The notes: generated by a model from the letters alone, not told the origin. A stretch of 64,000 nt of DNA from an uncultured Anaeroplasmatales bacterium (GCA_964478425.1 CAYZIB010000002.1:13200-77199); one strand, 5' to 3'. Shown: positions 1 through 64,000, counted from the stretch's first letter. A program made the numbers and translations.

Positions 1-86
1 GTTTGGCATTTATTTGTTTTATTTGGAACAATTGTCCAATTTTTAGGAATATTGCTATATTTATATATGTAATTAAAATGAAATAG
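1..86 (+). CDS. 3' end of an unidentified protein, truncated by the window edge
   Basis: The frame starting at nt 3 is open to TAG 84-86 (..LAFICFIWNNCPIFRNIAIFIYVIKMK*). The tail is hydrophobic and a hairpin terminator follows. Too short to assign a family. Confidence 0.2.
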   Translation, partial: LAFICFIWNNCPIFRNIAIFIYVIKMK

Positions 87-94
87 ATAAAAAA

Positions 95-124
95 AGATTT
101 TTCTTGCGAAAAGTCTTTTTTTTT
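95..124 (+). terminator. Intrinsic terminator hairpin
   Basis: agatttttc-ttgc-gaaaagtct forms a 9-bp stem and is followed by a T-run (117-124). Confidence 0.55.
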
Positions 125-141
125 GATTAGGTTTGTAATAA

Positions 142-810
142 TTATTTATTGTTAATTAAGGCTAGAATAGTTCTTTCATTATCAATTGTAATATTTTTAA
201 TTATTTTAAAATTATTTGGAATTAATTTTAATATATCATAATAATATTCATAATAATATTCTTTTTTTCCGTTGATTTTAATTTTATGAATTAATATATT
301 AGGCTTTTTAAGCTTTATTTTCCATTTGTATTTTAAAAAATTTTTGTTTTTTTTAAATATTAATTTTTTTGATTCTAAATATTTTTCTTTAGTAAAAAAA
401 TCAATAATTAATATTCCATTATTTTTTAAATTGTTTTTACATAAATCAAAAAAATTAATGATATCATTTTCTGTTTCTAAATAATTTATTGTATCAAAAA
501 AACAAGTGATTAAATCAAAAAAATCATTGTTTTTGTATTCTAACATATTTTGATTTATAAAATTAATTTGATTATGATTTATTTTTGATTTTATTTTTGC
601 TTGCATAATCATTTCTAAACTAATATCTAATCCAAATAAGTTATATTTATTTCCATTAAATGCATTAATAAATGTTCCTGTTCCACAACCTATATCTAAT
701 ATATTTATTCTATCTTTTAAATAAGAATTAGTAAATTCATACCAAATATTATAATCGATATCTTCCATTATATCATCGTAGTATTTTGTAAATAAAGAAT
801 TATATTTCAT
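142..810 (-). CDS. Class I SAM-dependent methyltransferase
   Basis: 222 aa. ILDIGCGTGTF matches the glycine-rich SAM-binding motif I, and the following acidic/hydrophobic motifs (LFGLDIS, FDLITCF) fit a Rossmann-type methyltransferase. Confidence 0.7.
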   Translation of the reverse strand: MKYNSLFTKYYDDIMEDIDYNIWYEFTNSYLKDRINILDIGCGTGTFINAFNGNKYNLFGLDISLEMIMQAKIKSKINHNQINFINQNMLEYKNNDFFDLITCFFDTINYLETENDIINFFDLCKNNLKNNGILIIDFFTKEKYLESKKLIFKKNKNFLKYKWKIKLKKPNILIHKIKINGKKEYYYEYYYDILKLIPNNFKIIKNITIDNERTILALINNK

Positions 811-888
811 ATTTTCACCTTTTATAAATTAATATTCTATGATAAAATTATATTAATATTTTTATAAAAAAACAAGTAGGTGTAAAAA

Positions 889-2724
889 ATGCTTAATGAA
901 GCTAAAATTTTATTAAAAGAAGAAAAATATCAAGAAGCATATGACATATTTTCTAAACACTATCAAAAATATAAGGATGTAGAATCATATTTTTATATGA
1001 CAAATATCGATTATTTTAATTTTAAAGATAAATCATTAAACGAATATTATAATATGTATTTAAAATTGAAAAAATTAGCACCTAAAAAAATGATTTTATC
1101 ATTTATTCATCCATTGGTTGCGATTGCTTATGATTTAAAAGACTATAAAAATGTAATTAAGTATATAGAAGAAGCCTTAAAGTTTAATTTAAATGATCCA
1201 TTTTTATTTTCAATAATGGCATCATCATATTTAGAAATATTTTTATATGATAAAGCAATTTATTATGCTGATAAAGCATTAAGTAGTGATGTATCAGATG
1301 AAAGAATAAAAGGTGCTTCATATGAAACAAAAGCATTTGCTTATGCATTTAAACATGATGCTTCTAATGCTTTAAAAATTATTAATGATATGTATTTGAC
1401 ATTAGAAAATCAAGAGTTGGTTGAATTTTCTGAACTTAAAATTTATTTATATTTAGATATGGAAGAAAAAGCAATTGCTATTGTTGATAAATTAATTGAA
1501 ACAAAAAATAATCCGGTTGATTTTATTTTGGAATTAGAAATATATTTAGAAAGTAAACAAAAATATATGCTTGTTATAAAATATTTGAATATTTTAATTA
1601 GTAAATATTTAGGTTACTTTGATGAACCATTTTATTTATATTATAATATGATTAGAATATTGAATTTAAATAAAGAATATGAAAAAGCAATAAGTTATTT
1701 AAAAAATATTGATTTAAATATAATAAGCAAAGAAAATAAATTAATTTTAAACGAAGAATTAGCTTATGCATATTATAATATTAACAATGTATTTAATGCG
1801 GTTAATTGTTATATTGAATGTTTTGATATTACTAATGATAAAGAATATATTAAATTGATTGCTAAAATATTATATGAAGCAAAAGAATATGATAAAGCAT
1901 TAAAATATTTAAATGATTATAATGTTAATGATTCATTATTTTTAACTGGAATGATTGAAAAAGAAAAAGGAAATTTTGATCTTGCAGAAAAATTAATGAT
2001 TTTAGGTAAAAAAGAAACTAATTTAAAAAAATTTTCATTTGCAATTATAAATGTTAGTAAAAATCCTAAAAAATATTTTAGATTATTAAATAAATCATAT
2101 AAATTAACTAATGATTCTTTAGTATATAGATTTTTATCATCTAATTTATTTCACGGAGAATATAATAATAAAGTAAATGAAAAAAAAGCATTAGAATATG
2201 CTTTAATGTCAATAAAATTAGATAAAAATAATATATGTGCATATAGTATGCTCGGTAATATTTATTTAGCTAAAGAAAAATATGATGAAGCATTTAAAAT
2301 ATTTGAAATGGGATATGAGTTATATTTAAGAAATAAAGAATGTAGTTGTATTGTTGGATTTTATTGTTACTGTTTAAAAAACGGATTAGGAACTAATAAG
2401 GATGAATTAAAAGCATATAATATTTTAAATGAATTATTTATTAATGAATATGATAAAATGAGTGAAAACTGTTTTGCAATATTTGTTGATTTATCAATTA
2501 TTTTTAAAAAAGATTTAAACATTATTTTGGATAAATTATATCATTATTATGAAAGAAGATATTCATTAACTAAATATTATTTGATTTGTAAAATTAAAAA
2601 AATATTAAATTTAAATTATGATGATGATTATAAGATTTTTAAAAAATGTTTAAAATTTGTTTCAAAAAAAGAAAGAAAACATTATAAAAATAATAACGAA
2701 ACATATTATTTAAATAACTTTTAG
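889..2724 (+). CDS. TPR/Sel1-like repeat protein
   Basis: 611 aa of repeated ~34-40 aa helical units (..YQEAYDIFSK.., ..YDKAIYYADKAL.., ..YDEAFKIFEMGY.., GLGTNKDELKAYNILNELF is Sel1-like). No catalytic motif is visible. Confidence 0.6.
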   Translation: MLNEAKILLKEEKYQEAYDIFSKHYQKYKDVESYFYMTNIDYFNFKDKSLNEYYNMYLKLKKLAPKKMILSFIHPLVAIAYDLKDYKNVIKYIEEALKFNLNDPFLFSIMASSYLEIFLYDKAIYYADKALSSDVSDERIKGASYETKAFAYAFKHDASNALKIINDMYLTLENQELVEFSELKIYLYLDMEEKAIAIVDKLIETKNNPVDFILELEIYLESKQKYMLVIKYLNILISKYLGYFDEPFYLYYNMIRILNLNKEYEKAISYLKNIDLNIISKENKLILNEELAYAYYNINNVFNAVNCYIECFDITNDKEYIKLIAKILYEAKEYDKALKYLNDYNVNDSLFLTGMIEKEKGNFDLAEKLMILGKKETNLKKFSFAIINVSKNPKKYFRLLNKSYKLTNDSLVYRFLSSNLFHGEYNNKVNEKKALEYALMSIKLDKNNICAYSMLGNIYLAKEKYDEAFKIFEMGYELYLRNKECSCIVGFYCYCLKNGLGTNKDELKAYNILNELFINEYDKMSENCFAIFVDLSIIFKKDLNIILDKLYHYYERRYSLTKYYLICKIKKILNLNYDDDYKIFKKCLKFVSKKERKHYKNNNETYYLNNF

Positions 2725-2733
2725 GAGTATATT

Positions 2734-3819
2734 ATGAGTAGAAAATTATATAAATTTTTATTTTTTATAACATGTATTTTATCGGTAGTAATGCTTGTAT
2801 TTTTGATTGATTTAAGTTTTATTGATTTTATTATTAATTATATATTTTTTTCATTTATTAATTTATGTATAGTAATTATTATTCATGAATTAGGACATTT
2901 AGTTTTTGGTAAAATTAGCGGATATGAATTTATTTCCTTTAGATTTTTATTTTTAATTATTTATAAAATAGAAGATCAATATAAAATAAAATTTGTTCCA
3001 TTTCTACCAACATTAGTTGGGCAATGCTTAATGAAATACCCTGAATATGATAATAATACTCCTTACAAATTATTTAATTATGGAGGATTAATATTTTCTT
3101 ATAGTTATTCTTTTTTAATGTTAGTAATGACATTAAATGCAGATGACGATCTTACAAAATTATTTTTAATATCAGGATTTTTAATTAGTATGATTATTAA
3201 TTTAAGTAATTCGATTGTTGAAAAAAATATGGTTAATGATTTATCAAATGTAAATGAAATTGAAAATAATTTAATTAGTAAAAAAAGTTTTTTTTACCAA
3301 TTAGATGTAATTGGAATGTTGCAACAAGGAAAATATTTTAATGATGCTATATGTGATATTGATTTAGAAGAATTAGATTTTTCAATTCCAATTCAAATAG
3401 CAAGTGCACTTTTTATGTATTATTCTAAAATGGAAATTTTAAAATATGAAGAAGGATATAAAATAATAAGTTTAATGTATGATAATTTATATAAAATAAA
3501 TAATATTTATAAAGATACAATTTTATATACTTATTTATTTCATAAAATTGTGTATCAAAAAGAAATTTTAGAAGCAAAAGCTATTATAGATGAAAAAAAA
3601 TTAGAAAAAGAAATAATCAAATTTAGAAAAGTTAATTATGATTTAAATCAAAGAATTTATTTAGCATATAAAATTTATATTTTAAATGATTTTAATAATA
3701 TATCAAAAGATTTCGTTAATGCAAAAAAAGCAAATAAAAAATCTTTATATGAAAAAGAAGAATATTTATTAAATTCTTGGATTAATCAAATACATACAGA
3801 TTATACAAAAATGCTTTAA
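2734..3819 (+). CDS. Membrane protein with an intramembrane HExxH motif (M50/site-2-protease-like zinc metalloprotease) and a helical C-terminal domain
   Basis: 361 aa. IIIHELGHLVFGK lies inside a predicted TM helix, with several further TM segments and then a soluble helical half. It starts 9 nt after the TPR gene. I did not find the second S2P motif (NxxPxxxLDG). Confidence 0.45.
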   Translation: MSRKLYKFLFFITCILSVVMLVFLIDLSFIDFIINYIFFSFINLCIVIIIHELGHLVFGKISGYEFISFRFLFLIIYKIEDQYKIKFVPFLPTLVGQCLMKYPEYDNNTPYKLFNYGGLIFSYSYSFLMLVMTLNADDDLTKLFLISGFLISMIINLSNSIVEKNMVNDLSNVNEIENNLISKKSFFYQLDVIGMLQQGKYFNDAICDIDLEELDFSIPIQIASALFMYYSKMEILKYEEGYKIISLMYDNLYKINNIYKDTILYTYLFHKIVYQKEILEAKAIIDEKKLEKEIIKFRKVNYDLNQRIYLAYKIYILNDFNNISKDFVNAKKANKKSLYEKEEYLLNSWINQIHTDYTKML

Positions 3820-3849
3820 AAAAAAATTGGTAATTTTACCAATTTTTAT
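3820..3849. terminator. Bidirectional terminator between convergent genes
   Basis: aaattggta-attt-taccaattt forms a 9-bp stem flanked by an A-run and a T-run. It overlaps the pepT stop. Confidence 0.6.
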
Positions 3850-5051
3850 TTTGCATTTTTGATTATGTCAATTAAAATTTTTACTACAGATTCCATTTCT
3901 TCTAAACATAAAAATTCATATGGACCATGAAAATTATATCCACCAGTTCCAAGATTAGGGCATAAAAGTCCATTATAAGATAATCTTGCTCCGTCTGTTC
4001 CTCCTCTTATTGGTTCAACTATAGGAGTTAAATTATTATTTTTTATTGCATTAATTGCAAGATCAATTATATATTCGTTTCCTATAAATAAATCCTTCAT
4101 ATTGTAATATGTATCTGATATTTGAAGAAAAATAGCATCATATCCGTAAAAATCATTTAAATATTCTTTTATTTTTATAAAAGTATTTTTTTGATTATTG
4201 AATAAAATTTTATCATGATTTCTAACAATATAACTTGAAGTTGCATGTTCAACTCCTCCATTAATAGAAATTAGATGATTGAATCCTTCTTTTTTTTCAG
4301 TCAAAGCTGGATCTAGATTTTTTGGTAACATTTCGTGAAATTGTAACAATAGTAAACTAGCATTAATTAGTTTCCCTTTTGCATCACCAGGATGGATGCT
4401 TTTACCATTTGCATTAACAATTATATCAGCTGCATTAAAATTTTCATAAGAAATTTCATTTGGTCTTGAACCATCGATTGTATAAGCATATTTTGCTTTA
4501 AAAATGTCAAAATTAAAATTATTTGATCCTTCGCCTATTTCTTCATCTGGTGTAAAACATATATATATATCTGGATGATCAATTTTACTATTTAATATTT
4601 CATAGATCATTTGCATTATAATAGCAATCCCACTTTTATCATCAGCACCAAGCAATGTTTTACCATTTGTAGTAACTAATGTTTTTCCTTTTAAATCTTT
4701 TAAATGAGGAAATTCTTCAACTTTTAGTATAATATTTTCTTTTTTATTTAAAACAATATCTAAACCATCATAATTATTAATAATATTTGGAACAATATTA
4801 CATCCTTTAGCATCAGATGATGTATCAAGATGACTTATAAAACCAATAGGCTCTTTATTTTTATTTCCGCTAATAAAAGTATATAAATAGCATTTATCAT
4901 CTAAAATTACTTCTAAACCTAAATCATTTAATTGTTGTTTTAAATATTTAGCAAGTAAAAATTCATCTTTATTTGAAGGATGTAAATTAGAATTTGGATC
5001 TGATGTTGTGTCAAATTTAACATAATTTAAAAAGTTATTAAGTATATTCAT
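3846..5051 (-). CDS. pepT: Peptidase T (tripeptide aminopeptidase, M20B)
   Basis: 401 aa. The N-terminus NFLNYVKFDTTSDPNS and the ISHLDTS, LLGADDKSGIAI and FTPDEEIGEG metal-ligand motifs are typical of PepT. Confidence 0.88.
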   Translation of the reverse strand: MNILNNFLNYVKFDTTSDPNSNLHPSNKDEFLLAKYLKQQLNDLGLEVILDDKCYLYTFISGNKNKEPIGFISHLDTSSDAKGCNIVPNIINNYDGLDIVLNKKENIILKVEEFPHLKDLKGKTLVTTNGKTLLGADDKSGIAIIMQMIYEILNSKIDHPDIYICFTPDEEIGEGSNNFNFDIFKAKYAYTIDGSRPNEISYENFNAADIIVNANGKSIHPGDAKGKLINASLLLLQFHEMLPKNLDPALTEKKEGFNHLISINGGVEHATSSYIVRNHDKILFNNQKNTFIKIKEYLNDFYGYDAIFLQISDTYYNMKDLFIGNEYIIDLAINAIKNNNLTPIVEPIRGGTDGARLSYNGLLCPNLGTGGYNFHGPYEFLCLEEMESVVKILIDIIKNAK

Positions 5052-5072
5052 AGTTATTCTCCTCTTATCAAA

Positions 5073-5097
5073 AAAGCTATAGATTACCTATAGCTTT
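5073..5097 (-). terminator. Hairpin downstream of tRNA-Lys (terminator or processing site), ~20 nt upstream of the pepT start
   Basis: aaagctatag-attac-ctatagcttt forms a 10-bp stem. On the minus strand a short T-run follows, then the pepT RBS (AGGAG). Confidence 0.55.
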
Positions 5098-5106
5098 AAT
5101 ATTTAA

Positions 5107-5182
5107 TGGTACACCTTCAGAGACTCGAACTCTGGACCCATTGATTAAGAGTCAATTGCTCTACCAACTGAGCTAAAGGTGC
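5107..5182 (-). tRNA. tRNA-Lys (anticodon CUU)
   Basis: The reverse complement GCACCTTTAGCTCAGTTGGTAGAGCAATTGACTCTTAATCAATGGGTCCAGAGTTCGAGTCTCTGAAGGTGTACCA folds as a cloverleaf. The anticodon stem is attga/tcaat, the loop is CT-CTT-AA, the T-loop is GTTCGAGTC, and CCA is encoded. Confidence 0.93.
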
Positions 5183-5192
5183 ATGCATTTAA

Positions 5193-5220
5193 ATTATACT
5201 CATTTTATAAAAATAAGCAA
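5193..5220 (-). promoter_or_regulatory. Sigma-70-type promoter for tRNA-Lys
   Basis: The minus strand reads TTGCTT-N16-TATAAT, ending ~10 nt before the mature tRNA 5' end. Confidence 0.55.
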
Positions 5221-5260
5221 GTTTTTTTTAAAAAAACATATATTAAAAAGGGGATAATAA

Positions 5261-6208
5261 ATGATATGTGATTTACACTGTGATACATTTTATAAATTGT
5301 ATTATTCTAAAAAAGAATTATACAAGAATGATTATCATGTTGATGTTTTAAAATTAAAAAAAAGTAATTATTTATTACAAGTTTTTGCAATGTTCATAAA
5401 CATGAATAAAGTAAATGATATATTTAATTATGTAAATAAAATGATTGATTTATTTTATTATGAATTGAATAAAAATAAAGCATATTTAAAACATATATTA
5501 ACTAGCAATGATATTGATTATTGTATTAAAAATAATTTGATAGGTTGTATTTTATCTATTGAAGAAGGAGCAGTAATAAATAATGATTTAAAAAAATTAG
5601 ATTATTTTTATAATAGAGGAGTAAGAATTATAACATTAACATGGAATTATCCAAATTGTATTGGCTATCCAAGCAATAATCTTTTATCAAATTCTTCATT
5701 AATGAGTAATAAAGGATTAACAGATTTTGGGATTAATGTTATAAAGAAAATGGAAGAATTAAATATGATTATTGACGTATCCCATGGTAGTGATAAATTA
5801 GTATTAGATGTTTTAAAATATAGTAAAAAACCATTTATAGCAAGCCATTCTAATTCAAGAAAAATATGTGATCATAAAAGAAATTTACCTGATTATATAT
5901 TATGCCTTTTAAAAGAAAGAGGATGCTTAGTTGGAATTAATTTTGCTACACAATTTATAAATTCAAAACAAAAGAAAACTAAAGTAAAAGATATAGTCAA
6001 ACATATAAAACACATAGTAAATATTATGGGAGTTGATTTGGTTTGTTTTGGTACAGATTTTGATGGAATTGATTCAAAATTAGAAATTAAAAACGCAGGA
6101 AAAATGAAAAAGTTTTATAAAATTTTGAAAAAAGCTAAATTTAAAGAAGAGGATATTAAAAAAATATGTTATTTAAATGTTTATAATTTTTTTAAAAAAG
6201 TTTTGTAA
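5261..6208 (+). CDS. Membrane dipeptidase family protein (peptidase M19)
   Basis: 315 aa. DLHCDT at the N-terminus, plus the ITLTWN, DVSHGSD, ASHSNSR and FGTDFDG motifs of the renal-dipeptidase fold. Confidence 0.8.
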   Translation: MICDLHCDTFYKLYYSKKELYKNDYHVDVLKLKKSNYLLQVFAMFINMNKVNDIFNYVNKMIDLFYYELNKNKAYLKHILTSNDIDYCIKNNLIGCILSIEEGAVINNDLKKLDYFYNRGVRIITLTWNYPNCIGYPSNNLLSNSSLMSNKGLTDFGINVIKKMEELNMIIDVSHGSDKLVLDVLKYSKKPFIASHSNSRKICDHKRNLPDYILCLLKERGCLVGINFATQFINSKQKKTKVKDIVKHIKHIVNIMGVDLVCFGTDFDGIDSKLEIKNAGKMKKFYKILKKAKFKEEDIKKICYLNVYNFFKKVL

Positions 6209-6358
6209 TAAGAAAATAAATATTTGATAAAATATCTAGTATTTTGCTATATTATGCTATTTAAATAGTATAATATTTTTTCTTTTTTGCTTAAAAAAAA
6301 CTTTTTTTTTTATATTATATAATGTATAATAGTTTATATTGAAAAAGGAGGTCATTAA

Positions 6359-7792
6359 ATGGATTTTTTTAGTAGAATACCTGGCGATTTCTTTTTATTG
6401 TTATCGTCAAAAAATAAAGAAATTTATTTAAGCTGCCTATTAGTTGTGTTTGATGCTTATGAAAAAGGAAGAATTATTGGTATTGAAAGAAGTTTAGCTG
6501 TTGACTTATTAGAAGAACATTTGACTTTTTATAAACAAGATTTAGATATGTCAGATGATGAACCTCAAATAATAATTGATGATATTTCTAATGAAACAGA
6601 AGAAGATAAAATTAGAGATAAGGCTACATTCGTTTTAAGAAAGATGATTAAATATGGTTGGATTCAAACAGATATTATGCCAGATTTAACTGAATATTTA
6701 AATTTTCCAGATTACGCAATCACCTTTTTGTCTGCAATTAAACAAATAATTAGGGAAGAAGAATTAAATGATTCAATTGATCCAACTCAATATCATGGAT
6801 ATATTTATACAATTTATTCTTTATTGATGAACAGTGGTGAAGTTGATTATGGATTAACACTTGATACAGTATATAAAAATACAATATTATTTTATCGAGA
6901 ATTAAGAAAAATTGATTACAAATTAAAAAATTATATTAGGTCTATTGTTGATCATTCTGAAATAAAAGATTTAATAGAAACTTTAATTAAACATAAAGAA
7001 GAAATATTAGATCGAAGTTATTTAAAATTAAAAACAAGTGAAAATGTTTCAAAATATAAATTAGCAATTATATCTAAATTAAGAGAATATCAAGATACAC
7101 CATTAATATTAAATATGATTGCAAATTATAATTTGCCAGAATATGCATTTGATTATGAAAAAGCATATCGTGCTTCAGAAGATAAAATAAATGAAGTTAT
7201 AGATATTTTTACATCATTTGAAGAAATCATGAAAGAAATAGATGATAAAAATAGAAATTATATTAATTCAAGCATTGGAAAAATTAAATTCTTATTAAGT
7301 AATGATACAAATGTATTAGGACAATTAAACTATATATTAAAATTTGTTAAAAAGAGTAATGAGAAAAAACGTATTGATATGGCTATAAATAAAATTAGAC
7401 CATTATTTAGTATGCATATGAATAAGTTTTTAAATAATGATTCCTTATTTACTCCAAGAGGAAATTATCAACATCAAAACACATTAGATGTTTTATTAAA
7501 TGATGATTTTGATATATCAGAAATTGAAAGAAAATTCTATTTAGAATATTCATCTAAATTTACAGAAGATCAAATATTAGAATTTGTTGATAAAAAAATG
7601 CAAGATAAAAAAGTATTAAAAGTAAGTGAAGTTTTAGGGAAAAACGCTAATGAAGATGATCTATTAAGATTTTTATATGCAATAATTTATTCTGATGAAA
7701 ACTCACAATATAAAATTAATATTTTGGACGATAAAGTTGATTTAGAAAACTTTAAGATGAATGAATTTGAAATAATCAGGAGGGAAAATTAA
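6359..7792 (+). CDS. Kleisin-like first subunit of a MukFEB/MksFEB/Wadjet-type SMC module (JetA/MksF-like by position and size)
   Basis: 477 aa, largely helical and acidic, with no enzymatic motif. It is the first gene of a coupled three-gene operon that ends in an SMC-like ATPase. Its stop overlaps the next start (TAATG at 7789-7793). The assignment rests on architecture, not a recognised signature. Confidence 0.5.
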   Translation: MDFFSRIPGDFFLLLSSKNKEIYLSCLLVVFDAYEKGRIIGIERSLAVDLLEEHLTFYKQDLDMSDDEPQIIIDDISNETEEDKIRDKATFVLRKMIKYGWIQTDIMPDLTEYLNFPDYAITFLSAIKQIIREEELNDSIDPTQYHGYIYTIYSLLMNSGEVDYGLTLDTVYKNTILFYRELRKIDYKLKNYIRSIVDHSEIKDLIETLIKHKEEILDRSYLKLKTSENVSKYKLAIISKLREYQDTPLILNMIANYNLPEYAFDYEKAYRASEDKINEVIDIFTSFEEIMKEIDDKNRNYINSSIGKIKFLLSNDTNVLGQLNYILKFVKKSNEKKRIDMAINKIRPLFSMHMNKFLNNDSLFTPRGNYQHQNTLDVLLNDDFDISEIERKFYLEYSSKFTEDQILEFVDKKMQDKKVLKVSEVLGKNANEDDLLRFLYAIIYSDENSQYKINILDDKVDLENFKMNEFEIIRREN

Positions 7793-8379
7793 TGTTTGTT
7801 GAGGATTTTGAAAGATTAAATAAAACTCAAAAAAATCTGTTTGCAGATGCATGTAACGAACTTTTAGCAAATAGTTTTATTGCTAGAGATAAAAAAGATA
7901 ATAGAAATCTATATTTGTTTGTCATAAATTTTAAATTTATGTTTGAAGAATATTTTTCTTATATTCAATATGATTTAATTGTTGATAATCAATTAGGTGT
8001 TATTCAATTATTAAGTAATACAGGAGCAAACCAATTAAAATTAAAAAAAGAAGAAAGTATTTATCTTTTATTATTAAGAATTATTTATCACGAAAAAATG
8101 AAAGAAATATCATCAAGTGATAATGTTGTTGTACCAATTACATATTTAAATGAAAAATATGCAGAATTAGAAATTGCAAAAAGAATTTATAAAACAGAAG
8201 TTGTAAATGTGTTAAGACTTTTTAAAAGATATAATTTAATAGATAATTTAGGTGATATTACAGTTTTTAATAATAAAATTGTGATTTATCCAACAATTTT
8301 ATATGCGGTTAAAGCAGAAGATATTAATGCGATTTATCAAAATTTACAAGCATTAGATCGCGCTGATGGAGGTATGTAA
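7792..8379 (+). CDS. Small second subunit (JetB/MksE/MukE-like, DUF4194-like by size and position)
   Basis: 195 aa, translationally coupled on both sides. The size and middle position match the KITE subunit of Muk/Mks/Wadjet operons. Confidence 0.5.
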   Translation: MFVEDFERLNKTQKNLFADACNELLANSFIARDKKDNRNLYLFVINFKFMFEEYFSYIQYDLIVDNQLGVIQLLSNTGANQLKLKKEESIYLLLLRIIYHEKMKEISSSDNVVVPITYLNEKYAELEIAKRIYKTEVVNVLRLFKRYNLIDNLGDITVFNNKIVIYPTILYAVKAEDINAIYQNLQALDRADGGM

Positions 8380-8380
8380 T

Positions 8381-11300
8381 ATGAAAAAACTTACAAAAAT
8401 CAGATTAATAAATTGGCATTATTTTGCAAATGAAACAATTGAAGTACAAAACAATATTTTATTATCTGGTCAAAATGCTTCAGGTAAATCAACAATTCTA
8501 GATGCAATTAGTTATGTTATGACAGCTGGAGATCAAAGCTTCAATATGGCTGCTAATGAAAAAGGGAAAAGAGATTTAAAAGGGTATGTAAAATGTAAAT
8601 TAGGATTAGATGATCGTGAATATCTAAGAATGGGAGATACAACAGGTCATATTGCTCTTGAATTTTTCGATGAACTTAAAAAAGTTTATTTTGTTGTTGG
8701 GGTTGTAATCGATGCTTTTGGTGAAGCAAGACCAAAATCAGTATTTTATTCATTTGATGGAAGAATAGATAATTCTGTATTTATAGATGATGATGGAGTT
8801 GTATATTCAACAATGAATTTTAAAAAAGTTCATAGAGATTATGAAATATATACAACAAATAAAGAAGCTAAATCTCGCTTTAGAACAAGATTTGGTTCAA
8901 TTAATGAAAGATATTTCCAATTAATTCCTAAAGCTTTAGCTTTTAAACCAATTAGTGATGTTAAAGACTTTATTTATCAACACTTATTAGAAGAAAAGAA
9001 AATTGAAGTTGAAAGTATTCAAGAAAGTATTAGATCTTATAAGGAATTAGAAGAAACTTTAAAAGTAATTAAAAAGAAAATTGAAAAACTAGAAGAAATT
9101 CAAAATAAATATGAAGAACTTACAAGTTTTAGTGGTAAAAGCAAATTTTATCAATATGTCATTGAATCAATTAATATTGAAAAAAATAATTTATTAATTC
9201 AAAATAAAAAACGTGATATTGAAAGATTTAAAAATGATGCTGATAAGAAAAATGTTGATTTGATAAATATTGGTAATGAATTAGATAGATTAGATGAAAG
9301 AAGTAAATCATTATATACTCAATTACAATCAAATGAAAATTTTAAAAATTTAGAAGTATATGATAAACAAATCGAATCTATTAAAAAAGAAATGGAAAGT
9401 TTGCTTAATCGTAAAAAATCTTATGAAGAAAGAAAATCAAATTTAACATTAATTGGTAAAGATTTAAAACAAAAAACTAATAATAAAATTTATGAAGAAT
9501 TAGAAAAAATAGATAAATTAGTTATTACAGATGAAAATTTAAATAAAGTTCAAAAACAAGTTTTAGATTTAGACCAAAAATTTAAAGAAATGAATTACAC
9601 TTTATTAAGTGAAAAAGCTAAACTTCAAACTAAAAAAGAAGAAATGGCAAAAGAAATTCAAAGAGTTTCAAATATAATTCGTAAATTAGAAAATCGTAAA
9701 CTAAGTTATTCTGATATGATTTTATATATTCAACAAGAAATAGAAACTCAATTACAAAACAAATATCAGAAAAATATTTCTGTGCATATTTTAGCAGAAT
9801 TATTAGAAATAAGTGATCCAACTTGGCATGATACAATCGAAGATTTTTTAGGTGGACAAAGATTTAACTTAATTGTTGAACCAAGATATTATGATGAAGC
9901 ATTAAGAATATATGATAGTATAAAGAAAAATAGAAGAGTATTTGGTATAGGGTTAGTTAACACTAAAAAGATTACAGAATACAATCAATATCAACCTAAT
10001 TCTTTAGCAAGCATTATAAAAACAGAAAATCAAGATGCAAGACATTATATTAATTATTATTGTGGAAATGTAATAATGTGTGATCATGTTGATGATTTAG
10101 ATAAATATCAAGCATCTATTACAAAAAGTGGAATGCTTTATCGTGGATATATTGTAAGACCTTTAAATGATCAAACAGAAAAACCATTTATTGGTAAGAA
10201 TGCTGTCGATAATCAAAGAAAAAAATATACACAAGTGGGTCTTGAATTAAGAGAAAAATACTTACTTGCAGAAAAACAAATTGATGATATTACAGCTCAA
10301 TTAAATGATATATCAACTATTAATTTAAGAGATTTTGCTCAATTTTTAGATATTGATTTGATTATTAGTCATAAAAATGATGATTTAAAAAATTTAATCA
10401 TTAAAAAACAAGAATTAGCTAAAAAAGGTGTAAGTGCTCTTGAAAGTGAATATGAACAAGTTAATAATTTGATAAAAACTAAAAATGAAGATAAAAATAG
10501 ATTATATATGGAAATAGGGCATATTAAATCTGAAGTTTCAAATTTAGAAAATCAAATAACTGAATTAACTGATCAAGGAGTAAATACTGTTTTAGTATTA
10601 GAAGAATTACTAAAAGAAGATATTACGTTTAAAGATGAAACAAATAACATCTTAAAATTTGCATTAAATAATATGCAAGAATTAAATAGAATTCAAAAAC
10701 AATATATAACTGATCTTGATATTGAACAAAAAAATTTATTAAATATTGAAGATTCTTTAAAAACATTACAATATCGTTATGATATTGAATTTAATAGCGG
10801 TTACGGAACAGGTGTTAATAATATGCCTAGTTTCACTGATGAATTAAATAAGTTAGTTAAATCAGAATTGATTCAATATGAAGCAAAAGTTAGACAAGCA
10901 AGAGAAAAAGCAGAATTAGTATTTAAAGAAGATTTCTTGTCTAAATTAAGAGATTATATTATAACTGCTCAACAAGAAATAAAAGATGTTAATGACGCTT
11001 TAAAATCAGTTAAATTTGGTTCTGACTCATATCAATTTATTTTCCCTAAATCAGGAGAATATGGTGGAATATATGAAATGGTAGTACAAGATGAAAATTT
11101 TGAACCAGGATCAACTATATTTACTGCAGATTTTGAAATGAAGTACCAAAATGAACTTGAAAGATTGTTTGATGAATTAAGTCAAGATGAACTTAATAGT
11201 AAAGGCGCTTTAAATAAATTTATGGATTATAGAACATACATGGATTATGATATTGAAATAACAAATAGTGCAGGTCATGTTTTAAAATATTCAAAAATAT

Positions 11301-11623
11301 TTAAAGAAAAATCCGGAGGGGAAACACAAGTTCCATTTTATGTTGCTGTTATTGCATCATTTGTTCAAATATATCAAACTGCAACTAAAAATCCGAATAA
11401 TGATGCTGTATGTTTAGTATTATTTGATGAGGTATTTGATAAAATGGATAGTACAAGAATTAAAGCGATGATGAGTTTTATTCGTGAATTACCTATTCAA
11501 ATTATTTTAGCTACACCTCCTCAAAGAATTGAAATTATATCTAAATATATTGATACAACAGTAATTGTTTATCGTGATCAACATCGCGTAAAAACAGAAC
11601 AAACAATTAAACTTTTACCATAA
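8381..11623 (+). CDS. SMC-like ABC ATPase (JetC/MksB-like)
   Basis: The likely start is ATG 8381 (GGAGG 8 nt upstream), not the track start at 8366. Walker A is GQNASGKST (8468-8494). About 900 aa of heptad-rich coiled coil follow, with a central globular hinge-like segment (about aa 478-610). The signature is SGGE (11312-11323) and Walker B is LVLFDEVF (11414-11437). Confidence 0.8.
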   Translation: MKKLTKIRLINWHYFANETIEVQNNILLSGQNASGKSTILDAISYVMTAGDQSFNMAANEKGKRDLKGYVKCKLGLDDREYLRMGDTTGHIALEFFDELKKVYFVVGVVIDAFGEARPKSVFYSFDGRIDNSVFIDDDGVVYSTMNFKKVHRDYEIYTTNKEAKSRFRTRFGSINERYFQLIPKALAFKPISDVKDFIYQHLLEEKKIEVESIQESIRSYKELEETLKVIKKKIEKLEEIQNKYEELTSFSGKSKFYQYVIESINIEKNNLLIQNKKRDIERFKNDADKKNVDLINIGNELDRLDERSKSLYTQLQSNENFKNLEVYDKQIESIKKEMESLLNRKKSYEERKSNLTLIGKDLKQKTNNKIYEELEKIDKLVITDENLNKVQKQVLDLDQKFKEMNYTLLSEKAKLQTKKEEMAKEIQRVSNIIRKLENRKLSYSDMILYIQQEIETQLQNKYQKNISVHILAELLEISDPTWHDTIEDFLGGQRFNLIVEPRYYDEALRIYDSIKKNRRVFGIGLVNTKKITEYNQYQPNSLASIIKTENQDARHYINYYCGNVIMCDHVDDLDKYQASITKSGMLYRGYIVRPLNDQTEKPFIGKNAVDNQRKKYTQVGLELREKYLLAEKQIDDITAQLNDISTINLRDFAQFLDIDLIISHKNDDLKNLIIKKQELAKKGVSALESEYEQVNNLIKTKNEDKNRLYMEIGHIKSEVSNLENQITELTDQGVNTVLVLEELLKEDITFKDETNNILKFALNNMQELNRIQKQYITDLDIEQKNLLNIEDSLKTLQYRYDIEFNSGYGTGVNNMPSFTDELNKLVKSELIQYEAKVRQAREKAELVFKEDFLSKLRDYIITAQQEIKDVNDALKSVKFGSDSYQFIFPKSGEYGGIYEMVVQDENFEPGSTIFTADFEMKYQNELERLFDELSQDELNSKGALNKFMDYRTYMDYDIEITNSAGHVLKYSKIFKEKSGGETQVPFYVAVIASFVQIYQTATKNPNNDAVCLVLFDEVFDKMDSTRIKAMMSFIRELPIQIILATPPQRIEIISKYIDTTVIVYRDQHRVKTEQTIKLLP

Positions 11624-11630
11624 AAAAATA

Positions 11631-11648
11631 ATATCCCGCAAGGGATAT
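11631..11648. terminator. GC-cored hairpin between convergent genes
   Basis: atatccc-gcaa-gggatat lies directly after the SMC-like gene stop and abuts the cvpA-like stop. Confidence 0.6.
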
Positions 11649-12367
11649 TATAATTTTGTTTTAATTAAGGAAATAATTAATTGTAACGGATTATTTTCGT
11701 ATAAATATTTAGTAAAAGTCATTTTATCAGTATTTAATTCTAAAGCTTTATTAATAAATTCATGAGTAAAATCAAATAATTCATATTTTAATAATAAAGG
11801 GATAACCAATAAAAGTAATGATATGAATAATATTGTAAATGATAAAGATATTATTCCACCAATTAAACTATCAATTAAATTTATTGGGGTAATACTGATT
11901 ATGGTTTTACATATTTTCTTTATAAATAAGAAAATTATTAAAAATAAAACTAAAAGTAAGAGATAAATTACAATAGATGATATAATATTATTTAATTGTG
12001 GTGCAAGATTATAAGCTATTGATTGATTAGTTTCAATAACAAGGTTCTTAGTAATAAGATCACTTAAAAAACTTGGAATATTTAATTTATTTATTCCTTC
12101 GCTTATTAAAGATTTGTCATTATCAATAATAATTGTGCTATAAAATTCATCTTTTGTAATTAAATAATTTTCGATTTTTATTATATTATTGTCAATAGTG
12201 TTTTTAAAAATTTCTTTTATAGGTGATATTAAAAAAAATGAACCTATAATTACACCAATAAGAACAATTATATTAATTATTCTTTTAAAGAAACCTTTTT
12301 TAAAACCTTTTATAAATGATAATAATAAAATTAAAATAAGTATTATATCAATAATTAATGAAGTCAT
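11648..12367 (-). CDS. cvpA: CvpA family membrane protein
   Basis: 239 aa. The N-terminus IIDIILILILLLSFIKGFKKGFFKR and the 4-TM layout are typical of the colicin V production protein family. Confidence 0.7.
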   Translation of the reverse strand: MTSLIIDIILILILLLSFIKGFKKGFFKRIINIIVLIGVIIGSFFLISPIKEIFKNTIDNNIIKIENYLITKDEFYSTIIIDNDKSLISEGINKLNIPSFLSDLITKNLVIETNQSIAYNLAPQLNNIISSIVIYLLLLVLFLIIFLFIKKICKTIISITPINLIDSLIGGIISLSFTILFISLLLLVIPLLLKYELFDFTHEFINKALELNTDKMTFTKYLYENNPLQLIISLIKTKL

Positions 12368-12442
12368 ATTATTGCCTCCTTAATTATATTATATACTTTA
12401 ATGTCGAAAAAACAAACAATTTAAAAAAAAGGGTGATAATTT

Positions 12443-13330
12443 TTGAAAGCAGTATTTATGTATAACAAACATAGTGGAACAATAAATATTAAGAAAAAAA
12501 TACCTTATATAAAAAAAAGATTAGAAGAAAGATTTGATGTTTGTGATATTTATGAACCATTAAGTGTTGATGATTTTACGGAAAGTATTATAAAATTTTC
12601 AAATATTTATGATTCTATAATTGTAAGTGGTGGAGATGGTACATTTAATTTATTAGTTAATGCATTAAAAAATTGCAATAATAAACCATATATTGGATAC
12701 TTGCCAACAGGAACAGCTTGTGATGATGCAAGAAAATTTGGTATTAGTAAAAACTTAAAAAAAGCATTAGATATAATTGTTAAAGGAAAAACAAAATATA
12801 TAGATGTTATGGAAGTTAATGATACATTTTCTACATATGTTATAGCTAAAGGTAAATTTGTAAATGCAAGTTATGCTACAGATAGATTCTTAAAAAAAAC
12901 TTTTGGAAAGTTAGGTTATGTTTTTTGGGCAATTAAAGAAGTTTTTATTCCACATAAAAAAATGGTTATTTCAGTTGAGGCTAATAATAAAATTATTACA
13001 AAAAAGTGTAAAATGATATTTATTAGTAATTCTAATAGTATTGCAGGAAAAAAGATTAAAGATTTACCAGATAAAAATAAATTTAGTATTTATTTTTTTG
13101 AAAGAAATATTTTTAGAGTTTTATTATTTTTTGTTTTTGGTTCAAAAAATACAGAAGATTTAAAAAAAGTCTTAAAAATTGAAGCCACAGAAGCAAAAAT
13201 TAATTTAATAGAAAGTAAAAATATTGAATGGAGTAATGATGGGGAAGAGTATCAAGCAAGAACATTAAATATAAAAAATATAAGTGATTTTATAAAAATA
13301 TATGCACCATATGGAGATGATTTAAAATGA
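12443..13330 (+). CDS. Diacylglycerol/lipid kinase family protein (YegS/BmrU-like)
   Basis: 295 aa with a TTG start. The SGGDGTFN catalytic-domain motif is present. Its stop overlaps the typA start. Confidence 0.75.
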   Translation: MKAVFMYNKHSGTINIKKKIPYIKKRLEERFDVCDIYEPLSVDDFTESIIKFSNIYDSIIVSGGDGTFNLLVNALKNCNNKPYIGYLPTGTACDDARKFGISKNLKKALDIIVKGKTKYIDVMEVNDTFSTYVIAKGKFVNASYATDRFLKKTFGKLGYVFWAIKEVFIPHKKMVISVEANNKIITKKCKMIFISNSNSIAGKKIKDLPDKNKFSIYFFERNIFRVLLFFVFGSKNTEDLKKVLKIEATEAKINLIESKNIEWSNDGEEYQARTLNIKNISDFIKIYAPYGDDLK

Positions 13331-15144
13331 AAATAAAAAATGTTGCAATTATTGCCCATGTTGATCATGGAAAAACTACATTAGTAGATCAACTACTTAA
13401 AAAATCAGGAAGTTTTAAAGAACATGAAGAAGTTAAAGATAGAGTTATGGATTCTAATGATATAGAACGAGAAAGAGGAATTACAATTTTATCAAAAACA
13501 ACTTCAATAATTTATAAAGATTATAAAATTAATATTATGGATACACCAGGTCATGCTGATTTTGGTGGAGAAGTTGAAAGAATTATGGGAATGGTCGATG
13601 GAGTTTTACTTGTTGTTGATGCGTTTGAAGGAACAATGCCTCAAACAAGATTTGTTTTAAAAAAAGCATTTGAAGCCAATAAAACACCTATCGTAGTTAT
13701 TAATAAAGTAGATAGACCAGGAGCAAACATAAAAAAAACAATTGATGAAGTTTATGATTTATTTATTGAACTTGGTGCAAGTTTAGAACAATTAGATTTC
13801 CCAATTGTTTATGCTTCTGCGTTAAAAGGAACATCAAGTTATTCAGATGATTTATCTACTCAAGTTCCTAATATGGATGCTATATTCGAAACAATAATAA
13901 AAAATGTTAAAGATCCAGATATAGATCTTTCTGATTCATTTCAAATGCAAATAAATCTTTTAGATTATAGTGATTATATGGGAAGAATTGGAATTGGTTT
14001 AATAAGAAAAGGAACTGTATCTGAAAATGAAGTTATTAGTTGTGCAAGATTAGATGGAACTATAAAAAACTTTAGAATATTAAAATTATTTGGATATAAA
14101 GGAATTAAAAGAGTTGAAGTAAAAGAAGCAAGTGCAGGTGATATAGTTGCAATTGCAGGTCTTGATGATATATCTGTAGGTGAAACATTAGGTAAGGTAA
14201 ATAAAGTTATACCATTACCAAAATTACATATTGATGAACCAACATTAAAAATGACTTTTATGCCAAATGATTCTCCTTTTTCTGGTAGAGATGGTAATTT
14301 ATTAACTGGAAGAAAAATAGAAGAAAGATTATATAAAGAAATGGAAAAAGATGTTTCATTAAAAGTGGAACATGGTGAAAAAAAAGATTCATGGGTTGTA
14401 TGTGGTAGAGGAGAGTTACATTTATCTATTTTAATTGAAAATATGAGACGTGAAGGTTTTGAATTACAAGTATCTAAACCAGAAGTAATTTTAAAAGAAA
14501 TTGATGGCGTAATAATGGAACCATATGAAGAACTAGTGTTAGATTTAAATCAAGATTATATTGGTTCAGTAATTGAAGCATTAGGTAAAAGAGGCGCAGA
14601 ACTTGTAAGTATGAATCATTATGAAAATCAAAGCAGAATTGAAATATTAATTCCATCAAGAGGTTTAATTGGTTTTGCGATGCAATATATGACTTTAACT
14701 AAAGGTTATGGAATAATGAACCATACATTTAAAGAATATCGTAAATTAGAAAAAAATAATGTAGGTGAAAGAATTAATGGTGTTTTAGTTGCTAATGAAT
14801 CAGGTCAAGCAACTGCATATAGTATTGGTAATTTAGAAGATAGAGGAATAATGTTTATTCATCCACAAGATGATATTTATGAAGGAATGATTGTTGGTGA
14901 AAACAATAAAACAAATGATTTAGCTGTAAATGTTGTTAAAGCTAAACAAATGACTAATATGAGAAGTGCATCAAAAGATAATACAGTGGTTTTAAAAAGA
15001 CCAAAAGAAATGAATCTTGAAGCATCATTAGATTATATTAATCAAGATGAATTAGTTGAAATAACACCACATCATATTAGAATGCGTAAGAAAATATTAG
15101 ATACAGTTTTAAGAAAAAAATTTGATAGTCATAAAAATGATTAA
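13327..15144 (+). CDS. typA: Translational GTPase TypA/BipA
   Basis: 605 aa with [21 protein letters not shown] and NKVD G-motifs and a BipA-type C-terminus. Confidence 0.93.
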
Positions 15145-15155
15145 GAGGTGATTTA

Positions 15156-16820
15156 ATGTTTAAAACTGATTTGGAAATTGCTCAAGAATGTAAAATGAAA
15201 AATATTACTGAAATTGGTAAAATAATTGATTTATCAATAGATGATTTAGAATTATATGGAAAATATAAAGCTAAAATAAGTGATGATGTAAGGAAAAGGG
15301 TTTCTAATAATCAAGATGGAAGTTTAATTTTAGTAACAGCTATTACTCCTACAAAAGCTGGAGAAGGAAAATCAACTGTTACAATAGGACTTGGAGAAGC
15401 ATTAAATAAATTAAATAAAAAATGTATTGTAACTTTAAGAGAACCTAGTTTAGGTCCAACTTTAGGCTTAAAAGGTGGAGCTGCAGGTGGAGGATATGCA
15501 CAAGTAGTTCCTATGGAAGATTTAAATTTACATTTTACTGGTGATATACATGCTATAACTGCAGCTAATAATATTATTAGTGCTGCACTTGATAATCATA
15601 TAAAACAAGGTAATAAACTAAATATTGATTTAAATAATATCTTATGGAGAAGATGTCTTGATTTAAATGATAGAGCATTAAGAACTATTAAAATTGGTAT
15701 GGGTGGAAATATCAATGGTAAAGAGAGAATTGATCATTTTGATATTACAGTAGCAAGTGAAATTATGGCCATTTTATGTCTTTCAAACGATCTAGACGAT
15801 TTAAAAGAAAGATGTAAAAGAATTGTTATTGGATATGATATTTATGGAAAAATTATCTATTTAGATGATTTAAAGTGTGCAGGTACTGTAGCTGTTTTAT
15901 TAAAAGATGCAATAAAACCTAATTTAATTCAAACAGTAGAAAATACACCTGCTATAGTTCACGGGGGACCATTTGCTAATATTGCACATGGTTGTAACTC
16001 TGTAATTGCTACTAAACTTGCGTTAAAACTTGCTCCTTATGTTGTAACAGAAGCTGGATTTGGAGCAGATTTAGGAGCTGAAAAATTTTTAAATATTAAA
16101 TGTAGAAATAATAATATAAGTCCTTCTTGTGTTTGTATTGTTGCAACTATTCGTGCATTAAAAATGCATGGTGGAGTAAATGAAAATGATTTAAAAATTA
16201 AAAATATTGAAGCTTTGAAATTAGGATATCAAAATTTAGTTAAACACATTTTAAACATAAAAGGATTTAATTTACCATATGTAGTTGCAATTAATAAATT
16301 TAATACAGATACAGAAGATGAAATTAATACATTAAAACAATTATTAGATAATGATAATCATCCATATGCTTTATGTGATGTACATGCAAGTGGTGGAGAT
16401 GGAGGAATTTTATTAGCTAATAAAGTATTAGAAAATATTAAAAAAATAAAAATTAATTATACATATGATTTAAATGATTCTATTGAAACTAAAGTTTTAA
16501 AAATTGCAACTAAAATATATGGGGCAAATAATGTAAATTTTAGTGATGAAGCAATAAAGAAAATAGAAGAATATAACAAAAATGGATGGGATAAATTACC
16601 TATTTGTATGGCTAAAACTCAATATTCTTTTTCAGATAATCCTAAATTACTTGGATGGCCTAAAGATTTTACATTAAATGTTAAAGATTTTAAAATTTCT
16701 TTAGGAGCAGGGTTTATTGTTTGTTTTTTAGGTGATATTATGACAATGCCAGGATTACCTAAAGAACCTGCTTTAAATAATATAGATATAATTGATGGAA
16801 AAATAGTGGGATTATTTTAA
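15156..16820 (+). CDS. fhs: Formate--tetrahydrofolate ligase
   Basis: 554 aa with the [17 protein letters not shown]-loop and conserved FTHFS blocks throughout. Confidence 0.93.
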
Positions 16821-17293
16821 TGAATTTTATTTTAATTTTGATAATATGTATAGTTTTATTGTTTATAATATTTAAAATAGTTGGTATTTATAATAAAAAG
16901 AAAGCATATAAATTAATATATCAATATTTGAATAATAAATATAAAAATGTTTTATTAGGGAATAAAATATATGATTATTATATAGAAGATATTGATTCAT
17001 GTATAAAAGTATTATTTTTAAATGAAAATGATGAATTAGTAATAAATAGTAAATATATTTGGCAAATAAATCATGATATGAAAATAGGTAATACGCCATC
17101 TAGTTCACAAAATGTATTAGGAATAAAAAATTTTATGAATATAAATAAAAATAAAATTGTTATTATTTATTCTACATGCTATAGCATAAAAAAATATATT
17201 AATGAGTGTGAAATGATTTTTGTTAATGAAAATACTGATTGTTATGGAGTAAAATTTTTAAAATTTAAAGATTTAAATCAAAAAGAGGGATAA
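16820..17293 (+). CDS. Hypothetical membrane-anchored protein
   Basis: 157 aa with one N-terminal TM helix. The start overlaps the fhs stop (TAATG). No recognisable motif. Confidence 0.4.
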   Translation: MNFILILIICIVLLFIIFKIVGIYNKKKAYKLIYQYLNNKYKNVLLGNKIYDYYIEDIDSCIKVLFLNENDELVINSKYIWQINHDMKIGNTPSSSQNVLGIKNFMNINKNKIVIIYSTCYSIKKYINECEMIFVNENTDCYGVKFLKFKDLNQKEG

Positions 17294-17294
17294 A

Positions 17295-17549
17295 TTGCAA
17301 ATAGAAATATTTTATAGGGATAATTGTAAAAGATCAATTGAATGTTTTAAATTATTAGATGAATTATTAAAAAATGATAAATATAAAAATATCCAAATAA
17401 AAAAAATAAATGAAGTAGATAACATAAAATATGCTAAAAACTTCAATTATTTTTTTATACCGGCAATTTTTTTAAATGGTAAAAAATATCACGAAGGAGC
17501 AATAGGCTATTACACCTTAAAAAGTATTTTAGATGAAGCAATAAAATAA
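17295..17549 (+). CDS. Small thioredoxin-fold (glutaredoxin-like) protein, monothiol CxxS-type
   Basis: 84 aa with a TTG start. The beta-strand then NCKRS site at the position of CxxC, and an IPAIF cis-Pro-like loop, resemble small glutaredoxin-like proteins. Confidence 0.45.
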   Translation: MQIEIFYRDNCKRSIECFKLLDELLKNDKYKNIQIKKINEVDNIKYAKNFNYFFIPAIFLNGKKYHEGAIGYYTLKSILDEAIK

Positions 17550-17575
17550 AATTTTAAAAAAATTTATTAAAAGCG

Positions 17576-17604
17576 TTTACATTTTGTTTTATATGTGTTA
17601 GAAT
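17576..17604 (+). promoter_or_regulatory. Sigma-70-type promoter with extended -10 for the fic/EF-G-like operon
   Basis: TTTACA-N17-TAGAAT, preceded by TGT (TGn extended -10). It lies ~30 nt upstream of the fic RBS. Confidence 0.55.
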
Positions 17605-17633
17605 ATGAATAAATTAAAAGTGAGGTGGTTTTA

Positions 17634-18365
17634 ATGGCTTTAGATAGAGCTAAATTAAACTTTGTTTTAGGAAACATCTCTGCATTGCCAGTAGATGTTA
17701 AAAAAGAATTAGAAAAGGATTTTCAAGTAAGACATTTATTGTTTTCAACAACAATCGAAAATAAGGTATCATTGTCCTTAGATGAAGCACGAGCATTTTT
17801 AGAAAATGGTGAAGAATGTTTAAATATGTTAAATGAAGAAACAAAAAAACATTTTATAAACCAAAAAAATGCCTATGATTTTATGCTTGCTAGGGTTAAA
17901 GATGATACTTTTTTTAATGACGAATTAATAAAACGCTTTCATGAAATTATAATGGATGGAGAATATGGAGCTGGTGAGTTTAGAACAGTAAATATTAGTG
18001 TTAATGGATCAATGTATGTTCCACCAAGACATGAAAAGATTAATCAAAAAATGGAAAAAATGTTTACAGAAATGGAATTAAAAACTGATTTAATTGAAAA
18101 AGTAGCGTTTGCTCATGCCTATTTAGATAAAATACATCCATTCTTAGACGGAAATGGAAGATGTTCAAGATTAGTATTAAATTATTTATTACTTAAAAAT
18201 AATTTGTTACCAATAACATTTGATTTAGAATATAAAACTGAATATTTTAAAGCATTAGAAAAATTTAAAGTTGAAAAAGATTTAAATCCACTTGTTGAAC
18301 TAATTCAAACATTAGAAAATATTGAATTAGAAAAATATGAAAAAGAAATAAGAAAGTATATGTGA
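17634..18365 (+). CDS. fic: Fic family protein (class II, with an N-terminal inhibitory helix)
   Basis: The canonical HPFLDGNGRCSR motif is at 18135-18170, and the inhibitory motif STTIEN ([ST]xxxE[GN]) at 17745-17762. The likely start is ATG 17634 behind GAGGTGG; the track start at 17625 is a GTG. Confidence 0.85.
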   Translation: MALDRAKLNFVLGNISALPVDVKKELEKDFQVRHLLFSTTIENKVSLSLDEARAFLENGEECLNMLNEETKKHFINQKNAYDFMLARVKDDTFFNDELIKRFHEIIMDGEYGAGEFRTVNISVNGSMYVPPRHEKINQKMEKMFTEMELKTDLIEKVAFAHAYLDKIHPFLDGNGRCSRLVLNYLLLKNNLLPITFDLEYKTEYFKALEKFKVEKDLNPLVELIQTLENIELEKYEKEIRKYM

Positions 18366-18375
18366 GGAGATAAAT

Positions 18376-20394
18376 ATGCAAGAATTTAAAACAGAGAAAA
18401 TAAAAAATGTCGCAATATTAGGGCATTTAGGAAGTGGAAAAACATCTTTATCTGAATCATTATTATACATTAGTAAAACAACTGATAAAAAAGGCGATAT
18501 AGAACATAAATCAACTGTATCAGATTATATGGTTGAAGAACAATCTAGATTAAGTTCAGTATCTTCAAGTATTATTCCAGTTTTATATAAAGATTATAAA
18601 ATAAATTTTATTGATGTTCCTGGATCTGAAGAATTTGTAGGAGATTTAAATAATGTTTTATCTATTGTAAAAGGGGCAATCATTTTAATAGATGCTACAT
18701 CAAAAGTACAAGTTGGTACAGAAAGATTTTGGAGAGAATGTCATAAAAGAAATATTCCAACTATCGTTTTTGTAAATAAAATGGATAAAGAAAATATTAA
18801 AGTTGAAGAACTATTAGATGATATTTTAGAAAAGTTAGGAAAAAGTGCAATTCCTTTTACATATCCAACTTTTGAAAATGATAAATTTGTTGGATTTGAA
18901 GATTTAATTGATGGGAATACTCGTGATGATATTAAAGATCAAATATTAGAAATGGTTGCTGAAACAAGCGATGAATTAATGGAAAAATATTTTGGTGGTG
19001 AACCAATAACAGAAGAAGAAATGAATTTAGGTTTAACTAAAAGTTTAGTTGACGGAAAATTATGTCCAGTATTATTTGGATCAGCAACAAATGATATTGG
19101 TATTGAAAAATTATTAGATACAATTTTAAGATATTTTCCAAAACAAACAAATTTAAAACCATTAAAAGGAATTAATCCAGACACTAATCTTGAAGAAACA
19201 AGAATAACTAATGAATCTGAACCATTTAGTGGATATGTATTTAAAACATTAGTTGATCCATTTTTAGGGGTTATGAGTTTATTTAAAGTAAGTTCTGGTA
19301 AAATTAATTTAGGTGATGAAATTTATTTACCAGCAACAGGTAAAGTAGAAAAAGTTAATAGTTTATTTATTTTAAGAGGTAAAACTCAAATACCAGTAGA
19401 TAAATTAGTTGCTGGTGATTTAGGTGGATTAAATAAAATTAATGATTTAACTACAGGTCAAACAATCTGTGATAAGAAAAATAAAATTCAATATAACAAA
19501 GTTAAGGTACAAACACCAACAATGTATATTGCAATCGAACCTAAAAATAAACAAGATGAAGATAAAATATCAGGCGCACTACAAAAATTAAATATGGAAG
19601 ATCAATCATTTGAAATAAGAAGAAATAAAGAAACAAGCCAATTATTAATAGGTGGGCAAGGTAATGTTCATATTCAACTTATTTTAGATAGAATGAAAAA
19701 TATGTTTAAAGTTGATGTAACTCAAGAAGATCAAAAAATTGTATATCGTGAAACAATAAAACAAAAAGCAGAAGCTGAAGGTAGATATATAAAACAATCT
19801 GGTGGTTCAGGTCAATATGGTGTTGTAGCAATCGAATTTGAACCATGTGATGAACAATTTGTTTTTGCTGAAAGAGTATTTGGAGGAGCTGTTCCTAAAA
19901 ACTTTTTCCCAGCTGTTGAAAAAGGATTAAATGAAGCAATGGAACATGGACCATTAGCAGGATTCCCAGTTATTAACATTAAATGTACTTTATTTGATGG
20001 AAAATATCATCCAGTTGATTCCAGTGAACAATCATTTAAAATGGCTGCAATTATGGCTTTTAGAAAAGCTTGTGAAGAAAATAAAATTAAATCTACTATT
20101 TTAGAACCAATTATGAAAGTTAAAGTTTTAATTAAAGATGAATATGTTGGTGATATTATGGGAGATGTAACAAAAAGAAGAGGAAGAATACTTGGTATAA
20201 ATCCGATAGATGGCGGATTCCAAGAAGTAGAAGCAGAAATACCTGAAGCGGAAATTATTAAATATACAATTGATTTAAAAGCTATGACTCAAGGATCAGG
20301 ATCATTTAGTAGAGAATTTGCTAGATATGAAGAAGTACCAAGTAATATTATTCCTAAAATAATTGAAACTTATAAAAAAGAAGAAAGATTATAA
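18376..20394 (+). CDS. EF-G family translational GTPase paralogue with divergent G2/G3 motifs
   Basis: 672 aa with five-domain EF-G colinearity (domain IV/V blocks such as YHPVDSSEQSFKMAA). G1 is GHLGSGKTS and G4 is NKMD. G3 is DVPGSEEF instead of DTPGHxDF, and the ERGITI switch I is replaced by SRLSSVSS. Confidence 0.8.
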   Translation: MQEFKTEKIKNVAILGHLGSGKTSLSESLLYISKTTDKKGDIEHKSTVSDYMVEEQSRLSSVSSSIIPVLYKDYKINFIDVPGSEEFVGDLNNVLSIVKGAIILIDATSKVQVGTERFWRECHKRNIPTIVFVNKMDKENIKVEELLDDILEKLGKSAIPFTYPTFENDKFVGFEDLIDGNTRDDIKDQILEMVAETSDELMEKYFGGEPITEEEMNLGLTKSLVDGKLCPVLFGSATNDIGIEKLLDTILRYFPKQTNLKPLKGINPDTNLEETRITNESEPFSGYVFKTLVDPFLGVMSLFKVSSGKINLGDEIYLPATGKVEKVNSLFILRGKTQIPVDKLVAGDLGGLNKINDLTTGQTICDKKNKIQYNKVKVQTPTMYIAIEPKNKQDEDKISGALQKLNMEDQSFEIRRNKETSQLLIGGQGNVHIQLILDRMKNMFKVDVTQEDQKIVYRETIKQKAEAEGRYIKQSGGSGQYGVVAIEFEPCDEQFVFAERVFGGAVPKNFFPAVEKGLNEAMEHGPLAGFPVINIKCTLFDGKYHPVDSSEQSFKMAAIMAFRKACEENKIKSTILEPIMKVKVLIKDEYVGDIMGDVTKRRGRILGINPIDGGFQEVEAEIPEAEIIKYTIDLKAMTQGSGSFSREFARYEEVPSNIIPKIIETYKKEERL

Positions 20395-20401
20395 TAAATT
20401 T

Positions 20402-20431
20402 AAGGAAATATATAATATATTTCCTTTTTTT
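20402..20431 (+). terminator. Intrinsic terminator
   Basis: aaggaaatata-taa-tatatttcctt forms an 11-bp stem and is followed by a T-run. Confidence 0.7.
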
Positions 20432-20467
20432 AAAAATATATTATGGTATAATAAATGTGGTGAGAAT

Positions 20468-20800
20468 ATGGAAAAAAAACAATTATATATTGGAGTATCG
20501 TTATTTTTAAGTATTATTTTTATGTGCTTTGCAAGTTTATATCATAGTGTTATTGCTTTTTCAATTTTTAGTATAACAACAGTCATATTATATTATTTTT
20601 TCAAGGATAAAGAATTATTAGAAATAGATTTAAAGATTATTGGTTTTTTAATTAATCTTGGTTTATGGACATTTTTTCTTGGAATGTGTTTAGAAATATA
20701 TATGATTTCAATTATTTCAATTTTAGTATTAACTATTTTAATTATTATTAAATCAATAATTGAAAAAGTTAGAAATGATAGGAAGAAAAATTTTTTATGA
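20468..20800 (+). CDS. Small hypothetical membrane protein
   Basis: About 110 aa from ATG 20468 (GGTGAG RBS, TGGTATAAT promoter-like box upstream). It has 3-4 TM helices. The track start at 20363 lies inside the EF-G-like gene and upstream of the terminator, so I rejected it. Confidence 0.5.
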   Translation: MEKKQLYIGVSLFLSIIFMCFASLYHSVIAFSIFSITTVILYYFFKDKELLEIDLKIIGFLINLGLWTFFLGMCLEIYMISIISILVLTILIIIKSIIEKVRNDRKKNFL

Positions 20801-22104
20801 TGAAAATAAAATGTAGTGGTTTAAATAATAATTTTTTAGGCATTGTAAAAAACAATGACAATTATTTTTATTTAAAAGATTTTTATCCTAATGAAGAAGG
20901 AATATATGATGAATCCTTAAAACAAATAACAAAATTAACTAAAAAAAGCGAAAATAGAAGTAAATTTACATGTCCTAATTATTTAAGGTGTGGAGGATGT
21001 AGCTGCTTAACATATGATTATAAAATGCAATTAGATCATAAAAAAGATTATGTTTTATCATTATTTAAAAAAAATAATATTAAAATAAATAAATTTGATG
21101 GAATATTAGGGATGAATAATCCATTAAATTATCGACATAAAATAATTGCTAGTTTTAAACAGTCTAAAAGTAATAAATTAGTTTTAGGACTATATGAAGA
21201 AAGTACTCATAAAGTTATTCCTTATGAAAAATGTTTATTACAAAATAATAGAGCAAATGAAATTTTAAAAGATATTTTAGAAATAGCAAACAAATTAAAA
21301 CTTCAAGCTGCTGATGATAAAAGAGGTTTTTTAAAACATGTATTATTAAGAATTGGGTATAAAAGTAAAGAAGTTTTAGTTTGTATTATTACCAAAGATG
21401 AATTTTTTCCTGGTAGAAAAGAATTTTTAAAAGAATTATTATCTAAAAATAAAGATATAAAAACAGTTGTTCAAAATTATAATTTTAGAGATACATCAGT
21501 TGTTTTAGGTGAAAAAGAAAAGGTATTATATGGTTTAGGATATATAACTGACTATATTGATAAATATCAATTTAGAATATCTAGTAAATCATTTTATCAA
21601 GTAAATCCTGAACAAATGATTAATTTATATAATAAAGCTATTGAAATTGCAGATTTAAAACCTAAATATAATGTATTAGATGCTTATAGTGGTATATCAA
21701 CAATTTCTATTTTAGCATCTAAAAAATGCAATATGGTTATTAGTTGTGAAAATAATAAAATGGCTTATATGGATGCTAAAAAAAATGGATTATTAAATCA
21801 TATTAATAATATTGATTTTGTAAACATGGATGCAACAAATTTTATTAATGATTGTTATTTAAATAAAGTTTTTTTTGATTGTATATTTATGGATCCACCA
21901 AGAGAAGGATCAACTAATAAATTTTTAAAAAATTTAATTAAAATTAATCCTAAAAAAATAGTTTATATTTCATGTAATCCAGAAACTCTTGTAAGAGATA
22001 TTAATGTTTTAAAAGATAATTATAATGTTTTATATTTAAAGTTGTATGATATGTTTCCGATGACAAATCATGTTGAGACACTATGTTTATTGTCAAGAAA
22101 ATGA
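20797..22104 (+). CDS. 23S rRNA (uracil-C5)-methyltransferase, RlmD/RumA (TrmA) family
   Basis: 435 aa with an Fe-S Cys cluster (CPNYLRCGGCSC), plus the FYQVNP and MDPPREG motifs. Confidence 0.85.
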   Translation: MMKIKCSGLNNNFLGIVKNNDNYFYLKDFYPNEEGIYDESLKQITKLTKKSENRSKFTCPNYLRCGGCSCLTYDYKMQLDHKKDYVLSLFKKNNIKINKFDGILGMNNPLNYRHKIIASFKQSKSNKLVLGLYEESTHKVIPYEKCLLQNNRANEILKDILEIANKLKLQAADDKRGFLKHVLLRIGYKSKEVLVCIITKDEFFPGRKEFLKELLSKNKDIKTVVQNYNFRDTSVVLGEKEKVLYGLGYITDYIDKYQFRISSKSFYQVNPEQMINLYNKAIEIADLKPKYNVLDAYSGISTISILASKKCNMVISCENNKMAYMDAKKNGLLNHINNIDFVNMDATNFINDCYLNKVFFDCIFMDPPREGSTNKFLKNLIKINPKKIVYISCNPETLVRDINVLKDNYNVLYLKLYDMFPMTNHVETLCLLSRK

Positions 22105-22215
22105 TTATCAAGGCGTTCTAATATCAAATAGAAAAGATAACTAAAATATAAGATACTATAAATATAAAAAAATTTTTATTAAAAAAATATTATATAAAAA
22201 CGGAAGGAGGTTAAT

Positions 22216-23655
22216 ATGAATATCTATGAAAAATTAAATATTGAATCTGATGTTGCTATTATAATTATTTCATTAGCTTTAATGCTTTTTCTTGGTTTTT
22301 TAGCTACAAGAATTACAAAAAGATTAAAATTACCAAATGTTACAGCATATATAATTGTTGGAATTTTACTTGGACCTTATGTTTTAAAATTAGTTCCAGA
22401 AAATATAATTAGTGGTATGGATTTTTTATCTGATATTGCTCTTGCATTTATTGCTTTTTCAACAGGTGAATTTTTTAAATTTCAAGCACTTAAAAAAAAT
22501 GGTGGAAAAGTTGTAGTTATAACAATTATTGAAGCATTATTAGCATCTATTTTAATATTTATAGTAATGTATTTTGTTTTAAAAATTAATTTAGCTTTTT
22601 CAATTGTTCTTGCAGCATTAGCAAGTGCAACAGCACCAGCTTCGACTGTTATGACAATAAGACAAACAAAAGCTAAAGGAGATTTTGTTGAAACATTATT
22701 ACAAGTAGTAGCATTAGATGATATTGTAGGATTAATATTATATAGTGTAGCAATATCTATTGCTGTATCTCAAACAGGTAGTGGAACATTTAATTTTAAA
22801 AGCATAATTAATCCAATTATTATAAATATTTTAATTATGGTACTTGGTGGATGTTTTGGATTTTTATTAAAATTATTAATGCCTAAAAATCGTTCTACTG
22901 ATAATAGATTGATAATTTTAATATCAATGATTTTATTATTTTGTGGAATATGTGCCTTACTTGACATATCACCATTATTAGGATGTATGTCAATGGCAAC
23001 TATCTATATTAATATAACAGATGATGACAAACTTTTTAAACAACTTAATTATTTTAGTCCTCCAATCTTATTATTATTTTTTGTAAGATCAGGATTAAAT
23101 TTTAAATTAGATGCATTATTTAATTCTTCATCACAAATTGGATCAGTACCATTAATATATTTAGGTATTATCTATTTTTTAGTTAGAATACTTGGAAAAT
23201 ATTTGGGTGCATTTTTAGGATGTTTAATAACTAAAAAGAAAAAAGAAGTTAGAAATTATTTAGGACTCGCATTAATTCCTCAAGCTGGTGTTGCAATTGG
23301 TCTTGCAGCACTAGGAGCAAGAGCATTAGGAGGAGAAATGGGAGAAAATTTAAATACAATTATTCTTGCATCAAGTGTTTTATATGAATTAATAGGTCCT
23401 GCTTGTGCTAAATTATCATTATACTTATCAAAATCTTATTCAAATAATTTAGAAGATATAGTTGATGTTCCTAATACTAATATTGATGGAACTTTTAAAA
23501 CTGAGGTTGAATTATTAATTGATAGAATAAAAGAAATTCAAAAAAATATTCCTGAAAATTATGAATCAGATGAAGAAAAGGCATTTAATGAAGCAGCAGA
23601 AGAATACTTTAATTATCGAAGTGGATTTATTAAAAATCAATTTAAAAGGAGATAG
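22216..23655 (+). CDS. Cation:proton antiporter (CPA family Na+/H+ or K+/H+ exchanger)
   Basis: 479 aa with ~12 TM helices in a Na_H-exchanger-like pattern and a short acidic cytoplasmic tail. Confidence 0.7.
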   Translation: MNIYEKLNIESDVAIIIISLALMLFLGFLATRITKRLKLPNVTAYIIVGILLGPYVLKLVPENIISGMDFLSDIALAFIAFSTGEFFKFQALKKNGGKVVVITIIEALLASILIFIVMYFVLKINLAFSIVLAALASATAPASTVMTIRQTKAKGDFVETLLQVVALDDIVGLILYSVAISIAVSQTGSGTFNFKSIINPIIINILIMVLGGCFGFLLKLLMPKNRSTDNRLIILISMILLFCGICALLDISPLLGCMSMATIYINITDDDKLFKQLNYFSPPILLLFFVRSGLNFKLDALFNSSSQIGSVPLIYLGIIYFLVRILGKYLGAFLGCLITKKKKEVRNYLGLALIPQAGVAIGLAALGARALGGEMGENLNTIILASSVLYELIGPACAKLSLYLSKSYSNNLEDIVDVPNTNIDGTFKTEVELLIDRIKEIQKNIPENYESDEEKAFNEAAEEYFNYRSGFIKNQFKRR

Positions 23656-23658
23656 TTT

Positions 23659-24396
23659 ATGATAAATACAGATTTGATTGCTAAATATTTAGGATCTTGG
23701 GCAGAAGAAATAAATATTTATAGCACTATTTTAAAAATATTTTTAGCAATTTTCTTATCAGCAATAATTGGATTTGAAAGATCAAGTAAAAGACATGCTG
23801 CTGGTTTAAGAACATTTATATTAGTAACATTAACATCATGTATTGCAATGATAATTGAGTTATATATATTAAATGATGTTAGTAATGGTTTAATAAATAT
23901 AGGATTAACTTTAATTATGAGTTCAGCAGTAATTGTTGCTGTTAGTATTATAAGTTCTAATACTATTTTATATAGTTCAAGAAATCAAATTAAAGGTCTT
24001 ACAACAGCAACCGCTTTATGGGGTTGTGCAATTTTTGGTCTTTTAATTGGAACAGGTGAATATACAATTGTTTTAATATTTTTTATAGTATATTTAATAA
24101 TTTTATCTGGATTTCCAAGTATTGAAATATATTTAAAAAATAGGTCAAATCATTTTGAAATTCATTTAGAATTAAAAAATAGTTTGAATTTACAAAATTT
24201 TATTTCTACTATTAGACAATTAGGATTAAGAGTAGATGATTTAGAAAGTAATCCAGCATATGTTAATTCAGGATTAAGTGTTTATACTATTTCAGTATCA
24301 ATAATAAAAAAAGAATTAAAACAATATAAAACTCATAAAGAAATTATTGAAGCATTAAAATCAATTGATTATATTTATCATATTGAAGAAATTTAA
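23659..24396 (+). CDS. MgtC/SapB family membrane protein
   Basis: 245 aa. The signature GFERSSKRHAAGLRTFILV is present, followed by a C-terminal ACT-like soluble domain. Confidence 0.8.
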   Translation: MINTDLIAKYLGSWAEEINIYSTILKIFLAIFLSAIIGFERSSKRHAAGLRTFILVTLTSCIAMIIELYILNDVSNGLINIGLTLIMSSAVIVAVSIISSNTILYSSRNQIKGLTTATALWGCAIFGLLIGTGEYTIVLIFFIVYLIILSGFPSIEIYLKNRSNHFEIHLELKNSLNLQNFISTIRQLGLRVDDLESNPAYVNSGLSVYTISVSIIKKELKQYKTHKEIIEALKSIDYIYHIEEI

Positions 24397-24417
24397 CATG
24401 GATTTTCCATGTTTTTT
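24395..24417 (+). terminator. Intrinsic terminator
   Basis: aacatgg-atttt-ccatgtt followed by a T-run. Confidence 0.65.
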
Positions 24418-24423
24418 CTTTTA

Positions 24424-24452
24424 TTGACATTTTAAAATTAAAAGACTATAAT
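24424..24452 (+). promoter_or_regulatory. Consensus sigma-70-type promoter
   Basis: TTGACA (24424-24429), N17, TATAAT (24447-24452). It lies ~85 nt upstream of the degV-like start. Confidence 0.65.
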
Positions 24453-24539
24453 AATCGCATGAATAAAATATAAAATAATTATAAATTGCGGGATTTAATT
24501 AGATTATAGTTATTCAAAAAAATTAAGGAGAAAAAAATT

Positions 24540-25367
24540 ATGCTTAAAGTTTTTGTTGATTCTGGGTCTAGTATTAAGGAATCTGAAAAGAGTAAATATA
24601 ATATAGAGATAATTCCGCTTAAGATTCTTTTTGGTCAAAAAGAATATTTAGATGGTATAGATTTATCAATAGAAGAATTTTATAATGAATTATTAAATAA
24701 TAAAAATTTCCCTAAAACAAGCTTACCAAAATTAGATACTGTTTATGATAAGGTTACAAATTATACAGATAATGGAGATGATGTTATTATTTTAACATTA
24801 TCACAAAAAATATCTGGAACATATAATGCTTTTAAAATGCTTTTTAATGAAAATGATAAAGTAAGAGTAATTGATTCTAAAGTAGCTGTTGGTGGAATGC
24901 GTTTAATTGTTGATAAAATAAACGAAATAAGGGATAAATCATTAGATGAAATTGAAAAAATAGTTAATAAATTTATTTTAAGAATAAAAATATTAGCTAT
25001 TCCAGAAACATTACATTATTTATTTAAAGGTGGAAGATTAAAAGCAAGTGAATGGGCATTTGGAACAATTTTAAGAATTAAACCAATTATTGGTTTTGAA
25101 GATGGATGCGTTAAGGTTTTAAATAAAAAAATCGGATTAAAAAGTGGAATGCAATATATAGCTGATAGTTTAAAAGAATTTTGTGTTGATTTAAATTATG
25201 ATATAATTGCATCTTATACTTATAAAAAAGAAAATTTAGAAAGATTAATAAGTATTACTGATAATAAATATTTAAAAAATATTAGAGTTTTTGATGATTT
25301 AGATCCAGTTATTGCTGCTCATTGGGGACCTAATGCATTTGGATATATATTTGTTAGTAAAGAATAA
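24540..25367 (+). CDS. DegV family fatty-acid-binding protein
   Basis: 275 aa. VDSGSSI at the N-terminus and the overall DegV pattern (ISGTYN, GGRL). Confidence 0.85.
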   Translation: MLKVFVDSGSSIKESEKSKYNIEIIPLKILFGQKEYLDGIDLSIEEFYNELLNNKNFPKTSLPKLDTVYDKVTNYTDNGDDVIILTLSQKISGTYNAFKMLFNENDKVRVIDSKVAVGGMRLIVDKINEIRDKSLDEIEKIVNKFILRIKILAIPETLHYLFKGGRLKASEWAFGTILRIKPIIGFEDGCVKVLNKKIGLKSGMQYIADSLKEFCVDLNYDIIASYTYKKENLERLISITDNKYLKNIRVFDDLDPVIAAHWGPNAFGYIFVSKE

Positions 25368-25370
25368 ATT

Positions 25371-25396
25371 GTTATATACAATTATATAACTTTTTT
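25371..25396 (+). terminator. Intrinsic terminator
   Basis: gttatata-caat-tatataac followed by TTTTTT. Confidence 0.6.
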
Positions 25397-25531
25397 CTAA
25401 AATAATTTGTCCGCTCATATGACATTAAACTGGAGAGTGGAAAGGAAGCAACTTAGAAAACCGAGTACCGTAAACATGATGATAGGTATCGCTATTCCAT
25501 CATTTATTAAAAAAGCAGCGAAGGAGAAAAG
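25397..25531 (+). promoter_or_regulatory. Candidate structured 5' leader / unclassified riboswitch-like element upstream of the CorC/HlyC transporter
   Basis: This is a locally GC-enriched island in an AT-rich spacer. Helix tccgctc (25410-25416) pairs with gagtgga (25435-25441). A second imperfect hairpin, atgatgatag..ctattccatcat (25476-25503), is followed by TTATT just upstream of the RBS. I recognised no riboswitch class. Confidence 0.35.
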
Positions 25532-26857
25532 ATGAATATATTAGAAAATATGTCTACCAATCAAAATGATATATTACCGCAGATTATTTTGATAATTATT
25601 TTAACATTGCTAAACGCTTTTTTTGCATCAGCTGAATTAGCAGTTTTATCTGTAAATAAAACAAAAATGAATGTACTTGCAGAAAAAGGAAATAAAAAAG
25701 CAATAAGAGTTTTAAAATTAAATAGTGATCAAACAAAATTTTTATCAACAATTCAAGTTGGGATTACTCTTGCAGGATTTTTTTCAAGTGCAACAGCAGC
25801 AACTTCATTATCTTTAAAATTAAAGGGTTTTTTAACTTCATTAGGACTTAAATATATACCTAATTTATCTATAATAATTATTACTTTGTTTTTATCATAT
25901 ATAACATTAGTATTTGGTGAATTATTCCCAAAAAGGATTGCTATTAGATTTCCTGATAAAGTTGCAATGTTTGTCGTTACACCAATTTCTATTATTAAAA
26001 AAATAGTTAGTCCTATTGTTAAATTTTTGTCGTGGTCATGCAATTTTCTTGTTAAAATAACAGGTATTGAAAAAAATTTAGTAGAAGAAAAAATAAGTGA
26101 AGAAGAAATAATGTCTATTATTAAAACAGGATATAATGATGGTGTTTTATCAAAAGACGAAAAAAATGTTATTGATGGAATATTTAGTTTAGATGAATTA
26201 ACAGCAAAACAAATTATGACACATAGAGTTAATACATTTGCATTAGACATAAATAGTAATTTAAATGATATTTTAGATCAATTATCGAAAGAAAAATATA
26301 CAAGAGTTCCTATTTATAATGGTGATATTGATCATATAATTGGTATTCTAAATGTTAAAGATATTCTGTTTTCAATAAATAAAATTGGTTTTGAAAATAT
26401 TGAAATAAAACAACTATTAAGAAAACCAATTTATATTCCAGAACATTATAATATTCAAAAACTATTAAAAAAATTTATTAATACAAATAATCAAATGGCC
26501 ATTGTAATTGATGAATTTGGTGGATTTATGGGTATTATAACATTAGAGGATATTATTGAAGAATTACTTGGGAATATTAACGATGAATATGATGATGAGT
26601 CATTTATAAAAAAAATAAATGATAATGAATATATTTTAAATGGAAATATGAATATTTCAGATATTAATCGTGAATTAAATTTAAATTTAACCAAAAATGA
26701 AGATCATTATTTAACTATTGGAGGTTTAATTATTAATATTTTGGGTTACATTCCAAAAGATAAATCTAATATTAATATTAAATATGAAAATCTTGATATA
26801 TATGTTTTAAAAATAAAGAAAAATAGAATTATTGAAGTCAAAATAAAAATTAATTAA
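25532..26857 (+). CDS. HlyC/CorC family transporter (DUF21-CBS pair-CorC_HlyC; putative Mg2+/Co2+ efflux)
   Basis: 441 aa with an N-terminal 4-TM DUF21 (FFASAELAVLS), a CBS pair (IMTHRV.., ..AIVIDEFGG) and a CorC C-terminal domain. Confidence 0.85.
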   Translation: MNILENMSTNQNDILPQIILIIILTLLNAFFASAELAVLSVNKTKMNVLAEKGNKKAIRVLKLNSDQTKFLSTIQVGITLAGFFSSATAATSLSLKLKGFLTSLGLKYIPNLSIIIITLFLSYITLVFGELFPKRIAIRFPDKVAMFVVTPISIIKKIVSPIVKFLSWSCNFLVKITGIEKNLVEEKISEEEIMSIIKTGYNDGVLSKDEKNVIDGIFSLDELTAKQIMTHRVNTFALDINSNLNDILDQLSKEKYTRVPIYNGDIDHIIGILNVKDILFSINKIGFENIEIKQLLRKPIYIPEHYNIQKLLKKFINTNNQMAIVIDEFGGFMGIITLEDIIEELLGNINDEYDDESFIKKINDNEYILNGNMNISDINRELNLNLTKNEDHYLTIGGLIINILGYIPKDKSNINIKYENLDIYVLKIKKNRIIEVKIKIN

Positions 26858-26878
26858 AAGTTTATTTTGACTTTTTTT
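26837..26878 (+). terminator. Intrinsic terminator overlapping the CDS end
   Basis: gtcaaaataaa-N13-tttattttgac forms an 11-bp stem followed by T7. Confidence 0.6.
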
Positions 26879-26943
26879 AAAAAATTCATTTAATTATATA
26901 AATATTTATTATATAATATAATAGTTTTTATGAGGTATAAATT

Positions 26944-27831
26944 ATGGAAAAGAAAATTAGTAAAAAAAATATAATATCATTTTTAGAATTAAATTTAGGA
27001 GTATTTTTAGCAGCTTGTTCAACAGCTATTTTTTTAAGACCATATAATATAATTGGTGGTGGAGCAGGAGGACTTGGAATTTTAATTGAAAGTATTTTTA
27101 AAATTGATGCAGTTTTAGTAATGTATTTAGTGAATTTAGTTTTAGTAACATTAGGTTTTTTCTTGATGGGAAAAGATTTTTTCTTTAAAACAGTTTATGG
27201 ATCATTAGCATTTCCAAGTTATGTTGCTTTAATAAGTTATATATATAATTTTTTTAATATTGAAGAAATTGATTTATTTTTAGTAATTATTTTTGGAGCA
27301 ATACTTACAGGTATTGGAATAGGGTTAACATTAAAAAATAATGGAACAACTGGTGGAACTGATATAATACAAGCAATATTATTTAAATATTTTAATATTC
27401 CTTATTCAAAAACTATGTATATAGTTGATGGATTTATTATTTTTATGGGATTGATTTTTGTCTCTTTTACTAATGGACTTGCAGCTATAGTATATGTTGC
27501 ATTAAATGGATTTGTAATAGATTTAGTAGCATTTGGTGGATTCAATAAAAGAGCAGTCTTTATTATTAGTGAAAAAGCTGATTTAATAAAAGAATATATT
27601 ATAAATGAAATAGTAAGAGGAACAACTAATGTTATAACAGAAGGTGGATATGATCATCAAAAAAGAAATATGATTATTGTTGTTTTAGAAACAAATGAAT
27701 ATTTTAGTTTACGTGCAAAAATTGAAGAAATAGATAAATATGCCTTTATTTTTGTTACAAAAGCAACAGAAGTTAGAGGTTTAGGATTTAGTTTAGAATC
27801 ACCAGCAAGATTAAAAAGGAAGAAGAAATAA
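26944..27831 (+). CDS. YitT family membrane protein (DUF2179 C-terminal domain)
   Basis: 295 aa with GGGAGGLGI and GTTGGTDI motifs in the TM repeats and a C-terminal soluble DUF2179-like domain. Confidence 0.8.
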   Translation: MEKKISKKNIISFLELNLGVFLAACSTAIFLRPYNIIGGGAGGLGILIESIFKIDAVLVMYLVNLVLVTLGFFLMGKDFFFKTVYGSLAFPSYVALISYIYNFFNIEEIDLFLVIIFGAILTGIGIGLTLKNNGTTGGTDIIQAILFKYFNIPYSKTMYIVDGFIIFMGLIFVSFTNGLAAIVYVALNGFVIDLVAFGGFNKRAVFIISEKADLIKEYIINEIVRGTTNVITEGGYDHQKRNMIIVVLETNEYFSLRAKIEEIDKYAFIFVTKATEVRGLGFSLESPARLKRKKK

Positions 27832-27834
27832 AAT

Positions 27835-29598
27835 ATGATATACGGAAGACATGTAAATAAATATTATTTAAAATATTGGTATATGTTTTTAATTGGAATA
27901 GTTGCTTTAATATTAGTTGATTATTTTCAATTATTAATACCTGATATAATTGGAGATGTTGTTGATAATATCGATAATAAAACTATGACATTTGCTCTTT
28001 TAAAAGAATATATGTTGCAATTTTTAATTGTTGCTCTTGTGATGTTTGTTGGAAGATTTTTATGGAGAATAACTATTTTTGGAGTTGGTTTAAAAATCGA
28101 AACAGATTTAAGAGAAAAAATGTTTGATAAGTCATTATTATTATCTCAGAATTATTATTCTAATAATAAAACTGGAGCGATAATGGCCTTATATACTAAC
28201 GATTTACAAGCTATTAGACAAACATTTGGTATGGGAACAATAATGATTATAGATGTTTTATTTTTAGGAACATTTGCATTAGTTAAAATGATTAAATTAA
28301 ATTTATTATTATCAATTATTTCTGCTATTCCGATGCTTTTACTAGCATTAATGAGTGGTGTAATCGGTAAATATATGAATAAAAAGTATGAAGATAGACA
28401 AAAATCATATGAAAATTTATCAGATTTTTCCCAAGAAACATTTTCAGGGATTAATGTTATTAAAGCATTTATTTTAGAAGCAAAAGAATTAATTCAATAT
28501 AAAAAATTAAATAAAGATAATGCGTTAAAAAATATAACATATATTAAATTTGCTGTTATGCTTGATATATTAATTAGTTTAGTTATTAATAGTATATTTA
28601 TAATTATTGCATTATATGGAGGTTATTTGGTTTTTAAATCAATGCCTAATAATATTTTGTTAACTGCAGGAGAATTAACTAAATTTATTAGTTATTTTGA
28701 TACATTAATATGGCCGATGATGGCAATTGCTCAAGTTATTAATTTAAGAAGCCAAGGTAAAGCAAGTTTAAATAGAATTAATGAATTATTAAATGAAAAA
28801 ATAGATATAAGAGATATTAATACAAAATTATTAAATAATGTATCTGGAAAAATTACTTTTAATAATTTTAATTTTCAATATCCAGATACAAATATAGATG
28901 TATTAAAAAATATTACATTTACAATTAATCCTGGTGAAAAAGTTGGAATTATTGGTAAAACAGGAAGTGGTAAAACAACATTAGTAGATATTTTATTAAG
29001 AATATATAATGTTAATCAAAATGAAGTATTTATAGATGATATCGATATAATGAATATTTGTTATAAACAAGTAAGAGATATTGTTGCGTATGTTCCTCAA
29101 GATAACTTTTTATTTAGTGATACTATTAAAAATAATATTGGATTTTCTAAAAAAAATATTGATTTAGATGATGTAAAAAAATATGCTAAATACGCTTCTA
29201 TAAGTGATAATATAGAAGAATTTAAAGATCAATATGATACATTACTTGGTGAAAGAGGATCAACTATATCAGGAGGACAAAAACAAAGAATATCTATAGC
29301 AAGAGCTTTATATAAAGATGCACCTATTTTAATATTAGATGATTCAACAAGTGCTGTTGATACAAAAACAGAAGAAGAAATAATTAATAATTTAAATCAA
29401 ATTAGAAAAGATAAAACAACGATATTAATTGCACATAGAATATCTACTGTTAAAAGGTTAGATAAAATTATTGTAATTGATGATGGTAAAATTGCTGGAA
29501 TTGGTAATCATTTCGAATTATTAAGCAATTGTAAAATTTATAAAGATCTTGTTTTATTACAAAAATTAGAGGAGGAAGTAGATAATGAAGAAATATAA
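27835..29598 (+). CDS. ABC exporter, fused permease/ATPase, subunit 1 of a heterodimer
   Basis: 587 aa with a 6-TM domain. Walker A is GKTGSGKTT, the signature is ISGGQKQRISIARAL, and Walker B is ILILDDSTSAVD. Confidence 0.88.
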   Translation: MIYGRHVNKYYLKYWYMFLIGIVALILVDYFQLLIPDIIGDVVDNIDNKTMTFALLKEYMLQFLIVALVMFVGRFLWRITIFGVGLKIETDLREKMFDKSLLLSQNYYSNNKTGAIMALYTNDLQAIRQTFGMGTIMIIDVLFLGTFALVKMIKLNLLLSIISAIPMLLLALMSGVIGKYMNKKYEDRQKSYENLSDFSQETFSGINVIKAFILEAKELIQYKKLNKDNALKNITYIKFAVMLDILISLVINSIFIIIALYGGYLVFKSMPNNILLTAGELTKFISYFDTLIWPMMAIAQVINLRSQGKASLNRINELLNEKIDIRDINTKLLNNVSGKITFNNFNFQYPDTNIDVLKNITFTINPGEKVGIIGKTGSGKTTLVDILLRIYNVNQNEVFIDDIDIMNICYKQVRDIVAYVPQDNFLFSDTIKNNIGFSKKNIDLDDVKKYAKYASISDNIEEFKDQYDTLLGERGSTISGGQKQRISIARALYKDAPILILDDSTSAVDTKTEEEIINNLNQIRKDKTTILIAHRISTVKRLDKIIVIDDGKIAGIGNHFELLSNCKIYKDLVLLQKLEEEVDNEEI

Positions 29599-31336
29599 AG
29601 ATACTTATATTATTAAAAGATTATTTTCCTACCTTAAAGAATATAAAGCTAAACTTATTTTATGTTTAGTATATTTAATATTTTCTGTAATAGCTGATCT
29701 TGCTATTCCATATATTATGGGAGAAGTTATAAAGATACTTCAAAAAGATGTAATAATATATAGTAATATATGTTATTTATCATTATTTGCTTGCTTGGTT
29801 TTATCGCTTGCATTATTTTCTCAATACTTTTTGGCTATAAATTTACAAAAGATTGGTCAAGGGGTAATAATGAATCTAAGAAACGAAATATATTATAAAA
29901 TTTTATCTTTAAGTCATGAACAATTTAATATGATTCAAGTTGGTAAATTTGTAACAAGAGTAACAAGCGATCCTGAAGCAATTTTAAATTTATTTACTAA
30001 TGTTTTAACTAATTTAATTAAAAATATTTTTACTTTAATTGGGGTTATAATTGTTATGGGAATATTAAATAAAACATTATTATTATATGTTTTAATAACA
30101 TTTCCATTTATCTTAGGATTTAGCATTATTTTTAGATATTATTCAAGAAAAGCCTATAGAAAAGTAAGAAATAGCATTTCTAATATGAATGCATTTTTAT
30201 CTGAAAATTTAAGCGGTATGAAAATAATTCAAGTTTTTAATCAAGAAGAAAAAAAGAAAAATGAATTTAATCTTAAAAATAATGAGATGTTAAAAAATGG
30301 TTATAATGAAATATTAGTTTTTGGAATATTTAGGCCTGCAATTTATGTTTTATATTTAGTATCATTGGCTCTTGTAATTTATATTGGGTGTAAAGAAAAT
30401 TTAAGTGGTAATATTTATATTGATGCTAGTATGATTTTTACTTTTACACAATATGTTGGTAGATTTTTTAATCCAATACAACAATTAGCAGAACAATTTA
30501 ATGTTATTCAATCATCTTTTGCAGCAGCAGAAAGAATTTTTGAAGTTTTAGATACTAAACCTACAATAGTTGATGAAGAAGATGCAATTATATTAGATCA
30601 TATAAATGGAGATATTGAATTTAAAAATGTATATTTTAGTTATATTAAGGATGAATATGTTTTAAAAAATGTTTCATTTAAAGTTAATGCTAAGGAATCT
30701 ATTGCTTTTGTAGGAGCTACAGGTAGTGGTAAAACAACTATTTTAAGTTTAATAGTTCGTAATTATGATATTGATAGCGGAAGTATATTAATAGATGGTA
30801 TAGATATTAAAAAAATTAAAATTTCATGTTTAAGAAAACATTTCGGACAAATGTTGCAAGATGTATTTTTATTTAGTGGAACAATTAAATCAAATATTAG
30901 ATTAGAAGATGAAACAATAACTGATGAAAAAATAGTAGAAGCATGTAAGTATGTTCATGCTGATTCATTTATTTTAAAATTAGAAAATAAGTATGATGAA
31001 GTAGTTAAAGAAAGAGGAAATAATTTTTCTCAAGGACAAAGGCAGTTATTATCATTTGCAAGGACAGTAGCTCATAGTCCAAGTGTGATAATTCTGGATG
31101 AAGCAACAGCAAATATAGATACTGAAACAGAAAAACTTATTCAAGAAAGTTTAAGTAAAATGTTAAATATAGGAACAACATTAATTGTTGCACATAGATT
31201 ATCTACAATTCAACATTGTAATAAAATAATAGTTATGAAAAAAGGACATATTATTGAAATAGGTAATCATCAAGAACTATTAAAACAAAAAGGTCATTAT
31301 TATAATTTATATAAACTACAATATGAACAAAAATAG
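29585..31336 (+). CDS. ABC exporter, fused permease/ATPase, subunit 2 of a heterodimer
   Basis: 583 aa, overlapping the upstream gene by 14 nt. Walker A is GATGSGKTT, the signature is FSQGQRQLLSFART, and Walker B is IILDEATANID. Confidence 0.88.
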   Translation: MKKYKDTYIIKRLFSYLKEYKAKLILCLVYLIFSVIADLAIPYIMGEVIKILQKDVIIYSNICYLSLFACLVLSLALFSQYFLAINLQKIGQGVIMNLRNEIYYKILSLSHEQFNMIQVGKFVTRVTSDPEAILNLFTNVLTNLIKNIFTLIGVIIVMGILNKTLLLYVLITFPFILGFSIIFRYYSRKAYRKVRNSISNMNAFLSENLSGMKIIQVFNQEEKKKNEFNLKNNEMLKNGYNEILVFGIFRPAIYVLYLVSLALVIYIGCKENLSGNIYIDASMIFTFTQYVGRFFNPIQQLAEQFNVIQSSFAAAERIFEVLDTKPTIVDEEDAIILDHINGDIEFKNVYFSYIKDEYVLKNVSFKVNAKESIAFVGATGSGKTTILSLIVRNYDIDSGSILIDGIDIKKIKISCLRKHFGQMLQDVFLFSGTIKSNIRLEDETITDEKIVEACKYVHADSFILKLENKYDEVVKERGNNFSQGQRQLLSFARTVAHSPSVIILDEATANIDTETEKLIQESLSKMLNIGTTLIVAHRLSTIQHCNKIIVMKKGHIIEIGNHQELLKQKGHYYNLYKLQYEQK

Positions 31337-31360
31337 GAAATGAGTAATCATTTCCTTTTT
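31335..31360. terminator. Bidirectional terminator
   Basis: aggaaatga-gtaa-tcatttcct lies between convergent genes and overlaps the rqcH stop. Confidence 0.65.
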
Positions 31361-32946
31361 AAATTGTCTATTAAATTAAAATCAGGATCTATATATATAG
31401 ATTTATATTTTTGATATGTTACAAAACTGTTTGATTTACCTTTAACTTTTTTTAAATATTTTTTAAATGTATAATTTACCATAACAGAACTTGAATAGCG
31501 ATATTTAGAATAATATGCACAAATATTTGCAGCAGTTCTAATTGTTGTTTCATCTAATGTTTCATTTAGACTTTTAATTAAGATATGGCTTGAAGGACTA
31601 TTAGCAACATGCATCCATGTATCATTTGGTTTTGCTAAAGTATTTGTAATATAGTCATTTTGAATATTATTTTTCCCAACTAATATTTTTGTATTTTCAT
31701 CTAAAATATAAGTTATTATATTTGGGATATTCTTTTTACTACGCTTTTTTTCTTGCTTTTTTAAATAACCATAATTTCTTAATTCATCAGTTATTTCTTC
31801 TAAATCATTTAAACTTGCTATACTTAATTGATCTTTTAATATTTTAAAATAATTTATTTCATCTATTGCTTTTTCTATTTGTTCATTTATATATATAGTT
31901 GCTGTTTTCTTTTTTTTATATTTTTTATAATATAGTTGAGCATTTTCTTTTACTGTTAAACTATTATCTAAATTAATTATTATATCTTTATTTTGGTTAT
32001 ATGAAAAACAAGTTATTTTATTTAACTTTTCGTTTAATAAATTAAATTCAGTAAATAATAAATCCCCATATTCTTTATAAGTTTCACAATTTAATGCTTC
32101 GCTTAATTCTTGTTTTAATTTTATTAACTTCAACTCATTTTTTTCAATATTTCTTTTAATTAAATGATTAATATTATTTTGTTTTTGACTTGATTTTATT
32201 TTAAATTCATTTATTTCATAAAAAAAGTCTAACATTTCTGATAAGTTTAAAAATGTTTTATATGGAATATAAGAAGGAAATAAAGTAAAATAGAAAAAAT
32301 ATTTTGTATCCAATTTATAGATTACAGGTTTTACATTATTTTTTAAATTATCTAAAAAAGATATATCTGTTTGAATTTCTTTTTTTGCTTCTTTTGATAA
32401 TCCTTGAATATTATTTATATCAGAAATTTGATTTTTAAAAGGATTAATTTGATTTTGAATTGGTGGAGTATATGTTTTATTTATTGTAATTATTCTATCA
32501 TTATTTTCAATATTAAATATATATTTATAAGCCTGAATAATTTTATTATTTACTGTTAAAATTAAATTATTATATCTACCCATTAATTCAATAATTAATT
32601 CTTTATTTACGATATCTTTTAATTCATTAATTGTTGAAATTTCAAATTTTAAGATTCTATCATTATCTATTTGAGTAACATTTTTAATAGTTGAACCTTC
32701 TAAATGTTTTCTTAAAAACATTGTAAGATTTGAGGGATTAAATGGTTTATCATATGTTTTATAAGTTAATTGTACTCTGTATTGTTCTGGATTAAGAGAA
32801 ATTAATAGTTGATAATTATTTTTTTGATTTCTAATTTGAAAAATAAAATCATATTCAGTAATTTGATATATTTTATTTATTTTCCCATTTATTAAAACAT
32901 TAAGTTCATTTACCATATGGTGCATGAAAAAACCGTCAAAACTCAT
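31348..32946 (-). CDS. rqcH: Ribosome quality control protein RqcH (NFACT family; FbpA-like)
   Basis: MSFDGFFMHHMVNEL is an NFACT-N start. A coiled-coil middle and a C-terminal NFACT-R block (DTWMHVANSPSSHILIK) follow. The second ATG (32946) has a GGAG RBS, so I prefer it to the track start at 32967. Confidence 0.85.
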   Translation of the reverse strand: MSFDGFFMHHMVNELNVLINGKINKIYQITEYDFIFQIRNQKNNYQLLISLNPEQYRVQLTYKTYDKPFNPSNLTMFLRKHLEGSTIKNVTQIDNDRILKFEISTINELKDIVNKELIIELMGRYNNLILTVNNKIIQAYKYIFNIENNDRIITINKTYTPPIQNQINPFKNQISDINNIQGLSKEAKKEIQTDISFLDNLKNNVKPVIYKLDTKYFFYFTLFPSYIPYKTFLNLSEMLDFFYEINEFKIKSSQKQNNINHLIKRNIEKNELKLIKLKQELSEALNCETYKEYGDLLFTEFNLLNEKLNKITCFSYNQNKDIIINLDNSLTVKENAQLYYKKYKKKKTATIYINEQIEKAIDEINYFKILKDQLSIASLNDLEEITDELRNYGYLKKQEKKRSKKNIPNIITYILDENTKILVGKNNIQNDYITNTLAKPNDTWMHVANSPSSHILIKSLNETLDETTIRTAANICAYYSKYRYSSSVMVNYTFKKYLKKVKGKSNSFVTYQKYKSIYIDPDFNLIDNLKRK

Positions 32947-33067
32947 AAAATCATCTCCATCAATCATTTTATCATAAAAAATAAATTTTTTTAAAAAAAT
33001 GATAAAAAACTTGTAATAAATTAAAAAAAAATATATAATATATATTATTATAAAGGAGGCGTTCTAA

Positions 33068-33688
33068 TTGAAATTAAATGAGCGTGGACTTTTAATTGTT
33101 TTATCTGGCCCTTCTGGCGTTGGGAAAGGAACAGTTAGAAAAGCTTTATTTGAAAAAAAAGAGCAAGATTTAACCTATTCAATATCAATGACTACAAGAA
33201 GTCCAAGACCAGGGGAATGTGATGGGGTTGATTATTTTTTTGTTTCTAGAGAAGAATTTGAAGAAAGAATCAATGAAAAAAAATTTTTAGAATGGAGTGA
33301 ATTTGTTGGTAATTTATATGGCACTCCACTTGATAAAGTTGAAGAACAGTTACAAAAAGGAAAAGAAGTTGTATTAGAAATAGAAGTTAATGGGGCACTT
33401 CAAGTAAGAGAAAAATGTCCTAATGCTGTTTTTATTTTTATTGCTCCACCTTCAAGAAAAGCGTTAATCGAAAGATTAAAAAGCAGAGGTTCAGAAGATG
33501 AAGAAGTTATTAAACGTAGAATGGAAAAAGCTGAAAGAGAATTCATATTAGCACATAAATATGATTATATTGTTATAAATGATGAAGTTACAAATGCTGC
33601 TGATAGAATCCTTGCAATTATAAGAGCAGAACATGCTAAAACAGAAAGATCAATTTATAAATATAATAAAATGTTGGAGGTTGAATAA
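33068..33688 (+). CDS. gmk: Guanylate kinase
   Basis: 206 aa with a TTG start. The GPSGVGKGT P-loop and the SMTTRSPRPGE and DYFFVS motifs are present. Confidence 0.93.
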   Translation: MKLNERGLLIVLSGPSGVGKGTVRKALFEKKEQDLTYSISMTTRSPRPGECDGVDYFFVSREEFEERINEKKFLEWSEFVGNLYGTPLDKVEEQLQKGKEVVLEIEVNGALQVREKCPNAVFIFIAPPSRKALIERLKSRGSEDEEVIKRRMEKAEREFILAHKYDYIVINDEVTNAADRILAIIRAEHAKTERSIYKYNKMLEVE

Positions 33689-33900
33689 TGAAAAAGAATA
33701 CTGAAGGAATGAGATATCCATCAATTGACAAATTACTTACTAAAATCGATTCTAAATATAAATTAGCTTATGCTGCAAGTAAAAGAGCAAAAATTATTGA
33801 AGAAAAAAATGATTTATCTATTGAATGTCGTTGTGTTAAACCTGTAGGGCAAGCATTAGAAGAAATTTTAGAAGAAAAAATTAAAATTGAATTTAAATAA
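33688..33900 (+). CDS. rpoZ: DNA-directed RNA polymerase subunit omega
   Basis: 70 aa, immediately downstream of gmk (conserved synteny), with a KYKLAYAASKRAKII core. Confidence 0.85.
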   Translation: MKKNTEGMRYPSIDKLLTKIDSKYKLAYAASKRAKIIEEKNDLSIECRCVKPVGQALEEILEEKIKIEFK

Positions 33901-33927
33901 AAGTTCAATTTTTTTTATATATTATAT

Positions 33928-35676
33928 ATGTTAAAAGAAAAATTAAAGATAATTCCAGAAGAACCTGGATGTTATTTAATGAAAGATATTGATGGAAAAA
34001 TTATTTATGTTGGGAAAGCAAAAAATTTAAAAAGGAGAGTTAATAGTTATTTCATAGGAAGTCATAATAGTAAAACAACTAGTCTTGTTTCAAATATATG
34101 TGATTTTGAATTTATAATTACATCAAGTGAACTTGAATCGTTAATTTTAGAAATGAATTTAATAAAAAAACATACTCCTAAATATAATATTAAATTAATG
34201 GATGATAAAACATATCCATATATTGCTATAACTGATGAATTAAATCCAAAACTTGTTGTTACAAGAAAAAAAACAGGTAAATACATTTATGGACCATATC
34301 CTGATACTAAAGCAGCAAGAAGTACAATTGATTTATTAAATAAATTATATCCATTAAGAAAATGTCATACTATTCCTAAAAAAGAGTGCCTATATTATCA
34401 TTTAAATCAATGTTTAGCTCCCTGTATTAATAAAAATAAAATTAATTATAATGAATATATATATAAAATCAATAAATTTTTAAAAGGTGATACAAAAGAA
34501 GTTTTAGACGATTTAGAAAATAAAATGTATGAAAAATCCAGCGAATTAAAATTTGAAGAAGCTAATGAATTTAAAAATATGATTTTAAGTATTAATAAAA
34601 CAGTTGAAAAACAAAAAATATCACAAAATGATAAAGTAGATAGGGATATTTTAGGATTTTATTATGATCAAGATGATATAAGTATTCAAATATTTTTTGT
34701 TCGAAATGGAAGTATTAATTTAACACATAAAGATGTAATATCTTATGTAAATGATCCGATTGATGCAGTATTTAATTATATAATTCAAATTTATAAAGAT
34801 GATTATATATTTAAAAGACCAAATGAATTAGTTGTTGATCATATGGATAATGATTTATTAAAAAATATTTTAAATATTAATGTTTTTACACCTAAAAAAG
34901 GAGATAAGAAAAAACTTTTAGATTTAGCATTTTTAAATGCAAAAACAAATTTAGAGCAAAAACGTGAATTAATAAGAAATAAAGAAGAAAAAAATAAAAG
35001 TCAATTAGAGTCATTAGAAGAAGTTTTAAATAAAAAAAATATTAAAAGAATTGAAGCTTTTGATAATTCTAATATATTTGGAACAAATGCAGTTAGTGGA
35101 ATGGTTGTATATAAAGATGGTAAAAAATCTTATAAAGATTATAGAAAATTTATTATAAAATCTGTTAATGGTCCAGATGATTATAAATCAATGGAAGAAG
35201 TAATCTATAGAAGATATTATAGAGTTTTAATGGAAAATTTAGAAAAACCTGATCTAATTATAATAGATGGTGGTATTGGGCAAGTTAATGCAGCAAAAAA
35301 AGTATTAGATGAACTTTATTTAGATATTTTAATTATTGGTTTAAAGAAAAATGATTTCCATAAAACAGAGACAATAGTTTTAAGTAATGGAATAGAAATC
35401 CCATTATCTAGTAAAATGCCATGTTATACTTTATTAGCTAATATTCAAGAAGAAGTACATAGATATGCTATAAGTTTTCATCGTAGTAAAAGGGATAAAA
35501 CAATTTATTCATCAATTTTTGATGATATAAAAGGAATAGGACCTAAAAGAAAAAATATGATATTAAAAAAATTTAAATCATTAGAAGAAATAAAAAATGC
35601 AAGCTATGAAGATTTTAAAGAAATTAATATATCTTTAGATTTATTTAATAAGATAAAAGAACATTTAGAATATTAA
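33928..35676 (+). CDS. uvrC: Excinuclease ABC subunit C
   Basis: 582 aa with a GIY-YIG N-terminus (GCYLMKD..IYVGKAKNLKRRV), a UVR domain, an endonuclease V-like domain and a C-terminal (HhH)2. Confidence 0.93.
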   Translation: MLKEKLKIIPEEPGCYLMKDIDGKIIYVGKAKNLKRRVNSYFIGSHNSKTTSLVSNICDFEFIITSSELESLILEMNLIKKHTPKYNIKLMDDKTYPYIAITDELNPKLVVTRKKTGKYIYGPYPDTKAARSTIDLLNKLYPLRKCHTIPKKECLYYHLNQCLAPCINKNKINYNEYIYKINKFLKGDTKEVLDDLENKMYEKSSELKFEEANEFKNMILSINKTVEKQKISQNDKVDRDILGFYYDQDDISIQIFFVRNGSINLTHKDVISYVNDPIDAVFNYIIQIYKDDYIFKRPNELVVDHMDNDLLKNILNINVFTPKKGDKKKLLDLAFLNAKTNLEQKRELIRNKEEKNKSQLESLEEVLNKKNIKRIEAFDNSNIFGTNAVSGMVVYKDGKKSYKDYRKFIIKSVNGPDDYKSMEEVIYRRYYRVLMENLEKPDLIIIDGGIGQVNAAKKVLDELYLDILIIGLKKNDFHKTETIVLSNGIEIPLSSKMPCYTLLANIQEEVHRYAISFHRSKRDKTIYSSIFDDIKGIGPKRKNMILKKFKSLEEIKNASYEDFKEINISLDLFNKIKEHLEY

Positions 35677-35704
35677 AGCATAAATATAAATTGAGGGGGA
35701 GATT

Positions 35705-35905
35705 ATGAATTTACTTACTCCAAGAGAAAAAGAAATATTTGATTTATTAATAAAAAATAAGTCTACAAAAGATATTTCTTTAATGCTTAATATAAGTGAA
35801 AAAACAGTTAGAAATCATATTTCAAATGTAATTCAAAAAATAGATGTTAAAGGAAGAACTCAAGCTATTTTTAAATTGGTTAAATTAAATGAATTACAAT
35901 TATAA
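35705..35905 (+). CDS. Stand-alone LuxR/GerE-type helix-turn-helix regulator
   Basis: 66 aa. LTPREKEIFDLL..STKDISLMLNISEKTVRNHISNVIQKI is a complete GerE-like HTH with no receiver or sensor domain. Confidence 0.8.
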   Translation: MNLLTPREKEIFDLLIKNKSTKDISLMLNISEKTVRNHISNVIQKIDVKGRTQAIFKLVKLNELQL

Positions 35906-35910
35906 ATAAT

Positions 35911-35947
35911 AGAAATTTTAAAACTTTGTTTTAGAATTTCTTTTTTT
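35911..35947 (+). terminator. Intrinsic terminator
   Basis: agaaattttaaaac-ttt-gttttagaatttct forms a 14-bp stem followed by T7. Confidence 0.7.
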
Positions 35948-36008
35948 AAAATCTTATTCTTGTAGATTTTTTTACTAAAATATGATATAAGATAGTGAGG
36001 TGTTTTTT

Positions 36009-36872
36009 ATGCGCTATGTTGGCATAATTCATAATTCATATTTAAAATATGATAGATATATTAGTGTAAAAATAAAAAATAAAGTTGTATATTTATATTT
36101 ACAAAACAACTTATTAAAAAAATTTAAAAAATATTTATATAAAGGTAGATTTGTTAGTTTTGAATATGATTTAGATAACTATAAAATTATAAATAAAAGA
36201 AAATGTTATTTGATTAATTATTTTATTTATATTAGACAAACTAAAAGATATAATAACGATATATATTATGATATAGAAATAATACGAGATGGAATAAAAA
36301 ATTTAATTTCTAATTTAGATAATAAAATGTTTTTAGATTTAGAAATGAGTATGTCTGATTATGATATGCCTAATAATTTTACACCAGAGTTATTACAAGC
36401 AGGCTTTATTATTATTGACAAAAATAATAAAATTGTAGAAAAAAAGACATATCGAGTTAAGCCAACAAAATTTCCGTTATCAAGGAGAACTAAAAATTTT
36501 TTAAATTTATGGGATAAAGATCAAAGTGATTGGGTTAGTTATAAAACATTTTATAGTGAATTTAAAAAAATTATTTTAAAATATAATCCATCTATTCTTG
36601 TATGGGGTAAAAACGATTCGTTATTTTTAAAACAATCATATGAGTTAAATAAGGTCGAATCATTAGAAAAATATTGTAATTTTATAAATTTATTACAATT
36701 AGTAAAAAATTATTTTAATTTAAAAAATGAAATTGGTTTATTTAAAGCATTAAATTTTTTTACAAATCAATCTATTGCAAAACAAATGCATGATGCATTA
36801 GAAGATGCAATTGTAACATATAAAGTATTTGAAGGATTTAAAGATGTAATATTTTCTAATAAGATAAATTAA
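36009..36872 (+). CDS. DEDDh 3'-5' exonuclease (KapD/ERI-1-like) with a ~100-aa N-terminal extension
   Basis: The motifs are Exo I FLDLEMS, Exo II (WGKNDSLFL region) and Exo III HDALEDA. ATG 36009 follows the AGTGAGG RBS. Confidence 0.7.
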   Translation: MRYVGIIHNSYLKYDRYISVKIKNKVVYLYLQNNLLKKFKKYLYKGRFVSFEYDLDNYKIINKRKCYLINYFIYIRQTKRYNNDIYYDIEIIRDGIKNLISNLDNKMFLDLEMSMSDYDMPNNFTPELLQAGFIIIDKNNKIVEKKTYRVKPTKFPLSRRTKNFLNLWDKDQSDWVSYKTFYSEFKKIILKYNPSILVWGKNDSLFLKQSYELNKVESLEKYCNFINLLQLVKNYFNLKNEIGLFKALNFFTNQSIAKQMHDALEDAIVTYKVFEGFKDVIFSNKIN

Positions 36873-36905
36873 AAAAAATTCAATTTAATTATTGAATTTT
36901 TTTTT
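36871..36905. terminator. Bidirectional terminator
   Basis: aaattcaat-ttaatt-attgaattt, flanked by an A-run and a T-run. Confidence 0.6.
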
Positions 36906-38150
36906 AAAAATATTAGTTAATGCATTCATAATACTTAATTTACCATATTCATAAGTAAGTCCACCTTGCATATATAATATATAAGGTTCAATAACAGGAG
37001 CATCAGCACTTAATTCAATTGTGCTTCCTTCTGTAAAACATCCAGCAGCCATTATAATATCACATGGGTAACCAGGCATTGGTGAAGGCATAATATATGC
37101 GCTTGAATCAACAGGAGAAGAAGCTTGAATACTTCTTGCAAAGGATAAGAGATTTTCTTTAGTTTTTAGTTCAATTATTTGGATTATATCTGTTCTATAT
37201 TCATTATATTTTGGAGATATATTTGTAAAACCCATTTTTTCAAGCATATATGAAGCAAATATTTGAGTTTTTAATGCGTTTTTCACGGCGTTTGGTGCCA
37301 TAAATATTCCTTTGAAAAAATTTATGTTTTGATTAAAATTTGCTCCTAATTCTTTTCCTATTCCAGGAGAAGTTAATCTTTCAGAAATCATTTCGATATA
37401 TTCGGTTTTACCTGCAATATAACCACCAGTACTTGCAATTCCACCACCAAGATTTTTCATTAAAGAACCAACCACAACATCTGCCCCAACATTTCCTGGC
37501 TCTTTAGATTCGACTAATTCACCATAACAATTATCTACAAGGATAATTACATTTTTATCTATTTTTCTTATTTCAAAAATAACTTCTTCAATTTGTTTTA
37601 TTGTTAAAGATTTTCTTTTTGAGTAACCTCTTGAGCGTTGGATTGCGATTAACTTAATTTGTTCGGTTTTTAATTTATTTTTAATTTTTTCTATATCAAA
37701 TCCTGTTTCTAATAAATCTATTTGATCATATTTTACACCATTTGCGACTAATGATTGGGTTGAAGAACCAATAATACCAATCATTTTTAATAATGAATCG
37801 TAAGGTTTACCAGAGATAGAAAGCATTTTATCTCCATGTTTTAATAATGCAGAAAATGCTAAATATAAGGCATTTGTTCCACTCATTATTTGACTTCTTA
37901 CAAGAGCATCTTCAGTTCCTAAAACTTTAGCAAATATTTTTTCTAGTTTTTCTCTTCCTGAATCATAATTACCATAACCATTTCTATCTGTAAAATCAGC
38001 ATATTCTACTTTATTTTCGATAAATGCAGATAGTATTTTATTAGAATTTATTAATGCAATATCATCAATTTTATTAAAAATTTCTTTTAATTCAGTTTCT
38101 GCTTGATTACTTAAGTTTAATACTTTTTCATCTATATTATTTAAAATCAT
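36885..38150 (-). CDS. PLP-dependent Cys/Met-metabolism-fold enzyme, YnbB ('aluminium resistance') family
   Basis: 421 aa with colinear resemblance to YnbB-type proteins (N-terminal helical segment, SGTNAL, GSLMKNLGGG blocks). Confidence 0.7.
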   Translation of the reverse strand: MILNNIDEKVLNLSNQAETELKEIFNKIDDIALINSNKILSAFIENKVEYADFTDRNGYGNYDSGREKLEKIFAKVLGTEDALVRSQIMSGTNALYLAFSALLKHGDKMLSISGKPYDSLLKMIGIIGSSTQSLVANGVKYDQIDLLETGFDIEKIKNKLKTEQIKLIAIQRSRGYSKRKSLTIKQIEEVIFEIRKIDKNVIILVDNCYGELVESKEPGNVGADVVVGSLMKNLGGGIASTGGYIAGKTEYIEMISERLTSPGIGKELGANFNQNINFFKGIFMAPNAVKNALKTQIFASYMLEKMGFTNISPKYNEYRTDIIQIIELKTKENLLSFARSIQASSPVDSSAYIMPSPMPGYPCDIIMAAGCFTEGSTIELSADAPVIEPYILYMQGGLTYEYGKLSIMNALTNIFKKKFNN

Positions 38151-38268
38151 ATTATCACCAGTTATATTTTAACATAGTTTTTAATTAATTAATATAAAAA
38201 GTTATTAAAAAAACTTGATTTGAATATTAAAATGAGATAAGATAAAAATATCTTTTTGGAGGTTAATT

Positions 38269-39204
38269 ATGTGGTTAATATTTACTTTGATTACGACTTT
38301 GCTTTGGGGATTTGCTGAAATTTTTTATAAAAAAGGAAGCCATGCTAATGAAAAATATTCACATTTAAAAGTATCTATTTTTGTAGGATTAACAATGGGA
38401 ATTCATGCATGTATTATTTTGCTTACTCAGAATTTAAATTTTAATTTATTAAATTTATTAATTTATATTCCAGTATCACTTTGTTATATTATATCTATGA
38501 CATGTTCTTATTTTGGAGTTAGATTTTTAGAAGAATCAATTGCAGACCCTATTGAAAATACATCTGGGGCAATTGTTCCTATATTATGTGCTGTTTTTTT
38601 ACATCAAAGTATAAATACATTTTCTATTATAGCAATTATACTTATTATGATCGGAATATTTGGGGTTAGTTTATTAGAAAATAAAGGAACAACTAATAGA
38701 AAAAAAGTATTAGGTAAAAAGCTTGCTATATTTGCTTTTTCAATGCCATTTTGTTATGCTCTATTAGATGCATGTGGGACATTTTTAGATATATATTATT
38801 TAGATATTGATACAACTTTATTAGTAAATGTTACTGAATCTACGATAGAAAATGTCGCTAATACATGTTATGAACTTACATTTTTTATATTAGCAATTAT
38901 CTTATTAGTATTTTTAAAAATTAAAAAAGTTAATTTATTTCAAATTGATGATGAAAATAAAGGATTTTTAGTACAAAAAGATAAAATGATTGCATCTATA
39001 TGTGAAACAATTGGACAATTTACTTATGTTTTTGCATTAAGTGGTAATGGAGCGATTGCATCTCCTATGATAGGAGCAGGATGCGTTGTTGTTTCATTAT
39101 TATTATCTAGAATTGTTTTAAAGGAAAAATTAACTAAAGGGCAATATTTCTTTGTTTTAGTGGTAATTACAGGTATAATTATCTTATCTATTATAGAAGG
39201 ATAA
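38269..39204 (+). CDS. DMT superfamily (EamA-like) transporter
   Basis: 311 aa with ~10 TM helices in two EamA-like halves. Confidence 0.6.
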   Translation: MWLIFTLITTLLWGFAEIFYKKGSHANEKYSHLKVSIFVGLTMGIHACIILLTQNLNFNLLNLLIYIPVSLCYIISMTCSYFGVRFLEESIADPIENTSGAIVPILCAVFLHQSINTFSIIAIILIMIGIFGVSLLENKGTTNRKKVLGKKLAIFAFSMPFCYALLDACGTFLDIYYLDIDTTLLVNVTESTIENVANTCYELTFFILAIILLVFLKIKKVNLFQIDDENKGFLVQKDKMIASICETIGQFTYVFALSGNGAIASPMIGAGCVVVSLLLSRIVLKEKLTKGQYFFVLVVITGIIILSIIEG

Positions 39205-39212
39205 AATAAAAA

Positions 39213-39250
39213 AAGTTTGATTTAATTACAAAGTCAAACTTTTATTTTTT
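39213..39250. terminator. Bidirectional terminator
   Basis: aagtttga-N13-tcaaactt followed by a T-rich tract. It overlaps the 3' end of the LysR C-terminal ORF. Confidence 0.55.
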
Positions 39251-40130
39251 ATATAATTATATAAATCTTTTTCTAAATTATTTAAAGCAATATTTTTATC
39301 TTTTATAATTGCAATATACCAAAAGCTAGAATCATTATAATAATCTAATATATTTAAATTTGAATTTTTTGTTTTAGATTTTTCAATATTAAAAGCAAAA
39401 GTAAAAGAATTATTTATTTTAGAGATTAATTCTATTTGATTTTGCTTTCCATGAACTTTAATTAATTTTTGATCAGTAAAAACATTTGAATCTTTGAAAA
39501 AATAATCATAAAATTCTAGTGAATCATCAATGATTAAAATCATGTTTTTTAAATCTTCTTTTGAAACATTTTTTTATTTTTGAATAATTCATTATTCATA
39601 ACAATTTTAATTTTAAATTTTTGATATAATGAAACATCTATATTATTTAATTGAAATAATTTTGAATAATATGCTTTTTCTTGTTCGTTAAATACTAAAA
39701 ATCCAATTTTACTTATTTCTTTTAAGATGTTATCTATTGTTTCTTTATTTGAACACTTAATTATATTTATATTGAAGTTATTAGTAATATTTAATTTATT
39801 AATATAATCAGCAACTTCTATAGGAAATTCTATAATACTTGGATAAGATAAATTTATTTGGTGTTGATTTTTAATTGAAGAAGTATATTCTTTTTTTAAA
39901 TTTTCAAATTGTTCTAGTATTTTTGTTGCCTTATTAATAAAGTTTTTTCCTTCAGAAGTAGTAGAAATACCACGAGAGTTTCTTATAAATATTTGAAAAC
40001 CTAATTCTTTTTCTAAATTTAAAATTGCTTTTGAAATATTTGGCTGTGATAAAAAAAGATTATTTGCAGCTTTTGAAATCGACTGATATTTATTAACTTC
40101 GATGACATATTTTAGTGTTTGATAGTCCAT
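39226..40130 (-). pseudogene. LysR-family transcriptional regulator split into two ORFs (193 aa and 105 aa) by a frameshift at a homopolymer
   Basis: The N-terminal ORF carries the LysR HTH (YQSISKAANNLFLSQPNISKAILNLEKELGFQIF). The two frames overlap around a T7/A7 run (39569-39575). Adding one A restores a single ~298-aa LysR-length ORF. Confidence 0.7.
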
Positions 40131-40313
40131 AAAATCACCTAATTTAATTATAAAATAAAATTTTATAATTTCAAGTAAGTTATTAATAAATATTAATGAA
40201 TAAAAAAAATGTCTTTTTTTAGTAATTTATTAAAATTTTTGATATTTACACTAAATATATTTTGGAGTATAATATATATTGATATTGAAATAAAAATAAA
40301 AAGGAGAAATAGC

Positions 40314-41156
40314 ATGAACAAAATTTTAAAAAAGGTTTGTCTTAATCCTACTGTTACATTAATGGAAGTTGAAGCACCATTTGTAGCAAAAAAAGCGGAG
40401 CCTGGACAATTCATTATTTTAAGAGTTGATGAAAATGGTGAAAGAATTCCTTTAACAATTGCTGATTATGATCGTGAAAAAGGAACAATCACAATTATTT
40501 TCCAAATTGTTGGTGGATCAACTATCCAATTAAATTATTTAGAAGAAGGAGATTATATCCATGATTTCGTTGGTCCTTTAGGTGTTCCAACACATACTGA
40601 AGGATTAAAGAAAGTTTGTGTAGTTGGTGGGGGAGTTGGTTGTGCAATTGCATATCCTGTTGCTAAAAAATTACACGAACAAGGATGCGAAGTGCATTCA
40701 ATTATTGGATTTAGAAATAAAGATTTAGTTATATTGGAAGATGAATTTAGAAATGTTAGTGATAAATTGTTTGTAATGACAGATGATGGATCACATGGAA
40801 CAAAAGGTGTAGTTACTGCTCCTTTAAAAGAATTAATTGAAAATGGTGAAAACTATGATGAAGTTATCACTATTGGACCACTTATTATGATGAAATTTGT
40901 AGTTGCAACAACAAAACCATTTAATGTTAAAACTGTTGTTTCTATGAATCCTATAATGATTGATGGTACAGGTATGTGCGGAGGATGTCGTTTAACTGTT
41001 GGTGGAAAAACAAAATTTGCATGTGTTGATGGACCAGATTTCGATGGATTTGAAGTAGATTTTGATGAAGCAATGAGTCGTGGAAGAAGTTATAGTGATT
41101 TTGAAGCTCATGCTAGAGAATCAGCTTGTAACTTATTCAAAAAGGAGGTTAAATAA
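40314..41156 (+). CDS. nfnA: Sulfide/dihydroorotate dehydrogenase-like FAD/NAD-binding protein (NfnA / GltD-like small subunit)
   Basis: Starts at ATG 40314 behind AAGGAG. It has an FNR-like fold (GQFIILRV, RIPLTIADYD), GGGVGCA, and a C-terminal 2Fe-2S Cys motif (CGGCRL..FACVDGP). Confidence 0.8.
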   Translation: MNKILKKVCLNPTVTLMEVEAPFVAKKAEPGQFIILRVDENGERIPLTIADYDREKGTITIIFQIVGGSTIQLNYLEEGDYIHDFVGPLGVPTHTEGLKKVCVVGGGVGCAIAYPVAKKLHEQGCEVHSIIGFRNKDLVILEDEFRNVSDKLFVMTDDGSHGTKGVVTAPLKELIENGENYDEVITIGPLIMMKFVVATTKPFNVKTVVSMNPIMIDGTGMCGGCRLTVGGKTKFACVDGPDFDGFEVDFDEAMSRGRSYSDFEAHARESACNLFKKEVK

Positions 41157-41158
41157 TT

Positions 41159-42556
41159 ATGCCTAATATGTCATTAAAGAAAAATCCAATGCCATCTCAA
41201 GACCCACAAGTTCGTAATAAAAACTTTTTAGAAGTTGCTACTGGGTATACTGAAGAAATGGCAATTGATGAAGCAAAAAGATGTTTAGTATGTAAAAATC
41301 CTAGATGTATGGGAGGATGTCCTGTACATATTCATATTCCTGAATTTGTTAGTTTAGTAGCTGAAGGAAAATTTGAAGATGCTTATAAAGTAATTACAAA
41401 ATCTTCTAGTTTACCTGCAGTTTGTGGTAGAGTATGTCCTCAAGAATCACAATGTGAAGGATTATGTGTTCGTGGAGTTAAAGGTGAACCTGTAGGAATC
41501 GGAAGACTTGAAAGATTTGTTGCTGACTGGCATAACGAACATCAAACTGAATTACCTGAAAAACCTGCATCAAATGGTCATAAAGTGGCTGTTGTAGGAA
41601 GTGGACCTGCTGGTTTAACTTGTGCAGGAGATTTAGCTAAATTAGGATATGAAGTAACTATATTTGAAGCATTACATTTAGCTGGTGGTGTTTTAGTTTA
41701 TGGTATACCTGAATTCCGTTTACCAAAATCAATAGTTCAAAAAGAAATTGATGGATTAATTGCTTTAGGTGTTAAAGTTGAAACTAATATGGTAATTGGT
41801 CGTAGTATTACTATTCAAGAATTAATGGAAGAATATGGATTTGAAGCTGTATTTATTGGAAGTGGAGCAGGTCTTCCTAAATTCATGAATATTCCTGGTG
41901 AAAACTTAAAAGGCGTATATTCAGCAAACGAATTTTTAACTCGTGTTAACTTAATGAAAGCATATAAAGCTGATTCAACAACTCCAATTAAACAAAATAA
42001 AAATGTTGCTGTTGTTGGTGGTGGAAATGTTGCTATGGATGCTGCAAGATGTGCTCTTCGTTTAGGAGCAGAAAATGTTTATGTAGTATATCGTCGTGGT
42101 ATGGAAGAATTACCAGCAAGAAAAGAAGAAGTTGAACATGCATTAGAAGAAGGTATTATCTTCAAAACATTAACAAACCCAACTGAAATTATTGGTGATG
42201 AAACTGGAACTGTTAGTGGAATGAAATGTGTTGAAATGGAATTAGGTGAACCTGATGCTTCAGGAAGACGTCGTCCTGTTGTTAAACCAAACAGTGAATT
42301 ATTATTAGATGTTGACTGTGTTATTATGAGTTTAGGAACAAGTCCAAATCCACTTATCAAAGCTACAACATCAGGATTATCAACTGAATCATGGGGTGGA
42401 ATAATAGTTAATGAAGAAGGATTAACATCAGTAGAAGGTGTATATGCTGGTGGAGATGCCGTAACTGGTGCTGCAACTGTTATTTTAGCTATGGGTGCAG
42501 GTAAAACTGCTGCTGCTGGAATTGATGAATATATTAAAAATAAAAAAAATAATTAA
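41159..42556 (+). CDS. nfnB: NADPH-dependent glutamate synthase-like oxidoreductase (homotetrameric GltA / NfnB)
   Basis: 465 aa with two 4Fe-4S Cys clusters (CLVCKNPRCMGGCP; CGRVCPQESQCEGLC) and two dinucleotide folds (VVGSGPAG, VVGGGNVAMD). Confidence 0.85.
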   Translation: MPNMSLKKNPMPSQDPQVRNKNFLEVATGYTEEMAIDEAKRCLVCKNPRCMGGCPVHIHIPEFVSLVAEGKFEDAYKVITKSSSLPAVCGRVCPQESQCEGLCVRGVKGEPVGIGRLERFVADWHNEHQTELPEKPASNGHKVAVVGSGPAGLTCAGDLAKLGYEVTIFEALHLAGGVLVYGIPEFRLPKSIVQKEIDGLIALGVKVETNMVIGRSITIQELMEEYGFEAVFIGSGAGLPKFMNIPGENLKGVYSANEFLTRVNLMKAYKADSTTPIKQNKNVAVVGGGNVAMDAARCALRLGAENVYVVYRRGMEELPARKEEVEHALEEGIIFKTLTNPTEIIGDETGTVSGMKCVEMELGEPDASGRRRPVVKPNSELLLDVDCVIMSLGTSPNPLIKATTSGLSTESWGGIIVNEEGLTSVEGVYAGGDAVTGAATVILAMGAGKTAAAGIDEYIKNKKNN

Positions 42557-42564
42557 TTTATAAA

Positions 42565-42588
42565 GAAGTCCTTAAAGGACTTTTTTTT
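42565..42588 (+). terminator. Intrinsic terminator
   Basis: aagtcc-ttaaa-ggactt followed by T8. Confidence 0.7.
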
Positions 42589-42606
42589 AAAAAGAAAGGA
42601 CAAATT

Positions 42607-43374
42607 ATGAATAGATTAAAAGATAAAGTTGTTGTAATTACTGGTGGTAATTCAGGTGTTGGAAAAGAAACAGCATTATTATTTGCTAAAGAAGGCGCAA
42701 AACTTGTTATTAGTGCAAGAAGATATGATGTTTTAAAAGAAGTTGAGGAAGAAATTAAAAAAATTGGAGCAGATGTATTAAGTGTTAAAACAGATATTGG
42801 TAATCCTTTAGATTGTAACAATTTAATAGCTGAAACAATAAAAAAATATGGAAGAATTGATTGCTTAATTAATAATGCTGGAGTATTAGATGAGGGATTA
42901 AAAGCAATTGATAAATTTAATAATGATGATTTAGATAAAGTACTTCAAATTAATGAAAAAGGCACAATGTATTTAATTAAAGAATCATTAAAATACATGT
43001 TGGAAGCTAAAAATGGTTCAATTGTTAATGTTGCAAGCGTTGCTGGATATAATGGTGGTGGAGGAGCAAGTTATGTTGCAAGTAAAGCAGCTATAATAGG
43101 AATTACAAAACATACAGCAATGCGTACTGCTTCATTAAATATTCGTTGTAATGTTTTATGTCCAGGAAATATTTTAACACCAATGACAGCAGGAATGGAT
43201 TATACAAATATGGATATGGATATGTTTGGTGCTATGCAAAAGCATTCTGATTTAAGAAATTGTCCATCTTGTACTGCTTTAGATGTTGCTAATGTTATTT
43301 TATTTTTAGCATCAGATGAATCAAAACCTATTACTGGTCAAGTAATAGTATGTGATTATGGGGCTAATTTATAA
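42607..43374 (+). CDS. SDR family oxidoreductase
   Basis: 255 aa with TGGNSGVGK (TGxxxGxG), NNAG and a YVASK (YxxxK) catalytic site. Confidence 0.88.
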   Translation: MNRLKDKVVVITGGNSGVGKETALLFAKEGAKLVISARRYDVLKEVEEEIKKIGADVLSVKTDIGNPLDCNNLIAETIKKYGRIDCLINNAGVLDEGLKAIDKFNNDDLDKVLQINEKGTMYLIKESLKYMLEAKNGSIVNVASVAGYNGGGGASYVASKAAIIGITKHTAMRTASLNIRCNVLCPGNILTPMTAGMDYTNMDMDMFGAMQKHSDLRNCPSCTALDVANVILFLASDESKPITGQVIVCDYGANL

Positions 43375-43395
43375 TTTATAATAGGTGGTGAAATT

Positions 43396-44880
43396 TTGGA
43401 AGAAATTTTAACTACAATTGATATGAAAAACTCTGATTTAAATGCTATAAAAAATGGAATAGATAGCAAAAAATTAATGTATGAAGCTGCTTATAATGTT
43501 TATTTATCTTGCAATTGGTATGGAAAAATTGGAGTTTTTTGTGGAACTGGGAATAATGCAGGGGATGGATTTGCATTAGCTTGCATATTAAAAGAAAATA
43601 ATTTTGATGTTGAAATAATTTTAATTAAAGAAAAATTCAGTACTGATGGTTTATATTATTTTAATATATGTAAAAAAATGAATATTCCTTATAGTTTATT
43701 TTCTTTTAATTTGAAAAAATATGACATTATAGTTGATGCATTATTAGGAACTGGGATAAAAGGAAATTTAAAAAAAGAATATATGGATTGTATAAATTAT
43801 ATTAATGAAAATTCCAAATATGTTATTTCAATTGATGTAAATTCAGGTATAAACTCAGATAATGGTTTATATGATTATGCAGTTAAAAGTGATTTAACAG
43901 TATCTATTGGATATTATAAAGCAGGTATGTTTTTAAATATGGCAAAAGATATTAGAAAAGAAATTATTAATAAAAAAATTAGTATTAATAGGATATGTGA
44001 ACCATTTTATTTAATTGAAAAAAAAGATGTATCAAATTTTTTTAAACCAAGATTGAATTATTCAAATAAAGGAGATTATGGATATGTCGCAATTATGGGT
44101 GGATCAAGTAATTATCCAGGTGCTCCTAGACTAGCATTATTAGGTCAAACGGCTTTATATTCTGGATGTGGTGTATCAAGATTAATTGTTCCTGATGAAA
44201 TATATGAATTAATGTTTAAAAATGTTTTAGAAACTACAATTTATAAAATGACATCATTAAATGGAAAAATGATTTTTGATCAAGAAAAATTAGATGATTC
44301 ATTAAAAAATATTAAAGTATTAGCATTTGGTGTAGGACTTGATAAAAGTATTGAGTATGAAAAAATATTATCTTATATTTTAAAAAAATATGAAATAATT
44401 TTAGTTATTGATGCTGATGGGATAAATACATTAGCAAACATGGATTTAGAAATTTTAAATAATACTAAATGCAAAATTGTTTTAACTCCTCATTTAAAAG
44501 AATTTTCAAGATTAATAAAAAAAGATGTTAATTATATAAAAGAAAATTTGATTGAATTACAAAGAAATTTTACAAATAAATATAATGTTACTTTATTATT
44601 AAAAGGCCCAACTACAACAATATCTTATAAAAATAAAATATATTTTGTTGATGCAGGAACACCTGGCATGGCAAAAGCTGGTTCTGGAGATGTTTTAACA
44701 GGAATCCTTACTGGACTACTTGGATATAATAAAAAAGATATACCTTATGTAACAGCAATCGCTGCATATATTAACGGATTAAGTGGTGAATATGCAAAAA
44801 AAGAATTTGGAGAAGTAAGCATGGTTGCAAGCGATACAGCTAAAATGCTTAAGTATGTTATTAAAGATTTGATCAAGTGA
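43396..44880 (+). CDS. nnr: Bifunctional NAD(P)H-hydrate repair enzyme Nnr (epimerase + ADP-dependent dehydratase)
   Basis: 494 aa with a TTG start. The N-terminal YjeF_N domain (GTGNNAGDGF) is followed by a C-terminal carbohydrate-kinase-like domain (KAGSGDVLTG). Confidence 0.88.
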   Translation: MEEILTTIDMKNSDLNAIKNGIDSKKLMYEAAYNVYLSCNWYGKIGVFCGTGNNAGDGFALACILKENNFDVEIILIKEKFSTDGLYYFNICKKMNIPYSLFSFNLKKYDIIVDALLGTGIKGNLKKEYMDCINYINENSKYVISIDVNSGINSDNGLYDYAVKSDLTVSIGYYKAGMFLNMAKDIRKEIINKKISINRICEPFYLIEKKDVSNFFKPRLNYSNKGDYGYVAIMGGSSNYPGAPRLALLGQTALYSGCGVSRLIVPDEIYELMFKNVLETTIYKMTSLNGKMIFDQEKLDDSLKNIKVLAFGVGLDKSIEYEKILSYILKKYEIILVIDADGINTLANMDLEILNNTKCKIVLTPHLKEFSRLIKKDVNYIKENLIELQRNFTNKYNVTLLLKGPTTTISYKNKIYFVDAGTPGMAKAGSGDVLTGILTGLLGYNKKDIPYVTAIAAYINGLSGEYAKKEFGEVSMVASDTAKMLKYVIKDLIK

Positions 44881-44989
44881 TATTTTTACTGATATAAAAA
44901 AAAGTTATACCGGTATAAACATTTTATTGTTCTTTTTGTTTTAAAAAATTATTATAATATATTTGATAAGTAAACGAGGAGGAGATTAA

Positions 44990-46204
44990 ATGAGATTTAC
45001 TTTACCACGTGATTTATATCATGGAAAAGGAGCTTTAGAAGCTTTAAAAACTTTTACAGGAAAACGTGCTATCATCTGTACAGGTGGAGGAAGCATGAAA
45101 AGATTTGGATTTATTGATAAAGTCCAAAAATATTTAGAAGAAGCAGGTATGGAAGTTGCTTTAATAGAAGGAATTGAACCAGATCCAAGTGTTGAAACTG
45201 TTATGAACGGGGCACAAAAAATGTTAGAATTTAAACCTGATTGGATTGTTGCTATTGGTGGAGGATCACCTATTGATGCAGCAAAAGCAATGTGGATTAA
45301 ATATGAATATCCTGAAACAACATTTGAAGATATGTGCAAAGTATTTGGACTTCCAAAATTAAGAACAAAAGCAAAATTCTGTGCTATCCCATCTACTAGT
45401 GGAACTGCAACAGAAGTTACTGCATTTTCAATTATAACTGACTATGCTAAAGGTGTTAAATATCCTATAGCTGACTTTGAAATTACACCAGATGTTGCCA
45501 TTGTTGATCCAGATTTAGCTGAAACAATGCCTAAAAAATTAGTTGCACATACAGGTATGGATGCAATGACACATTCAATTGAAGCTTATGTTTCTACATG
45601 CAATTGTGATTATACTGATCCATTAGCATTACATTCTATTAAAATGATTCAAAATGATTTAATTGATTCATATAATGGTGATATGGCTGCAAGAGATCGT
45701 ATGCATAATGCTCAATGTTTAGCTGGTATGGCATTTTCAAATGCGTTATTAGGTATTGTTCATTCAATGGCTCATAAAACTGGTGCTGCATTTGAAAAAT
45801 ATGGAGCACATATTATTCATGGTGCAGCAAATGCTATGTATTTACCAAAAGTAATTGCATTTAATGCTAAAAATGAAGCTGCTAAATTACGCTATGCTGA
45901 AATTGCAGATCATATGAAATTAGGTGGAAATACACCTGATGAAAAAGTTGAATTATTAATTAAACATTTAAGAGGTATGAATGATGCATTAAATATTCCT
46001 CAATGTATTAAACATTATGGTGCAGATAGCTATCCATGTGAACAAGGATTTGTACCTGAAAATGTATTCTTAGAAAAATTAAGTGAAATAGCAACTCTTG
46101 CAATTGGTGATGCATGTACTGGTTCTAACCCACGTATCCCAACACAAGAAGAAATGGAAAAATTATTAAAATGTTGTTATTATGATTTAGAAGTAGATTT
46201 CTAA
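44990..46204 (+). CDS. Iron-containing alcohol dehydrogenase
   Basis: 404 aa with GGGSPIDAAKAM and the His metal ligands (HTGMDAMTH, HSMAH) of group III ADHs. Confidence 0.88.
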   Translation: MRFTLPRDLYHGKGALEALKTFTGKRAIICTGGGSMKRFGFIDKVQKYLEEAGMEVALIEGIEPDPSVETVMNGAQKMLEFKPDWIVAIGGGSPIDAAKAMWIKYEYPETTFEDMCKVFGLPKLRTKAKFCAIPSTSGTATEVTAFSIITDYAKGVKYPIADFEITPDVAIVDPDLAETMPKKLVAHTGMDAMTHSIEAYVSTCNCDYTDPLALHSIKMIQNDLIDSYNGDMAARDRMHNAQCLAGMAFSNALLGIVHSMAHKTGAAFEKYGAHIIHGAANAMYLPKVIAFNAKNEAAKLRYAEIADHMKLGGNTPDEKVELLIKHLRGMNDALNIPQCIKHYGADSYPCEQGFVPENVFLEKLSEIATLAIGDACTGSNPRIPTQEEMEKLLKCCYYDLEVDF

Positions 46205-46214
46205 AAAAATATTT

Positions 46215-46244
46215 AAGCATAACGAACAGTTATGCTTTTTTTTT
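46215..46244 (+). terminator. Intrinsic terminator
   Basis: aagcataac-gaaca-gttatgctt followed by T9. Confidence 0.75.
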
Positions 46245-46281
46245 ATTAAAAAAATGGTAAAATAATAAATGGAGTGATTAG

Positions 46282-47751
46282 ATGCGAAAAAGTGGAATTT
46301 TACTACCTATTTTTAGTTTACCAGGTCCATATGGAATTGGATCGTTAGGAGCTGAAGCATATAGATTTGTTGAATTTTTAGAAAGAACAAATCAAAAAAT
46401 ATGGCAAGTATTACCTCTTGGACCAATATCATATGGTAATTCTCCATATCAAACATTTTCAGCTTTTGCAGGGAATCCTTATTTTATTGATTTAGATTTT
46501 TTAAAAAATGAAAATTTATTAAACGAAGAAGAATTAAAATATTTAAATATTATTAATAATAAAGATAAAATTGATTATGAGTTTTTATATAATGAAAGAT
46601 TTAAAGTTTTAAAAAAAGCATTTAATAGATTTGATAAAAATGAAAGCTATGATAACTTTATTTATAAAAATGAATATTGGTTAGAAGATTATGCATTATT
46701 TATGGCTTTAAAAAATAAATATAATGGACTTCCATGGTATATGTGGGAAAAAAGTATAAAATTAAGATATAAAAAAAGCATATTAAAAGTTAAAGAAGAA
46801 TTAAAAGAGGAGATTGAATTTCAAAAATTCTTACAATTTAAATTTTTTGAACATTGGATGAATTTAAAAAAATATGCAAATAGTAAAAATATTAGTATTG
46901 TTGGAGATATTCCAATATATGTTTCATATGATTCAAGTGATGTTTGGGCTAATTCAAAATATTTTTTATTAGATAAGTTTAAAAATCCAATTTTAGTTTC
47001 AGGTTGTCCTCCTGATGCATTTTCAAATAAAGGTCAGTTATGGGGAAATCCAGTATATCGATGGAATGTATTAAAAAAATCTAATTATGATTGGTGGATT
47101 AAAAGAATTTCTTTAGCCAATGATATATACGATTATATTAGAATAGATCATTTTAGAGGATTTGAAGCGTATTATACTATAGAATATGGTAGAGAAGATG
47201 CAACAATAGGTAAATGGTTAAAAGGACCAGGTATTGATTTATTTAATAAAATTAAAGAAAAATTAGGAAATGTTAAAATAATTGCAGAAGATTTAGGATT
47301 TTTAACAGAAGAGGTATATAAATTACTTGAAAAAACTAACTATCCAGGTATGAAGGTTTTACAATTTGGTTTTGAACCATATGAAAATAGTACATATTTA
47401 CCTCATAATTATAAAAAAAATACAGTTTGTTATACAGGAACTCATGATAATGAAACACTTAAAGGATGGGTTAATAATTTAAATAGTGAAAAAAAACAGT
47501 TTTTAAAAGAATATTTAAATGTTGATGATGATAATAAACTAGTTATATCATTAATAAAACTTGCTCAAATGAGTGTTTCAGATATAGTTATTATTCCAAT
47601 TTACGATTATTTAGAATTAGATAATTATGCACGAATAAATACTCCATCTACATTAGATAATAATTGGATATGGAGATTAGATAAAAATTTATTAACAAAA
47701 GATATTGAAGATAAAATAAAATATATTACAAAATTGTATGGAAGGTGTTAA
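46282..47751 (+). CDS. malQ: 4-alpha-glucanotransferase (amylomaltase, GH77)
   Basis: 489 aa with SPYQ, RIDHFRGF, AEDLG and GTHDNET catalytic blocks. Confidence 0.92.
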   Translation: MRKSGILLPIFSLPGPYGIGSLGAEAYRFVEFLERTNQKIWQVLPLGPISYGNSPYQTFSAFAGNPYFIDLDFLKNENLLNEEELKYLNIINNKDKIDYEFLYNERFKVLKKAFNRFDKNESYDNFIYKNEYWLEDYALFMALKNKYNGLPWYMWEKSIKLRYKKSILKVKEELKEEIEFQKFLQFKFFEHWMNLKKYANSKNISIVGDIPIYVSYDSSDVWANSKYFLLDKFKNPILVSGCPPDAFSNKGQLWGNPVYRWNVLKKSNYDWWIKRISLANDIYDYIRIDHFRGFEAYYTIEYGREDATIGKWLKGPGIDLFNKIKEKLGNVKIIAEDLGFLTEEVYKLLEKTNYPGMKVLQFGFEPYENSTYLPHNYKKNTVCYTGTHDNETLKGWVNNLNSEKKQFLKEYLNVDDDNKLVISLIKLAQMSVSDIVIIPIYDYLELDNYARINTPSTLDNNWIWRLDKNLLTKDIEDKIKYITKLYGRC

Positions 47752-47754
47752 AAA

Positions 47755-48225
47755 ATGGGTTATGATTATTTAGTTAACTTATATAAATTAAAAGAACATT
47801 ATGAATTTGATAATTTAAAACAAGAAAATATTAGAATAGAAAGAGTATTAAGTCCTAATTTTGATTTAGTAGTTGATTTTGTTAAAACTAATTTTCATGA
47901 TGGATGGGCAAGCGAAGTTAAACAAGCATTATATAAAGCAAATCCATCTTGTTTTATTGCAATTTATAATAAAAAAATTGTTGGATTTGCATGTTATGAT
48001 GCAACTGCTAAAGGGTATTTTGGACCAATTGGTGTTGCAAATAATATGCAAAACAAAGGAATAGGAAGAGCATTAGTTCTTACTACAATGGTTAATATGC
48101 GTAATGATGGATATGGATATGCAATTATAGGAAGTGGTGCAGGTAAAGAAAATTTTTATAAGAATTGTGTTGGCGCTATTAGAATTGAAGATGATTCAAT
48201 TAATTTATATAAGAGAATGGTATAA
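47755..48225 (+). CDS. GNAT family N-acetyltransferase
   Basis: 156 aa with the acetyl-CoA-binding motif MQNKGIGRAL (Q/RxxGxG/A). Confidence 0.75.
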   Translation: MGYDYLVNLYKLKEHYEFDNLKQENIRIERVLSPNFDLVVDFVKTNFHDGWASEVKQALYKANPSCFIAIYNKKIVGFACYDATAKGYFGPIGVANNMQNKGIGRALVLTTMVNMRNDGYGYAIIGSGAGKENFYKNCVGAIRIEDDSINLYKRMV

Positions 48226-48255
48226 AAAACGCTTTTGCGTTTTTTTTTTTTTTTT
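48226..48255 (+). terminator. Intrinsic terminator with an unusually long T-tract
   Basis: aaaacgc-tttt-gcgtttt runs into a T16 homopolymer (48240-48255). Confidence 0.75.
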
Positions 48256-48277
48256 ATATAATATATGTGGTGATATT

Positions 48278-56929: not shown

Positions 56930-57469
56930 TTTTTGAATAGTAATTAAAAATGGAGGATTATTGATTTGGTTTATAAAATTATGCATAATTATACTATATT
57001 CTTTTTGATTATATTTTTTAAGTTTAGCTTTAATATATTTTGCTTCATCTAATCCATTTTGATGTCCTGGATAAAATACTAAAATTATAAAACCATTTTT
57101 GTTTAGTAATTTAAGTCCTTCTTTAATTGCCTTATAACTTTTATTTTTAGTAGTAGTTATATTTTTATCTCCTTTTGGTAAATAACCAAAATTGAATACA
57201 ATTAAATCAACTTTTGTATTAATATATTTATTAAAAAATTCATGAGAATCATTGATTAATTGATAATTATTGTAGTTATTATTTTTTAATAGGTTATTAG
57301 TGTTATTTATAGCTATTTCTTGGATATCAAAACCATATAAAAATTTAATATTTTGATTTAATAGAAAAAGGGAATCATTACCATTTCCAATGGTTGCATC
57401 AATGCAAACAAATGATTCATTAATAATATTTTTAAACATTAATTGCCATAATTCAATCACATTTTTCAT
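56924..57469 (-). CDS. mnmM: Class I SAM-dependent methyltransferase, YtqB family (reported as tRNA nm5s2U methyltransferase MnmM)
   Basis: About 181 aa from ATG 57469 (AAGGAG RBS). It has an IDATIGNGNDS SAM motif and the conserved pairing downstream of a YtqA-type radical SAM gene. It overlaps that gene by 17 nt. Confidence 0.65.
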   Translation of the reverse strand: MKNVIELWQLMFKNIINESFVCIDATIGNGNDSLFLLNQNIKFLYGFDIQEIAINNTNNLLKNNNYNNYQLINDSHEFFNKYINTKVDLIVFNFGYLPKGDKNITTTKNKSYKAIKEGLKLLNKNGFIILVFYPGHQNGLDEAKYIKAKLKKYNQKEYSIIMHNFINQINNPPFLITIQKL

Positions 57470-58388
57470 ATTTTTCTCCTTGATACCAATTGTTTTTTCG
57501 CATCTTTTTATCAATTTCATTCATAACAACAAATTTTTTTAATGTCCAAACAGGTTCAACTAATTCTTCTTTTGGACTATCACCTGTAAGTCTATGAATA
57601 ATAATATTTGGATTTAATTTTCTTATTTGCATACAGCATATATCAGTATATTCTTCAATTGATAAAACTTTAAAAGGATTTAAAAGATAATATTCATATA
57701 AACTTGTATTTTTCATTATATGCAGCATATGAATTTTAATACCATCAACTTTGGCTTTGTTAATTAGTTTTATAGTATTTAACATGTCTTCAATTGTTTC
57801 GTTTGGTAAACCATTTATTATATGAGCGACAACTTCAATATTCCTTTTTTTTAAATTTGAACAGGCATCTATAAATTCTAAATTTGTATGATTTATATTT
57901 AAATTTTTTTTGATTATATCATTTGCGGTCTGTAATCCTAATTCAATTTGAATTGGGATTTTTTTATTTAGTGTTTCTAAATAGTCATATATTTCATTGT
58001 TAAAACAATCAGGTCTGGTTGCTATTGAAATTTTAATGATTTTTTTATCATAATCAATAAATTTTTCGAAAATTTTTAATTTATTAATATCCCCATAAGT
58101 ATTTGAATTTGCTTGGAAATAAGGAATATATAATGTATCATTCCATTTTTGATTTTGACGAATTTTAATTTTTTCATATTGTGTTAAAATATCATCTTTT
58201 ATATTACCTGCGAAATCTCCACTTCCAGATTTAGAACAGAACATACATCCGTTTATACCCTTTAATCCAGTTTTATTTGGACATGTAAAATTTGCATTAA
58301 GAGGTACTTTAGTAACTTTTTTATTGTATAAACTTTTATAGTAATTAGATAGCGTATTATATCTTTTTTCATCTGTCATATAATTCAT
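57453..58388 (-). CDS. mnmL: TIGR01212/YtqA-family radical SAM protein (reported as MnmL)
   Basis: 311 aa. The N-terminal FTCPNK..GCMFCS cluster region and the overall YtqA pattern are present, and it is paired with the ytqB-like gene. Confidence 0.7.
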   Translation of the reverse strand: MNYMTDEKRYNTLSNYYKSLYNKKVTKVPLNANFTCPNKTGLKGINGCMFCSKSGSGDFAGNIKDDILTQYEKIKIRQNQKWNDTLYIPYFQANSNTYGDINKLKIFEKFIDYDKKIIKISIATRPDCFNNEIYDYLETLNKKIPIQIELGLQTANDIIKKNLNINHTNLEFIDACSNLKKRNIEVVAHIINGLPNETIEDMLNTIKLINKAKVDGIKIHMLHIMKNTSLYEYYLLNPFKVLSIEEYTDICCMQIRKLNPNIIIHRLTGDSPKEELVEPVWTLKKFVVMNEIDKKMRKNNWYQGEKYEKCD

Positions 58389-58452
58389 AAAATCACCAAA
58401 ATTATTATACCATATTTTTAATAAATATGATATAATTTTAGATGGTGGTTTT

Positions 58453-61400
58453 ATGCAAACAAAATTTGATATTTTTTTAGAACAATTACATATTAAAGAA
58501 AAAAAAGGTTTTGAAAATATTATTTTTCATCCAGTTACACTTGTTAAAAGTGAATCGATGTGGATTTTTAATGTTGAATTAGATGAACCTGTATCTATTA
58601 ATGACATAAGATATTTAAATGAAAAAATAAATATCTTTTTTAATCATAAAATAATAAAAAAAATAAAAATTAAATATCAATATAAAAAAATAACTCATGG
58701 AGAATACTTGATTGACTATTTTAATTTTATATTAAGTGAGTTAATTAAAGAAAAATCAAGTTTTCAAATTATTAAGAATTATAATATTAGATATTTTGAA
58801 CAAAATCTTTATTTAGAAGTTCCTAAAAATCAAAATGTGAATAGTTATATAAAAGAAATTTTAAATGAATTTAATGATCTTGGATTTAAAGATTTAAAAA
58901 TATTAATAGAAGAATCTAAAGAAATTGATATTGAAAATATAAAAAAGAAAAAAGAAGATGAACATATAGAACAAATTTTAAATAGTAAACCTACAATAGT
59001 TAAAGAAGTTAAAATTGTTTCTTCAAAACCTAAAAATGATAAAGTTTATACAAAAATATCAGAGATACCTCAAACTTCTAATGATATAAGTAGATATCAA
59101 GCCACAGTAGGTGAACCAATTTTCAATATTACTGGTGAAATTATTAAAATAGAATTAAAACAACTACCTAAAAGTACTTTATTAATATTGGATGTATATG
59201 ATAGTACAGATACAATTACTGTCCAACAATTTTTAAATAAAGAAGTTTTAATTGAAGAAGCAAGCAAATTAAAAGTTTCAGATATTATTCAAGTAAGAGG
59301 GATGGCTGTATTTGATAGTTATAGGAAGGATGTTATATTTAAAGCTAGCAATATAACATTTTTAAAAAATAAAGAAATAGTAGAAAAAAAGGATTTGGCA
59401 TTAGAAAAAAGAGTTGAATTACATGCTCATACAAAAATGAGTAATATAGATGGTTTAACTGAACCTAAAGATTTAATTAAAAAAGCATTACAATATAATC
59501 ATAAAGGGATTGCTATAACTGATAAAAATGGAGTTTATTCTTTTCCTGATATATATAATGCAACTAAAGGATTAGATGATTTTAAAGTTATTTATGGAAC
59601 AGAATTTGATTATATAGATGATCAAAATCAATTTAGATGTACATATTATGATACTGATTTTAATTTAGATGATATGACATATGTTGTTTATGACCTCGAA
59701 ACAACTGGTTTTCAAATTGAATATCAAGAAATAATAGAAATTGGTGCAGTTAAAATTAAAAATGGAGAAATAATTGATACATTTAGTGAATTTGTTAAAC
59801 CAAGCAAATTAATTTCAACTAAAATTAGTGAATTAACAAATATTACAAATGAAATGGTAGAAGATGCTAAACCAATAACTGATGTCTTACCAAGATTTAG
59901 AGATTTTTTTAATGGGTGTTGTTTAGTTGGACATAATATAAATTTTGATAATGGTTTTTTATTTTATAACTTGAATAAGTTAAATATAAATTTTAATTAT
60001 AATGGAGTTATAGATACATTAAATATAGCTAGATCTTTTTATAGTTCTATATTAAAGAGATATAATTTAAAAGATGTTTCAAAAGCATTTAAAGTTAAAT
60101 TGAGTGCTCATCATAGAGCTGTTAATGACTCTGATGCAACAGCAAATGTATTTATAGTAATGTTAAGAGATTTCAAAAAAATGAATATATTAACATATAA
60201 GGATATTGATTTAAATGTTAATAAACAAGAAATATGGAAAGGAATGATTCCTAAACATATTAATGTTTTAGCTTTAAATGAAACAGGATTAAAAAATTTA
60301 TTTAGACTTGTTAGTGATTCGTTAACAAAACATGTTCATAAAGGTCCAAGAATGTTTAAATCTGATATTTTAAAATATAAAGAAGGTTTAATAGTAGGAA
60401 GTGGATGTTATAAAGGTGAAGTTTTTGAAACTGCAATGAATAAAACATATAAAGAATTGTTAGATGTAATAGATTTTTATGATTATGTTGAAGTTCAACC
60501 TCCTTGTGGATATGCTCATTTATTTGAAAATTTTGATAATCCTTTAAAAGAAATAAAAGAAGTAATTATAAAAATTATAAATGCTGCAAAAGAAAAAGGT
60601 AAAATTGTAGTAGCAACAAGTGATACTCATTATTTAGAAAAAGAAGAACAACAATATTTTGATATACTTGTGAATATTAAACAAGTTGGTGGAGGGTTTC
60701 ATGATTTAAAAAAATATGAAAAATTGCCAGATAGACATTTTTTTACAACTGATGAAATGCTTTTAGAATTTCAATTTTTAGATCAAAAATTAAGACAAGA
60801 AATTGTAATTAAAAATCCAAACAAAATATTAGATATGGCAGAAAAATATCAAGTATTAAAAAAAGAGTTATATGCACCTGGAGATGATTTTTTAGTTGAT
60901 TATAACATTGATTCTGTTGAAGAAGATTTAAAAAGAATGGTAAATGAAAATGTTCATAATAAATATGGAGAAGTTTTACCAGAAATAGTTAGTGAAAGAG
61001 TAAATAAAGAATTAAATAGTATAATAACAAACAAATTTTCTACAATATATTATATGGCTCATTTATTAGTTAAAAAAAGTAGAGATGATGGATATGTTGT
61101 AGGATCTCGTGGATCTGTCGGTTCATCATTTGTTGCAACAATGATGAATATTACAGAAGTAAATCCTTTGTCTCCACATTATATTTGTCCTAATTGTAAA
61201 TTTTCTAGTTTTAAAATGAATGAAGAAGAAAAAGCAAAATATAAAATAAGAGACATAGAAAAAGATTTACAAAAAGAATTAGATAAAGTTGAATCTGGAT
61301 TTGATTTACCTGATAAATTTTGTCCATGTTGTAATCATAAACTATTAAAAGATGGGCATGATATTCCTTTTGAAACATTTTTAGGATTTAAAGGAGATAA

Positions 61401-62943
61401 AGTTCCGGATATAGATTTAAATTTTAGTGGTGATTATCAAGGAAATGCTCATAACTACGTAAAAGAATTGATGGGGGAAGAAAGAGCATTTAGATCAGGA
61501 ACTATTTCGACAATAGCTGAAAATACAGCTATTGGGTATGTAAAAGGTTATTTAGAAGAAAAAGGAATTATGAAAAGAAGAGCAGAAATATCACGCCTTG
61601 CAAGTCATATTAATGGAGTTAAAAGAACAACAGGACAACATCCTGGTGGAATTATAGTTGTTCCAAAATATAAAGAAATATATGATGTAACTCCAATTCA
61701 ATATCCTGCAGATGATAACTCATTAGAATGGAGAACAACCCATTTTGATTACCACAAATTTGAAGATAATTTATTAAAACTTGATATATTAGGACATGAT
61801 GATCCAACAGTATTAAAATTTTTAATGGATTACGTTAATTTACATCAAGATAAGTTTCCTTTTAGTACACCATACGATATTCCTATTGATGATAAAGAGG
61901 TTTATAAGTTATTTTGTGGATTAGAATCAATAAATTTAAAATGTGAACAAATAGATTCAACAGTAGGATCATATGCTGTTCCAGAGTTAGGAACTACATT
62001 TGTTAGAAAAATGCTTGAAGATACAAAACCAAAAACTTTTGCTGAGTTAGTAAAATTATCAGGTTTATCACATGGAACTGATGTTTGGACTAATAATGCA
62101 AAAGAATTAGTTAATGGAAATAAACCAGAATTTGGAAAAATAGATATAAAAAAGATTATAGGTTGTAGAGATGATATTATGGTTGATTTAATGTATATGG
62201 GTCTTGAACCAAGTAAAGCTTTTGAAATAATGGAATTTGTTCGTAAAGGAAAACCAGCAAAAAAAACAGATCCAAAAAAATGGGCAGATTATAAAGATTA
62301 TATGCAAAATAAAAATGTGCCTAGCTGGTATATTTGGAGTTGTGAACAAATTCAATATATGTTTCCAAAGGCACATGCTACAGCATATGTATTAAATGCA
62401 ATTAGAATTGCTTGGTTTAAAGTACACGCTCCTTTATTATTTTATAGTGCATATTTTTCTATAAGAGCTGCATATTATGATATAGAAGCAATGGTTAATG
62501 GTGCTAAAGCAATAAGAAATAAAATTGATGAAATAAAAAATCACGGTGATTTTAAAGAAACAGATGGTAGTGAAGATGAAGCATTAACTCCTGGTGCAAA
62601 GAAAAAAGATACAGATACAGTAACAGTATTATATGTAGCTTTAGAAATGGTTGAAAGAGGATATAAATTTTTAAAATGTGATATTAATAAATCAGATAGT
62701 AAAAAATTTATTATTGACGAAGAAAATAAAGCATTAATTATGCCTTTTGTTACAATTCCAGGATTAGGAGAAAATGCTGCAATTGACATAGTAGAAAAAA
62801 GACCTTTTAAATCTAAAAAAGATTTACAAAAAAGAGCAAAAGTTAATAAAACAGTTTATGATTTTATGTTAAATTTTGGATGTTTAGATAGTTTAGTTGA
62901 TGAAGATGAGCCTGATGAATTAAATTTATTTACTTTTTTATAA
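58453..62943 (+). CDS. polC: DNA polymerase III, PolC-type
   Basis: 1496 aa with a split PHP domain (ELHAHTKMS), an inserted DEDDh proofreading exonuclease (YVVYDLETTG .. HRAVNDSDAT), a Zn module (CPNC..CPCC) and the Pol III alpha core (GSRGSVGSSFVA). Confidence 0.95.
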   Translation: MQTKFDIFLEQLHIKEKKGFENIIFHPVTLVKSESMWIFNVELDEPVSINDIRYLNEKINIFFNHKIIKKIKIKYQYKKITHGEYLIDYFNFILSELIKEKSSFQIIKNYNIRYFEQNLYLEVPKNQNVNSYIKEILNEFNDLGFKDLKILIEESKEIDIENIKKKKEDEHIEQILNSKPTIVKEVKIVSSKPKNDKVYTKISEIPQTSNDISRYQATVGEPIFNITGEIIKIELKQLPKSTLLILDVYDSTDTITVQQFLNKEVLIEEASKLKVSDIIQVRGMAVFDSYRKDVIFKASNITFLKNKEIVEKKDLALEKRVELHAHTKMSNIDGLTEPKDLIKKALQYNHKGIAITDKNGVYSFPDIYNATKGLDDFKVIYGTEFDYIDDQNQFRCTYYDTDFNLDDMTYVVYDLETTGFQIEYQEIIEIGAVKIKNGEIIDTFSEFVKPSKLISTKISELTNITNEMVEDAKPITDVLPRFRDFFNGCCLVGHNINFDNGFLFYNLNKLNINFNYNGVIDTLNIARSFYSSILKRYNLKDVSKAFKVKLSAHHRAVNDSDATANVFIVMLRDFKKMNILTYKDIDLNVNKQEIWKGMIPKHINVLALNETGLKNLFRLVSDSLTKHVHKGPRMFKSDILKYKEGLIVGSGCYKGEVFETAMNKTYKELLDVIDFYDYVEVQPPCGYAHLFENFDNPLKEIKEVIIKIINAAKEKGKIVVATSDTHYLEKEEQQYFDILVNIKQVGGGFHDLKKYEKLPDRHFFTTDEMLLEFQFLDQKLRQEIVIKNPNKILDMAEKYQVLKKELYAPGDDFLVDYNIDSVEEDLKRMVNENVHNKYGEVLPEIVSERVNKELNSIITNKFSTIYYMAHLLVKKSRDDGYVVGSRGSVGSSFVATMMNITEVNPLSPHYICPNCKFSSFKMNEEEKAKYKIRDIEKDLQKELDKVESGFDLPDKFCPCCNHKLLKDGHDIPFETFLGFKGDKVPDIDLNFSGDYQGNAHNYVKELMGEERAFRSGTISTIAENTAIGYVKGYLEEKGIMKRRAEISRLASHINGVKRTTGQHPGGIIVVPKYKEIYDVTPIQYPADDNSLEWRTTHFDYHKFEDNLLKLDILGHDDPTVLKFLMDYVNLHQDKFPFSTPYDIPIDDKEVYKLFCGLESINLKCEQIDSTVGSYAVPELGTTFVRKMLEDTKPKTFAELVKLSGLSHGTDVWTNNAKELVNGNKPEFGKIDIKKIIGCRDDIMVDLMYMGLEPSKAFEIMEFVRKGKPAKKTDPKKWADYKDYMQNKNVPSWYIWSCEQIQYMFPKAHATAYVLNAIRIAWFKVHAPLLFYSAYFSIRAAYYDIEAMVNGAKAIRNKIDEIKNHGDFKETDGSEDEALTPGAKKKDTDTVTVLYVALEMVERGYKFLKCDINKSDSKKFIIDEENKALIMPFVTIPGLGENAAIDIVEKRPFKSKKDLQKRAKVNKTVYDFMLNFGCLDSLVDEDEPDELNLFTFL

Positions 62944-62977
62944 CAAAGTGATATAATTGTTTCATTAAAAAGAAAGG

Positions 62978-63718
62978 ATGATGGTTATGGCTAGAACAAA
63001 TAACCCAGTTTTATCAAGAATTGAAAAACAAAATGAATTTAATGCTTGTGAGGTTTGTACATATAATGGTGTTGCATTAAGAACAGGTATATTATTAGTT
63101 ATATCATTTCTTAGCGCTATATTTTGTATGATTGGTTTACAAAGATTTCCAGGAGTTGTTTTACCGTTACTTATAGTATCAAGTTTTTTAACATTCTTAT
63201 TTGTTTTATTTGGAAGTTTATCTATTAAGCTTGCTAAACCAATGAGTATATTAACTTCAATTTGTGAAGGATTATCGTTAGGATTATTAAGTTTATGTGC
63301 TGAAATTTATGTTGGTGGAGCTGTTGGCTTGGCTGTTTTTGTAACTTTTACAGTTTGTGCTGTAACATTAATGTTATACTGTAGTGGAGTTATCAGAGTA
63401 TCTAATAAATTTAGAAAAGTGATGAGTATATCATTAATTTCACTAGCAATAATAAGTGTATTTGTTTTATTAATCGATTTGATTTTTCCAGCATTTTTAC
63501 AAATTCCATATCCAATTATGATTTTAATCAGCGTTTGCTTAATATTATATGGAGCATTATTATTAGTATCTGACTTTGATAGAGTTGAAACATTAGTAAA
63601 TATGGGTGCTGATAAAAGATGTGAATGGCAATTAGCATTAGGAATTTTATTAGACATTGTATGGATTTATGTTGAAGTTATTAGATTAATAATACTTATT
63701 GCAAATAAAAATGATTGA
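62978..63718 (+). CDS. Bax inhibitor-1/YccA family membrane protein
   Basis: 246 aa (three clustered ATGs, so the exact start is uncertain). It has an N-terminal NNPVLSR motif and 7 TM helices. Confidence 0.7.
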   Translation: MMVMARTNNPVLSRIEKQNEFNACEVCTYNGVALRTGILLVISFLSAIFCMIGLQRFPGVVLPLLIVSSFLTFLFVLFGSLSIKLAKPMSILTSICEGLSLGLLSLCAEIYVGGAVGLAVFVTFTVCAVTLMLYCSGVIRVSNKFRKVMSISLISLAIISVFVLLIDLIFPAFLQIPYPIMILISVCLILYGALLLVSDFDRVETLVNMGADKRCEWQLALGILLDIVWIYVEVIRLIILIANKND

Positions 63719-63742
63719 CATTTTATATGTCAATTTTTTTTT
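63715..63742 (+). terminator. Intrinsic terminator overlapping the stop codon
   Basis: ttgacat-tttat-atgtcaa followed by T9. Confidence 0.7.
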
Positions 63743-63810
63743 AAAATAATTGCATTTTATGTATTAAATGATTATAATATTATTGTATTAACAAGAAACG
63801 GAGAGATAAC

Positions 63811-64000
63811 ATGAATAATTATTTTAAAAATCTAGAAAAATTTTATTCTGAACAACTAGATGAAACATTAAATTTTTGGTATAACCATGGATTTGATAAG
63901 AAAAATGGTGGATTTTATGTTTGCTTAGATAGAGATGGAAGCATATTTTCAACAGATAAATCAGTATGGGCACAAGGAAGAGCACTTTGGGTATTTTCAA
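63811..64000 (+). CDS. N-acylglucosamine 2-epimerase (AGE) family protein, 5' part only
   Basis: The start is ATG 63811 behind a GGAGAG RBS. LNFWYNHGFDKKNGGFYVCLDRDG and WAQGRALWVFS are typical of AGE/cellobiose-2-epimerase N-termini. The gene is cut by the window edge. Confidence 0.7.
   Translation, partial: MNNYFKNLEKFYSEQLDETLNFWYNHGFDKKNGGFYVCLDRDGSIFSTDKSVWAQGRALWVFS

Follow-up and report, generated by a model that had tools for sequence, protein, structure and literature searches.

The closest described relatives of the operon studied here are the Wadjet (JetABCD) defence systems and the MksBEF (Pseudomonas aeruginosa) and MukBEF (E. coli) complexes, the latter two being chromosome organisers that have been proposed to descend from a JetABCD-like ancestor by the loss of JetD (PMC10586767; 10.1101/2022.10.04.510915). 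In systems of the E. coli GF4-3 and P. aeruginosa PA14 type, JetD docks onto the JetC 'larynx' and function depends on this docking (10.1101/2023.11.03.565488). Neither the ATPase activity nor the loop extrusion of purified JetABC requires JetD, but cleavage does (10.1101/2024.02.17.580791). Chromosomal loop extrusion is undocumented for any JetABCD-type complex (PMC10586767). The known MukBEF and MksBEF examples are too diverged for the nuclease-loss step to be traced, and no published description of the JetD-less clade reported below was found in a literature search.

Layout of the jetABC operon

The 64-kb stretch of DNA analysed here (the window) was found to contain jetA, jetB and jetC as three translationally coupled ORFs on one strand at 6359-11623 (Table 1), with the lengths reported for them in an earlier note that had been made from the sequence alone. 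The TAATG overlap of jetA and jetB, which that note had placed at 7789-7793, was found one base further on, at 7790-7794, the former positions reading TTAAT. The jetB stop codon TAA was found at 8377-8379 followed by the next ATG at 8381, so that the gap of 1 nt was confirmed together with the GGAGG (8368-8372) ahead of jetC. An alternative jetC ATG at 8366 would give a protein of 1085 aa; the start at 8381 was favoured because the homologues open with MKKLTKIRLINW.

The candidate promoter was found to fall in the 150-nt spacer 5′ of jetA; the evidence for it is weak in this DNA of 22% GC, where 53 promoter-like sites were found against 61 expected in shuffled sequence. For terminators, two sites were called against 0.6 expected, and the hairpin that closes the operon was found to have a folding energy of -14.9 kcal/mol (z=-6.06; 0 of 200 shuffles equally stable). 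The GC hairpin and the convergent cvpA that had been described directly after jetC were thus both recovered.

The Walker A, SGGE and Walker B motifs of JetC were found exactly at the positions noted before. The SMC_hinge score of the JetC centre was 21.8 bits, just under the cutoff of 22.5, and the block W482...P501 in the hinge region was found to be invariant or almost invariant in 21 homologues.

Table 1. Features of the jetABC operon and its borders, in window coordinates
Feature	Coordinates	Strand	Remarks
Candidate sigma-70-type promoter	6224..6253	+	TTGATA, 18-nt spacer, TATATT; TG ahead of the -10 element
jetA, kleisin subunit	6359..7792	+	477 aa; AAAGGAGG ahead of it
jetB, KITE subunit (MukE-like)	7792..8379	+	195 aa; start overlaps jetA stop
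jetC, SMC-like ABC ATPase	8381..11623	+	1080 aa; begins 1 nt past jetB stop
Walker A GQNASGKST	8468..8494	+	G30, N32, G35, K36, S37 and T38 invariant in 21 homologues
Central hinge-like globular domain (JetC aa 470-571)	9788..10093	+	Weak Pfam SMC_hinge match, E=2.7e-4
ABC signature SGGE	11312..11323	+	S978, G979, G980 and E981 invariant in 21 homologues
Walker B and D-loop LVLFDEVF(DKMD)	11414..11437	+	F1015, D1016, E1017 and D1020 invariant in 21 homologues
Bidirectional intrinsic terminator	11628..11651	both	10-bp stem, T-runs on each strand; closes the operon and the convergent cvpA
Convergent cvpA	11648-12367	-	Colicin_V/CvpA domain

Family assignment of the three proteins

JetA was found to match Pfam PF18982 over its full length (E=5.8e-70, 236 bits against a cutoff of 26.2) and PADLOC JetA1 (E=1.9e-98). 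It was not detected in the PDB by sequence or profile, the search giving weak MarR-like winged-helix matches only. Its AlphaFold2 model (pLDDT 72) superposes best on MukF, and the best Foldseek matches were to MukF (9gm7_C, 9e-5; 3euh_B, 6e-4) and JetA (8q72_E, 9qxu_J). JetB was found to match Pfam DUF4194 (PF13835; E=2.2e-27, 96 bits against a cutoff of 32.7) and PADLOC JetB1 (E=1.2e-56), and its family profile reached the E. coli JetB 8as8_C with E=0.0098. JetC was found to match PADLOC JetC1 (PDLC00519) at full length with 1022 bits and to match Pfam AAA_29, AAA_23 and SbcC_Walker_B, and its family profile matched E. coli JetC (8as8_A, 9e-16), P. aeruginosa JetC (8dk2_C, 5e-8) and the MukB head (3euj, 5e-4).

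Each of the three proteins is a typical member of its Wadjet JetABC family (PADLOC type 1). The earlier note had proposed a kleisin/KITE/SMC-ATPase module of the MukBEF/MksBEF/Wadjet kind, which the Pfam and PADLOC matches of all three proteins uphold, and the profile searches that it had suggested for the first two proteins returned the kleisin and KITE families. Its further idea, that these two carry no recognisable signature and may belong to a divergent uncharacterised branch, fails on the clear JetA and JetB family matches. Since PADLOC-type HMMs label the proteins JetA1, JetB1 and JetC1, single-gene annotation could misread a core operon as Wadjet defence. Four-gene calling rules for Wadjet would skip a JetD-less operon.

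Comparison with known SMC systems

The Wadjet type I controls, with JetA of the DUF5716/PF18982 type, were the plasmid-borne systems of Cohnella herbarum, Rossellomorea sp. and Butyrivibrio proteoclasticus. The window operon was found to contain the same three families as type I JetABCD in the same order, with the same sizes and translational coupling, and differs in being without jetD: JetA, JetB and a motif-intact JetC are present, whereas an operon-encoded JetD is absent. The identity of the window JetC was 25-28% to the Wadjet controls and 33-37% to the nearest JetD-positive metagenomic relatives, at which level the JetD-less clade described below can be aligned with its JetD-positive sisters.

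MksBEF and MukBEF are likewise three-gene kleisin/KITE/SMC operons without a nuclease, but their sequence families differ. Pfam MksE reached only 14.6 bits on JetB (E=0.043; cutoff 27), and NCBIfam MukF, MukE and MukB had no match among the three module proteins. By this comparison the module appears to work like MksBEF/MukBEF without belonging to their sequence families, and the difference in families therefore points to an independent loss of JetD, in another Wadjet sub-lineage and another phylum-level host group.

By profile, the nearest solved structures to JetC and JetB were those of the E. coli GF4-3 and P. aeruginosa PA14 JetABC(D) complexes (8as8, 8q72, 8dk1/8dk2), from which the A2B4C4 arrangement of two joined motors and the mode of loop extrusion are assumed for the module. 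The JetA of these complexes is too diverged from the window JetA for sequence detection and, unlike them, the window locus has no JetD partner.

The general SMC/kleisin/KITE logic is shared with Smc-ScpAB, but JetC scored 52.6 bits on the TIGR02168 SMC model against a cutoff of 567 and its partners are JetA and JetB, not ScpA and ScpB. A blastp search for SMC, ScpA and ScpB over the window and related-locus DNA, with B. subtilis proteins and approximate consensus fragments of ScpA and ScpB as queries, returned only JetC heads, apart from a weak match (E=5e-4) to an ABC-transporter ATPase. As for SbcCD/Rad50-Mre11, the NCBIfam Rad50 models gave 11-17 bits against cutoffs of 700-1087 and no SbcD/Mre11 neighbour was found. 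The module is taken as a true SMC complex, and not as SbcCD or RecN, because of its hinge-like centre and its kleisin and KITE partners; a RecN/SbcC-type ATPase was ruled out by the NCBIfam scores and the partner proteins.

Absence of jetD and its phylogenetic extent

An HMM built from 113 JetD sequences, which found its positive controls at E<1e-113, was run on six-frame translations of the window and of 84 related loci from Izemoplasmatales, Acholeplasmatales, Anaeroplasmataceae and related MAGs, each with at most 10 kb of flank on either side. No jetD was found in the window or in the related loci by this HMM or by tblastn with two JetDs (best E=0.63), and an adjacent jetD was seen in 0 of these 84 loci. 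Of 80 loci from the nearest outgroup, 74 were found with the same HMM to have jetD abutting jetC, and jetD lies directly against jetC in all three plasmid-borne controls. No JetD fusion was found, JetA having 477 aa against about 470 and JetC 1080 aa against 1099-1135 in JetD-positive systems. The claim that the locus has no fourth JetD/MksG gene therefore stands, jetC being followed by the terminator and the convergent cvpA, and the reading of a nuclease-less module, be it a condensin or a Wadjet derivative without its nuclease, is supported by the JetABC matches and the JetD-free locus.

A canonical Wadjet system with its nuclease in trans, be it an unlinked jetD or some unrelated nuclease recruited to JetC or JetB, would agree with the wholly kept ATPase motifs and overall architecture, and the jetD search spanned the 64-kb window, out of a contig of at least 108 kb, and up to 10 kb on each side in the relatives. 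However, the adjacency of jetD and jetC in the outgroup and the controls means that an unlinked jetD would be unusual, and among the best 120 matches listed for named JetD homologues none came from Izemoplasmatales, Acholeplasmatales or Anaeroplasmataceae. The JetC head residues E852, N911 and E1078 (1085-aa numbering), which are conserved in the JetD-positive relatives, were found to be relaxed in the JetD-less clade, a difference that is suggestive only. A nuclease acting in trans is accordingly considered improbable.

The JetD-less loci were found to form one clade nested among JetD-positive lineages in a neighbour-joining tree built without bootstrap. The genomes of the clade are labelled in the source records as Izemoplasmatales, Acholeplasmatales, Anaeroplasmataceae, Erysipelotrichales and 'Bacillales UBA', and its members include the cultured Anaeroplasma bactoclasticum ATCC 27112 (NZ_QXEV01), OW818673.1 (GCA_942493185.1), JBMNEZ010000001.1 and Izemoplasma sp. 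B36. A minimal condensin peculiar to one small genome, as the earlier note had entertained, does not describe this distribution: by distances, tree and flanks, a large and vertically inherited clade had no JetD from its ancestor onwards. As one part of the explanation preferred below, and with the confidence given to that explanation as a whole, jetD was probably lost once, in an ancestor shared by this large group of AT-rich Bacilli without cell walls and their relatives.

Inheritance and gene neighbourhood

The distances of JetA, JetB and JetC were found to follow those of the adjacent DnaK, DnaJ, MtaB and YchF (Pearson 0.77-0.93, intercept about 0), with a slope of about 1 against DnaJ and MtaB. 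In the JetD-less clade dN/dS was 0.03-0.12, and between the window and an 82%-identical relative it was 0.12 for JetC and 0.057 for JetB; jetABC in this clade is under strong purifying selection. Sporadic loss of JetD was found in otherwise JetD-positive lineages (locus L144; L088, L149, L150 and L152 of the Agathobacter rectalis group), as would suit a decaying Wadjet remnant on its way to pseudogenisation after the loss of jetD. Against this, all three ORFs were found undisrupted in the window and likewise in some 80 species, with the coupling kept and the catalytic motifs invariant, and the remnant reading, effectively refuted by this conservation and the dN/dS values, retains hardly any probability.

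One context in the clade was found to be hrcA-grpE-dnaK-dnaJ-padR-jetABC-rsmE-mtaB, and another jetABC-ylmE-sepF-ylmH-ileS. The context ppa-ychF-jetABC-sepF(-ileS) was present in 47 of 80 loci, in most of which sepF starts 0-3 nt past the jetC stop. The window's own lineage contained jetABC-cvpA-DAGK-bipA, where neither sepF nor the dnaK operon adjoins. The synteny comparison called for earlier thus placed the operon in conserved housekeeping contexts across the related loci (dnaK operon, sepF/ileS, cvpA-bipA). At a JetC p-distance of 0.1-0.5, pairs of JetD-less loci were found to share 22-61% of their flanking ORFs, whereas JetD-positive pairs shared about 0%. The clade therefore occupies fixed housekeeping loci with vertical inheritance, in contrast to JetD-positive Wadjet loci, which have almost no common flanks; its closest relatives with JetD show the behaviour of mobile defence cassettes.

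Defence systems are usually patchy, mobile and quick to evolve. The JetD-less clade, with its co-divergence and conserved flanks, does not have this patchy, mobile distribution, which weighs on the reading of JetABC as a non-nucleolytic system against plasmids or other mobile elements, in which small circles would be recognised by complete extrusion and then compacted, silenced or mis-segregated uncut, much as by Smc5/6. Such a role would suit proteins that belong to the Wadjet JetABC families and not to those of MksBEF/MukBEF; moreover, JetABC without JetD stalls on fully extruded plasmids (10.1101/2024.02.17.580791), and silencing of extrachromosomal DNA by Smc5/6 is established (PMC10586767). 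It is nevertheless thought unlikely in view of the vertical inheritance, the fixed housekeeping loci, the low dN/dS and the DnaJ-like rate, by contrast with the sister lineages that carry JetD, and the operon fusion with sepF suits cell-cycle biology better.

Proposed function of the module

The jetABC operon is complete and has the look of an expressed one. The module is probably a domesticated, nuclease-free, loop-extruding SMC complex, functionally MksBEF-like, which folds the chromosome and does not destroy plasmids. On the homology with the solved complexes, JetC would dimerise through its hinge, and the JetA kleisin would bridge the JetC heads and join two motors through its N-terminal winged-helix domain to give a putative JetA2B4C4 assembly, with JetB dimers presumably seated on JetA. 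This complex would hydrolyse ATP and extrude DNA loops, and its output would be DNA folding instead of cleavage because JetABC has no nuclease to recruit. On this view the target of jetABC is most likely the host chromosome, which it would help to compact and segregate in the manner of the MksBEF condensin. Such a chromosome role fits the vertical inheritance, the purifying selection and the synteny with sepF and the dnaK operon, which lend it indirect support, the synteny being circumstantial. In the Acholeplasmatales/Anaeroplasmataceae branch, jetABC would be co-transcribed with the division gene sepF. If genomes of the clade also carry Smc-ScpAB, the presence of two condensins would call for a separate explanation.

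A bolder version of the chromosome-folding explanation, which is put forward tentatively and held to be rather doubtful, is that the clade represents a third, independent conversion from defence to condensin whose JetD-positive sisters are extant. The Wadjet nuclease would have disappeared as the Izemoplasmatales, Acholeplasmatales and Anaeroplasmataceae began to radiate, and the operon would have become fixed either beside the dnaK operon or where the division cluster ends in sepF-ileS. Its product may now be the main motor of chromosome folding, linked to division through SepF, and in some of the reduced genomes it may stand in for Smc-ScpAB. If true, this would provide a living model for the proposed Wadjet origin of MukBEF and MksBEF.

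In this clade a mobile cassette has cleanly given way to a locus of housekeeping type with vertical inheritance. This switch, the alignability with the JetD-positive sisters and the cultured A. bactoclasticum together make the domestication hypothesis directly testable, the points for testing being the JetC/JetB residues that relax after JetD loss, the loading and folding of the chromosome by JetABC, and the coupling to SepF-dependent division.

Other content of the window

The 40 other window ORFs of at least 150 aa were found by Pfam to be housekeeping or ordinary cellular genes, with three lacking a match, and no integrase, transposase, JetD, SMC, ScpA or ScpB was found among them; the earlier observation that no mobile-element gene lies nearby agrees with this. 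The host-like composition claimed for the module was also borne out, its GC content being 21-24% against 18-30% over the whole window. The ORFs at 889-2724 and 2734-3819, taken for dnaK-dnaJ by likeness in size, were found to encode a TPR protein and an M50-like peptidase. The source is placed in Bacillota/Mycoplasmatota by the 22% GC of the window DNA, its use of translation table 11 and its PolC-type polymerase.

Organization of the jet operon

The three same-strand ORFs claimed by the earlier note were found in the window as jetA, jetB and jetC, followed by the presence of a terminator hairpin (folding energy -14.9 kcal/mol, z=-6.1) and a convergent cvpA gene, as had been described. The TAATG overlap of jetA and jetB was found at 7790-7794, one base from the position assigned earlier, while the second junction, with GGAGG ahead of the jetC start, and the coordinates of the three ATPase motifs proved exact. 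Translational coupling was retained across jetABC. An alternative upstream ATG of jetC was found at 8366 (the 1085-aa numbering used for residues is based on 8366-11623), and the ATG at 8381 was favoured because the homologues begin MKKLTKIRLINW. The GC content of the module (21-24%) agreed with that of the window.

Features of the jet operon and the tRNA genes of the window
Feature	Position	Strand	Description
tRNA-Lys(CTT)	5107-5182	-	between pepT and M19 dipeptidase gene, just upstream of jet operon
jetA	6359-7792	+	477 aa ORF
jetB	7792-8379	+	195 aa ORF; stop codon 8377-8379
jetC	8381-11623	+	1080 aa ORF; ATG 8381, GGAGG 8368-8372
Walker A of jetC	8468-8494	+	sequence motif
Signature SGGE of jetC	11312-11323	+	sequence motif
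Walker B of jetC	11414-11437	+	sequence motif
Operon-end hairpin	11628-11651	both	10-bp stem, terminator call on each strand
Colicin_V/CvpA gene	11648-12367	-	convergent to jetC, downstream of operon
tRNA-Cys(GCA)	51044-51117	-	

Identity of the encoded proteins

No signature had been recognised earlier in the first two proteins, a statement overturned by unambiguous matches of the 477-aa protein to JetA (Pfam PF18982, E=5.8e-70; PADLOC JetA1, 1.9e-98) and of the 195-aa protein to JetB/DUF4194 (Pfam E=2.2e-27; PADLOC JetB1, 1.2e-56). The 1080-aa protein was found to be JetC over its full length (PADLOC JetC1, 1022 bits) and contained the Pfam domains AAA_29, AAA_23 and SbcC_Walker_B, with SMC_hinge near threshold at aa 470-571. 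Canonical SMC, Rad50 and RecN identities were ruled out by NCBIfam scores. The JetC family profile reached E. coli JetC (8as8, 9e-16), P. aeruginosa JetC (8dk2, 5e-8) and the MukB head (3euj, 5e-4), and the JetB profile reached E. coli JetB (8as8_C, 0.0098). No solved relative of JetA was detectable by sequence. The best Foldseek matches of its AlphaFold2 model (42 homologues, pLDDT 72) were MukF and JetA chains (9gm7_C, 9e-5; 3euh_B, 6e-4; 8q72_E, 7e-3), with the low TM-scores (0.17-0.27) expected of a kleisin that is flexible and has several domains. The assignment of the three proteins as kleisin, KITE and SMC stands.

The jetABC proteins belong to the sequence families of Wadjet (PADLOC type 1), whereas the system-level definition of Wadjet needs JetD and a mobile distribution, both of which the module lacks in the 64-kb window and its relatives. 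It is predicted to work like MksBEF/MukBEF but lies outside their sequence families (MksE E=0.043, no MukF or MukE matches). The proposal of a minimal MksBEF-type condensin or a nuclease-less Wadjet was borne out as to Jet families without JetD and not as to the MksBEF family.

Search for JetD

A JetD HMM was built on 113 JetDs, expanded from three seeds of plasmid-borne JetABCD systems with the same JetA type (Cohnella, Rossellomorea, Butyrivibrio), and was used with hmmsearch --max on six-frame translations alongside tblastn. No JetD was found in the 64-kb window (part of a contig of at least 108 kb) or in 84 related loci (best E=0.63; controls E<1e-113). The claim that no fourth gene follows the operon was upheld: the jetC-cvpA gap is too small even for a degraded jetD, and JetA and JetC carry no added length that could represent a fused JetD. 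A jetD adjoining the operon in close relatives, looked for as counter-evidence, was found in 0/84 loci.

Relatives and genomic context

About 1,900 JetC homologues were found, the best 120 of which were 45-82% identical, the named sources among these being MAGs of Izemoplasmatales, Mycoplasmatota or Bacillota. Scanning a single genome for each GTDB species, with flanks of up to 10 kb on either side, gave 80 loci. Their sources are MAGs of Izemoplasmatales, Acholeplasmatales, Anaeroplasmataceae and 'Bacillales UBA', and Anaeroplasma bactoclasticum ATCC 27112 is among them; all 80 contain jetA-jetB-jetC without jetD.

Four classes of context were distinguished. Some 30 loci of the Izemoplasmatales type contained hrcA-grpE-dnaK-dnaJ-padR-jetABC-rsmE-mtaB followed further on by phoH-era-recO. 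The PadR-family gene (116 aa), located at L003:5628-5978 and found in about 25 other loci of this type, precedes jetA by about 36 nt and may encode a dedicated regulator of jetABC; no such gene is present in the window. In 47 Acholeplasmatales/Anaeroplasmataceae loci the order was ppa-ychF-jetABC-sepF, often with ileS downstream, and in most of them only 0-3 nt separated the jetC stop from the start of sepF (Pfam E=1e-10 to 8e-13, above cutoff); the sepF of A. bactoclasticum was located at L071:13246-13602. A further lineage (L089:10981-12708) contained jetABC-ylmE-sepF-ylmH-ileS, which places jetABC at the end of the dcw division cluster. In the window's own lineage (relatives at 82% and 62%) the order was jetABC-cvpA(-)-DAGK-bipA, and no sepF of the jetC-adjoining subfamily was found in the window. 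One 52% relative contained jetABC-groES-groEL. As far as could be found in the literature searched, the sepF-jetABC linkage is new.

Evolution of the JetD-less clade

An exhaustive 50%-identity cluster search placed a handful of representatives in the JetD-less clade (43-47% identity), followed by a next tier of hundreds (28-37%). Among 80 next-tier loci taken from metagenomes, jetD was found to abut or overlap the jetC stop in 74 (E-values 1e-33 to 1e-135, most 1e-84 or better). On the DNA covered (the 64-kb window and up to 10 kb on each side of the related loci), a Wadjet whose nuclease is supplied in trans is an improbable reading; a jetD away from jetC would be atypical. The exceptions were L144 (a sporadic loss within a JetD-positive clade), an Agathobacter rectalis-like group (L149, L150, L152) and one truncated contig. 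The A. rectalis-like loci form, with L088, a second, independent JetD-less group (JetC about 1110-1135 aa). L088:1759-7351 lies on a 251-kb A. rectalis 'plasmid' (NZ_CP143948.1), where a gamma-carbonic anhydrase gene follows jetABC. Together with L144, this group indicates that JetD loss is recurrent in this Wadjet subtype.

In a neighbour-joining tree without bootstrap support, the JetD-less loci grouped in a single clade embedded among JetD-positive lineages. Between pairs of loci, JetA, JetB and JetC distances followed those of adjacent DnaK, DnaJ, MtaB and YchF (Pearson r 0.77-0.93, intercepts about 0), with a JetC slope of about 1 against DnaJ and MtaB. Among closely related pairs whose dS is not saturated, dN/dS was 0.03-0.12 for the three genes (0.12 for JetC and 0.057 for JetB between the window and L004, its 82%-identical relative). 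A decaying Wadjet remnant is very improbable and was rejected on the conservation data. At JetC p-distances of 0.1-0.5, JetD-less pairs had 22-61% of flanking ORFs in common, with at least one in 85-100% of pairs, whereas JetD-positive pairs had essentially none. The former behaviour, with co-divergence and low dN/dS, is that of a core chromosomal operon, and the latter that of a mobile defence cassette. Plasmid restriction or silencing without a nuclease fits this behaviour of the clade poorly and is considered unlikely.

Proposed function

Purified JetABC without JetD hydrolyses ATP and extrudes DNA loops, and cleavage needs JetD (10.1101/2024.02.17.580791), which docks at the JetC 'larynx' (10.1101/2023.11.03.565488). 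The ATPase motifs and hinge-like centre of JetC were found to be intact and conserved among homologues, and no domain loss was found between JetD-less and JetD-positive sequences. G493, N779, E852, N911 and E1078 were conserved (at least 0.8) in JetD-positive JetC and varied among the JetD-less sequences. Of these five columns, three lie in the C-terminal head, and the columns may be relics of a JetD-docking surface.

The best reading of the sequence data is that jetABC encodes a nuclease-free, domesticated loop-extruding complex that would have arisen by an independent, lineage-wide event in wall-less AT-rich Bacilli. A JetA2B4C4 complex would fold DNA, most likely the host chromosome, and in one large branch would be expressed together with the division protein SepF. 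A more novel and less probable reading is that it is the principal condensin, perhaps replacing Smc-ScpAB. The jetABC architecture is unsurprising to specialists, and nuclease-free Wadjet/Mks-type complexes are already established as a kind, MksBEF lacking MksG having been recognised since 2011 (10.1101/2022.10.04.510915). No earlier description of the JetD-less jetABC clade was found in the literature searched, and the clade would offer an unusually clean and tractable example of how a defence system turns into a condensin.

Other genes of the window

Pfam annotation of 40 further window ORFs gave housekeeping or ordinary cellular genes (including FTHFS, EF-G paralogue, TrmA-like, MgtC, DegV, CorC, ABC exporters, NFACT, Gmk, UvrC, Clp ATPase and PolC) and three without a match. 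No integrase, transposase, JetD, SMC or ScpAB was found among them, in agreement with the earlier reading of a neighbourhood free of integrases and transposases, and neither an integrase nor a repeat points to an island boundary at the tRNA-Lys gene. The sole gene with a toxin or defence flavour was a stand-alone Fic/DOC-domain gene (17625-18365, +, Pfam E=5e-21), located between an unannotated 157-aa ORF and the EF-G paralogue (18376-20394). The ORFs at 16820-17293 (+, 157 aa) and 48134-49048 (+, 304 aa) had no Pfam match at E<=1e-5, and the latter shares about 90 nt with the 3' end of a GNAT acetyltransferase gene. For a 504-aa ORF (55415-56929, +) the only Pfam hit was a weak one to the editing domain of leucyl-tRNA synthetase (E=2e-6); its product may be an editing domain that stands alone, or may be unrelated.
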